This document shows, in pieces, positions 1 to 64,000 of a stretch of DNA of 64,000 nucleotides. The notes beneath the pieces are model-generated. The model had not been told where the DNA came from and made no database searches. It saw only the letters and a list, made by a program, of their open reading frames with translations. The stretch is taken from the NCBI GenBank assembly GCA_051294905.1, contig CM119373.1, positions 2,606,001-2,670,000 on the forward strand. The letters run 5' to 3'. The stretch's first letter is position 1. Every line of letters begins with the position of its first letter. Position numbers and translations under genes: made by a program. This stretch comes from Botryllus schlosseri. Its lineage: Eukaryota.

Positions 1-324
1 CTTGATTATGTTGGCCCAGAGAATTTAGCTAGCCAGACTAAATTGATGGAATATGGTCACAGTAAGATAATATTTTGGGCTATTTTACATGAACTTTCCT
101 ACATTTGATTTGATATGTCCACTAGAACAGTTGTTATTCTGCTTTCGAATAAGACCTTAATTGCTGGTTTCAATGGTAACTGTGTTTGTCAAAGGCTGCA
201 AAGGTAATTTCTTTTCCTTGTTATATGTTTATTTGTTTGTTTGTGGTGTTCATGGTGGTGATTCGACTACACTGGTCATTTTACACCAGGCCGGTTCTTA
301 TTATTATTATTCCGTATCTGCCCG

Positions 325-1211
325 ATTACCAGTGAACTCGGCACTTGGTGAATTCGGCCGCACAAACTCGGCACTTGGTGAATTCGGCCGTGGTAGATCT
401 CGTAGCGGTACCGGTCACCATGATTGGTTACTGGAATGTTTGCCGGTGAACTTGGCACTTTGAGTGGTTGTCAATGTTGTACGGCGGTCAGGGCATGCGT
501 AGATCACACAGTCACGGCGTGATTAGATCACAGATTGCGTAATTGCGGGAAATAACGCGACGCTCTTTACTTGGTGAATTCGGCCCTTGGAGGAATTGGC
601 ACTAGAACACCTTCGCATTAGAAATGCATTTAGTATGAATGAACAGTATCAAAAAGGAAATTTAAACGTGTCGTGGCTCGTGGTAAATCTCGTAATCTTG
701 GGATCCTTCAACCGTGTCATCGAGACACCCTAATCCCAGAGTGGAATCGTCTCTCCAAAGGCAAAAAATAATTTATTTTGACTTGATCATGCGAAACATT
801 TGTTGATGAGGAACACTGGCTTGTCGTGATCGATAAACGAAGAAGCGCCGCTTGATGTTCCACAGTTTTGATCTCACATACAACGCCAAGATCCATCTTC
901 TCAAAACTTACACGACACAGGCCCGTGACTCACGCCATCGATTCCAAGCAGACCGCGCGTGGTCGGTATATGAGCGCTGTGTTATTTCCCGTGGCTACGC
1001 AATCCGTGATCTAATCACGCCGTGACTGCGCGATCTACGGATGCCCTGACCTCCTTACAAGATTGACGAATCACTTGATAATACTATTATTAGTTTGATA
1101 ATTCATATTAATAGCTGTAAATACACTTCATTTCAAAATTTCCCGAGGACCGAATTCACCAAGTGTCGAGTTTGTGCGGCCGAGTTCACCAAGTGCCGGG
1201 TGCATCGGCAA
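325..1211. mobile_element. Foldback/MITE-like element with long imperfect inverted arms
   Basis: 331-390 (AACTCGGCACTTGGTGAATTCGGCCG x2) is inverted at ~1149-1204. 487-556 is inverted at ~980-1050. No TSD resolved. Confidence 0.6.
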
Positions 1212-1844
1212 CCATCTGCCCACTTACAGCACGGCCCACTCCTAGGCTTTTTAAGACATGGCTATGCGAATCAGATGGCGAGGAGGAGCCTAGATAAACG
1301 GCCAACACTTCGGTAGGAATTATGGAGTCGACGTGTCACGCTCGAACCCGCAATTCATTGGTGTTTAGCTATAATGGAACGTACCACTACGTTTCCTCGC
1401 CATACCTTGTAAAATGAGACCGTAGCATTTGGCATTTCGTGGGGCAATTGACTTTTGTGTGGAAAATTGTGTTCGTTTTAGAACTTATCCGAAACTTTTA
1501 TTCCGCCATAGATTGTATATGATAAAACGATATCGGAATTGATCCTAGAAGAATTCCAAAGCAACTCACCACAAATGAGGATTTAAAGAAGTTTGATGGA
1601 AAATTGAATGAAAGCAAAAGCCTTTGCAAGAGATGTGGTATGTTGAATCTGTTTTGGTATTTTTAAATAGGTCTACTTTGTTGTGCCGATAGCAGACGGT
1701 ATATATAAACGTAAGATGTGGAAGCTATCAAGGTGTTTTTAGAAATTCAGTCAGTCAAAGTGGACGATCGTATTGCTTGGATTATATTTAGGCTTATTTT
1801 AGCATCTTTGAGATGCAACTCTAAACGTGGACGGTCATGAACAG

Positions 1845-2510
1845 TAGGGCTCTTCAAAAATGACTTTTTTTCTCAAATCGTACTGGCTACTTGATAAAAT
1901 TGTTAGGTTACCTAATTTAAGCCTACAAACAAAATATGGTTCAAATCCAGCCAGTATCCGCTTTGCTACAAGAGAAGAAAGTACCTATTTATTATATAAA
2001 AATGAATAATAAAAAATTTGAAGATTTTCTGTTAACCCCATGAAAGTGTTAGGCTGTCTATAGAAACGATGCTCACCAAATTTGGTTCAATTCCAACCAG
2101 TGGAAGCGGAGTTATTGTTGTCGAAAAATTTGGATTTTAATAAAATAGTACTTACGGTGAGCACAACTTTAATAAGTAAACAAAGAATCGGTCACCGTAA
2201 ATACTATTTTATTCAAATCCAAATTTTTCGACGGCAATATCTCCGCTTCCACTGGTTGGAATTGAACCAAATTTGGTGAGCATCGTTTCTATAGACAGCC
2301 TAACACTTTCATGGGGTGAACAGAAAATTTTCAAATTTTTATTACCTATTTATTTTTATATAATAAATAGAAACTTTCTTCTCCTGTAGCAAAGCGGTTA
2401 CTGGCTGGAATTGAACCAAATTTTGTGTTTAGGCTTAAATTAGGTAACCTAATAATTTTATCAAGTAGCCAGAACGATTTGAGAAAAAAAGTCATATTTT
2501 AAGAGCCCTA
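1845..2510. mobile_element. Near-fully palindromic hAT-type MITE (~315-bp arms, ~30-bp loop)
   Basis: Termini TAGGGCTCTT...AAGAGCCCTA. Arms 1845-2160 and 2192-2510 are near reverse complements. Flanks ATGAACAG/ATGTCCAT are a possible decayed TSD. Confidence 0.85.
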
Positions 2511-2852
2511 ATGTCCATGTCAGAGAAACGTTTTAGGGTAGGCCTACTCATATGTCTCGCAGCGTTCTCTACATAATTGTCAATTGCGATACAAACTGTT
2601 TGCTTGTATTGGTAAAGCCATCCAACTTCGAATTGTAAAATGTTGGGAGTCTTGATATCAAATTTTTGAAAGGTGCACTTTGAGAAGATTTCGGAATCTG
2701 TCAAATTATACAAAAATTTAGCAAATTCTTTGACATATTTCATCTATTTGGGACTCGATCAACGTAAAAGAATTGGTAATCATTTTATACAATATATTGT
2801 ATTTGTAGTTGAAGTATAGGGCCTAGTAATAATTCTTATGGTTACCGCACTT

Positions 2853-2926
2853 GTAACGATTCACGGCCATAACTGGAATAATTAGAATGGTAACGATTCA
2901 CGGCCATAACTGGAATAATTAGAATG
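2853..2926. repeat. Tandem duplication, 2 x 37 bp
   Basis: GTAACGATTCACGGCCATAACTGGAATAATTAGAATG at 2853 and 2890. Confidence 0.9.
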
Positions 2927-4844
2927 ATGTAACTTTCAAATTGTCATGCATTTTGCAACAACATTGTTCTCAATTTTCAAGGTGCTGACCATTCGAGGAA
3001 GAATCACCCACCGGGAATTCACGATCCGTAAACGCGGCCGACTGTTTCTCTCCTCAAGCGGAAGCGACAGAAAAGAGGAACGAAGAGAAAAAAAGGAGCA
3101 GAAATAGCAAGAGTGTGACAAGTCGCGTCCGTTCGCTTTAATGCGTATTTCCATCCGCGAAGTAGTAGGTGGGAAAACTAATGGGCGTTTGGTTAGCGCT
3201 TATATAAGGTTGACTCCAGCGCTGTATTTGCTAAATGTTGCTATGAAATAGGGGTGGTGTCATTTGGTATCAATATTGACTATTGAAAGACCATTTGTTA
3301 GTGGTCATGGATTTGTTCGGCCAGTATGCAGTAATTTCTGATGGTCACTTCCCGGGCTTCTGTTCTCTAACCCCTCATGATTGTTATTCTGCTTCTAGTA
3401 AGACTGTCGATTCTAATGTTTTATCGTATCATTTGTGGGAGGTTTCGCTCGCTTTTTTTTACAACGTTTTGCTCTCTGCTAGGTCAATTACTGGCTGAGT
3501 ATCACTACAGCCTAAGAAACTGCACTAATTCTCATTTTAATGTCTTGCTGGTTATCTAGCTGTCAATTCTAATAATTTATTAATGTCTATACCAGTGCCG
3601 CCACTCAAATGTTTTGTTCTCTGTACACAATATTATTAGGTCTTCAGCTTTCCATGCAGAGTATCATTCCACTTTCTAGACTTGAGTATATATCTCTCCA
3701 ACTAGCTGCCAAATAACTGATTCATTTGGATTGTTGAATTGATCATTTTGGACAGAATGTGAAGAAATTTTAGTCAAGAATTCTTTTTGTGTTAGTGGCT
3801 GTTTTCAAAGAGTGCTGAAGTAGTCATCGTTGATCTTGATAATCAAGTAGAAGTGACGATTGAAGTCAGTTCTCTAGTCATATAATATTAAAAAATATAA
3901 TAATAAAACTTGAAAACATGAGTGGAAATAGTTCAGAATCGAATCCATTTTAGTAAGTATGGGCGAAAAAAATGTAGGAGTCATTCGTTAGTCGCTACCT
4001 CTGCCATTTTCGCAGTACGAATGTCTTAGCTATTAATCATCATTTTCATTTTATTTCTGCAGGGTGTTGAAAAGAAAAGGCCGCATGCTGGTTATTTAAC
4101 TGGCTCATCAGAAGATGAAACCTGATGATAAGGACTGTTTTCACTTTCTTTCTAAAGACATTCGTTCGTTTTATTTTTTACAACGGCATTATTGCCAATT
4201 CGTTTGAAATTAAATTATCACAAATGTGATTAATATGTAGTAAATAATGTGGTGTGTGTACGCAGCCGTGATCAGGGTTAAGCCCATAGTGGTAGAAAAC
4301 AGGTTATTATATCAGGATATTCTTCTTCTAACGTAGGATCTACATTCTACTCACCATGTTTAAAGGCTGTAGCATCTGCATAATATTTACATTATTGAAG
4401 GACATGGAAAAGACGTTGAATTGAGTCGACACAAAATCCCCCTTTCTACGACCTGCCAAGATCTAATATCTACTATATCGGCTCGGCTTTTCTACATCTT
4501 TGGTCTGTACTGTGTTTGCTGGGATGTTTTCCACATATGTATTTACAATGCAATGGATGGAGAGATAGAACAGAAGATTATTATGAGAACATAACGGAGT
4601 GATGAGTCGCAAAAATGAAATTCATATTTTTGTAATCAGCACAGCAGCAGCTTTCCATTGGTACCCGTTTTATCAAATTTAGCAGTTGGGAGGCCGGTCA
4701 AATATGACCGTACAATTGCCTATGGCCAAATGGAAAGTGTGATATAGATGTAGAATATCGTGGCATATGCTGGATTAAAGGCGTTACAAAGTGCATATGA
4801 AACCTTGAATTTTCCGGATCAGTAATCTACGCCGACTACTCGCG

Positions 4845-6957
4845 TTGAAGAAAAACGGTGTCTTGACAGCGGAAATATATAGCTCAATCAGACCAACGGG
4901 ATCGCAAAGACCACGCATGTATGGACTACCAAAAACTCACAATGAAAACGTCCGAATGAGACCGATACTTTCCATGATCGGGCGTGCTCAACATCAACTG
5001 GCAAAATGGCTTATCGTCATTTTGGAACCTGTTCGTGAACTGTACGGCAACGAATGTATTCGAGATTCATACACTTTCGCCAGTGAGACGCGAAACCTGA
5101 ACCTGCAGACTTCAGAAGTGTTCCTGAGCTCATTTGATATCTCTAGTCTATTTACAAACGTTCCGCTGCAACTGACTATTGATATTCGTGCGAACGCGCT
5201 TTACGGCGGTAAGCTAGCACCACCATCATTCTCGCGTAAAGTTTTCGTTGAACTTTTACAGGCAGCTACCTGTTCTGTTGAATTTAGCTTTAACGATGTT
5301 ATCTATAAACAAAGAGACGGCATATCGATGGGATCTCCCTTGGGACCTGTTTTTGCTAACACTTTCGTAGGATATTATGAGGGCGAGGGCATATTCAGGA
5401 ATGAGTTGGACTGTGATCAATTTCTCATTCACTTAAACTCGTTTCACCCGGCTCTGCTATTCACAATTGAAAAAGAACGAAATAACTCATTGCCATTTTT
5501 GGACGTTTCAGTCGAAAAACATGATACCAATAAATTTGAAACATCAATCTTCAGGAAACCGACATTCACTGGCCAATACCTTCGTTGGAATTCATTTAGT
5601 CCCAGACGCAGAAAAATCAACCTCATAGGCACGCTCGTGCATAGAGCGTTGATGATATGTTCGGGTAATAAACTGAAGTCAGAACTTGACAACATCCGCA
5701 AAATCTTACTTGATAACGGTTACCCTGAACATGTCATCAACTACGGCATAGAGAGGAAGGTAACGCAATTCAATGCAGAAAAGTCAACAGAGCCTACCGA
5801 ACGAACAACCAAAGATGTTTTCATCCATCTACCTTGGATACGGCCTATTTCCACCCGCTTTGAAAAGCAATCGATTTCAGCGGTCAATAAGTGTTACGAC
5901 ACAGTGAAGACCAACGTGATTTTCACGACAACGCAGCTGCTCCCTGCAACACGTAATGACGTGCTTCCCGCACTTCAACAAAGCAATGTAGTTTACGAAT
6001 TTAAGTGTCACTGTGATTGTGGCTACGTGGGAAGAACGTCAAAGCGCTTGCAGGAACGCATAAATCAGCATGTCCCTAGATTCTTCAGAACACGCTTGGT
6101 GAAAAGCTCACCCTTAGCGCATCCGCTCAAGATTGATGCGGAACAATCAAAGGCCATAAATTCTGCAATTAGCAATCACTTGTTGGATAATCCAGCATGT
6201 GGGAAAAATTATCGAGACGACAGATTTCGCATACTCGGGAAGGGTCGTTCCAGGGTTGTAATGACTCGAGTCATGACTTGACTCGAGTCTGACTCGAGTC
6301 ACGATATTATGATGACTCGACTAGACTCGAGTCATTTTCTCAAAATACGGCAATGAGTCGACTCGACTCGAGTCAATCAGTGTATTGACTCGACTTGGAC
6401 TCGAGTCATTGCGCATGAGTCGAATTAAGTCATGTGACTCGAGACTCAGACGGCCAAGACCGACATTTCATTGTAATTTCGAAGAATAGTGTAGTAACCA
6501 CACTATTGGGATTTCGTCTATTGGTACTGGTACTTGAAAATGCGACTAGAAACTGCTAAAAATGAGGAAAATTAGTATATTATAAATGCGAACCATTCAA
6601 TATCACCAACCAGAGTTATAAAAAGTGGATTTAGCAAGACTTTAACTGGAAACTGGTCAGTCAACACAATGACTTGGACTCGACTAGAGTCATAATACCA
6701 TGACTCGGACTCGACCCTCTGCTCGCTGACTTGGACTCGGACTTGACTCGGCGGTGAATTAAAAATGACTCGACTTGACTCGAGTCAACACTATAAAAGA
6801 GAGATTGACTTGTGACTCGGAGCCTCGAGACTTGGTTACAACCCTGGGTCGTTCACACTTTAATTTGTGTGCCTTGGAGTCGACTTTTATCAAAATGCAC
6901 CAGCCAAGGCTGTGTCAACAAAAAGAGTGCGTGTATCATCTAAAAATAGTACATTGA
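4845..6957 (+). pseudogene. Penelope-like RT/GIY-YIG ORF: 4845-6250 joined to 6855-6957 after removing the MITE; RT catalytic YxDD missing
   Basis: Excising 6251-6854 (MITE plus one TSD) restores ...ILGKGRS/HFNLCALESTFIKMHQPRLCQQKECVYHLKIVH* in frame. There is no YxDD between GSPLGP and LPFLDV. The TTG start is only the truncation point. Confidence 0.88.
6251..6846. mobile_element. hAT MITE family A (596 bp, GACTCGAGTC-rich)
   Basis: TIR CAGGGTTGTAA/TTACAACCCTG. Perfect 8-bp TSD GGTCGTTC (6243-6250, 6847-6854). Confidence 0.95.
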
Positions 6958-7063
6958 ACGCTCTCGTATTCGACATTTCGTTCTGGTGAGGTCATATTTT
7001 GTGCTACGATTGTTGATATACGATGTTCTTTTGAATTCTTTACTATAGTTGCTGACGATTATT

Positions 7064-7097
7064 ACCCCTGACGAGTGTCAGCCGTAAATATTCGGGT
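7064..7097 (+). ncRNA. Degenerate minimal type I hammerhead ribozyme of the Penelope-like element
   Basis: ACCC-CTGACGA-GTGTCAGCC-G(T)AAA-TAT-TC-GGGT. Stem I ACCC/GGGT, core CUGANGA, palindromic AATATT stem III, UC cleavage site. There is an extra T in the GAAA core. Confidence 0.6.
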
Positions 7098-7868
7098 TCA
7101 TTTAAACATGAATAAATCATTCAATCATCTATTATGGTGAAATTGCAGCGCTTTGAATTGGAACAGCAATAAATCTGTCAAGAGTGACGAAAGCACTAGA
7201 GCTGTACGACGGTGAGAAGTATGACGAATGCCTGCCATTTCTCAAATACAATGGCAGCGCTAATCTAGCTTTCCAAAGGTGCAGCATGCTGCTATTTGCA
7301 GGCAATTGGCAGTCCGGACTTCGTCGTTTTAAAGTCAGAACGAGTAGATGCTACTTCAGCAGGAAGCGCTACGACCAAGAGCGTAAATAATATGGTATGG
7401 GTGAAGATGAAGGAAGTTGCCACAGGACTCCGTCGGGATGAATGTACTGAAAGGATACTAGGCGATCAGGAGAGGTAGGCAAGTGTACGCGGGATGTAAC
7501 GTTGTGCAAGTCGTACAGGTTCCGAGTAATATATAATTTACCAGAAATGACATCTTCCAAACGAATATTACTCGTGACATCAGATTCGCACCCACCACGC
7601 ATACGGTAGTAATACGAGGCAACCCAGCACTATTAACTAGTAGTATTATGTGTTGGCAATTTGTGAAAGAATTCAATTCAGTCATATATAGCTATGGCAT
7701 TCCCACATCCGTCAATATACTGCGTAAATGTTTTCCCGATAGTAATTTTTAATTGGTCTCAATATGATTTTATATTAGCCACCGTGTTCAACAAATTTTC
7801 AAAAGTTATTTGCTTCCGATAAAAAAAACAGGTGATTCTAAACAGTTTTTTATCGGTAAACTAAAGGG

Positions 7869-8405
7869 CAGGGTTGTAACCAAGTCAAAAACTTTCAAGT
7901 CGCAAATCAATTTTACTTTTATAGTTTTGACTCGAGTCATGTCGAGTAATTTTCAATTCTCCACCGAGTCCAGTCCGAGTCCAGTCCGAGTCCGAGTCAG
8001 AGAGGAAAGGGCCGAGTCCGGGTCATAGTGCTGAGACTCGAGTCCTAGTCCAGGTCATTGTGTTCATTGTTCATTATCGAGTTCAAGTGACACTTTCTCA
8101 CTCACTTTTGTGACATTCCTGAGTTATACTGAAGGCCTCGCATTTATAATATATCAATTTTCTAACAGGTAACGTGTTTATTAGGCTGATGTCAGTTTTT
8201 GACCAATTTTCAATTATCGCTTCTGACACAGGAGTATTAGACCGAGTCTGCTAAAATGTCTCGAGTCATGTGTTTTGGGCGAGTATACAAGTCGAGTCAA
8301 TACACGAACTGACTAAATCAAGTTGAGTCCTTTTCCATTTTCAAGTAAATGACCCGAGTCAAGTCGAGTTACCGAAAAATTGCGACTTGAGTCATTGCAA
8401 CCCCG
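7869..8405. mobile_element. hAT MITE family A, older diverged copy
   Basis: CAGGGTTGTAA...TTGCAACCCCG, GACTCGAGTC motifs, TSD CTAAAGGG/CTAATGGC (6/8). Confidence 0.8.
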
Positions 8406-8888
8406 CTAATGGCAGTCACACAGATTCAAAAGTATGACCAATGTGGCACACTGGGACATTACGACGTAAAATTTGAATGTGTTTGAATCTCTTTTTAGTG
8501 TTTCGAAAACTCTAAAGACGCCCAAAAAGTCTTCCGTTAATTGTCTATGTACGTTCAATTCCGATTTACCTGCTATATTTCAAAACTATGAGTTGACTTC
8601 GCGTGAATCCATTCTCCTACGCTAAAAGAAATTACATCGTTTAGTTTTTAAGGTAAACACACCATCAGTCAACTAATTATACTGTAACAGCTGCTATTGC
8701 AATCTTCGGTAATGCGCCAGCACTTCTCCCAGTAAACATAATTTTTGTTGTCTTCAGTCTGACAGTTGTTTTTCACCGATGATGTCTTATGAAGGTAATC
8801 TTCAAGTTTTGTACCATGAGACAGCTCTTTAAGCAAATTCATGACAAGACATGTGACTTCATGCCGATGCCGCGGTGTCGATGTATAC

Positions 8889-9714
8889 CAGAGGCGGGCA
8901 ACATACGGCCCGCGGGCCGGATCCCGCCAGCGAAGGGATATTGTCCGGCCCGCGGACAGTTTTCCGTCTTACATGATTGTGTGGCCCGCGGACCCAGTCT
9001 TCCGGGATTCCCCACTACTTGCTTACATACGTCAAATTTTCGTGACTGTATGTCATTATTCACGTGTATGCGCACTTATTGCATTAACGGCATTTACGAT
9101 GTACTCAACCCTAATGTCATTTGTGGTAATCATGATGGTGTTTGTCGACTATAAGGGTCATTTACACCAGGCCGATTTTTCTTATTTTTGATTCACTTGT
9201 AGCACGGCACACTTCTAGGCTTCTGTAAGACACCGCTCGTGCCAGAGGTCGCCAACTCAAAACGGGTCGGGGGCCACTTTCAAATTTCGCGGAGGCCGCG
9301 GGCCACATGAATTCAATATCGAGATAAAATAGGCCACATAGTTGAACAACTACGCTATCTCGTCATATACCAAACCTTAATGAATTGATATCTTGGTAAA
9401 CTTGGGGTACCGGGCTTATGAAACGCCTTGAAATCCTAATTAAGAATGGCACCGTGTGTTGATTGATCAGAGAGAAGCAGACATGGTGGTGCCTGTATGA
9501 CAATGCTGTTCTCAAATCCACATGGTCTTCGTCATTATTGGCGAGAAATGGCTTTGAAGTTACATTGCTGTCGTTGAAATACATTCAATAAATACGATTT
9601 ATTCCTTGTATATGTGATAAATGGGCGAATAATGTATCGATTCAGCAATCCGGCCCGCCAAGTTCCTAATTTTCCTATATCCGGCCCGCCGACTGGAGAA
9701 GTTGCCCGCCCCTG
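8889..9714. mobile_element. hAT (Charlie-like) MITE family C
   Basis: TIR CAGAGGCGGGCAAC/GTTGCCCGCCCCTG, GGCCCGC subterminal motifs, perfect TSD ATGTATAC. Homologous to 26654-27808. Confidence 0.92.
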
Positions 9715-9992
9715 ATGTATACCATAATGTGGTAAATCACAGGTGGCATAATGCAACCGCCTTGCGGGATTTGATTACTTCTGACTAGGGCAAGTTTTGC
9801 AGCTTTCGCAACTTTCTTTACAGCTTGCGGCAGCTTCCGAAATACTCAGAAGTTACGTGTTATGGTGTTTTAAGCTGTTTGAAGGAATCTGATATTTGAA
9901 CGTTTTGCAACTTTCTCCATTTCTTCATGCAACTTTTTGCTGCGTTTTCGATTTTTCATGCAATTATTCATCCTGAGCTATATGTTCAAACC

Positions 9993-12954
9993 CAGAGATG
10001 GTAACGAAGTCAGTAACGAAGTACTTCTACTTTTTTGAAGTACTCGAGTAGTTTTCTGCTACTTGGGTATTTACTCAAGTAGTTCTAATTTACCACTACT
10101 TCTACTTTTACTTTGTAATATTTTGTGATCTGCTTACTTACTTTTCGCTATTTTCAGTTTGTCAAGTAGAAGTAGTTTAATCCTCTATTCAGGGAGATAG
10201 CCTGTGGAATTTCGGGGCTATGACGGAGCATCAACATTTAATTTTCACGAAAAATTGAGTAAAGCCAAGGATTTTCGTCGCGCTTCGCGCACAGTGGATA
10301 TGGAGTGACCGATACGATTTCACGAAAGTATCGGAGAATATAATTTAGGTAGCGGGTTGCTTGGTTCCTTTAACACCGCATTGTCGCCCATATAAAATAT
10401 TTCATCTCAGTATATGCGGCCTATCATAACGCTTGAAATTGATGTTTTAAGCATATACTTATCATATCGTAATCTAGCAGACCATGGCGTGTCCTAATCT
10501 GGAAAAGGGTACTCTGACTTTTTCTAGCTTTAGTCCTGTTTTAGCATACCACGTTTGAAACTTTTTGGACTAAAGACATGAAATAAAATTTCCGATTTTG
10601 GAACTAGTATTTATATTTCTCTCTCAATTACCAGTATCATACTTTGAGTTCTAATTAGTTTCAATTTTTGTCTTGAGAATATACATGCTGATGGTTGAAG
10701 TATAGAAGCCAGTGTTTATTGTTGTATGTGGGGATAATGGTGCTTAACTACTAAGGTCTTGTGCACTAGACCACTTCAAAACTAATATATCCGCAAAAAT
10801 ATATTGATCGGTTGACCAATACGAATTCAAAGACAGGCTGAATTGTATACCGACTGGATAATAGGGCGTGTACTGTCGTGTCTACATGGTTCCGTCTAAC
10901 CGCACTCTCAAATATTCTCTCTGGGAAGCATATACTGGGCAAACTAGCCGGAAGTGTTCGACTGTCTTCTATACCATGCACGCGTGGCACAGGCCAACTT
11001 CGCGGCTTTTTATACAATAAAGATGAGAATTCAACCAACAATGTCCCGATTTCAACCTCAATATAATAATATAATAAAGCATGCGTAGTAATGCCGTTAA
11101 GTTCCGGAAATAAAGCTACACAATATGAAATTTTTACGATCCACCATATTTTCTATTACCGTTCACTAATCGCGCAAAGTGTTTACACCTGGGGTGGGCA
11201 ATTATTTTCTTCCGCAGGCCAAATGAGAAGTAAAAAATACGTTGGCGGACCAAGTGAAAATTTTTAGCTATATTCTCCAGTGTGTTATAATTTTATTTCT
11301 AAATGAAATTGTTAATAAATGCTGCTCAGAGAATGTGTTGATATTAAGTAATGAAAAAATGACTGATAATTAAAAATATATATTTGCCGTCATGATTCGA
11401 AACAATGTTAAAAATTATACATTTTAACTCTCTTTAAACCTCTATCCACGTTCTTCTATTAACTCTCTAAAGCACTGGTTTTCAAACTTTTTTAGGCACG
11501 CCTCCATTCATGATAGAAACAATTTCGCGCCCCCCTTATCATGATATCACAAAATATTAAAAAGTGCAACCAGAATGCTAACAACCCCAACGGATAGTTT
11601 GATGGCATGGAAGATCATGGCCGTTGATGAAAGAATTCTGAAATATCAAAGTCGGAGCTAGACACGGAGCAACAACTATAAGCTGAAAAATTTGTTCAAT
11701 AAACTTCGGCTTCGTGCCACCCTTCTGATGCTTTTACGTCCCTTAGTTCGAGAACCACCGCACTGAAATACATATGCAATAGTATAAAGCTTATTTTCTT
11801 GTTCGCTGCCTTCCGAGCAGTTTGCAGCTTCAATAGCCTTTATGTTGAGCGAAGCTTGCATTTTTCTGAACTTCGCCCTCCCTTGACCGAGTGTTTCGTG
11901 GTTTTGTCACAAGACCGACTTCAATTAAAATCTTTAATCTCTGCGACATGCTCGGCAAAAACTTAAATAACGGGTTCACCTCTCACTCCAATATAGCAAT
12001 GTTTTGTGCTCTAAATTCTAAACCTAAACCTTCTTTGAATTTCAGTTTTCGGCTTTCTTTTTTTTTTTGATTGCCAGTTAATACTTTATGGGTGATAGAT
12101 ATGATGAGTCATATAGTAATTGTGATCATTGATTGACTTGATTTACTGATTAGGGATTTGGAAACGTATCACGTACCTATTTGAAACACGTACCGTATAA
12201 TGCGTAATGTGACAATGGCAACAAGGCAGGTTCGAACTAAACTATATGGAAAGAATGACTTCTTGTGACTACTCAAACTTTGCCGCAGTGCCTTTATTTT
12301 GAATCTTGATTACACATGCAAGGCAAGTAGGCAGCGTAATCGTGGCATATTAATGAACAGGATTCAAAGTAAACGAATTTCCTGTTCATTTGATACAGCC
12401 TATGGTTTTAGTCATTCAAAAAGCAAGCTTTATGTTTTGAATTCCAAGCAACCTTTCACGGGCCGCACTTTGCCCAGGTCTGGTTTTCACGGTGTCCGAT
12501 ACAACTTCTGCGTATTGCTCTTCAACTAAACTACGGACCTTATAATATGGGGGAGGGTGCCATACCATGATAGTTTTAAAACGGACTATTCGAGTAAAAA
12601 GAGGATTAGCATCGCATTTCCCTATCAATACTATCATTTTCATCCCATGAAGCGGACGAATGCCTATGCTGTCGAAAATTGGATACCTCCTGGTATGCAT
12701 CAATATGAATCAATCTCTGCCCCTTTCGCGTGGCTCAATTTGCAGCTTTTGACAATCCATGCGAACGAATTACGATCGTTTTCACAACTACTTACTTAAT
12801 TGAGTAGATTTAAAGTCAGTAAATTCTGCTTCTACTTCAAGTAGTTTTAGGTTGCTTATGAAATAAGTACTTCCACTCGTACTTGAGTAGATTGTTTTCG
12901 TCGCTACTTCTACTTCTACGTGAGTAGATTTCTCGACTACTTTGATCACTTCTG
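9993..12954. mobile_element. hAT MITE family B (TACTT-rich ends) carrying nested insertions
   Basis: Colinear with 23836-25117 and 33399-34675. Extra DNA at ~10710-11085 and 11189-12482. TSD decayed. Confidence 0.85.
11189..12482. mobile_element. hAT MITE nested in the family B copy
   Basis: CTGGGGTGGGCAA...TTGCCCAGGTCTG, TSD GTTTACAC/GTTTTCAC. Family B sequence resumes colinearly afterwards. Confidence 0.8.
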
Positions 12955-13672
12955 TTCATAGGCTACCCCACGGCAAGACAATTGATGAGTGTCTTAAGTG
13001 TGAGGATCAGGCGGACCACTTGTAATTACTTACTTATTTGAAGCATATCATTATTTCGTGACCTTTCGAGAAAGTTGTTACCACTCAAAAGATTGCTCAC
13101 GCGTACCACAACCAATTAAAAAAGAAAGTAGGTCTTTGTTGAGATGCGCACGATTCCCAGTTAACATTAATTCATTTCGCATTTATTGCCTATCTGCTTA
13201 GTCCAGTTGTACCGCGGGACTCAGATTGCAAGGACATGGCCATCCCGCGCGATCTTAGACCAAGGCTCTAACGCAGGCGATCTTTCTGGGATCGCACTTT
13301 GTGTTGGCTAAAACTTGTCTGTGTTGGTGTGTATTTTTGGCGCCGAAATGCTGGCGCCTAATAGTCCCGCAACCGCAGGTAGGACACACTAATACACTTA
13401 TATTCAATTCGGTACATCTTGCGTATTTTTATTCAGGCCTGTAGTTCCTGATTTTGATTTATCGAGTACGGGTACTCAACAATTAAAAACTCCTAAAATT
13501 ATACATCGCGCAAAGCGCGAAGAAAACTGTGGACTTTCCATCATATGCTCAAAAATACTAAACCTTATATTAATTCACGAAAAATTTCAAACTATTTTAA
13601 AGGGGTTAGGGCGCCTTTCGCCCCTCCTGGCTACGCTATTGGGTTACGGGTGACAGATGGTTTAATCTAGAA

Positions 13673-15511
13673 CAGGGGTTCTCAAAGGGTGGGCCATGGC
13701 CATGCACTGGTGGGCCACAGAGCATTTTGAGGTAAGCCACAGAGCTATTTAGAAAATTTCAGAATTAATTTAAGTTTAGTTATATTTCTTACTTTATTCG
13801 CTAAAAATATATTCGTATTATCTAATTATACGTAGGCTACATAAAGCTTTTCATCCGACTCTGATTAGACGCAGTGGCACGTATGAAGTCAGCATGTACA
13901 ATTTGAAAACGTTAGGGAGAAACGGTGGCTTTTTCTACTGGCTATGACAACCTATGGCTAACAGCAACTAAAATAATTTGAAGCCTATAATAACTGGGAG
14001 ATCATGCTGAAGTAACCAAGTATTCCGGCAGGGTCATATGTCGTATGCCGCTGAAAGGGGCATGCAATGAACTCTCAATAAAGTGCAATTGATGTACAGA
14101 TTTACTTAACTTCGGCAGGCCGTATTATTGTAAGCTAAAAATAGCCATAATTGAAAATTATTAGCAACTTCTGGCGGAGGTATACCGCACCACCGCAACG
14201 AATCTTAATGGATTGAGGATTTATCGGAGCGCATTAATCTTTGAAGTCGGTTTAACATTTCTGACCTGAAAATCATTGTACATAATGAAAGAGTCGAAGG
14301 AATTGATTGTATCATTGGATTGAATATTCTGACATCGCAACTTCAGTTGTTTTGGTACAAGACATACAAAGTACATCATGCATATTGAAAAATCTTTCTT
14401 CACTTCTCTGTAGTACCCCATTCACCAATGAATTGTTCGATGCTGACCCAGAATGATTATAATATTCACCACAATAGCATCACTGAAGTCCCAATCACAC
14501 AGTGCGGGGATCTGATCATTGTGGTTAACGACGCGAATGGAGCAGCGGACGAAAATAATCTACTTAGGAGTTTTAGCTTATGATCTAACTGGGCCGTAAC
14601 TGCCGCACCCACACCCCCAATTGGGGGAACTCGTAGGGGCCCAAGATTTTCTCGTTGGTCGTTTGCTGGAGGATATTTATTCAACTTGAAATTTTTTTTC
14701 GCGCTTCGCGCGAGATCATATTCCGGGAGATGGAGATTTAAATATCATCAGTTAGAGAAAAAGGCGCATATTTTAGAGAAATAGGCATATCGGCGCTGTC
14801 CATGACCACGCATTAAACAGGACTATGACCAGGGTTGTAAGCAAGTCATAAGGCACCGAGTCACAAGTCAATCTCAGTTTTATAGTTTTGACTCGAGTCA
14901 AGTCGAGTCATTTTCAATTAACCATCGAGTCAAGTCCGAGTCCAAGTCAGCGAAAATAGGGTCGAGTCAGAGTCACGGTATTATGACTCGAGTCGAGTCC
15001 AAGTCATTGTATTGACTGTTCAGATTCCTGTTAATGTCTTGTTAAACCCACCTTTTATAACTCTGTTTGGTGATATCGAATGGTTCTCATTTATAATATG
15101 CTAATTTTCCTCACTTTCAGCAGTTTCTGGTCGCATTTTCAAGTACCAGTACGAATAGTCGAAATCCAAATAGTGTGGTTACTTTACTATTCTTCGAAAT
15201 TACAATGAAATGTCGGTCTTGGCGGTCTGCGTCTCGAGTCATAGGACTTGGCTCGAGTCATGCAAAATGACTCGAGTCCAAGTCGAGTCAATACAGAAAT
15301 TGACTCGAGTCGAGTCGAGTCATTTCCGTATTTTGAGAAAGTGACTCGAGTCAAGTCGAGTCATCATAAAATCGTGACTCGAGTCTGACTCGAGTCGAGT
15401 CATGACTCGAGTCATTACAACCCTGACTATGACTCTAAGATATCAGGTGGGCCACAGCACATTTTTAAACTGGAAAATGAGCCACGGCCAAGAAAGGGCT
15501 GAGAACCCCTG
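13673..15511. mobile_element. hAT Charlie-type non-autonomous element containing a family A insertion
   Basis: TIR CAGGGGTTCTCA/TGAGAACCCCTG. TSD ATCTAGAA/GTCTAGAA matches the NTCTAGAN Charlie target preference. Confidence 0.88.
14830..15425. mobile_element. hAT MITE family A (596 bp), inverted relative to 6251-6846
   Basis: TIR CAGGGTTGTAA/TTACAACCCTG, perfect TSD ACTATGAC. Same length as, and highly similar to, the 6251 copy. Confidence 0.95.
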
Positions 15512-15535
15512 GTCTAGAATCTATTCCACCGATAA

Positions 15536-16859
15536 CACCATGTACCAAAAATTTAGTTGAGCCGATATTTTGATATTTCCTATACCACATTTCTTAGTAA
15601 ACCAGGTTTCTGGCATTTATTTGCCCCAAAGTGTCGTTTAAAAGTGTCATTTTAAGCTTTTTAAATTTCCCGGGCCATGTTTTTCAAGCTCCTTTGTTGA
15701 ATTTCCTATTAACTGTGACGACACTTTGATCCATCATTCAATTCATATTAGTTGGTTTTTAGTAACAGTCATTTTCTCAGTCTCAGTTAGTCAGCATTGG
15801 CTGACATTGCAAGATTCAGATTAACTAAAAAATGACTTGATACTGCATATCCTTCTATGCCATCTCCTCTTAACAACATGTTCCGTATTGCAGTAAGTTT
15901 TTCCTGCTAAGACTACCAGGCAAAAAAGTTCCAAGAAGACTCGACAGGGCTTAAAGATACAGAAAATGACTACGATCACGACTTCAAAATCTCCCTCATA
16001 GAGATCAATCCAGAACCACATGTTCCGAACCAATACGAACTTGATGATTTAGTTGAGACTCACTGAATCAAATGCGGAAATTCTGACTCCAAAGTTAAAA
16101 CTATGGAACGATGTCCTTCATCTAGAAAAGGGCAGGAACGATTTTCACGGTATTTTTCTCTGGCAGGCTCTCTTTGCTGGTGCGTGAATGTTGGAAATCT
16201 TTTGTAAAGCACTTGACAATAAAATGACTGCGAGAGAAGCAGGAGCATTCAAGGCATTTCGAGATGTAGTAGAAAATTTTCTTTGAAGCAAACGAAGCAA
16301 TGAATATAAACCTCTGATAAACAATATGATTGAGATATATGAAAAAAATAGAGTGGAGCATGTCCTTAAAACCACATTACCTGCACCTTGATTTTATTAG
16401 TTCCAATGTGGGTGATGTAAGCGAGGAACATAGTGACGTGTTCAGTACGATGTGTATGATTTGGAAAGAAGATATTAAAAGTGGTGGAATTGCATCATGA
16501 TGGGGGATTATTTGCGGTTCATAATTCCAGCAGATTTCTCAATCTATAGACCCAAATCATAAGAACAAAACCCCTTCGGAAATTTTTTGAAGTGTTTCCA
16601 TCCTTTTATAATCTATGGTATTCACTGTTTGTGCATATTCCTTCGTTTTGTTAGTGTGTTTGTACGTCCAACATGGAATTACGCGTACTATTACGGGGCA
16701 ACTTCGAGTAAAACGAGAAATCAGAAAAGTAACATTTTTCAAGGAGTAGGGACACTTCAGAAGAAGTTTTCGTATTTTAGTGATTGGTTTGGAATAGCAA
16801 AACACAATACACGAAACTTTTTACTCGATTAAAATTTTGCAAAATTTTGTGACATGGTG
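15536..16859 (+). mobile_element. Chapaev3-like (CMC) DNA transposon relic with broken transposase
   Basis: TIR CACCATGT.../...ACATGGTG flanked by TAA/TTA (TWA-type). Frameshifted transposase fragments EPHVPNQYELDDLV, AFKAFRDVVENFL*, MSLKPHYLHLDF..NVGDVSEEH, LERRY*..MMGDY. Superfamily assignment is from recalled motifs. Confidence 0.72.
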
Positions 16860-17484
16860 TTATTTGTGGTCCATATTAAGAGAAGCTATCGCATTTCACA
16901 GACAAAAGTCACGCAGACAAAACCACTTCGGTCGATTTCAAAGTGTTTGCATTGTTATTTGTTGCATGAGTAAGCTATATTTGTTCATATTAATCTTTTC
17001 ATTAGCGTTTTCTTACCTCCAATAAAGAATTATTGTGAGTAGTAAGGAGCAAATATGGGTAAAATCGAAAATTGAAGAAATGCTGGAAAACTTCAGGAAA
17101 AAATTTGGTATTTTGGTAATTAGTTTGGAATACTAAAACATAATACATAAAATGCTTAAGTTAACTAAAACTTTCGCATAGCCAAAATCGATGCATTTAT
17201 CAGACTTGCACAAACTACTGGATTTTCAAAATACGCAACTAGATCTGGAACTAAAAGTACTAACTTTTCAGAACTCACGACTAAATCTAGAACTAGAACT
17301 ACTCAAAGACAGTAGTCAGTTGACCGCCAACTAACCAGATTGGTAAATTTGATTGCCAGCGACGCGGCGGCACGGTGACCGGGTTTCGGTTTTCGGGCAA
17401 GCCGTCAACCGATGTCCTACGAACGTAAGGTGGTGGAAACCCTCTGAAACTCCACGTGCCTCACGCTTGAATATCATCGACAAC

Positions 17485-18340
17485 CAGACGTGGTCAGTAA
17501 CGAAGTACTTCTAATTTTTCGAAGTACTCAAGTAGTTTTCATCTACTTCTGGTACTTACTCAAGTAGATCTGATTTTCGCTACTTCTACTTCGTAATATT
17601 TTCTGATCTACTTACTTACTTTTCGCTATTTTCAGTTTGTCAAGTAGAAGTAGTTTAATCCTCCAGACGGGAAGATAGCCTGAGGAATTCTGGGGCTGTT
17701 TTCACGGAGCATCAACATTTATTTTTCATAAAATTTGAGTAAAGCCCAGAATTTTCGTCGCGTGGTTCCGTTTACACCGGATTATCGCCCTTCACCATAT
17801 CAAATATTTCATCAGAGTATATAATATTATGGCTAATCATAACGTTTCAACGAGAAATGTCACGATGTAGCATTTACTTATCATATCGTAATTTAGCAGT
17901 CCATGGCGTGTCCTAATCTGGAAAAATGGACTCAGATTATTATTAGTTTTAGAGCTATTTTAGCATACCAAACTTCGAAACTTTCTTGACTAAAGCCATG
18001 AAATACATGCTTTGCTTTTAGAAGTAGTATTTATATTTCACTTTCAACTCTCAGTATCATATACTTTGAGTTCTAATTGATATCAGTTTTTTTGTCTGGA
18101 TACCATACATGTTGAAGTATAAAAGCAAGTGCCTTTAATTTCCGGAAATAAAGCTACACGGTATGGCATTTTTACGATTCGGCATATTTTCTATTAAAGT
18201 TTACTAATCGCCCAAAGGATTAGTATCGCATTTCCATATCAATACTATCATTTTCATCCCATGATGCGGACGAATGCTTATGATGTCTAATATTGGATAC
18301 CTCCTGCTGTGCATCAATACGAATCAAGCCGAATCCTAAC
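17485..18340. mobile_element. Truncated, internally deleted hAT MITE family B copy
   Basis: Starts CAGACGTGGTCAGTAACGAAGTAC and is colinear with 23836-25117. The right end is missing. Confidence 0.8.
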
Positions 18341-18653
18341 GAATCCAATAACAATAAGTTCGACCAGATGTGAGCAATACTTCCAATTGGATAGCAAGAG
18401 TCGAACGAGTGGCGATACAATATATCGTGACTGTAATCAGCAATGCCATACTAATTGGAGACTCAACGAACATAATTCGTCTTTTACTGATATATCACTA
18501 GAGCCCTATCCGAAACAGACAAGTACTTTGCATTACTACTAGAGATATATTTATAGAGGACATTCATTATTTTTCATCTGTGTGTAGATTTCCACTTTGC
18601 CATTGACGTTGGTCTTCTCGAGGCTCTGAAAATGACAGAATATGAGTGATGAG

Positions 18654-19358
18654 TAGGACAATTTTTGGACCTAAAAATGGAAGATTTCGACCTAAAAGAT
18701 TTTGACTTCAAAAATGACAAATTTTACATGAAAACAATTTATTTTACCGAAATCTGGACCTATGAAGAATCCCAGTAGTTACATCAAGCTATACGGTAGA
18801 ATAATTAGAATTTGTTGCAGTACAACGAAAAATACTTTACTACACTCTCGGGTAGAAAGTGTCTGTCTCTACAGTAGTAGCTTGCCAATAACGGAGAAAG
18901 AACGTTCAACAGCAGCAGTTGCTGACTGGCAACACTGAAGTTAGGCTTACACTGCTGCTAACACACCATGTTGCTTCATTCTGACAGTGTTCTCTATATC
19001 ACAGTTTTTCATCATGAGGTTCCTGATATAAACACCAATACCCACGCAGTCTTGCTTCAGTAAGGATATTTCGGTACGTTGAGAATAACACCATGTCAAC
19101 CTGTTTGCTTCACATACGAACGTTTAAAATTCACAATGAGCAGACAGTGGGCAGTCTACACGGTAGGCCTATAAAGTAGGCTACAAGATGTCAAATGTTA
19201 AATGAGAAGTTCATTGACAGTGCAAACATGTACGATACAAACGAAATGCTGGTTGCACAAAATTTTTGACTTTGTAGACAATTTTGACATTTTTTGACCT
19301 AACGCGACAATTTGGACGAAATTTTGACTTTTTTCGACTTGTCAAAAATATCGCCATA
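18654..19358. mobile_element. hAT-type MITE
   Basis: Imperfect TIR TAGGACAATTTTTGGAC/GTCAAAAATATCGCCATA, perfect TSD GTGATGAG (18646-18653, 19359-19366). Paralogous empty site near 60480. Confidence 0.75.
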
Positions 19359-20229
19359 GTGATGAGTGAAACTTATGTTGATACTCTGTCTAGTCTTTGG
19401 CAGACCCGCGGAAAAATTTACATCGCGCGAACCACGATAGGTGGTCATAATATGACTGAATTTTGATATGCTAGAAATTATGCATTTTCGGAACGGAAAT
19501 TATTGGCTGCTATAAATAAACGCCTCTTAAAAAAATTCACATCAACTAGAACGGTGAGAGGAGTGGATTTTAAGGGTGAATTATATTACATTTTACACAT
19601 TCATATATGAGTCGACGCGAATGGTTACAAAGATGCTTATAAGTTATACAAACAAATATTTTCCCTTTATTGAGTGGATGGATATTCTGTTTCACGCAGA
19701 TTTATTAATTCAACCCGTTTTGTAAGTTAACGGAAGATCAAAAGCGTGTTGACACTACAGTGCAGGCAATGAAATCTAAATTCAGTCGAAAAGAAAAACA
19801 TTTTACACGTGAAATCGGCACCGGTTCGTAGCTTTTTGTTAACGACAGAAGCATTACATCACCACAACGCTACCAACCGACACTTTACTGCAGTGGCGGG
19901 CAACCTCTCCGGTCGGCGGGCCGGATATGGGAAAATGAAGCACTTGGCGGGCCGGTTTACACAATATATACATTATACCTTAATCGCGTATTTATCCACC
20001 TATACAAGGAATCAATTGTATTTAATGTAAACTTTAAGTTTAAAGCATAGAGACCAAAACCAGTATTTAATGAATTTATTTAAAATAGCCATTGAAGTCA
20101 ATCAGACATCTGTGGTCGTTCAATATTGTCACCTAGTTTTTTGAACTGTCGTATGCGGCAGCCCTTAGTAAAGACTGCACGCGAAGATCAGTTATATCGG
20201 AACGCAGCCTTCCTCGTTAATGTTCGTGG

Positions 20230-21061
20230 CAGTGTTGGGATCAAGTCACTACCTTCGAGTCACAAGTCATCTCGAGTCAATGCACATTTTGACTCGAGTC
20301 AAGTCAAGTCACTCGATTTTTGGAGGTGACTCGAGTCAAGTCGAGTCAAGTCAAGTCAAGTCTCGAGTCAAGTCACTAGCCAAGTCAAGTTGAAATTCCA
20401 AAGTAGGCTACTAGACATGATTCAAAGTCATTACATTTTGCTGTTTTAAATACAGATGAAGTACCCATTTATTCCTGATCGAGGAACGAATAAAGAGTTG
20501 ATTATACGCGCAAAAGGCGCTGTATCTCTCACGCCTACGCAGAACTGCTCAACTACGCCTGTATAGCGGTAGTTTCAGTCTTTAAATATCAGCCAAAATA
20601 CAGGATAACATACGAAACTCAGATAGTTTTAAAATGATATAGTTCAATACCCTACCCACCTACTTATGCACGATATACAATTATAAACGCATGTGCGATA
20701 TTCGTTTGATTTAAACTATATACGAGAGGGTTAGGTTGAGGTGAGCAAGTTCACGACAACGTAAGCTACTGTATAAGCTTCGATCACTGAGTTTGCGATC
20801 AATTTATTTGTGATATAACAATGGAGGCTCGGTAAAACGCACAATCATTGATTCATTCGTTGGCAATCCGAACTTATACAAGATACAGCGATTTAGTCGA
20901 CATCGATTACATGATGACTTGAAAATTGATTCGTAAATTTTGCTTCGAGTCACGAGTCAATCTGCATTACTGAAGCGTCGAGTCAAGTCAAGTCATTTTT
21001 CCAAGGTACTCGAGTCCAGTCTAGTCGTGCGAAAAAGGTGACTGGAGTCATCCCAACATTG
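20230..21061. mobile_element. hAT MITE related to family A (GAGTCAAGTC-rich)
   Basis: TIR CAGTGTTGGGAT/ATCCCAACATTG, TSD GTTCGTGG/CTTCATGG (6/8). Confidence 0.8.
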
Positions 21062-21411
21062 CTTCATGGTCGAAATTGTTGGTGGACCCGAACAGAGGAA
21101 GTAGTTTAATGTCCATCTTTCTCAGATTTGCAAACTTGGATTCATTCTGTGACGCATGAAATTTGTCAATACTTTCAGAATAAATTTCACTTTCTGAGTA
21201 AAAACTCTCGGCTGGCCATACAAAGTCCCTTCACGGGTCATCTTTCGAACCATTCAAGCTACGAACTCATGCAGATTTGACATGTTAAGTTTTTTCCGGC
21301 ACTGTATACTGGGCTTTAATGTTAAGTTACATCAAATAAGTCGTAGCAAATATCTGGAAGCCTACCACTGAAAATGTTTGCACGTGGTTCATATGGTATA
21401 CTTACTTATTG

Positions 21412-21651
21412 CTACCATCCAATAATCAACTTTTCGGATTCGTCGTAGTATCCTTTGGATTCGTCTTCATCCATACCATAGTAACCTTTCGATTCGTCGT
21501 AGTATCCTTTGGATTCGTCTTCATCCATATCGTAATAGCCACGTTCCTGGTCGTAATGCTTTCTCCTGCGGCGCCTGCTTGCCCTAACAAGATCAGCCTG
21601 TAGGACAAGCCCGATTACGACAAGAAATATCAAAGTGGTTCTCATCTGCAT
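21412..21651 (-). CDS. Secreted peptide precursor, 79 aa: signal peptide + Arg-rich segment + acidic tail with 4 GYY cassettes (paralogue 1)
   Basis: Hydrophobic N-terminus MQMRTTLIFLVVIGLVLQAD, then RASRRRRRKH, then DESKGYY repeats. Paralogue at 57354. TATA box and GT-AG intron lie upstream. Confidence 0.9.
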   Translation of the reverse strand: MQMRTTLIFLVVIGLVLQADLVRASRRRRRKHYDQERGYYDMDEDESKGYYDESKGYYGMDEDESKGYYDESEKLIIGW

Positions 21652-21658
21652 GTTGAAG

Positions 21659-21728
21659 CTGCGAAAAAAAAGATTAGTGTTATCATATCACCCTAACAAT
21701 CTATGGAATTTGCAGTCTATAGTCCTAC
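21659..21728 (-). other. 5'-UTR intron of paralogue 1 (70 bp)
   Basis: GTAGGA...CACTAAT...TTTTTTTCGCAG ending 7 nt before the ATG. Same position and length in paralogue 2. Confidence 0.8.
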
Positions 21729-21793
21729 TTTGGTATCGTTCCAGTGCTATCGTAGCTCTTGATCGATCTGACGCGGTTGACATATCAAGCTCC

Positions 21794-21800
21794 TTATATA
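21794..21800 (-). promoter_or_regulatory. TATA box of paralogue 1
   Basis: CATCTATATAAGGAGCTT is conserved in all three copies (21794, 45889, 57205). Confidence 0.75.
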
Positions 21801-22157
21801 GATGTCGGATGGAATTGTTTCCTCGCAAAATTGTGGAAAACTGTTTATACCTCATTACAGCAACATCCGGCGTTATCCCGCTATTATTATTTAGTATATT
21901 AAACGGGATTATGTCAACAAAAGTATTTCCGATGATCTTCATAGTATATTATTTCTAAATAGTTTCATATTAAACCCTATTACCGAGCGTACATCGATGT
22001 TAATGATAACACCGTGTGTAACCCAAGTAAAACCGGCGCAATCAAATTCAAGCGAATTCATCTGTTGTCAGTCAATCATTTTACAGCTCAAGGTAAAGAT
22101 AGATGCAAGGAATGACTTACAGATAGAAATAGATAGATAACGTCTAACGATATAAGG

Positions 22158-23204
22158 CAGTGGTCGGGAACCTATAGCTCGCGAGTCATATATGGCTCTT
22201 TTGGGTATAAGATATGGCTCATTGACATATTCTTAACTTTGTACTTGATTTTATCGATATTGCAGCAACTTGTTAGTAAATTTTCTTAGCGGCCAGAATA
22301 ATTTTTCTCGTGGCCAATGTTCCATCTAAGCTGCCGCGCACAGAAAAACGTGTTCCGCGCACATGAAAGCCGAATTGATGACCTTTTTTGTAGTCGTTAC
22401 GCACTGTTGCCCAAGAGACCACGCAGTGAGTTGGTGAGTGCGCGCAGACTCGTGAAAAATTAGAGGAAACATTGCTCGTTACAGCATAAACATGTATTTG
22501 AGAGGTCAAGGTGGTGGCGTATCGATGGTTAAGGGCTCGAACCCCTTTACAAAATCCTCAAATATAAGTGGATGTAGCGCCAGCGACCAATATTCCTCGC
22601 GAATTTGATGTACCCGGCATCGTGCGCTGCGTACTCCTGGATTGCATCATACGTTGGTTAACCAAGAGAATAGCAGACATGGGGAAGCCTATATGGCAAT
22701 CTACTTTTCAAATACACATTGTCTTTCTGATCTAAGCCGAGAAATGAGCTGCCTTGAAAGTGACCTTCCAATTACCAATCCAAATTACAAACAACGCTTC
22801 GCTATCTACATCCAAATTGATAAGTAGTTTGCTAGTAATGCCCTTAAATGTGCACGTGTAACGCAACGTTCATGTTACCACCGAATTGAAAAGTCGATCA
22901 GTATTTATTTTTGGAATCAATGCTATAGTTATATTACATTTATATCAGTTATTATAAATTATAAGCTATTTACGATGAATTATCCTATCACAGGATGATT
23001 AATAGGCTAGCATACAAGTTGTTACAGAGAAAATGTGGTGTGCATGATCAACCCCATGTAGTGAGTTCGAATTAGTACTAACATGACGTCACGAATTTTC
23101 AATTGTGACGTAGCAATTAATTGACATGTATGGCTCTTTGGGAGTTAAAATTGAAAATATAGGGCTAACACGGCTCTTCAGACTAAAAAGGTTCCCGACC
23201 ACTG
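22158..23204. mobile_element. hAT Charlie-type MITE inserted in a fragment of the foldback family
   Basis: TIR CAGTGGTCGGGAACC/GGTTCCCGACCACTG, TSD ATATAAGG/CTATAAGG. Flanks ~22030-22157 and 23205-23270 resemble the arm of 23476-30795. Confidence 0.88.
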
Positions 23205-23835
23205 CTATAAGGCATGGTAAACAGACTAAAAACCACGACTTTTTGAAAGTTGGCCGATTATGAACGGCTTAAATGCAGGCTGGCATGAGAGGCAACGTGA
23301 TACATATGCACCATGCGTAATCATTAGTGAAGATACGGGGTTCACTATTATCGCTTCGTATAGCGGACACGAATATGAGATGATATATTTATGTTAGCAC
23401 TTAGCAGAATGCCGCAAACTGCAAGTTTTACTGGGAGTGTTAGGCTACATTGAGTCATATTGACTATATGTATAGTAGGGTTGTTCAGAATTGGTCGACT
23501 TTCATAAATTCGTGGTTTTTTAGTCCGTTGCTCTTGCCTTGTGCCTTGAAAACGTATTCTAGCTACTTTTGTCTGTAACTCATCCCTTGCATCTGTGTGT
23601 GTACTTGATGAGCTGGAAGAAAATCGCCTGAAAATGGGGGATTCCCGTAAATTTTGAGTGCCGCTATTTTACCTATCCTATACTAAACTGCCATATATGT
23701 CAGGGTTTAAGCAGCTGTTGTGGTTTGGGGTGATGCAAAACCTCCCTGTATATATTTTTCTGTGTTCAGGACACCATTTTCATATTGCAGACTTCCTTGG
23801 AATACTAAAACTTACCTAAAAACTGGCATCATTTT

Positions 23836-25117
23836 CAGAGGTGGTCAGTAACGAAGTACTTCTACTTTTTCGAAGTACTCAAGTAGTTTTCCTCTACTTC
23901 TGGTACTTACTCAAGTAGATCTGATTTTTGCTACTCCTACTTCTACTTCGTGACATTTTGTGATCTACTTACTTACTTTTCGCTATTTTCAGTTTGTCAA
24001 GTAGAAGTAGTTCAATCCTCCAATCAGGAAGATAGCCTGGGAAATTTCGGGGCTATTTTCACGGAGTATCAACATTTAATTTTCATACAGTTGAGTAAAG
24101 CCCAAAATTTTCGTCGCGCTTCGCGCGCGGAGTAACCACTATGATTTCACGGAAGTATCGGTGAATATAATTTAGGTAGCGGGTTGTCGTGGTTCCGTTC
24201 ACACCACATTGTCGCCTTTCGCCCATATCAAATATTTCATCACAGTATATATGGCTCGTCATAATGTTTGAAGCTGCTGTTTAGCAATCTAGTATTTACT
24301 TATCATATCGCAATCTAGCATGTCCATGGCGAGTCCTAATCTGGAAAAGTGGACTCTAACTTTTTTTTAGTTTTAGAGCTGTTTTAGCATACCACCTTTG
24401 AAACTTTCTAGACTAAAGACATGAAATCCATGTCCCGCTTTTAGAAGTAGTATTAATGTTTCAATTTCAATTCCCAGTATCATATACTTTTGGTTCTAAT
24501 TAATATCAGTTCTTTTGTCTGGATAACCTATGTTGCAGTATAAAAGCAAGTGTAGTAAGGCCTTTAATTGCCGGAAATAAAGCTACACAATAGGGAATTT
24601 TACGGTCTGCCATATTTTTTATCGATGTTTACTAATCGCGCAAAGTGTTTACACCGTATCCTATACAACTTCACCGTATTGCTCCTCGACTAAACTAAGG
24701 GCCCTATAATATGGGGGGGGGCGCCATACCATGATATTTTCTAAAACGTGCTGTTCGAGAAAACAGAGGATTTGTATCGCATTTCAATATCAATACTATC
24801 ATTTTCATCCCATGATGCGGACAAATGCTTATGCTGTCGAAAATTGGATAACTCCTGGTATGCATCAGTATGAATCAAGCTCGGCACCGTTCGCATAACT
24901 CAATTTGCACCTTTGACAATCCATGTGAACGAATTAGGACCGTTTTCACAACTACTTACTTATTTGAGTAGATTTAAAGTCAGTCAATTCTACTTCTACT
25001 TCAAGTAGTTCTATGTTGCTTGTAGAAGAAGTACTTCTACTCGTACTTGAGTAGAATTTTTCCTCGCTACTTCTACTTCTACTTGAGTAGCTTTCTTGAC
25101 TACTTTAACCACCTCTG
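23836..25117. mobile_element. hAT MITE family B, full length (1282 bp)
   Basis: TIR CAGAGGTGGT/ACCACCTCTG, perfect TSD ATCATTTT. Confidence 0.93.
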
Positions 25118-26653
25118 ATCATTTTACACGATTCACGATGTAAAAGAATATAACGGTGAAGTGTAAATGCACCATCCAATTGCACAGCGACATTGCAAAT
25201 ATCTTAATATCCAATGAAATGCAAGAACATGACGGGGAAATGGATAACGAAACGAAACAACATAACAAAGAAAGGGATTAATTTGACAAAAAATCCAATA
25301 CCAATCAGAAATTCTGAAATCTTTGCCGAAGATCATCCACGGCTAGCAAGAGACTTGCTTGTGTTTTCTGTCGACAGGTATGTACATAGCGTGGTCGGTA
25401 GTTTTATTATCAAACGCGCTGCTGCATCGTAAGTTGTTGACCGCTATTCGCGAATTCCCTAGCACTCACGAAACGCGCATCACCATGCCATTCTGACACT
25501 GGAAGACTCGAGCTGATAGTGTTCCACAGTCATAGCATCAATACGAACTACGATTCTGTCCCAATCAAATACACAATTAAAACATGACATAGGTCTCTGT
25601 CCCTGAGTCACAAACGTAGATGATTGATCCGACGAATATTGTGCATGTTGTGCAAATTCGAAATCCCTGCTGTGGGGGGTGTCAGCTGCTTGTGAATAAG
25701 ATATATATGTGCTGTAGCTGTAACTTCACTTTCGTTAATTCATGCTGCTGCAGGCCGGCTTCCAGTCATGCATGTTCAGTCTTATTCTTGTTGTCTGATT
25801 GTAACTATCAACACTTTATCTTTGCCGCCAATCGTTCCTAATCTGGGACCTCCCTAATCATGGTAGGAAGTTATGCCTTATAGTTGTTTATTCGTCTAAA
25901 ATGAGCATTTTTGCATCAATTGTCGAAATAGCGTCAAGAGTTCATTTCCCATATCCCATAGCTTACGCAGTACAGCTACAAAGTCACTTTGTCATGTTGC
26001 AATATATCGTTGGTCTGGGACAGTTGAATCAAACAGATTTTTTGCAGATGATAAAGAAATTTGAAGGCATAGTGTTTTACCATGATCCAGATTAGGAACG
26101 ATTGGCGTCAAAGATGAAGAATTGTAAGGTAAACTCGGGCAACAAGAAAAAGACTTGACTAGCTAGAGGTGCACCGCAGCAGCAAGTGGCCAGGTAAACA
26201 TACATAGAACTCTTTTATATCTGCACAAGCAGCTGATTCTCCCCATAGCCGTGATTATGAAGTTGCACAATATTTATCCGATCATCCATCTAAATTTACT
26301 ACTCTGAAAGCCACCGAAAATCAAATAAACGACAGAAATCTATGCCAGATTTTTGATCGTTGATTCGCTTGAGACGGCTTCTTCGTTCACATTGATGGTA
26401 TGGTGGTAAAACACCATTGGACGAGCCTTCCAGTTTCAGAATGGCATCGGTATCCGCATTTCATGAGTGCTCGGGAATTCGTAATAATGGTCAAGTAGGT
26501 AAAGATCCAGCTAAATGTATGATTAAATTGAATACCGACCACGCTATGTACATATCAGACGACGGAAAACAGCAAGCCTGTCTCTTACAAGCCGTGGAAG
26601 ATCTTCGACAAAGAGTTCAAAATTTCGAAAAATCAACACATCAATCATATTGG

Positions 26654-27808
26654 CAGGGGCGGGCAACATACGGCCCGCGGACAGTTTCCCTTCCTATATG
26701 AAAATGTGGCCCGCGGGCCCAGTCTGCCAAGATTCCCCACTGCTTGCTTACTGTTAGTGATTGCATGTTATTTTATACGTATGTTCGGAGCGTGCGAGAG
26801 TGGGCTTACGCAGTGGTGACTTTTGGGGTGGGTGAGGTGGACGGTCGTCCGATGCCTCCTCGTCGAAGGGCTCCCTATTTGGTCTATGCGCCTTTTCCAA
26901 GGATTTTAGGGAATAGACGTGTAAATCCGTATACCAATCAAGAAGATGATTCCGTACAGATGGGTCGATCATCATCAAATCTCCGTATTTGTTAGAAAAG
27001 TGCCATATCCCGAAAATCATCACGTCCCTGCATACGGTAGGGTTACTTAATTTTGAAGTAGTCTATCCTTACACACCTGTAATAAATAGATATGGCCTAA
27101 TCTAGCGCCTGGCTCAAGCCTTGACAGGGCTTATTACTAATGTCAGCCGATAGCTGTCCAGTTTACTGTGGTCTATTTAGCCTGCAGCAGTTGTATCGCT
27201 ATTCTATTATTTTAACGCTACATGTCATCTTCAACATGAGGACACTAGCTATAGTTAACCGGCCTGCCTCAAAGCCAAAAGGAGGGGTCTTGGGGCTTAG
27301 CCCCTAGAAGTTTCGATTACACGCTCATAGGGGGGCCCCGGGAAGTCTCGCCCCCCCCCCCCCCCATCAGTGGTAGGGCCACCACTGGGCTTACTCGTAA
27401 GTTCGTCGAAGCGTGAAGACTCGTATTATCGGTATTTACGATGTCTTCAACTCTAATGAATTGATGTCTTGGTGCGTTTGGGGTACCGTGCTTATCGAAC
27501 GCCTTGAAATCCTAATTAAGGATTGCACCGCGTTTTAATTGATCAGAGAGAAGCGTACATGGCGGCGCCTGTATGACAATGCTGTTCTCGAATCCACATT
27601 GTCGTCTTCATTATCGGCGAGAAATGGATTTGAAGTGACATTGCTGTCGTTAAAATACATTTATTAAATACGATTTAGTCCTTGTATCTGTGGATAAATG
27701 GGGGGTAAATGGGCAAATAATGTATCGATTCAGCAATCCGGCCCGCCAAGTAGGCCTACTTCATTTTCCGATATCCGGCCCGCAGACTGGAGAAGTTGCC
27801 CGCCCCTG
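26654..27808. mobile_element. hAT MITE family C
   Basis: TIR CAGGGGCGGGCAAC/GTTGCCCGCCCCTG, flanking duplication ATATTGG (7 bp visible). Homologous to 8889-9714. Confidence 0.88.
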
Positions 27809-27818
27809 ATATTGGTAT

Positions 27819-30269
27819 CAGACATGGGGTGATTACTTCACGAATGTAATCGATTGCGATTACGATTACTTGTGAATCCCGCAATTACGATTACGATTAC
27901 GATTACAGCCAAATTAGGAAGTAGTCGATTACGATTGCGATTACTTTTCAAAAGTAATCACGATTACTCACGATTACATTTGTTTTGCTTCTTAGAACTA
28001 ATTTCAGGAGAGATATTGGAAGATAATATACATAAGGCTTGCGATGAAAAGGTCTAATGAGATAACAACTTTCTTTATAAATCATACGTCATGTGCTTGT
28101 TACGTCATAATGCACCCATTGCCCACCTCTATGCAGGACTATTCGTTGCAACCAACGATTTGCACTCTTGCCAGGTCCGTAACTGCCACATCTCAAACTC
28201 CCGAATAGGACCGGGAGCGAGCTCTAAGGGGACTCAAAAGTATTTCGTAAATCAACATATTTTCAATAGAGTTAATTAACTTGAAAATTTTCTTCGAGCT
28301 TCGGGATTTATTGTCTCTAAATAGCTTGATTTTGAAATGCATACCTCTCCCCCTCAAAAAAAAAGCATGCATAATTTATAGGAATAGGCATTTCGGTGGA
28401 GGTCATTACCCCGCCACGACACACCAAAAGACGTATGCAATTTCGGCCAACATGCAACTCCACAAAGTGTGCTACCAAAGAATGACCTTGGCCAAAACGT
28501 TGGGTATGTGCCCATTGTCAGTAGCCGCGCTCTGTGGGCGTGACGAATAGTCCGGCCCTTCCAATCTGAGCCCCAACAATGCAAATGCCACCAGGGGCAC
28601 TCACAGAGGAATGAAGACATGACAATTTGTGTATGCGTCTCATGAAAGTTTTTCTTTTAGTCTGCTACGTTTGGGCGACTACAGTATCTTTTGATTATAT
28701 AAGAGACGGGAGGTCACGAATTAACAACATACAATAATGAAATTGTAACAACATACCAGATGCTATAATTATGAATTACTTGTCCCCAGCTCTACCGGTA
28801 AATCTGAATGAATAGCAATATAATGCAATTACCAATATTATTGACGAAATTCAGTCATCAACTTGAAAACTGACCACCCTAAGGGGCCCCAATAAACAGG
28901 GTTGTAATGATTCAAGTCATGACTCGACTCGAGTCGCGATTGTTTGGTGACTAGACTTGACTCGAGTCATTTTTTGAATTGACTCGACTTGTACTCGAGA
29001 CATTTTGCATGACTCAAACCAAGTCATATGACTCGAGACTAGAACGGCCGAGACAGACATTCCATGTAACTTCGCAGAATAGTAAAGTTACCACATTATT
29101 TGTATTTCGTGTATCAGTCCTTGGAAATGGGGCCGTAAACTGTGAAAACTGATGAGAATTACTATATTATGAATACAAGCCATTCTATATCACTCGAGTA
29201 GCGTTGAAAAAAGTGGGTTGAACCAGATTGATCAGAAAACTGATCTGTGAACATAACGACTTAGACTCGTACTCGAGTCAAAAAATATGACTCGGACTCG
29301 ACCCTATACTAGCTGACTTGGACTCGGACTTGACTCGGGGGTGGATTGAAAATGAATCGACTGGACTCGAGTCAAAACTATAAAAGTGAGATTGACTTGT
29401 GACTCGGAACATTGTAACTGGGTTACAACCTTACCAATAACAACGCTTGGAGTGGGGAACGAATTGCTGTTTTGGCCCTGATTGTACCTACAACTCACGC
29501 TAACATGGTGTACAAGCGGATGGCTATGGCGACAGGTATAAATGTCGAGTGAAGAATTGTGAAATATCGTAGTAGTCATATGAGAATAAGATAAAGTGTA
29601 CTTAAAATTCTACCTTTCACTTAATACAGATACTGCAAGCTGCCGTTATGCAGTTACGAGAAACGGCAAAGAACGGCTCGGTTATGATATATAAACGAAG
29701 CTGTTGATTTAAACCATCGTAATGTTTTATTTGACGAGTACAAAACTTAAAATCTTTGTCCGGTGTGCGTACAATACATACGTATACTACATAGATAGGC
29801 CTACTGCTCGCCAAGCAGCAACGGTCAAACTGCGTTTAAGTATAAGCATAACCAAACATCAATACATAAGCTACTATTTGAAACTAGGCAGAGTGGTGAT
29901 TATTATCTTGCTGCGAGGTCGTGGCGTCTGGAGTGTATTGATAACCTGATATACAGCATGGCTTACACTGTTCTAACAATCACACAACAATGTACATCGA
30001 AGGACGAGCAAAGCTAATACTTCTGACGTAATAATGAGCAGTGGCGTTTGAAAATCAACCGCCTGCGTTATCAATAACCTGGTATAATATCTCTTCCTTG
30101 TTCACGAATGTTCGGTTATGTCATATTCATTGTACAAATAACAAGTAATCGTTCTTTCACAAAGAAATCGATTAGATATGTGAAGTAGTCGATTACGATT
30201 ATGATTACTTGAAAATGCTGTAATCGTCGTAATCGATTACAATTACTAATCTCGATTATCCCATGTCTG
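27819..30269. mobile_element. hAT non-autonomous element with GATTAC subterminal repeats
   Basis: TIR CAGACATGGG/CCCATGTCTG, perfect TSD ATTGGTAT, (CGATTA)n arrays at both ends. Confidence 0.9.
28897..29433. mobile_element. hAT MITE family A nested in 27819-30269
   Basis: CAGGGTTGTAA...TTACAACCTTA, TSD CCAATAAA/CCAATAAC. Confidence 0.88.
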
Positions 30270-31378
30270 ATTGGTATTGGATTTTTGTCAAATTAATCCA
30301 TTTCTTTGTTATGATGTTTCGCTTCGTTATCCATCTCCCCGTTATGTTCTTACGTTTCATCGAATAATAAGATAATTACAATGTCGCTGGGCGATTGGAT
30401 TGTGCATTTACAGTTGTATTCTTTTGCATGGTGAATTATGCATGATGATACACAGTTTTAGGTAAGTTTGAGCATTTCCAAGGCAGTGTGCAACATGAAA
30501 ATGGTGTCCTGGACTCGGAAAAATATCTAGAGTGAGGTTTTCCATCACCCCAAACCACAACTGCTGCTTAAAACCTGACATATATGGCATTTTAGTATGC
30601 TAAGTAAAGTCGAAGCACTCAAATTATAGGGGAATCCACCATTTTCAGCCGATATTCTTCCAGCTCAACTTGCACACAGATGCAAAGGCTGAGTTACAGA
30701 AAAAAGTAGCTAGAAGATGTTTTCAAGGCATAAGGCATTGGAAACGGACTGAAAACCATGAATTTTTGAAAGTCGGTCGAATCTGAACAACGCTAATGTA
30801 TAGCCTACTAATGAGTCCGAGAGATCTTTCACCTTCACATTTCAGGATTTATAGACCTTGGTAATATGTTTGGGAAAATTTAATTTTTGTGTTGGAAGGG
30901 TAGAGGGCTCCTTTCTCTCCCTTTGCTACGCTACTGTGTAGCGATTATGCAATTCAATTCAAGTTACTCCTAAAAAATTTATCACTTCAATACACCACAA
31001 GACTGAGATACAATGTGTGGTGTCGAAACGACTTGGAGTAAACTTCAAAATCAGACACCCACTAGACATGCTACCTGAAAAGTAAGGATTAGTCGCATTC
31101 AGTTTCTGAGTTTTCCGGCGTAGGCTTGTGTCTATCTGAGATATTTTGTTTGGTGTTGTATGTCGTCGGCATGAATTGGATTGCAGCACTGTAGCGCATG
31201 TACTGCGACAAGCCTATGATTACTGTTTTGAAAGGGATTCTCAAATTATTTTCAACACCTATGCCTCCTTTATACTATAGAGACATACAGTATTTGTGAA
31301 TGTGACTTTGGGTGGTGCATAACGCAACGTCAGCAAACTTAGTGATTCTGTCCAATAATTCAATTGCATACGTTAGAC

Positions 31379-33050
31379 CAGTGGTTCTTAACTGGTGGTC
31401 CACAGACCACCAGGGGTTTGGTGAGCCAGTCTTAGGCAATGTTCCCTCTAATTTTCAAACGAGTCTCCGCGGTCTCATTAACTCACTGCGCGGTCCTTCA
31501 AACAAGAGTGCGTAGACACAGCTAGACACCCGATTTACCCGCAATTTTCTCAGTAATGTGTGGTGTTGACTATGAAAAAGGTCATCACTCCGGCACGACT
31601 CAGGACTTATCCTCGTTTTCACGATAATTTCTGGTGCTGACTAAAAAGGTCGTCACTCTGACTCGACTCCCGATTTCCCGGAATTTTGCGAAACTCTGAC
31701 GTTTGCTGCGACATATTCGAGTGTTTTGAACGGGTTTTATTACATTTTCTACAAAACGTTGTCGTGTCGGTTCGTCTGATAATTATTTTCGAAGCACAGG
31801 TGGATTTTCTTGTGTGCGGCACTAATTTTTCTGTGTGCGCACTATGGCGGAGCGGATCGAGAAATTATCTGGTCCTACTCCGATCCTGTTTTTTAAATAT
31901 CTGGTCCGACTCCGGTCCAACTCCTAGGCCAGATTCTATAAATGACCGTTATCTCGTCTGAAAAACGTCGACAACAATGATCAACAAAATGAAATGTTTT
32001 TTGGCAGAACATCAGAGAGCCGTTTCTGGGGTTTTCGAGGTTGTTGATTACGAATATAAGATTAGTTTTGCCAGATTGGCTCTTGTTCGGAAAATACTTA
32101 TACCCCTGAAAAAAGCCCCAAATTACTGTATTTACCCTTGAATATTCCACTTGCTCGGAAGAAAATCGTAGCTAATTTTATACTGCGCATAAATAGATAA
32201 TTAACTATAAAGAGCCCTGATGTAGTTCTCAGTCATTATGTCAATATTAACGTGACCTGATGCGAAATATTGGTTGTACTTTTGCACAATCACACGTTAT
32301 CAGTGTGACGTCACATTGACATACATTGTGTCCATACCTCATTGTATACCCCGCTAGTCGGCGCTAAAGAGTGTCCGGAATTTGAGACACAAAAAATGGT
32401 AACCCGATACTATGTCCTGTCTAAAATCAAGAAGCAAGGTCACTTCCTGACTACGTCCCACTCCCCAGATATCGAACGAATTTGAAAATCAACATAAAAT
32501 ATAGTTATTATCGTACCACACTCATTTGTCGCGTAGGTCTTCACTCTGCTGTTGACTCTATGCTTGAAACCCTGAAAACGGCTGAATATTGGTCGGCAGT
32601 ATAAACTTACGTTAGGTAGAATTATTTTTCAATTAAGCGCAATGACAAAATCAATACATGTCGTAAATTAACAAGATTGTGATAGGTACTGGTTAGGGGT
32701 GGGCAATGGACATATGTCTAATGGATTGAAAAAAGCAATCTTTACCCCCACAGTTAAGAAAAATTTAGTTAAACTGAACAAAAGGAAGGAACTATAAATT
32801 GCGATTTGGGTTTTACCAGCAGTATAAAGAAGAAGTTATTACGTTCTTATAAAATATCAAACCCAATATAATGATGAGGATGATGACATATACAACAGCT
32901 TCATATGTCTTATTGTTCATTGTAATATATGCAGAATAACTTTTTATTTATGGTTTAGGTGTGTTGCGGGGGGGGGGGGGGGTGTCGGGGACGCTGGTAC
33001 TTCATTCGTTGTCCAGAGGAGCGGTAGCTCAAAAAATTTGGGAAAAACTG
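31379..33050. mobile_element. Old Charlie-like hAT element with internal fragments
   Basis: CAGTGGTTCTTAAC...TTTGGGAAAAACTG ends. TSD poorly preserved. Confidence 0.5.
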
Positions 33051-33398
33051 CTATAGAACGTAGAATGGATGGTAAAAAGAACCTCCCGACATGCTAGCTT
33101 CCCTGCCCTGACCTATTTACGCACACCCTATCATGACTGAGAACACAACAACACATTCACGATATAAGCCACTACAGATTACCTGGATTATCACAAGATT
33201 ATGTTGGTTTTATAAAATTCAGCCCATTCAAAACAAAGCATTGAAACACAAAATTAGGGGGATAATGTCACTGCGGTGAGTAACTGCAATTATATTCGAG
33301 TGTAGAGGCTGAAAGTACACAAAATATATCAATGACTATTACAAAAATGCAACTTCCAATGAAAATTTAGATACATATTTGAAAGGGTACATTAATGC

Positions 33399-34675
33399 CA
33401 GAGGTGATCAGGAACGAAGTACTTCTACTTTTTTGAAGTACTCAACCAGTTTTGCTCTACTTCCGGTACTTACTGAAGTAGATCTTGTTTTCGCTACTTC
33501 TACTGCGTAATATTTTGTGAATTAGCCTACTTACTTACTTTGCGCTATTTTCAGTTCGTCAAGTAGAAGTAGTTTAATCCCCTATAAGAAAGATAGCCAA
33601 AGGAATGTCGGGGCTGTTTTCACGTAGTAACAACATTTAATTTTCATAAAAGTCATGTAATACCCAGAATTTTCCTTTCGCTTCGCGCACAGTAGATATG
33701 GAGTGGCAAATATGTTTTACCGAAAGTATCGCTGAATATAATTTAGATACCGGGTTGCGTGGTTCCGTTCACACCGCATTGTCGCCTGTACCAAATATTT
33801 CATCACAGAAGGTATGGCCCTCATAACGTTTGAAATTATACTGTTTCGCAATCTAGCAATTACCCATTATACCTAGCAGCCCATGACGTGTCCTAATCCG
33901 GAAAAGTGGATTTTGACTTTTTTCAACGTTAGAGCTGTTTTAGCAGACCACCGTTGAAACTTTCTGGACAAAAGATATCAAATATATTTTCGGCTTTTTA
34001 GAAGTAGTATTTGTGTTTTTCTTTCAATTACGAGTATTGTACGTTGAGTTCTAATTATAGTTTCAGTTCTTATGTTTAGAGAACACACATGTTGAAGTAT
34101 CAAAGCAAGTGTAGTAAAGCCTTATATTTTCCGAAAATGAAGCTATACACTATATGTCATTTGTACGGTCTGCCATATTTTTAATTACCGTATACTAATC
34201 GCGCAATGTGTTAAAGCCGTATCCGACACAACTTCTCCGTATTGGTCTTCTACTGAACTAGGGACCTAATAATATGGGGGCGGGCGTCATGCCATGATAT
34301 TCTCTAGATGGGGTGTTCGAGTAAATAAAGGATTAGTATCGCATTTCCATATCAATACTATCATTTACATGCCATGATCTGGACGGATGCTCAGTCTGTC
34401 AAAAATTGACACCTCCTGGGATGCATCAATATGAATCAAGATCTCTGCACCTTCCGCATAGCTCCATTTGCAGCTTTTTACAGTCCATGCGAACGAATTA
34501 CAAACGTTTTCACAACTACTTACTTACTGGAGTAGATTCATAGTCAGTCAATTCTACTTCAAGCAGTTTTAGGTTGCTTATGTAAGAAGTACTTCTATTC
34601 GTACTTGAGTAGATTCTGTCGTCGCTACTTCTTATTCTACTTGAGTAGCTTTCTTGGCTACTTTGACCTTCTCTG
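33399..34675. mobile_element. hAT MITE family B, full length
   Basis: CAGAGGTGATCA...TGACCTTCTCTG, perfect TSD ATTAATGC. Colinear with 23836-25117. Confidence 0.92.
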
Positions 34676-35894
34676 ATTAATGCCTATTCAATAGCTCAAA
34701 CTGCAAGCACTTGATTTTCTTGGAATTGTTATGCAAATGAATTTTAAAAGTATAAAAGTAACTCTTGATACAAGCGGATTGCCTGTATTTAGTGACAGGA
34801 AGGGTCATGCTTTTAGTATACCGTCTGTTGCAAAGTTGTTTGGTTGGAGAGGCACTTAGCCTGGGAAGTGCCATGCAGAGCAATATTTGGTACGAAACAT
34901 TGAAGATGATTGTATGACACAGTAGCACAAACAGACTGTTAGAATTGGCCGTCTTAGAAGAAGCAAGATAACCAGCAAACAATGAAATGAGGACTACAAA
35001 TATAATCGAATAGAATTATCACTGCAATGGGTTACTAAAGTTGGATTCAAATAGAAGAGTACATAAAGATATCAGTGGGCAAAATATAATCAGCAATGAA
35101 AAAATATATACATATTTGTACAGCACATTTAAATATGCCTATTTAATTGATTCAACATATCAAAATTGCATTCCTGTGTAGGAGTTCATGAAATATAGCG
35201 CTGAAGATAGCAAAAATATATCTTTAGCCTTCAATTGAAAATTGATGCATATGCGGTAAAGCACATCAAAATATCAAAATATCAAAATAATTTGACGGAT
35301 GGTCACCACGTCAATTTAGTGACAAAGTTTCAAGTGTGAGTATACTGCTTATTCCACAATTTCTTGGGCTGGAGAGAGCTCAACCAGCTTGCCTTTCAGG
35401 CGTTTGACCGAGCAATATTGGGTATTAGGAGAAAAACGTTGGGGTTGCTTCTGCGGCTTCTTGGACAAAGTAACGAAAAATAAATCATTAGAAATGACAG
35501 TGTAATGAACCACACGACTCGTGTGACATGAGTCGTCCCTTATATGTCAGATTTTTATTGATTGTTTCGACCGATGGATCTTCGCAAACCGCAAAAACAG
35601 TCACTGACAAACAAATCCAAACCCCAGCTTCATCATCTTGAATCCAATACACTCTTGTTAGCACTATTGGCAATTGCCTGGTTTTCAAGGGCAAGATGTG
35701 TGGTGTGATTATATTTCCAATTGTCAACAGCCTGAAAAAGTGAAAAACAATGATGCAAAAGATATGACTATTTACAATTTAAAACTACAACATCGAAATT
35801 AATGCAGACGGAGCTCATGAATCAGTAAAAGTGTGATAAATAAAAGAATGATTATATTTCAACTACAAATACAAACTTCAACTCATATAGTGGG

Positions 35895-36411
35895 TAGGGC
35901 TGGGCAAAATCGAGTATCTGAGTGATTCGATTCTGAATCACATAACATGCTTCGTGTCGAGTCGAGTAATCGAGTATCACTCATTATGACGTCATAGCAG
36001 AATGCAATACGCCGAAGTTCAAATATGTACCGTTTATGCCACCGCAAAGAATATAATGTCTGTTATCCATCACATAAAAGATACTTTGGTATTTATTCGA
36101 CCATAACGATTTCATTCCACTTGATGACAATGGTGTGGGATAATCATGACTTCGGAAATGTGCTACGTCCAGTAACCTTCGTAGCTTTGTACTCTACGTC
36201 TCGTTTGCTACGATACCTCCAATCAAGGTTTGATGGTTTCAACAGTGAAAATTAGTATCGTAACTATAATTCTTGTTGATAAATTAACTTTCAGCGGCGA
36301 GGAGCGTATAATTTCAGTACTCGAAAAAATCGTATTTTAGTACTCGACTCGAATCATGAAAATTAATACTCGATTCAGATTCGGGTACTCGAATCATTGT
36401 GCCCAGTCCTA
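35895..36411. mobile_element. hAT MITE (TCGAGT-rich)
   Basis: TIR TAGGGCTGGGCA/TGCCCAGTCCTA, perfect TSD ATAGTGGG. Confidence 0.9.
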
Positions 36412-36720
36412 ATAGTGGGTATTACATACACCGCAAATCATTTACGTTGGCCGAGTCACAATGGATGAATTATGAAACATAATTTGCCTGAAATATACAT
36501 TACCTTGAGAGATTGTCAAAAGTTACAAAACTGCCAAGTAAGCCGTACCAATTTTAAACAAAATCCATGAAAACTACAACTAGTGCTTGGCTTCTTCACG
36601 ATACTGCATTGGACTTCCTAATAATCCTGTCGTTCTAGGAATCATATCGTTCGCATGAATATTATTCAGATTGCTTAGTTTGTCTATTATCTTGCTGCGA
36701 TAGCGGTATCGTATATACAG

Positions 36721-37121
36721 CAGAGGTGAGCATGGATTAGGATTTGCAAAAACCAGATTTGTGAAATTTTGTCAGATTTGGATTGGATTAGGATTTGAGA
36801 TTTTTTTGTAATGGATTCGGATTAGGATTGGAATAACCGATTTTCGGGGAGATTGATGTCCTGAGGCGAATAGCAAAGAGGTTTTATGTCCTACCAAAAT
36901 TACTTCATGTACTTTGGCACTCCTTATACGTTTTATTTCTTTTTACATAATTATAGGCATAAGATGTGAGCTTTTTACGAGGAATTCCAAGTTTATATCG
37001 GATTAGGATCAGGATTAGGATTAGAATATACAAAATGTCTGGATTAGGACTAGGATTAGGATTTGAAGCTTCGGATTCGGCTTGGATTAGGACATAGGAA
37101 TTTCAAATTCGTTCATCTCTG
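36721..37121. mobile_element. hAT MITE (GGATTA-rich)
   Basis: TIR CAGAGGTGAGC/GTTCATCTCTG, perfect TSD ATATACAG. Confidence 0.9.
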
Positions 37122-37724
37122 ATATACAGGGGTTCTCAAATACTTCTGCTCATGAAACCCCAAAAATCTGCTTTGAGGTCTTGCAATGCAACCCAATAAA
37201 TTTCTATCATGACATACCAAGTTGGCAATAACAACAGGTGAACACTGAACATTAATCGTAATTTCATGGCATTCATTTTAACATTCTTACATTCTCTTGA
37301 CTACTGTATTCTTACAAAAATAATTTCCATTTTTGATAGTATACTGATTAGATTTTGCTCGAATGCCTGAACTCAAATTCTACGTTATACTAGGCTACCC
37401 CTACGTTGTCAGGTTGGAATGTCCAATTAAATTTTCTCCCATGAAGGCTGCACTCATGAATGGAAATGTCTATACGTCTGGTACAGGACGGATAATTTCT
37501 CTGACTATCGTCCGGCACTGCCATATAAATATTAGTACGGTATCCATGAGTAAGATAACCATATACAGGTATCAGATACCATTTCTAACGACAAATAAGT
37601 TGGCTCTGACAACAAACTTACTCTACGTTTGATTTCTTACTCCACAGATCAGTAACCACAAACCAGGGATGCGAATGAATAACAGTAAATCGAGGTCAAA
37701 AGCGTCACATTGCCACCAACACAT

Positions 37725-38673
37725 AGTAGGGGAGATGTGGTACCGATGGATCACTGGGACCGAAATGATAATTCCATGATAATTCCATGATTACATTCCG
37801 TGAATTTGTCTTGAATTACATGCTGACAGAACATGCAAAAAAATCGACCTGCGTGAGTTATGGGGTCTGTGACGAATGATTTACGTTTTAGGGGGTGTAA
37901 AGTAATTTGGATCGACATTTGCATTTTCCTATATCACCTTTCAGACTAACATACCCGCCATAATTTTTGATGTGAAGTATAGGGCATGTATCAGGGTATA
38001 TAATGGCACATATTTTTTGAATCAATACCATCCTCGATTGGACTATTTTCAAGTCAATTACAATATTTATGGGGTGGGGACCTATGGTACTAAAGCCAAA
38101 TCAAGCAAAATAGATAGACCTACTAATCACTTAACAACAGAAACTCGCCTACATATATATAGGCTGTAAATCATGGTTACCTGTGGTGTTTTATCGCTAT
38201 TACGAGGTATTTGAAAGTCAAAATGTCGATTTGCGGGTAATATGTATGTGGCATTACTTTCGTAAGCTTAGGCGTAAATCAAAACATGATTTTATGCCAA
38301 CATTTCAGTTGATATAATCTATTTTATTCTTGAAGGTCGCGACGAAACATTCTTCATTGGCTTGCTGTAGCTTAGCTTATAGTACACAACAAAACAAGTT
38401 AACAAATTTGAGTTTTTGAGCGTATGTCTCATAGGTTCCATGGTCGTGTGCCTTTGGACTCACCGGGTGGGGACCGATGACACGTTCGAGCAACAAACTT
38501 TAAACGCCTATAAATATTTTTCGAACAGGCGGATATGCAAGTAAATGTCCGCGATAGGTGGAGCTTGAGTCGAAGTGTTGAGACAGCAAAAGATCTGCTA
38601 TTCTCGGCTGAAGATTTGAAGCCCAGAGATCATTTTGTAATTTTTGATCCATCGGTACCACATCTCCCCTACT
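37725..38673. mobile_element. MITE with perfect 29-bp TIR, superfamily unresolved
   Basis: AGTAGGGGAGATGTGGTACCGATGGATCA (37725-37753) is inverted at 38645-38673. Confidence 0.85.
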
Positions 38674-39911
38674 GGACGTTTAGATTAGAAATTGCTCATC
38701 TCGTAACATACAAATAGCTTCTTCTTCTATAAGTTGCGGAGTGCTATTTTGATGGATTGCGCATTCTCACCTTAGGCGGCGATGTAACAGTACTCCAGTG
38801 ATTCTACATATTATTTGGTTCTCAGGCCCAACATCTTTGAACGATGATCCGAAAATATCTCGGGATTTTGAATTGCAAGCACCATATTATTTATATGAAT
38901 GACTTATCACGACTTCACTGGTTCTCGACAACTTTTATCGAAAGATGGATGGATATTTATATTACATTTATAAAAACAATCGAACAGTTAGTACCGTATT
39001 TCAGGATCCCTAGGACAGAACTGTAACAAAACATGTCATTTTCGCTAAAATGTGGATATCCGACCACATAGTTTTGAGCCTATTAAAATGAATTTTGTGC
39101 ACATGACATGACTATCCCTACAAAGCATGAAAATATAGTCTCAAGCTACTGAAGTCTCACAAAACTACGTAATGCTGATTTAGCAAATAATTCGAAGAGA
39201 CCGCATTAGTCTCAACATCCCTATTTGGGGTTCTGGGTATGAGGCAGTTGCAAGTCTTGCCTAAAAGTTCTTGCTTGACATCCACAGGTTATAAATGAAA
39301 CATTAGTACTTAGTTTGAGATTGAGTTTTAGATCATTATAATCAGGGGTGTAGTCAGCCGAAGAAAAACCGTGTGTTTTTTTTAAGGAGAATACTTAAAA
39401 AAAATTCTGTTCCGAGTTCTAACCATTTCATCAGGTTAATTATATGCACAAATGCAGATTTTACACTCGGTCAGAAAATCTTTCATGCTTTTGTGACTTC
39501 ATCATTCGCACGTATAAAACCAAGTTGTACGTAGAATTTAATTACAAAACCACAACATGTAAGCTAAGATAACAGCAAAAAGAGAGCCAGCAAAGTATCT
39601 TGACCCTAATTACCAAAGCGAGGTTGTCATCAAGTATGAGCGTGTAGATTATATTACTGTACAGAGGAGATATCTCCATTCAGCGCACAAATACGAACAG
39701 TGAGGACGTGCAAACGAATTATAGCATGTTGCTTATTGTATCGCTTGTTCAGTCTGTTTTGGACATGATCTGGATCTGGACAATCAGCCGATTCGCTAGA
39801 GGCCAGAGACACGAAAATACTAGAAATCTGGAAACCCACACAACAATCGAACTAAATCATCGCAAATTGGATCACTACATGATAGATTCAACACCAGACA
39901 TTTGATTAGTG

Positions 39912-40736
39912 CAGTGTTTCTTAACCTTTTTCATATCGTTACCCCCAAGAAGAAAATGACGGGATGCAATTACCCCTTTTCAGAAAAATGTCAAATATGA
40001 CGTCATAATGTACACTGACATCTACACTGTTAAGAATATCAAGTCCATGCCAATACTGATGCTGTTTTCGTGTTATCCAGTGGTTAAATCTAGACCAAGG
40101 GGAGGATAATAATAGACAGCATCTCTCATGTAATTGTCAATCGCAAACTCATTTTGTTTTGATATATATACCATTGCAGAAAATCCTACTTCACAGCAAT
40201 AAGTTGAAGGAAATTCAATCAGAAGGTTCAATGCCATTATGACAAAATGGTTATTGATTTTTGAAGGCGAACCCAAAATTTCCCGAAATCTTCTCCTCGT
40301 TTCTTCGAAGGCTTTTTGATGATTTCAGACTTAATTTTACCGACTAGACTAGACCACCACTACACTTTTCAATACTAAAAACTATATTTCTACGATATTG
40401 TTACTGCTAAACTTAGACGCCCTTGTTCTTTTTCAATTTGTCAGCATGCGCGACAATATTTGATCCGCACTACTGGAAAATAAATTGGACTTTACTAAAC
40501 TACATTCGGCCCTGTTATTCATAATCACTAATGGTTACTATAATATCACAGCAGGTATGGTGTGTAAAGTGAAACGAAATATATACAAGCTCGCAAAAAC
40601 ATATGTTAGCCTACATTCATTTTGACGTTTGAAAATACTTCAGTGAAGCGTTTATAAGTATAAAGATTTGAATTACCCCCCAGTAATTGGTAAATTACCC
40701 CTTTGGGGGTAATTACCCCCAGGTTAAGAACCACTG
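39912..40736 (-). mobile_element. Internally deleted Charlie/Buster-type hAT element with transposase C-terminal remnant
   Basis: TIR CAGTGTTTCTTAACC/GGTTAAGAACCACTG, TSD GATTAGTG/GAATAGTG. The minus-strand ALNLLIEFPSTYCCEVGFSAM matches the hAT dimerisation-domain motif FPSTYxCExGFS. Confidence 0.88.
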
Positions 40737-41799
40737 GAATAGTGCAATCAGTTTTGGTACCAACGGATCTGCTGTCTCCAACGATACAAGCCTAGGTCGC
40801 GTGCCTGTCGCAATTCTTGTACTGTGAAAACACTCAACGAGCATTTAATCACGAATGAGCAATTATACTAAGACATACCAGAGAGCTAGATTTCAGATTC
40901 GAAAGGAGGGATATTTGAGCGTGCGGGAACAGGGTATATTGAACAGAAGGACACCTTTGTCTACGCCACTGATTATAATTTCAAAGTCAATCCAGTTAAA
41001 AATTCAAGACATACTGAGGGAATACTACGAAAGTACATAAATCCACTTTCGCGATCGTCTCAGCGTTATGTTGTAACAGTCTGGTCTGCCAAGTGGAAAG
41101 TCGATCGGCTCAGCATCGGATGAACTTCGAACTGCAATTTGTATATCATGTCTTGATAGCCATAAGTCTCGGAAGTATTACAAATATTTGGCTATACCTG
41201 CTTTCTCTGGTGCGGTCTTTTTGTATTCCACTTTCGAGTCAAGAAGTCTACCAATTTTGCCGGCTCTTGATACGCATCTGCTCGCTCTTCCGAAAAAATC
41301 AGTGCTGCTGTTTCCGGAATCGAAAGCAGTACGGTACATCTGCTATGTCATATCATCTCCTAAATGTTATGATACAAGACTGACTTATATAAGCATAATT
41401 TTCTCAACTTACCTGGATAACTGCAGACGATCATGCACTTCGGCAACGCATAGCCCGACACTGCAGTTACATTTCTTCACTGACGACCGTAATAATAAAC
41501 TAAGTACCTTGAGGCTCAGTGACTGTCCCTGATAACATGCAACATTAAGATGTTAAAAATAGCTGAAAATACTGGTATTATTATTACAGCCTTCGAAACA
41601 GGCGAAACAAAATAGACGCAATTTCGAAACTGTTCGAAGTAAGTCAAACAGCTCTCAGCGTCATAAACTACAAAGTGTTCCTTCAAAATAGCATATTACC
41701 CGCTAAAATATGTACCGTACATCTAGTTTTACCCACATCCCGGTCTAGTTGCGACTCCAGCTTCCAGCATCATACACAACACAAGACCTGCAACTGATG

Positions 41800-42112
41800 T
41801 AAGAAAGATAGCGTAATGGTAGCGTAATGATCGGTAGGTCGTGGGTTCGATCCCCGGCCGGGTCAGACCAATGACCTAATTAGTAACACTGGTATTCATG
41901 ACTTCCCTGCTTGGCGCTCATGCATTACTAGGACAGCATGGAGGGGTGGTGCAAGATTTAGAATGCCGTAATGTGCATCGGCATATGCACAATCACACAT
42001 CATGCTCTTATGGTATGCATATGCACAGATCGTGTGTACCATGGGTCTTTGTATATGTCGCAAAAACATCAAGGACAAAAATAAAGTACGTCCTTTCCTC
42101 TCCTTTCCTTTC
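41800..42112 (+). mobile_element. tRNA-derived SINE, MetaSINE-like core
   Basis: A box TAGCGTAATGG (41809), B box GGTTCGATCCC (41844). Core GGTCAGACCAATGAC...TGGTATTC...CTTCCCTGCTTGGCGCTCA. AATAAA plus (TTTCC)n tail. Confidence 0.75.
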
Positions 42113-43273
42113 ATGCCAACTGCTCGTCTGCTACGAGTGCTACCTGGCGAATGACGCGGCTTCAAGTTTCTAGAAAAGTGTGCAAGTCACGCACGAACAA
42201 TCACGTTGGGGCTCATCTTTTCGACTTATTTAGTATCAGTGACGCGGAATAAAACTAGGATCCATGCTCACTGCTCAGCCAGCGAAACGGGCGGTACTAA
42301 CGAGACAGTAAATGTAGGATGACCGTATATCAGAAAATGAACATTTCGACCGATTAACACGAATTTACACTGATTACAGCAGCATATCAAAACGCAACGT
42401 TATCTACAGGATCCAAAGAACTTACCACATCAAAATGAATAACACCAAACTGGAATTCATCCTGAATAAATGGATCCTCAACATTATCCTTTCTACGTAT
42501 TTTAAACAAACCTCTGACACTTAAAAATCTAAACCGTAAAAGAACACTTCGAAACCATTCCGAAGGATTCTTTTACGGTTCAGTGTTTGCTGGGCGTAGC
42601 TCTTGATCGATGTGGAGTGTTTAACATCTGAAGCCCTTTACACAGTTTTCAGAATGGGAAGATTTCCATCTAAAATTATGCCTGTACTTCACGACGGCTT
42701 CATCCGGCATAAGCTTGCTATTCATATTTAATAACTTATAAGGCTACATCATGCCAACAAAACAATTTCCATTGATTATCATGTCATACGGTTAGTTTTA
42801 CCTATTAATTGAAGGAAACCCTCCATCCGAACGTAGCCGATATTGATCTTGATATGATCGGATGTTGATAACCTATTAGTGAATAAAAGAATGATTAGAA
42901 ACGAACCGTATGCTATTGATATTTCAGTGACAGCTGCTATATCATCACCGGATATATCATTTTTCTACTTGAACTTAAATATGACAGTTTCATATTCAAA
43001 CCCTCGATGTTATGCATACAGTCTAAATTGAAATAATCATGGTTGTTGAGTGGTATTGCTAGACAAGAGGAAGTTTCAACAATATATATCCGTGTGCTAT
43101 ATTTCAGTGTACATTCGTGCATATACGGTGCATTTACTCACTAGGTTTGACATTATGACATGATGCTTTCGTGACGATGTTCGGCTATGATTGATCACTG
43201 CATTCTAAGGAAGATGTTCTTAATGTTTTGACGAACAAACCCTTCTTAAAGATCTACACGATTTGCTTTAGAA

Positions 43274-43630
43274 CAGTGGTTCCTAACCTTTTTCGACCCA
43301 TCTCCCCCTTTTCAAGCTCAACACCGATCATCGCCCCCCGAATTTTGAGTACCGAAAATTGGGCATACAAACTGTAATCACCGGCCGGTTGACTAAAAAA
43401 AAGGTCAACTTTACGGCTCGAAGCCTAATTTGACACTTTTGTAGGCTAACTAAGTTTCCGTGGGCTGACTAAAAAAAAAGGTCACCTGTTTTGACGCGTC
43501 ATCGCCCCCCTATCGCTCCTTGTCTATTTTAGTCCCCCGTCGCCCCCTTCATCCATTTTCGCCTCCCTACCGCCCCCTTCGTCATTTTCGCCCCCCTAGA
43601 CCGCCAAATCGCCCACGTTGGGAACCACTG
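43274..43630. mobile_element. hAT Charlie-type MITE
   Basis: TIR CAGTGGTTCCTAAC/GTTGGGAACCACTG, perfect TSD CTTTAGAA, TCGCCCCC repeats. Confidence 0.92.
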
Positions 43631-45147
43631 CTTTAGAAGAAATGTGTTAAAATAACTTTGTAATGTGAACAAGAAAGACGAACACGAACACACACAGGAG
43701 CATAATGTAGAGTCCTTTGTTCAAATAAAAAGGATGTATTTAGTCCACCAAGACACTCTACTCACAACAAGACACACCCGCACAGCCTATAAACAGCGGA
43801 ATGACAATCTGATGAGTACAAGAAACCACGTGCTGAGATCATGAACTCAGATATCATAAAGAACAAGGTTTACAGCAGCATCACAGATACTGCTTCATCG
43901 GGCATGATCGCTCAATTACCAAATAACTTTATGTGATGCGACAATGAAAACAAAGGAATTTCCGATTATTATAGTGGTATATATTTCACTCGTATCTCGT
44001 AATTCCATATGGGCGTACAATGAATCTCAATGATTCGTTCGGACGTTGGTACGTCTCAAGATGAGTGGATTTGATATGTTGAGTTTCTGATCCTGATGTG
44101 AGATTGAAACACCAGTCCAAATCGAATCCAAAACTCATTTCGTGACATACACAAATCCTGCAATGTCTATGTACAAATCCAAATCCAGCTTGAACATAAT
44201 AGTAAATCTCTACGCAATCCAAATCCGGCGGAGATCTTCACATCCACTTTTTCAAGGCACAATCAAAATCCATGCTCATTTATCGTTCCTACATTATTAT
44301 GAAGAGATGTGCATCGTAATTGATATGACTTTAGCAGCTGCTACAGTATCATCAGCCAACTAATTTGTTTACATTACTGGATTATCATGATTTCCTTTTT
44401 TGCGGGTTCAGCTTATGAAGCGAGTTACAGTGGCCGGTTACGCCCCTTTATGACAGCCTATCATGAAAACGATATGTATTTTCGTATGTATTATGATATT
44501 ATAAGAGCCCCACACGGGAAAAGTCGAATAAAAAGAAGGTGAAGAATCAATAAGAAAAAAATATATAGAAATGCCAACTTGCGATCGTGTGCTCCTCACG
44601 AATGAAATTTGTTTCTGGTATACGCTTGGGCGATTCCGACACATTTCCGATAAACTGACAATCCTGATGGGAGGTTACGAAATAACAGCATGCAAATAAT
44701 GACTTGAATAAAATCAATTGCCTACCGGAGATGCATCATTATTCATCACTTGTCCCAAATTTTCGAAAACACTACCCGATCATCACCTCTACCGGTGAAT
44801 CTGATCATATGAGCTGAGGAAGGATAAATATTTGATAGTAATATGGGAAATTACTAATTTTCATGACGAAATCCATACCTGAATCTGAAAAAATTGTCGC
44901 GCTTGGCGCGATCATGCCGTGTACCGGTGAGTATTCATAACATGACCCCTTGCGATTTCGGCGGGTATAGCAAGCCGATATGAAAATTAGATTGGTCTGG
45001 AGTTCACCGGAAATTGACATGGACAGATTAACATTGGTATTTGATGTCCAGTTAATTCAATACGGATATGCCCTGGAATGCGGCCGTGTGCTATGTAAGC
45101 ATTCGAAATGCGGCCGTGGTTAGCAAAAAGGTTGGCCACCCCTACTC

Positions 45148-45935
45148 TAGGTGATCACAGTCTATTCACTAAAATTAGCAACTGCTCTCAGATTTATAGT
45201 TGTAAACCAATCAAACGCTTCATGGCCTGTATTTTACGTTTGAGGATGAATGCGCCCAACTGGGCCTATGTTTCAGTGAATAGGATGCATCCGTCATGAA
45301 ACAGTAAACCTTTGCACCTCGAATGCGACCGTAAGGGGTTCAAGTCTTGAGGCCACTGAAATTGTCACATCACTGAATATTTATCCTTTTAAAATGCGGA
45401 GTTCGATCTCAGTCACTTACCGCGAACGCTGATGTCACCGGGCGAGGTATGTCGTGGGTACTAATATTTACAGAAATGCGTTGTGAAAATCCCCCTAATT
45501 TTAGCAGCAAGCCGTAAATTTTTGCTCTAGCAGTATGCACGACTCATCAGCTAAAAGTAAACAAAATCAAGCATCTGATGATCGTGTAGCAGCCGCCACA
45601 ATAATTTCAATTGCGGTGTGCGCCCTTCTGATTCCTTTGTTCAGAACATGATTCACGATTGAAGTACGACCATACTGTGTTATCATTGAAACCAATGCAC
45701 GCTAGGTGTTAGGCTTTCCTATGAAACTATTTAGAGAAAATATACAATGATGATCCTCGGAAATACTTTTGTTGACATAATCTCGTTTAATATAGTAAAA
45801 TGTGATTAGCGCGATAACCCAGATGTTGCTGCGATAAAGTATAAACAATTTCCGACAGTTTGCTGTGGAAACAATTCCATCCAACATCTATATAAGGAGC
45901 TTCATATTTTAACCACTCCACATCGATCAAGAGCT
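45148..45935 (+). pseudogene. Orphan third copy of the peptide gene: upstream region, TATA box and start of exon 1 only
   Basis: Colinear direct repeat of 56466-57251. Homology stops at GAGCT inside exon 1 and no CDS follows. Confidence 0.85.
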
Positions 45936-46497
45936 TGTACAACTCAACGAATACCCATCGGCCTGCTTACTACATTTTAAAGATTCTCTCCGCTATTGTG
46001 TATACAAGAATATACTTCTCTTAGTAACCAATTTCTCGTGAATTCCGAACCACATTGACGTGTGTTAACTTCTGGTATTAGGTAATAATATCATTTTCAT
46101 GTCTGATAATGCCACTTGTCAAGGTGATACAAACGTAAGCTCAAGCTACTTTAACGTTAATTCATTCAATTAGCTTGTGTTTATCATGAAATTACTTAGA
46201 TTATACTGAGTTTCGCTATTAAAAAACACTGCAACATGATTGAGTTAATCAAACACAGCGCAAATAATTACAAATCGCCTGCAGTAGGTATTCTTTTATG
46301 ATATACGAAGGAGGATGACACGAATATCTTATAATACTCTAGTAATTAATTTATTTGTCTTGTGTTAATTATGAAATCACTTGGCTCATACTGTAAATTA
46401 CACTGCAACGTGAAAAGTTATTATATTTATTCTCATAAGTTAGAGCTAAATTTGAACTCGTTGGAAAAATAAGATTCAGTAGGCCTACTTGATTATA

Positions 46498-49230
46498 AAA
46501 TTAGATTTACTTGAGTAAACGTGAGGAGTTATGAGTTATTCTACTGAATTTTCTATAAGGTGAGGTCCTGTTAAAAACCACTAACTTGATTATTTCGGAA
46601 TAGTGTAGACGATCAACTTCATTCGTCAAGCGGCATAAGACCCCTCATACATACATACACTGTACACACTTACATTAGCTGATTGGAGCTGTCTATCCTT
46701 ACGAGGATGCTTGGTAAAACCGAGGAAAAGGCCTTGAACAGTAGTTGCGGACTTACTTGCACTAATTACTAGCTACATAATACAACAAGTTACCACTCGT
46801 TGATGTAACTGTCCTCATTTGTATGCATAGCCTACGAGAAATTGCTTACTGAGGGAGGTACTTTTTTGAAGATTGCAACGACATAGCCATATATGTATTT
46901 ATCCCGTATACGCAATATTTGTATAACACGATAATTGAAGGTGGATATGAACTGACGAAATTTGGTGTCGTAAGGTAGATAATTTTAAACTGTCGTAACT
47001 TCGTATCGCTATGATGTCATATAACACTGTTCCAAGTCCCAGGACTATCACTGAAGAGCTCGTGGAATGAATATCGTTAGTCAAGATGATCAAACAGAAT
47101 GAATAGAAGCTCACCGTAACATATAGGCTACTGCTATTTGGCAGACTTCAAATATAGCGAAAAGTAATTATGTAAGTCATAACACATGGTCAAGTGTACA
47201 AGTACATGTAGAATTATTAATAAATGAGATTTACTTGCTACAATCAAGTACAGGTTAAAGAAAAGATTTCCGAATGAGCTAGTTTTTTATTCCAAATTTT
47301 GTCTAAAACTGAAACTGTCAAGAACTGAAAAAGTACTCTAAAACCTAGTCACTTTTTACGTGGAGTGAGTCGATAGCGAAGTACACGCACATTTTGGAGT
47401 ACTCAAGTATAGGTTTGGCCTGCTTGCGCTATACTTAATCAAGTGATTAACTATTTACACTGAATCTAGTTCTATTTCAGAGTTGTCGGTTTTTCGAGCA
47501 AACTATACCTTCAATACTTACTTTTTAACTCACTCGGAAAACATCACTTCTTGTCCTTTACTAGGAATTTACTGCTACTAAAATGTTGAAATGTACTTCT
47601 TTTCAGTGGCCCTGGTGAGCGGTGTCAGTTTCATCTATATCCTACGATGCATTATCGCGCCGCAGAATGACTTACCGCAATAAAAATACCAAAAATACAT
47701 CGAGAATTTGCGAACTCTCACTGTGCAATATTTGAATTTACGAAGTACCCTTCAAAGTGGTGCTATATGTTGGATATTATTCAAAACCTCATAAAATTAC
47801 GCGTCGAGCGAGGAACCCTTTAAAATAAGATAGAAGTAGTCATTTCCGAGTAAGTAAAACGTTAGTACTCCAGATATATTTCTGCCTAATACTATAGCTA
47901 TCATGAAGTTGAAGCACTCCGATTTCATAAAGACTTGAGAGTATTTGGTGCATGTAGGCAAAAAACCTACTTGGTATACTCTGAAAAAGTACGAGTACTT
48001 CTTTACTCAACAACTCCAAAGGTTAGCACAGTTTGTTGTATTTCGATTACCTGCTAATAAAATGTTGAAATTTAATGTACTTTTTTTCAGGGGTCTTGAT
48101 GAATTGTACCAGTTTCATTTATTTCCTACAATGCATTGCGCTGTCCTGAATGACCTATCATCACCGTGAAAAAATAGCAAAAATATACCGAAAATTTGGG
48201 AAGTCCTACTATGCCATATTTGAGTTTTTCAATTTACGTTTCGAAATTAGCCCAGTTGAATATCAACGAAAACCACGTAAAATTTCACTCCAAGCGTTAT
48301 GGCTTTAACTCGAGCAAATACGTATTCCGAATTTTATGAGTGAAATAACCTTCCTTATGTTAAATCTACATGGGGCAGAATAAATCGAAAAAAAAATAAA
48401 TGCGGAAGCCTAGGCATCGAGATATAGCTCGGCGTCACACCGCGGTCCAATAACGAGAGTGGAATAATATAGAAATCATACCGAACCATTGTAAAAGACG
48501 TTTCTTAGTTAATGCATATAAAATTTCACATTGTAAAAGTTAGTATTCAAGGTCCATTTTTGTTTAATACCGAAACTGTCTTGAATTTGAAACAGGCCTA
48601 TATCATAAACACTTGAGTAGTTGGTGCACGTAGGCAAAAAAAAAACTTGTGTACTTTGAAGAAATACATGTACTTCTCTGCTCAACATCTCTGAACTATA
48701 GAAGTGGAGATATAGTCTACCAACATAACCAGTTACTTACTTACTTACTTACTTACTTTGAAATCTGTACTTTTACTTGTATTCGAGCGAAATTGCGTGA
48801 TGTTGAGTACCATCTGCGGGCGTTTATCACACTGCTGGAAAATTAAGGTTCAGTACTCGAGTATCAAATTAGATTTACTTGAGTGAACGTGAGGAGTTAT
48901 AATAAGCGATTCTACTAAAGTTTCTATGTGGCGCGGTGCTGGTAAAACCACCAGCTTGATTATTTCGGAATATAGAATAGAAGACCAGCTTCTATCATCA
49001 AGCACCATAAGACCCGTCATTCATACATACATACTTACATTATCAGCTTGGGGCTGTCTATCCTTATTAAGGTGTTTGGTAAGAACGCGGTAAAGCCATT
49101 GAACAGCAGCAGTTGCGGGATTACTCGCACCAATTACTAGGTACATAATAACGCAAGTTAACACAAGTTGGTTCGATCCTTGGCTTACGTGCACCAATTA
49201 CCAGCTACATAATACAACAACTTAACACTT
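46498..49230 (+). repeat. Diverged direct repeat pair (46498-46800 and 48866-49230)
   Basis: Both start AAATTAGATTTACTTGAGT.AACGTGAGGAGTTAT and end near CTACATAATACAACAA. Confidence 0.75.
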
Positions 49231-52060
49231 GTAGAACACGATATTTGCTCTTGGAGAACTGACGATAGTTTCGAAGTCTCACTTCGGGGTATTAAAATAT
49301 ACGCTTTATTCAACATAACGACTTGACACTGGAAAAACGCTTTCACGTTATTCAATAACTCGATTCACGAAACTTGTTGCTTGTGTGATTTACCACTGGT
49401 GTGCAAAGGGTTAAAAACGTTAGAAATATAGTTTCACATTCTATTTGTTTTGACGGAAGGGAAAATCATTCGATAACTCGACACTTCTCGTTAGTAAACT
49501 AAATTGTTGTATAATATTTTCTAAAATACAAACTCGGACGAAATCATGAATATGTAGGACTTACCTTAAACATATATTGTGCACATACAACTTTGTTACA
49601 AGAACTAGGATATTCCTGTAAGTACTAGCCCTGTGTTGGGTTATTTGAATATTAGGATACGTGACCATTCACGTAAAAAAGTTATCTTGATATCAAAAAC
49701 ATTTTGTAGAGACTATATCATTCTATAGTTTGAAAACGCGTCTATTCATTCTTCAATTTCATAGTACGCGAATATCGGGTAAAGTCGATTACTCATTTAT
49801 GAGTAGTAAATTTCTATTAAAGTACAAGAAGGGACGATGTCCGAGCGGCTAAACAAGTAAGTATTGACTTCTTCCGAGTATTCAAGTACGTTTTTTGCCT
49901 ACATGCACCAAATACTCTCAAGTGTTTATGATATTGTACTGCTTCAAATCCGCTATAGTTTCAGAATTAAGCAGAAATAGACCTAGAATACTGACGTTTT
50001 ACTTAGTCGGAAATAGGTACTTCCACCTTAATTCAAAGGATTTGTCGCTCCGAGCAAAATTCTACGAGGTTTTGGATAATACCCAACATGTAGGTTCACT
50101 TTGAAGGGTAATTTGTAAAACTCAATTATCGTATAGTGAGAGTTCGCAAATCCTCGATGTATTTGTGCTATTTTTCATTGCGATAAGTCATTCTGAAGTC
50201 TGAAAATGCATTGTAGAATATAGATGAAACTGGGCCCGCTCATCAAGGCCAATGGAAAAATACATTTCAACATTCTATTACCAGTAAATTTCTTCTGAAG
50301 TACATGAAGTGCTGATTTCCGAGCGAGTAAAAAAGTAAGTATTGAAGGTATTATTTGTCTGATAACTGAAAACTCTGAAATAGAAATAGAAGTAGATGAA
50401 GTCTAAATAGATAATCACTTGATTAAGTATAGCAGGCGAAACCTATACTTGAGTACTCCAAATGTACAATTATTTCGATATGGAGAGGGTTTTGATGATA
50501 TCCAATATGTAAGCTCACTTTGAAGTATAATTCGTAAAACTCAAATATTTCGCAGTGAGAGTTTGCAGATTCTCGATGTATTTTTGCTATTTTTCGTTGT
50601 GATAAGTCATTCTGCAGCGCGAAAATGCATGATAGGATATAGTTGAAACTGGCGCTGCTCATCGAGGGGATTGTAAAAAGTACATTTTAACATTTTAGTT
50701 TCAGTAAATTTTGAGTAAAGTGCAAGAAGTGATGATTTCCGAACGAGTAAATCAGTAAGTATTGAAGGTAAAGTTTGTCTGAAAACCGAAAACTCTGAAA
50801 TAGAAGTAGATGCGCTGTAAATGGATAATCACTTGATTGAGTATATTGCTACCAAGGCAAAACCAATACTTGAGTACTCCAAAATGAACAAGTACTTCGC
50901 TACCGACTCAAAAGGTAGTTTTCTAACTACTCTACGAAATCCGTACTGTAAGACTTTAGTACATTGGAAAAGTATTTGAGTCTAAAAATATTAATCCCCA
51001 TAAAACGTGCTGGATGTGGGGTTCGAAGCCTCGACTAATAAGAGCAGCGTGATTGAAAATAGACGGAGGATGACTGGATTAAAGTTTACTGAATACCCCG
51101 CAATGTAAAATTATTATATACTATACAAAATCCGGAGTGTAAAAGTCTTTAGTGCATCGGAATAGTGTAGCTTTCTTTCTACTTTGCAAAAGTAATACGA
51201 TTTTTCGTGTTACGTTCCGCGATAGAATGTAATTTTTCGCGCTTTTTAATATTTTAATTTTATTTTTTATTATTTTCAGTTATCAGGCATAGTTTTCTAT
51301 CTACTTTACAAAACTCATACGATTTTTCTTGTTGCGTTCCGGGATAAAATGTAATATTTCGCGCTTTTTAATTTTTTAATTTTATTTATTATTTTCAGTT
51401 ATCTGGCAAACTATACCTTTAATACGTACTTTTTCACTTGTTGGAGATCTGCACTTCATGTACTTCAGTAGACATTTAGTGATATTAAAATGTTGGAATT
51501 TACTTTTTTCATTGCTCTGGATGAGACGTGTCAGTTTCATAAACTTATCCGACAGCATCAGGTATTGGCGATGGAGAAAGCTAGGCACTATCTAGTAGAG
51601 AACCTCTCGAATTGGTATTTTCTAATACCTCATTCCCATAGGCGAAATTGCAAACCTTGATATCAGCTACGGGGATAACATTAGCTTTACGCAACTCGGG
51701 ACTATTATTTCGAGCGATCTGACTTATTTTCCACTTGCGAGTTTTAGTCATATTCAAGCGTGTTTACATTTCTACTGAATATCTACACTGAATCTTGTAA
51801 AGTAGACAGACGAGGAAAACTATGAACTTAAGGTAAGCGCAAAGTACGTAGATTTTGATGTCATACAAACACCATAAACTGTGCTACTTGTACTTCTTCG
51901 GAGTACTCAATTAGGTTTTTAGCTGCATGCAACAAATTCTTTCAAGTGTTTATGATATTGGACTGCTTCAACACCATGATAATTATAGTATTAAGCAGAA
52001 ATGGACCTAAAATACTAACGTTTTACTTACTCGGAAATGGCTACTTCTACCTTAATTTAA
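47358..52060. repeat. Cluster of full and partial copies of a ~650-bp MITE-like family in both orientations
   Basis: 47358-48017 is inverted at ~49855-50466 and ~50480-50910. Fragments at ~48040-48290, 48600-48690, 51400-51560 and 51880-52060. Confidence 0.7.
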
Positions 52061-52168
52061 AAACCTCAAGTAAAGCTTACGAACTCCATAGTGTAAACGT
52101 CTCTAATGCGCTGAAAAAGTACTCCATACGCTATATTTGAATCTAAAAATGGTAATTCTCGTAAAACG

Positions 52169-52229
52169 TACTTGGTGTGGGATTCGAACTTACGTGAACA
52201 CTTGTTCATTGGAACTTAAGTCCATCACC
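52169..52229 (-). pseudogene. 5'-truncated tRNA-Leu(UAA) pseudogene
   Basis: The minus strand reads GGTGATGGACTTAAGTTCCAATGAACAAGTGTTCACGTAAGTTCGAATCCCACACCAAGTA: anticodon arm with TAA, long variable arm, T-arm/B box, then TTTT. The D-arm/A box is absent. Confidence 0.75.
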
Positions 52230-52933
52230 AAAAAGCTCTATTTTACAAAATTTTCGGAGTACCGACTTTTTGGGGTGAATTCTGGTATGCGCTTTGTTAC
52301 TAACTCTGAAAGCAAGCAAAGTTTGTGGTATTTGATCAACATGGAAATTTTGGAACTTTGCGTTTAGGTGATGTTGGAAACATGAGTTACTTAAGAACAT
52401 TTCGACTCATAGGTGTGGGTAATTTAAAATACAGAGTATTATAGTCATTAATGCATCGGTCACAATTCTGCTCCAATACAAGTACAAGTAGAGATTTCAA
52501 AGTAAGTAAGTGGTTATGTTCGTAGACTAACCCCACTTCTGAGAAACGATTTTTCAGTAAATAGTAATGTTTCTAGACTACTTTTACTTCTATGTAGCGG
52601 GTTTTCATAGAAATCTGCTTACTTTTATAACTTTATATTTTGTGAAGTAAAGATTAGTTTAAGGTTATGTTTGTATAACTTTGACGAGTGCTATTGTCAC
52701 ACTCGATTACCATCTTTAAATCATGGCTATCTCAATGAAGTTGAATAAATTCATGGCTTCAGAATGCGCTAATTAGACCCTGTCGTGATAACGCTAGGGT
52801 TCGCGTACAGGCAGAGAGAGTGTTTGTATAATTAGAGCCCTGCGAATCTCGCGCCTGCGGCTATACTTCGTTCGATTATTTTCGCCTTGGGATTTGCGTA
52901 TATGCTACTGAAGCTGTTACGACTTCGGAACGC

Positions 52934-53032
52934 GCACATGCGAGTGATTTGTTTCCATAGCTCCGAACTTGAGATGCAGAGACCTCGTATTGCACATGCG
53001 AGTGATTTATTTCCGTAGCTCCGAACTTGAGA
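52934..53032. repeat. Direct repeat, 2 x ~41 bp, 58-bp period
   Basis: GCACATGCGAGTGATTT.TTTCC.TAGCTCCGAACTTGAGA occurs twice. Confidence 0.85.
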
Positions 53033-56000
53033 ATCGCTTGCCTGCGTCTAATGAAAATAAGTCGTAAAATGCGGAGCCTGCAGCGACCGTAACTAGTATA
53101 CATAAAATCAAGTTTAAAAATATGGACGGATGAGCTATCTCTGACCAATAGAGTAATACAACCGCCTATAGTTCAGTGGGGTATTGCTATAATGTATATC
53201 CAAACAATCGTTGCAGACTCTGAATGTTACCAAGGTCCTTATCACAAAAAATCATGCATCAGAAGCGTAGGGATTAATATTATCAACTCGCAGCGCTCAA
53301 AATCGCATTTTATATTAATCAATTAGTGATGATGTGTAGAATTTTGATATATCATCATAAAACCACACCTAGTTCAGCGTTGCTTATATTATCCGTGAAA
53401 ATACAAAGTCCTAAATACACATAATAATATTATCCGGAGAATATAGCCTTGCATAGTCATCATAGTTTTCGAATTTATTTATATTTTCGAAACTTATGTA
53501 TAATCTGAATTATATTTATTTTTCGAAAGCAAGTTTATATAAAGTCTCGGAATTTAATCATCTAACGTATAATGAATATTATTTATTTCTCGGAAGCAAG
53601 TTATTTAATACATATTGCTAAATACACATGGAAAATCAATATTGAAATTCACAAAACATTAGAATATCTAGGCGTGACAACTAGGGTGACGTGACAATGG
53701 GCGTATTGTAGGCGTGGCAATTAGGATGACGTGGCGCTCTCTGATTTGACGGTACCAAGGTGGCATGATAACACTTCTCTTGAGTACTTCAAAGCTACAT
53801 TTTGTACTTCTATTTGAAAGAAATTTAGCATGTGTTGTAAATCACTCCAGCTATCTCGATAACCCTGCCAGAATACGTTTTGTTTTGTAGTATTCATGGT
53901 GTTTCTCGACTACAATGGTCATTTACATAAGACCGATATTCTTCATAATTTTCCGTAACCGCCGACTTATAGCACGGCTCACCTCTAGGCTTTTTGTAAG
54001 ACACCGCTTGCGCGGATGAGGTGGCGTCTCCAGAATACGTAGTTTCGTCTGAATCTATAGTGCTTAGTATACGTTGTGTATACACAGAGAGGGATTGCAG
54101 TGGCGACTTGCTTCAGTCGGGTAACGGACGATGTCGATTTCACACGCGTTCCAAAGTACTCAATGTGAGAGTTATGTACCACCTCCCCGGATATTCTCGG
54201 TAAGTCACCGGATCATTTGGCTGTACTAAGGTGGGTATACCCCGACAGGGACGGTTGAGTGGGCTCGATTTTATCATGTAATGGTAGCTGGGGTAGCTTT
54301 TACTATTCCCGACTTGACTACCTAAATACCCGACTCCTACACTAGCCCCGCATTTTACGTTATTCGAGGTGGTTTTTGGGTATTTTACGCTAACAATGGG
54401 GACAAATTGACAAAAAAGGGGTACATTTGGTCGAAGGAAGGACATATCTGGAAAAGGGAGGACATATCCTCCCCTAAATGAGGACGTATGGTAACCCTAT
54501 TAAAACAGGGGGGTCGATGGGGACATCACATTCATCGCATTGTGTTGCTGTCAACCCTCCCGAAAACGTGAGTTTTGTCAAACAGGCGGATTGATGACTG
54601 ACATCGATTGATCACAGCTGATTTGCGTTCATCACACCACATCGAAATTACAAGCATTCCAACGACGAGTGATGAGAACCAGTCAGTGCGATCACCGTTT
54701 CCGTCGAAAAAATACGCAATTCTCTCTAATACCCCACCGGCCGACGGTTGTATTACTAACGTATTTCCAGACTCTTTGGACCTGGATTAAAAGTCCCCTG
54801 TCACCGATTACCATGTTACAATACTAACAAAACCAACCCTACCAAAGGAATCGTAAGTGACTTTGAGAGTCGAATTTATACTAGATTTCACTCTCACAAT
54901 AAGTCGAAATTTCAGGACTTTACGTGCCAGCCGGATTTTTTGGACTTTGATTTGGCAACCCGAGTCGGGGTGGAGTCAGATTTCGAAATCTCTCACTCAT
55001 CTTTACACCTCACCGAAAGCAGGCGAGATCGCATCACGTATGATCTGACACAATTCACCCCCATTATAGCATTATAGGGTAAGTCCACTGATCCCCGATG
55101 AAGCGAGCTATCCCGATTAGTCACTGTACAACTGAATCTGACATCGTACTCGTAGTTTCCGAGTTCGAACGGCAAATGCGAGGCTCGAAGGGGTGACGCA
55201 GAAATTCTCTGACGGAAACACTCCGCCGAATCACTATATACTTAGTATGATATTGCAAATATGTTTGGGGGTGTTGGCATAACAAGCGTTGAGGATGTTT
55301 TACGGCACGGGCGAACACATGTCCACAGCGAAATTAGTCGCCCTCGAACGACAAGTGCGTGGTGAGCTCGTGATCGATATGTGTGTTACAGACGGACAAG
55401 GCATTAGTTCGCCAACAGATCTATTCTAGTTGTACATCATGTACAGCATATAAAATTAATATGCCGCGGTAAATTACATATCATTTACGGGCACCGGCAT
55501 GATTACGCTTGACCAGACGTGAAGCAGTAAAAGAACCCATCATAAATACATTTGTTTGGTTGGGACTGTCTGTCCTATGAAGACGCTAGAACACGGTAAA
55601 GGTGTGGAACAGCAACAGTTGTTGCTTGCACTGCTAGGTAGGTAATACCGGAAGTTAACACGTTGATGCGAGCCAAATTGACAATCAGCTATTTATTTCA
55701 TTCATAATGTTACTTTCTTCTAGTTAATCTATGTCGGGGCGCCTAATATACATTGCTAATACACGACATTCTTTCTGGTTCTCGATATGACTCGAAGTGA
55801 CACGCATATTTATAACCATAACAGATCATTTCTCCTTACTATTTAAGTCGACAACAAAGCAAAAGATGGGCAAGTATAATAGTATGAGACAGATCACAAG
55901 CGTGACTTTGCACAGTCGAACGTATTGACACCAAAACCACGCACCGGGATCTCACAGATCAGGAAAACACTTTATCGACGTCACGACCGGCAATTATTCC

Positions 56001-57204
56001 TATGCCCCACCGTACATCAAATTGAGTCAAGCATGGAACGACAAGTCAACCAGGGGGTTTAATGGGCAATTATCCCCAAGCCCTGTCACGAAATTGGACC
56101 ACGGGACGACAGGTCAGGGCGATTTGTCGGCAGGCAACTATCACCAAGCCCCGTCGTGTACGACCGAAGTCAGCTGTAGGTCGTGGAAAAATGCAGTAAA
56201 ATTACAATGAATTATCGTAATTCATATCCCAAGTTAAGTGTCTGGCCAGAGTACAAAGGTCAATCGAGATTCTTGGTTTGTTCTTTTTCTCTCTAGCATC
56301 AATTATTCCTCCTTTTGATTGCCGCACACAAGGTCATAAAAGTATTGCTGCAAAATTGATAATGAGGTAATTCTTTAATTATATATTATACTGATAATCT
56401 TTGTTTGTTTATTAGAAATCTCGAATGGGGGCATTCCGCACATTTATATAACTACTTCCCTGCTATAGGTGATCACAGTCTATTCACTCAAATTAGCAAC
56501 TACACTCTGATTTATAGTTGTGAACCAATCAAACGCTTCATGGCCTGTATTTTACGTTTGAGGATGAATGCGCCCAACTGGGCCCCTGTTTCAGTGAATA
56601 GGATGCTTCCGTCATGAAATAGTAAACTTTGGCAACTCGAATCCGACCGTATGGGATTCAAGTCTTGGGGCCACTAATATTTTCACATCACTGAATATTT
56701 AATCATTTGAAATGTGGAGTTCGATCTCAGTCACTTACCGCGAACGCTAATGTCACCGGGTGAGGTATGTCGTGGGTAGGCCTATCAATATTTGCAGAAA
56801 TGCGTTGTGAAAATCCCCCTTTAGCAGCAATGCGTAGCAGCAATGCGTACATTTTTATCTCTAGCGGTTTGCTCGACTAATCAGCTAAAAGTAAACAAAA
56901 TCAAGCATCTAATGATCGTGTAGCAGCCGCCACAATAATTTCAATTGCGGTGTACGCCCCTCTGATTACTTTGTTCAGAATATGATTCACGAATGAAGTA
57001 CGACCATACGGTGTTAGCATTGAAGCCAATGCACGCTCGGTAATAGGCTTTCCTATGAAACTATTTAGAGAAAATATACAATGATGATCGTCGGAAATAC
57101 TTTTGTTGGCATAATCTCGTTTAATATAGTAAAATATGATTAGCGCGATAACTCCGGGTGTTGCTGTGATGAAGTATGCTGTGGGAACAATTCCATCCAA
57201 CATC

Positions 57205-57211
57205 TATATAA
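57205..57211 (+). promoter_or_regulatory. TATA box of paralogue 2; probable TSS ~57236
   Basis: TATATAA with a TCA initiator-like site ~30 nt downstream. Conserved in three copies. Confidence 0.75.
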
Positions 57212-57276
57212 GGAGCTTCATATTTTAACCACTTCACATCAATCAAAAGCTACGATAGCACTGGAACGATACCAAA

Positions 57277-57346
57277 GTAAGAATATAGACTGCAAATTCA
57301 ATACTTTGTTATGGTGATATGATAACACTCATCTCGTTTTCCGCAG
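57277..57346 (+). other. 5'-UTR intron of paralogue 2 (70 bp)
   Basis: GTAAGA...CACTCAT...TTTTCCGCAG ending 7 nt before the ATG. Matches the paralogue 1 intron. Confidence 0.8.
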
Positions 57347-57353
57347 CTTCCAC

Positions 57354-57656
57354 ATGCAGACTAAAACCACTCTGATACTTCTTGTCGTAATCGGGCTTGT
57401 CCTGCAGGCTGATGCCTTGTGGTGGGCAAGGAGGCGCCGCTATTACGTCAGGAGAAGGCGTTACGACCAGGAGCGTGGCTACTACGATATGGAAGAAGAC
57501 GAATCGAAGGGTTACTACGGAATGAATGAAGACGAATCCAAAGGATACTACGACGAATCGAAACTTTTCTACGGAATGGATGAAGACGAATCCAAAGGAT
57601 ACTATGACGAATCCAAGGGATACTATGATGGAGCTAAAGGCTACTACGAAGAATAA
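57354..57656 (+). CDS. Secreted peptide precursor, 100 aa: signal peptide + Trp/Arg/Tyr cationic segment + acidic tail with 6 GYY and 1 LFY cassettes (paralogue 2)
   Basis: MQTKTTLILLVVIGLVLQADA (AxA cleavage site) | LWWARRRRYYVRRRRY | DQERGYY...(DESKGYY)n. Intact promoter and intron. Paralogue at 21412. Confidence 0.92.
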   Translation: MQTKTTLILLVVIGLVLQADALWWARRRRYYVRRRRYDQERGYYDMEEDESKGYYGMNEDESKGYYDESKLFYGMDEDESKGYYDESKGYYDGAKGYYEE

Positions 57657-58158
57657 GTGAGTATAGTTATCACAGTGACTGCTTGCTATATTCCTCAATA
57701 TTACCTATCAATTGTAATAGTGAGCATGGGGACTTATTTTACGTAACCTACCATCAACGTTCGATATAGTGTCAATAAGGATTCGATCTTCCACTTGACC
57801 TACATTTTATGAAACAGTGGATGATAAATTAATCAAACTAAGTGACAAACGCCATAACTTAAGTTTAGAGTAGTCGTAGAAACAATAGATTTTCACATTT
57901 CCACCCACCATTGATTATTTCACCGAGATCGGAAAATTATTCTTCGAATTTATTACTATTGTCGGGACCATTCTCATGAACTCGAGTACATTATTTTTTA
58001 TTGACACCTGTGATACATATGACCGCCATCAATTTTCGGTCGGAAAATGCATAATTTCTAGCGAATCAAAACTGAGTCCATATGAATTATGCCTATTTAT
58101 TATGGTTTGCAAGATGTAAATTTATGTATGAGTCGGTTCAGAATGACAGAGTATCAAC

Positions 58159-60461
58159 CAGTGATGAGCACCGGAGCGGAGTCGGAGTGGAGTCGGAGCG
58201 GAGTTTTGCCAATTTTGTGATACCCGGAGTGGAGTCGGAGTTTACAACAGATATTTTTCCGGAGTTTTACGGAGTATTGTTAGTTTTGCCCCCGATATCT
58301 TTCGATAGCTTTGACCAGAAGACACTATTGATTACAAACCAAAACACAGACAGTTGACACCTTGTAAAGTTGTAATATGACCGGTAACATGCAAAAATGA
58401 TTGACAAGTGCATAAAAATCAGCCATCTGCACTGCAATTGGGGACTGGAGAGTAACCTAGTGATCTAGCAAGGCATTTCCGCTGAGCAGTGTCTGTAGTT
58501 CACAAACTTGAAGACACCCAATATCGTTCGCAGCGCATCATTTTCTCCCTGCAATGAGATGCCGTCTTTGAATCCACTGCTGAATGTCACCATATTAGGA
58601 GATAAGATAGATCTTCCACGTTGCTGTCATTGCAGTCTTCTATAGTCACATCATATTCCTCCTTGCGTATTTGTTTCGTGACTAATTTTCATGCTACCCC
58701 AGTAATTGTGCGAAACATTTACAATCAGCAACATACAGCGGGGCTTCCCTATGGTACAGCCTTTGGCTACCCTGATTCTTCCAGCAAGTTGATGATCATA
58801 ACGTAATATATCCCATTATCCTGATGACATTCAATATAGTAATAGGTCCATTTTGTGAAAATGTATTCCCAACGTTGGTATCAGTTGAAACAAGATAATA
58901 TCCGATACCACTTTTGTGATAACTGTTCGCAACTTTCATCGTACTTGCAATTTGCAGTGAGAGATATCGATAATAAGTGTTACATCAATATTACCTTTAT
59001 ATCTGTGAGAAATATACATACAACAAGCAAGTATCTGGATGGAAACAATAATAACTTATGCAATGTGTTACATGATTTAATGACATTGCGACGAATTTTC
59101 GCTAGTAAGATCCGCTCACAGAGGCATACCAGCATCTAAGCCCGCTTTAAAGATTTCAACAATACATAAATCACTAAGGTAAGCTGATCTTACCCTGTAA
59201 AAACAGAATATTCCGAATTTCTGAACAGCCACACTAAATAACTACAACCGTCTGCTTTGCTCTGCTCGCATCAACTCAACTACGCTTCCTTCAATATTGA
59301 TTGACGTAGTCAGTCATCCAGAACTCTTCTGAATTTTCGTCATGTAATGTTTGGTTTGATTGAGAAATGACTTTGATGTGATATGAAAAATCAGCACCAC
59401 AATCAAGTTTCTGCTGCTGGTCTGTCTCAGACTCCAAATTCCAGATATCATGTATCAGCTTCAAAATTGGAAGTCACTAGTCATTTAGTCAACTTCAAGG
59501 AGCGTCGATCTGTGCGTCAGTGATGCATCATGTATGTTTAGTGCAGTGCAGTTCCATCAACTGTTTCATGGCGATGCGGAACTTAATTTACTGAAACCTG
59601 TGATGTGATCGTCGATTTCAGTGGTGTTAGTGGTAGTTAGTTCGAACTGACTGGTCTTCCTTCGTCGTCTTAATATAATGGCTGAAGCACCGTCGACGTC
59701 AAGTGGGTTACTCACTAAGACGCAGAAAAAGAGTGACGTGTGGAAGGATTTCACTCTGATGCTGCATGATAATAACGGCCAGTATACCGGGTTTGCGAGA
59801 TGTCAAAATTGCAATGTTCAGCTAAAGCATCACAAGTTGACAAGTGGTACGTCGCATCTTCGAAGACAAAATCGAAGCTTGTAAGAAGAATTGATCGCAG
59901 TTGAAATGCAAGTAAGCGAGTAATCAAAGGAGAAGGTGATCATGGGGAACACTGATCGCCGGGTGGAGAATACCGAAGAAGTGTCGGTTTGCCGTGGTGT
60001 TGTGCAGAAGACGTTTTGCCATCCAGATTTACGGTGAAACGTAAGTTCGATGAGGAGGCTTCGTCTTTGAAGCAGAAGCTGTCAGAGGAACTAAGAGTTG
60101 CTATCAAGTGTTATGGGCTGGCTGGCATCACCACAGATATGTGGACCGATCTAAAGGGTCGCAGTTCTATTAGCTTGACCGTCCATTTTGTTGGAGAGAA
60201 CTTGACTCTCAGAAGTAATGTTGCGACTGTTCGGCAATTCACGGATACTAAAAAAACTGGTATGAATATCAGACAGGCTATCGAAAACATCGATTGGGAT
60301 TCTTCGACAATGGTCTGAATATATTTCGGGGACTGGACAAGATTCTTCGGGTTATCTCGGAGTCTGGGATTGAGATCCCCGGAGTCGGAGGGATTTTGCC
60401 TCAGAGACCAAAGTTGTCGGAGGGACTCGGAGTCTCGAAAAGCAGACTCCGCTCATCACTG
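58159..60461 (+). mobile_element. Internally deleted hAT (Ac/hobo/Hermes-like) transposon, 2303 bp
   Basis: TIR CAGTGATGAGC/GCTCATCACTG, perfect TSD GTATCAAC, GGAGTC subterminal repeats, transposase remnants inside. Confidence 0.92.
59678..60318 (+). pseudogene. hAT transposase remnant (BED finger + start of catalytic domain)
   Basis: KSDVWKDF...ARCQNC...GTSHLRR (BED finger). LPSRFTV...GITTDMWTD...SISLTVHFV contains the first catalytic Asp. Broken and truncated. Confidence 0.88.
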
Positions 60462-60940
60462 GTATCAACATGAGTATTACTGATCACTGATCTTTTGAAA
60501 ATATTCAGATCCTCAAGAGCAAAGTCAATATCAAAGTGAAAATCTACGCACATATAAAATGAGTGTACTATAAAAATATATCTCAATCAGTATTGCAGAG
60601 TATCGTGTCTGCTTTCGGACAAGAATGCTAAGCAATGCTAAGGGAAATAATGCTGAGTATAGTACATGAAACAATGGTGGTACTATAATAGCATGTTTCT
60701 ATCAGAAATGGAGATTTATGTTAGGAAATGCCTATGCAACATTATAAACGCTTGTTCTCAATGTCGAGTTTTCACGTTGTTGTTCATCAGCAGTATATTG
60801 CGTCGAAGCGGAATTCCGAGATTGCGAAACATTACACACTCGCACTCGGTACAAATTTTTTCGTAATATGTATAGAAATGTAGATAATGACGACGGCGAA
60901 ACGCCAACGGCAAAACCTCGTATGCAAGTTACGTGGTGCG

Positions 60941-62283
60941 CAGGGCCGTAACAGCACTTCGTCAGCCCCCCCCCAAAACGTTGGTCTTGGTCCCCCCCCC
61001 CCATGTGGTGATAAATAGAACGTCTGGGTGGCTCCGCCCCCTAGACCCCCCTTAAGCTATGAGCTGTTTACCGCTACTTGTTGTCTACATTGGGTGTCCG
61101 TTTACTGCGTCAGCTTTTCTCGTCTAAACGCGCGAGCCGCAAGAAAATTATATAGTTCATGACTGAATCGGTCAATATGATCGGGAATTGCATATATATC
61201 GCTATCAATTTCTATCCTCTCTCTGCTCACGTAATCTGATTTACCAGGAGAGATGAGTGAGGTATGTTTGAAAAGGTAGGACCCCTCAATATTAATTAAA
61301 CATCTCCGGGTGTATACCGGTTGGCAGGAACAAAACAGCATTTCGCCAAGCCCCCCTCCCCACACACAAATAAAAAATAAATAAAAGGCTTGAATCTTGG
61401 GCTCCCATAGGGTGATAAACTGACCCCCCATCACGTTGTTCGCTTTTGTCACGAAATAACAATGGTACTGTCTTGTGAGCCATCGCGAAGCGCAAAATTT
61501 TCGATAATTCATGATAAAATCGGTCAATAAGATCGGGTATTGCATATATATTGCTATCAATTTCTCGTCCTCTCTGAACACGTAATCAGATTTACCGGTA
61601 GAGCTGAGCGTGGTGTCTTTGAAACTGTAGAGGCCGTAAATAATAATTGAACATCTTTGGGCGGGCGAACCTGTTGGTATGACTTCGTTACATGATGTTA
61701 TTTTGTGATCTTCTGTCTCCTATATCAGAAAATATAGAATCGCCCAAACGTACTGAAGTAAAAGATCACACGATTTCAGATTGGTATTTCGTCACTGGCA
61801 TATAATTTTTCCCTGCAGGATGATATTTGTCTTGTGATGTTCAGACTGCCAAGACAGGAACATTCGGCGCCAGTCATTTCGGCAATTATGGACCATTAAA
61901 CCTATATGTATTTTGTATATATAACGAAGTTTTCGGTCAGCATAAGGGCAGTCTTTGTCGGCCAAGGTTGTCTCGCTGCCGATCGTTCTGCCACACTTCT
62001 CGGAGTCGCATGTTACATGGCCTAAAACTTTATATGTGTTGGTGCGTCGTGGCGCGGTAATGGTGAACGCCGATATGCTCATTTTTATAAATCTTGCGTA
62101 TTTTTTTCTTGGGGAAAAAGTACCCAATAATCAAGATACCTGACAACTTAGAATCGCGCAAAGCGATTGCATAAATTTTCAGAAAATACTCTATAATTTA
62201 TGCTAATTCACGAAATAATTTTTGGCCCCTTCGAGCTCGGCCCCGCTCAATTGGGGGTTTGGGGTACGGCAGTTACGGCCCTG
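60941..62283. mobile_element. hAT non-autonomous element with an internal ~350-bp-period duplication
   Basis: TIR CAGGGCCGTAAC/GTTACGGCCCTG, TSD GTGGTGCG/GTTGTGCG. 61128-61310 is repeated at 61483-61660. Confidence 0.85.
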
Positions 62284-62832
62284 GTTGTGCGTTAAGACCA
62301 GAAGGCATATATGGGTTCTCTCGCTGCTAATAACATATCACTGAACATCCCTGCTGTAGTATTGCGTAGTACAGATATTGCAGGCTAGCGATTTGTCAGG
62401 AATGCGACGCTATCATGCCTAAGCTTATATTCAGTCAGGTAAGGTGCCGTAGCCGATTGCTAAATACATAAGCATACCAGTTACAGACATATTCAATTTA
62501 TCTCAGCAGGTGGAATGCGCTCAGTTGCAATTTGGAATTGATTTTCCAATTCTGGCGAAGGGTCCTTTAAATAAATATATTTTGACGACCATACCGACCA
62601 TGACTATACCGAACGGTGATTCGCAGCAGCTACACTCAGAATATGCAGGTCTTGCGGAAAAGTTGCGATACATTTCGAAACTGTTTTCGTGGGTACAGAG
62701 AGAGTACATAGTGTTACTGCTCATAACTTGGGAGAAACATTTTAAGTTTTCCCCAAATTCCACGACCGATCTGGCAAACTGAAACCCCGTTGATGAAGGT
62801 TAATATATATTTGAAAAAAAATCCGCTCGGGC

Positions 62833-63237
62833 CAGTGGTTTCTAACAGGGCTATATCCCCCCTCCCCAGAGGAAGATTTTGATAAACATGGGGCGATTGA
62901 GAGGCGAGAACGTACGGAGGGGGCGATAGGGAACGAAAATGTTCGAATGTTCAGTCATTTAAACTTAACTACCTGCGAACCGGATACCAGTACAATATAC
63001 GTTATAAAGGGGTTATTCTGGTACTGCCGCAAAGGTTACTCGTCACAAACTATCCTCCGATACCGGGATCGCCGCGGAAAGTCGGACTTTTTTTAGTCTA
63101 TTTATCGGCGATCCGAGGTAGCTCTATAAATATCCCGTTTATATGTCGCCTTTCTCGAATCCGAAAATATGGCGGGCCATAAATATTTGCCGAGCTTGAT
63201 AAGGGAGCGATGAGTGAAAAGGATTAAGAACCACTAG
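62833..63237. mobile_element. Charlie-type hAT MITE, followed by the left end of another element at ~63242
   Basis: CAGTGGTTTCTAAC...TTAAGAACCACTAG, GGGGCGA motifs. TSD not clear. Confidence 0.6.
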
Positions 63238-63827
63238 TGACTAGTGGTTCCCAACCAGGGGGAATTCCGCCATTAGTGGGAATTTGGCAATTTTAGGGGG
63301 GAATTCTGCTATAGAATTGTATCGGATTTCCCAAATTGTTCATGACCGGACTGTCAAGTAGACAACTAGTTATTTCCGAACGTATTCTCCTTATAGCTGT
63401 TTTTTTTGTTTCTGGAAGTATGTTTAAATGCTGTTTGAAATCTCCTTTTTACATACAAATTCCCACTTGTTTTTTAAACTAGTTCTAATGCGCTGCAGTT
63501 CGCGAGACAATTTTGCAGGCCAGCGACGGCCTCTCAACCAAATATATCCTAAGCGAGCAAATGGCGTGCCGAATTTATGACAAAGCCTCTGATGAAAGAA
63601 TTTATCTTATATTTTCAAGTCAACATTTTCGGATAATGACAAAATATTCCAACGTCATCGATTCAGGTCGAAGACATTGCTAGTTAACTTGCTTTGTTTT
63701 TAATGAGCAGCTATCCGATCGAAAAAGACATGTTAAACTTGGTGCAGTGTTGTCAAAACGGAATGGGTGTCCTAAATTTCAATGAGCTTCAGCAGGAAAT
63801 CTGATCACGTGTATGCTATATATCTGG

Positions 63828-64000
63828 ACTGTAACCAAGTCACGAGGCTCCGAGTCACAAGTCAATCTCACTGTCATAATTTCAACTCGGGTCAAGTCGA
63901 GTCATTTTCAATTCACCACTGAGTCAAGTCTGAGTCCATTTCATCGAGCAAAGTCTCGAGTCCGAGTCATGGTATTATGACTCGAGTACCAGTCCAAGTC
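63828..64000. mobile_element. hAT MITE family A end, running off the window
   Basis: TGTAACCAAGTCACGAGGCTCCGAGTCACAAGTCAATCTC is colinear with the start of 14830-15425. Confidence 0.8.

Follow-up and report, generated by a model that had tools for sequence, protein, structure and literature searches.

The gene at positions 57354-57656 of the window, by which we mean the whole analysed stretch of 64,000 nucleotides, is best explained as part of a multigene family that encodes small secreted pre-pro-proteins and is restricted to one lineage; its host is a botryllid ascidian, most probably Botryllus schlosseri. All members share one layout: a conserved signal peptide is followed by a cationic Arg/Tyr(/Trp/His) block and then by an acidic C-terminal part, which in the main gene is an array of tyrosine cassettes. 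The ascidian host on which a preliminary description of the locus had depended was borne out, as three of three published Botryllus schlosseri primers match the genome exactly; the animal is not a Molgula. The features of the main gene and of a paralogue in the same window are collected in Table 1.

Table 1. Features of the main gene and its paralogue, with positions in the window.
Feature	Position	Strand	Observations
TATA box (TATATAA)	57205..57211	+	25-31 nt 5' of the mapped transcript start; kept in the upstream alignment of three copies
Exon 1, non-coding 5' UTR	57236..57276	+	737 X23 reads with a template-switch-oligo-like loose end before 57236
Intron 1, 5' UTR, 70 nt, GT..AG	57277..57346	+	joint 57276->57347, X23 471+358 = 829 reads
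Exon 2	57347..57656	+	entire coding sequence 57354-57656 including TAA stop; X23 depth >1000
Signal peptide, residues 1-21, MQTKTTLILLVVIGLVLQADA	57354..57416	+	predicted cleavage after A-D-A from the -3/-1 rule
Cationic Arg/Tyr/Trp module LWWARRRRYYVRRRRY, 16 residues, net +8	57417..57464	+	two R-R-R-R motifs fitting the furin consensus R-X-K/R-R
Linker D-Q-E-R	57465..57476	+	kept across the GYY subfamily
Acidic tyrosine-repeat tail, six GYY and one LFY	57477..57653	+	[KR]-x-Y-Y-[DGE] grammar
Intron 2, 2852 nt, GT..AG	57657..60508	+	begins immediately 3' of the stop codon; X23 1040+400, X21 952+175 reads
Exon 3, 3' UTR	60509..60600	+	start mapped from read continuation; end coordinate approximate
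Paralogue coding sequence, 79 aa and stop	21412..21651	-	signal peptide, LVRASRRRRRKHY, four GYY, divergent end ...DESEKLIIGW

The open frame on the plus strand consists of 100 codons and a TAA stop, and the 100-aa pre-protein reads MQTKTTLILLVVIGLVLQADA / LWWARRRRYYVRRRRY / DQER / GYY-DMEEDESK-GYY-GMNEDESK-GYY-DESK-LFY-GMDEDESK-GYY-DESK-GYY-DGAK-GYY-EE up to the stop. This translation reproduces the cassette count of the preliminary description, with six GYY and one LFY, each behind K or R and ahead of D, G or E; the spacers that it listed are all found, but GMNEDESK has to be added to them. By hand count the head carries a net charge of +8 and linker and tail together -14, leaving the whole acidic at about -6, and tyrosine makes up some 20 mol% of the mature protein (16/79 residues). 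Tandem Repeats Finder resolved 57480-57654 into periods of 21 (3.3 copies), 33 (2.2 copies) and 54 nt (2.4 copies). Conservation within the family is highest in the signal peptide, where M1, Q2, T5, L10, G14 and L15 do not vary in any of 16 sequences, and the cationic module is common to members without GYY and to relatives from other sources. The four GYY ascribed earlier to the paralogue were found again in its 79 residues on the minus strand, and its upstream 340 nt, spanning promoter, exon 1 and intron 1, match the corresponding stretch of the main gene with a mean column identity of 89%. Note that the head of this paralogue resembles a pure processing site more than a peptide antibiotic. 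In a six-frame scan of the whole window, GYY preceded by K or R occurred only in these two genes. As the units form tandem arrays, are confined to two loci in the window and follow the same grammar in 11 genes of the genome, the cassette pattern is beyond chance.

The gene is real, and together with near-identical copies it is very highly transcribed, as evidenced by four runs of raw RNA reads (X21-X24) that define a three-exon gene. Read depth sets in within the bin 57224-57304 and the transcript starts at 57236; the joint of intron 1 was also seen in X21, X22 and X24, with 4, 4 and 8 reads. In X23, 11,046 of 12.9 million records align at 95% identity or more, and a depth above 1000 was reached with about 6% of the run read. 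Only 882 of the 11,046 are at least 99% identical to the main gene, while most lie between 95 and 99%, so that the expression is that of the main gene with its closest copies or alleles and not of the exact haplotype. At intron 2, reads continue from 57655/57656 into sequence that does not occur in 56900-59300 and matches 60509 onward, behind an AG, with 3 mismatches in 23 positions; that this intron belongs to the window copy we infer, because most reads derive from near-identical copies. Sense coverage of the gene was obtained in each of the three scRNA runs, their second mates lying on the plus strand at exon 2. An antisense frame at 57309-57704 (131 aa) reads the complement of the repeats and, with the scRNA reads sense to the plus strand, was rejected as a gene.

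The one departure from GYY in the main protein, LFY, is encoded at 57564-57572 by CTT TTC TAC, the codons given in the preliminary description, which placed them one base from LYY. A link to LYY is weakened by the 94%-identical paralogue, which has GYY at the site, and by the RNA, where 454 of 500 and 367 of 401 X23 reads carry GGT TAC, corresponding to about 90% GYY. LFY is a derived minority variant.

The Botryllus genome contains at least 24 members of the family, and 24 were translated from contigs C1, C2, C3, C4, C10 and C14. Every one of them begins with M-Q-x-[KRN]-T...G-L and continues into an Arg-rich block. Eleven carry [KR]-G-Y-Y-[DGE] arrays with up to about 20 units per gene. The other 13 share the head of the GYY members and have no intact array: in 11 the acidic tail is free of tyrosine, as in DRDVENREMHEDMDQVL or YDEENEDETPDFEVQ, and in two (L023 and L024) the repeat region lies in a shifted frame. 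Across the 11 array genes, 94 of 98 cores are GYY; 85 of the 98 are preceded by K and 12 by R, while D follows 70, G 21 and E 7. As a protein sequence, the cassette K/R-G-Y-Y-D/G/E is retained across nine codon combinations, alongside three types of spacer. Between the main gene and its closest paralogue pN/pS is 0.21, a value drawn from only 15 differences (8 synonymous, 7 non-synonymous). The uniformity of the cores is in part due to recent tandem duplication and not to selection, and 41 of the 94 GYY share the single codon version GGC TAC TAC. In one paralogue many GYY have become W-Y, giving nine units of K-W-Y-D-G-A by hand count, each with a two-residue core.

Outside this genome, a profile search returned 10 proteins at E <=0.001. 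Relatives came from other sources (Logan, ENA), namely P0003, P0004, P0006, P0008 and P0011, and have acidic tails without GYY arrays; what is conserved within the genome and in these five is the signal peptide and the Arg/Tyr block, and not likewise the tyrosine cassettes. P0005, P0007, P0010 and P0012 were discarded as unrelated repeat proteins. The P0009 cluster contains K-G-I-Y-D-G-S units and is 56-69% identical to the C14 copies, but as a possible relative it was set aside because it has neither signal peptide nor Arg block and its flanks look unrelated. Pfam assigned no family to the main protein or the 21412-21651 paralogue (P0001/P0002) at E up to 0.1, word-seeded homology searches for proteins of 55-175 and 102-328 aa gave no match at E up to 0.01, and the best score in the ESM Atlas, 0.78, stayed under the lead level. 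Text searches of the literature retrieved no description of the family, nor the strings GYYDGAK and GYYDESK.

The closest parallel in architecture is offered by the styelin, clavanin and botryllin pre-propeptides from blood cells of the same host group, the styelid ascidians, in which a signal peptide, a cationic peptide and an anionic C-terminal extension follow one another in the order met here. Morula cells of Botryllus produce botryllin and keep it as a propeptide in granules in which furin is found as well (PMC9966394), and styelin D carries DOPA, as the preliminary description also states. Unlike these precursors, the main protein has a poly-Arg/Tyr head of 16 residues in place of an amphipathic helix of 30-40 residues, and its tail is a tandem K-G-Y-Y-D array. 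Neither Pfam nor the two word-seeded searches detected sequence similarity to styelin or botryllin, and the botryllin-like genes of the Botryllus genome lie on C11, away from the GYY family, with encoded peptides that look different. The signal-cationic-anionic layout that botryllin and the styelins are described to have (PMC9966394) nevertheless makes it conceivable, though doubtful, that the gene is a plain antimicrobial-peptide precursor, in which the Arg-rich head alone would function, the acidic tail would be an inert charge mask until secretion and the GYY repeats would be a neutral minisatellite by-product. Conservation of the head both in the family and in the five outside relatives, with their acidic tails, speaks for this, as does variation in repeat number, both from copy to copy and among transcripts (74 X23 reads carried a 54-nt length variant). 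Against it stands the commonest expanded unit, K-G-Y-Y-D-G-A, which is charge-neutral and therefore contributes nothing to masking. In addition, synonymous variation leaves K, G, Y, Y and D of the cassette unchanged, and the tails of the C14 copies, 4 to 9 times the length of the head, hold about 20 units that are mostly of this neutral type.

We tentatively favour, as the single reading to which we give most weight, a granule-stored pro-protein of two modules for defence and wound sealing, with an Arg-rich host-defence head and a Tyr/Lys tail that would act as phenolic substrate. In its favour are the mapped gene with its very high expression, the order of parts shared with botryllin and the styelins, the furin of morula-cell granules, and a tail that is more than a counter-ion, given the charge-neutral units of the C14 copies, the 94 GYY among 98 cores and the pN/pS of 0.21. 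Removal of the signal peptide would be followed by a furin-type cut after the RRRR motifs, by which a short cationic Trp/Arg/Tyr head would be freed from the tail as a host-defence peptide; until this cleavage, the acidic tail may neutralise the head. In the GYY subfamily the tail would have grown into a tandem K-G-Y-Y-D-x-x array, whose paired tyrosines, possibly hydroxylated to DOPA, together with the adjacent lysine would be a substrate of blood-cell phenoloxidase on degranulation, with quinones, cross-links and possibly small phenolic fragments as products. The gene model, the transcription, the architecture of the family and the conservation of the cassette are established, whereas the secretion, the furin cleavage, the expression in blood cells, the modification of tyrosine and the role as phenoloxidase substrate are inferred, and the main gene is a plausible candidate source of the tyrosine-derived chemistry of Botryllus blood cells. 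Counter to the two-module pro-protein run the weaker head LVRASRRRRRKHY of the 21412-21651 paralogue, the share of recent tandem duplication in the uniformity of the cores, the sharing of the expression signal with close copies or alleles, and the acidic nature of the tail, unlike the basic mussel foot proteins. The latter are the best-known DOPA repeat proteins.

Short tandem repeats with Lys and Tyr are likewise found in mussel foot proteins and Halocynthia holdfast peptides, and with the very high expression they also suggest a tunic or cuticle protein with a structural, adhesive or condensate role, produced in epidermis or tunic cells and not in blood cells. Arg/Tyr would then provide cation-pi stickers, and Lys would lie beside Tyr or DOPA as in marine glues. 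The granule cells of the Halocynthia roretzi holdfast do supply DOPA-rich peptides that cross-link into the cuticle; these measure 1.5-2 kDa, with DOPA and halogenated DOPA at about 50 mol% beside Glx, Ser and Gly (PMC13079984). The main protein can be set beside these catechol-, Glx-, Ser- and Gly-rich peptides by composition only, and with about 20 mol% tyrosine against about 50 mol% catechol, and a net acidic charge, it makes a structural role of this kind an unlikely one.

The preliminary description had seen in the gene a multi-core ribosomal precursor for tunichromes, from which tripeptides would be excised and then hydroxylated, desaturated and oxidatively decarboxylated. In its broader form, the [KR]-G-Y-Y-[DGE] units would be excised and converted to enamides, either Mm-1-type tunichromes or botryllamides. 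The retention of the cassette in nearly all cores and its expansion to about 20 copies per gene fit such a precursor, as do the very high expression and a conserved N-terminal region followed by a variable C-terminal one, in keeping with a logic of leader plus cores. The identities cited earlier for Mm-1 and Mm-2, Gly- and Leu-DeDopa-DeDopamine, agree with Table 1 of PMC3039461, and the unmodified backbone of Mm-1, from Molgula manhattensis, is the G-Y-Y core of the family. A ribosomal peptide origin of tunichromes, or their release as fragments of DOPA proteins, has been proposed (PMC3039461, PMC5465252). The available text of reviews including PMC3039461 gives tunichrome biosynthesis as unidentified and its routes as unexplored, in line with the earlier statement that precursor genes had not been defined.

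Several findings nonetheless leave us considering a multi-core precursor distinctly improbable. According to PMC3039461, tunichromes are known for Ascidia, Molgula, Phallusia, Styela plicata and seven other phlebobranchs; the Gly-initiated type that the proposal presupposes for the host is not given for Botryllus among the tunichromes in the available part of that review. The host is a botryllid styelid and not a molgulid, and the family has no Leu-Tyr-Tyr core to match Mm-2, its single LFY being the derived variant. One paralogue has nine units with a two-residue core, and 13 of the 24 members have no intact GYY array despite the same head. The window also contains no candidate modifying enzyme, as had been stated: of 87 stop-to-stop frames of at least 80 aa, 77 were compared with Pfam and none reached a curated cut-off, two giving weak sub-threshold matches, to NEXCaM_BD and HHH_7. 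Three of the 10 further frames were covered separately (the retroelement frame, 59956-60318 and the GYY reading frames), and the rest all share sequence with the two GYY genes, read in a different phase or from the opposite strand.

Known processing grammar is absent from the cores as well. Canonical prohormone-convertase sites are dibasic or follow the R-X-K/R-R consensus. None of the 98 cores is flanked in this way, although unknown proteases are possible; upstream there is a single Lys, with Asp at P4, or in 12 cases Arg, and downstream there is neither a basic residue nor a Gly-basic amidation signal. Where G follows the core (21 of 98), it is never succeeded by a basic residue, and no KR, RR or KK flanks any tail unit, so that boundaries of the neuropeptide type are lacking. 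These same features weigh on the idea of a tyrosine-sulfated acidic peptide or hormone-like precursor, in which the sulfation sites would be Tyr pairs with Asp/Glu at their flanks and for which the acidic context of the tyrosines is the sole support. Here, too, the units have no dibasic sites or Gly-basic amidation signals, Lys lies two residues before each Tyr pair, and both expression and copy number far exceed those typical of hormone genes. The sequence YYG-M-D-E is loosely reminiscent of YYGWMDF, the sulfated motif of cionin and CCK, a resemblance that was rejected because amidation and dibasic sites are absent. We hold a sulfated hormone-like precursor to be highly improbable.

Botryllamides, from Botryllus and Botrylloides, bring the chemistry into the same genus. 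They are 2-methoxy-p-coumaroyl-dehydrotyramines, often brominated and derived from Tyr-Tyr, which the cassette supplies many times; unlike the GYY core they contain no Gly, and their first Tyr, present as the 2-methoxy-p-coumaroyl unit, has lost its amino group. A route from the cores would have to lose the Gly-amide by hydrolysis of an N-terminal dehydrotyrosine, with O-methylation to follow. No biosynthetic pathway for botryllamides is described in the available text of PMC3039461, PMC6264260 and PMC4413197, and any link of theirs to the GYY gene is hypothetical. That Botryllus blood cells might cut Tyr-Tyr units out of K-G-Y-Y-D cores and turn them into both Mm-1-like tunichromes and botryllamides, using the signal peptide and Arg/Tyr block as leader, is a combination for which we see little likelihood.

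Reviews describe morula-cell peptides as phenoloxidase substrates in allorejection, wound repair and tunic hardening (PMC3039461, PMC5465252). Such substrates include tunichromes, DOPA peptides and botryllamide-like compounds, and in the available text of these two reviews no gene is tied to any of them. The GYY family provides concrete candidates, restricted to the lineage and with very high expression, in a laboratory model for which single-cell atlases and colony culture exist, and since every possible function implies particular masses and cell types, the question is directly testable. Should cores indeed be converted to enamides, no animal gene before this one would have been shown to encode tunichrome- or botryllamide-type compounds. 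On a conservative reading, an undescribed, expanded family of Arg-rich secreted peptides is added to the immune repertoire of a chordate model.

The gene carrying the GYY cassettes, whose open frame spans 100 codons and is closed by TAA, is real, spliced and highly expressed, jointly with its closest copies or alleles. We aligned RNA reads of the same species label, from one bulk run (X23) and three single-cell runs (X21, X22 and X24), to the region 56900-59300 around position 57236, where transcription starts: an extension resembling a template-switch oligo ends there in 737 X23 reads, and a TATATAA element lies 25-31 nt upstream. Removal of the first intron (70 nt, GT..AG) is supported by 829 X23 reads and, in the three single-cell runs, by 4, 4 and 8 reads; the depth over exon 2 exceeds 1000 in X23, of which about 6% was sampled. 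More than 1400 X23 reads continue past the stop codon into sequence foreign to the aligned region; together with a candidate acceptor after an AG, matching that continuation with 3 mismatches in 23, this points to a 2.85-kb intron in the 3' UTR. Three copies share the promoter, exon 1 and intron 1, with a mean column identity of 89%. Since only 882 of 11,046 X23 reads match the window with at least 99% identity, the expression is that of the window gene plus its closest copies or alleles, not of the exact haplotype. An antisense frame of 131 aa was rejected because the second mates of the single-cell reads map to the plus strand at the gene. Within the second intron lies a separate transcribed stretch, whose single-cell reads (first mate on the plus strand, depth up to 160; bulk depth about 30-40) are oriented opposite to the GYY gene.

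The preliminary description had read the tail as six GYY and one LFY cassette, each with K or R before it and D, G or E after it, and this grammar holds; the spacers are, in order, DMEEDESK, GMNEDESK, DESK, GMDEDESK, DESK and DGAK. By hand count, 16 of the 79 residues of the mature protein are tyrosines; its net charge is about -6, split into +8 for the Arg-rich head and -14 for the remainder. Tandem Repeats Finder returned nested periods of 21, 33 and 54 bases. A stretch of 54 bases, one 18-residue repeat block, is skipped in 74 X23 reads with 19 ambiguous joint bases, which suggests copies or alleles that differ in repeat number rather than splicing. The paralogue with four GYY is likewise present (79 aa), and a six-frame scan of the 64-kb window found K/R-preceded GYY at no third locus. 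Elsewhere in the window, a 490-aa open frame matches RVT_1 weakly (E 0.0033) and, further downstream, a GIY-YIG-like motif (E 0.073), a layout we take to be that of a Penelope-like retroelement.

Features of the GYY gene, its relatives and other loci in the window and in the genome assembly G000
Feature	Location	Strand	Remarks
Open frame of the GYY gene	57354-57656	+	
Signal-like start	residues 1-21		hydrophobic; MQTKTTLILLVVIGLVLQADA
Cationic block	after signal-like start		16 residues; LWWARRRRYYVRRRRY
Linker	between cationic block and tail		DQER
Acidic tail	C-terminal part		59 residues
TATATAA	57205-57211		
Transcript start	57236		
Intron 1	57277-57346		
Exon 2	57347-57656		
Skipped block	57514-57569		
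Transcribed stretch in intron 2	58358-59000		
Candidate acceptor	60509		
Paralogue with four GYY	21412-21651	-	
Penelope-like frame	4809-6281	+	
L006	G000:C14:19234237-19237533	-	CDS 1309-1797
L023	G000:C3:2709000-2710500		
L024	G000:C3:2743600-2745000		
Cellulose-synthase-like GT2-GH6 genes	G000:C9:15025585-15029719 and 15068570-15088831	-	domain matches
Botryllin-like loci	G000:C11:9115436-9117435 and 9171067-9172197		~55 kb apart

The cassettes had been proposed to form a multi-core precursor, from which tyrosine units would be excised and converted to enamides of the tunichrome or, as we add here, the botryllamide type. The tunichromes Mm-1 and Mm-2 are Gly- and Leu-DeDopa-DeDopamine, as had been said and in agreement with the available text of PMC3039461. 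LFY, however, is a derived minority variant and no second designed core, as GYY prevails in the RNA reads at this site (454 of 500 and 367 of 401 X23 reads, and 88-93% in the single-cell runs); this counts against the excision of tripeptides. Between the window gene and its 94%-identical neighbour there are 8 synonymous and 7 non-synonymous changes (pN/pS 0.21), three of the latter being due to the replacement of GYY by LFY.

With the window-gene protein as query, a six-frame search of the organism's own assembly G000 (495.5 Mb, 219 contigs) found 49 matches at E up to 10; 24 family members were translated. The signal peptide and the Arg-rich block are common to all 24, with M1, Q2, T5, L10, G14 and L15 of the signal peptide invariant in an alignment of 16 members. 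GYY-type cores occur in 11 genes, 98 in total: 94 are GYY, while LFY, VYY, SYY and NYY appear once each. They are preceded by K (85), R (12) or S (1) and followed by D (70), G (21) or E (7), flanks that are non-canonical for the excision of a tripeptide. Nine codon combinations encode GYY, and as GGC TAC TAC accounts for 41 of the 94, its uniformity is partly the result of recent duplication. Four copies on contig C14 (163-187 aa) contain up to about 20 units, mostly the charge-neutral K-G-Y-Y-D-G-A. In one of the four, the paralogue L006 (163 aa), nine units by hand count read K-W-Y-D-G-[AD] instead, with a Trp-Tyr core in a unit that is one residue shorter, and this variant also speaks against a tripeptide precursor. 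So does the absence of tyrosine cassettes from the other 13 members, which share the head but have no intact GYY array; 11 of these have tyrosine-free acidic tails, as in the pairs LWGRRRRRYYSRRRYG with DRDVENREMHEDMDQVL and RCHHRRRRHHHRRRR... with YDEENEDETPDFEVQ. In L023 and L024, the remaining two, the signal peptide and the Arg block are normal and the tails (…KTNRRDTMMNPRD…) are GYY repeat DNA in a shifted frame; these members are either frameshifted pseudogenes or frame-switched derivatives.

Outside the assembly, the window-gene and paralogue proteins belong to no Pfam family; two word-seeded protein searches (55-175 aa; 102-328 aa) yielded no match, and the ESM Atlas none that was usable. 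When a profile of 16 members was run against 1.84 billion representatives, 10 proteins reached an E-value of 0.001 or lower. Five of them (P0003, P0004, P0006, P0008 and P0011) clearly show the family signal peptide and a [FW]-x-RRRR-YY-x-RRRR-Y block, and all five have acidic tails that lack GYY arrays. The ancestral conserved element is thus the head and not the tyrosine cassette. For P0003 and P0008, the two compared, the best match in G000 reaches 58% and 49% identity, so that they are not copies of any gene in this assembly and probably come from other organisms. The ENA proteins P0009 and P0013-P0015 (133-140 aa) contain K-G-I-Y-D-G-S units, seven to eight in each, and show 56-69% identity with the C14 repeat arrays, but both signal peptide and Arg block are missing; they could represent either a convergent minisatellite or a distant relative.

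That the host is an ascidian, as had been presumed, was borne out by two lines of evidence. Contig C9 carries two tandem genes, in each of which a GT2 domain (PF13632) precedes a GH6 domain (PF01341) on the same strand, a cellulose-synthase fusion that to our knowledge is confined to tunicates among animals. Moreover, the botryllin forward and reverse and the EF1-alpha reverse primers for B. schlosseri printed in PMC9966394 match G000 exactly (3/3). The botryllin pair is convergent and 2 kb apart on C11, where botryllin-like peptides are encoded that depart from the published epitopes in 2-3 residues; one of the two loci matches the primers exactly, the other with one mismatch per primer. The host is therefore a botryllid styelid, in all likelihood B. 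schlosseri or another member of that species complex, and not Molgula; that it differs from the species producing Mm-1 is a further point against tripeptide excision. One published fact leaves room for the precursor idea: Botryllus sp. and B. schlosseri have yielded botryllamides, every one of which contains dehydrotyramine. Gly-dehydroTyr-dehydrotyramine could in principle yield their skeleton by hydrolysis at the dehydro-residue with loss of the Gly-amide, followed by O-methylation, a route suggested by general dehydro-amino-acid chemistry which, if true, predicts spacer peptides ending in Gly-amide. Reviews, in the portions available, call the biosynthetic routes unexplored or unidentified, in line with the preliminary description that tunichrome precursor genes are undefined. 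On balance we consider a precursor of excised enamides improbable.

The head contains two RRRR motifs that fit the furin consensus. According to the available text of PMC9966394, botryllin and the styelins consist of a signal, a cationic peptide and an anionic extension, and their propeptides are stored in Botryllus morula-cell granules that also hold furin. The GYY family has the same order of segments. Because of this shared layout and the RRRR motifs we tentatively suggest, by analogy, that its members may be two-module granule pro-proteins whose tail serves as a phenolic substrate in the GYY subfamily. The tail would initially mask the head, and the predicted convertase cleavage would free an Arg/Trp/Tyr head. 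Among the members with GYY arrays, this tail may have gained a function of its own, because charge-neutral units have expanded and K, G, Y, Y and D are kept through synonymous change. The most economical such function would be that of a substrate for blood-cell phenoloxidase, in which the Lys adjoining Tyr/DOPA might act as a nucleophile in quinone cross-links. The holdfast peptides of Halocynthia roretzi (1.5-2 kDa, delivered by granule cells; DOPA and halogenated DOPA make up about 50 mol%, alongside Glx, Ser and Gly, according to the available text of PMC13079984) are, compared by composition, like the GYY tail but far richer in catechol.

In the literature searched on tunichromes, botryllamides, Botryllus morula cells and ascidian hemocyte peptides we found no description of the GYY family, and by term counts the words antimicrobial and arginine are absent from the B. 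schlosseri genome paper. The signal-cationic-anionic layout of blood-cell pre-propeptides is known; new is the sequence family with its tandem Lys-Gly-Tyr-Tyr tail. The mechanism is a proposal, but the family supplies specific candidates, expressed at very high levels, with which a question of long standing can be approached in a tractable model.
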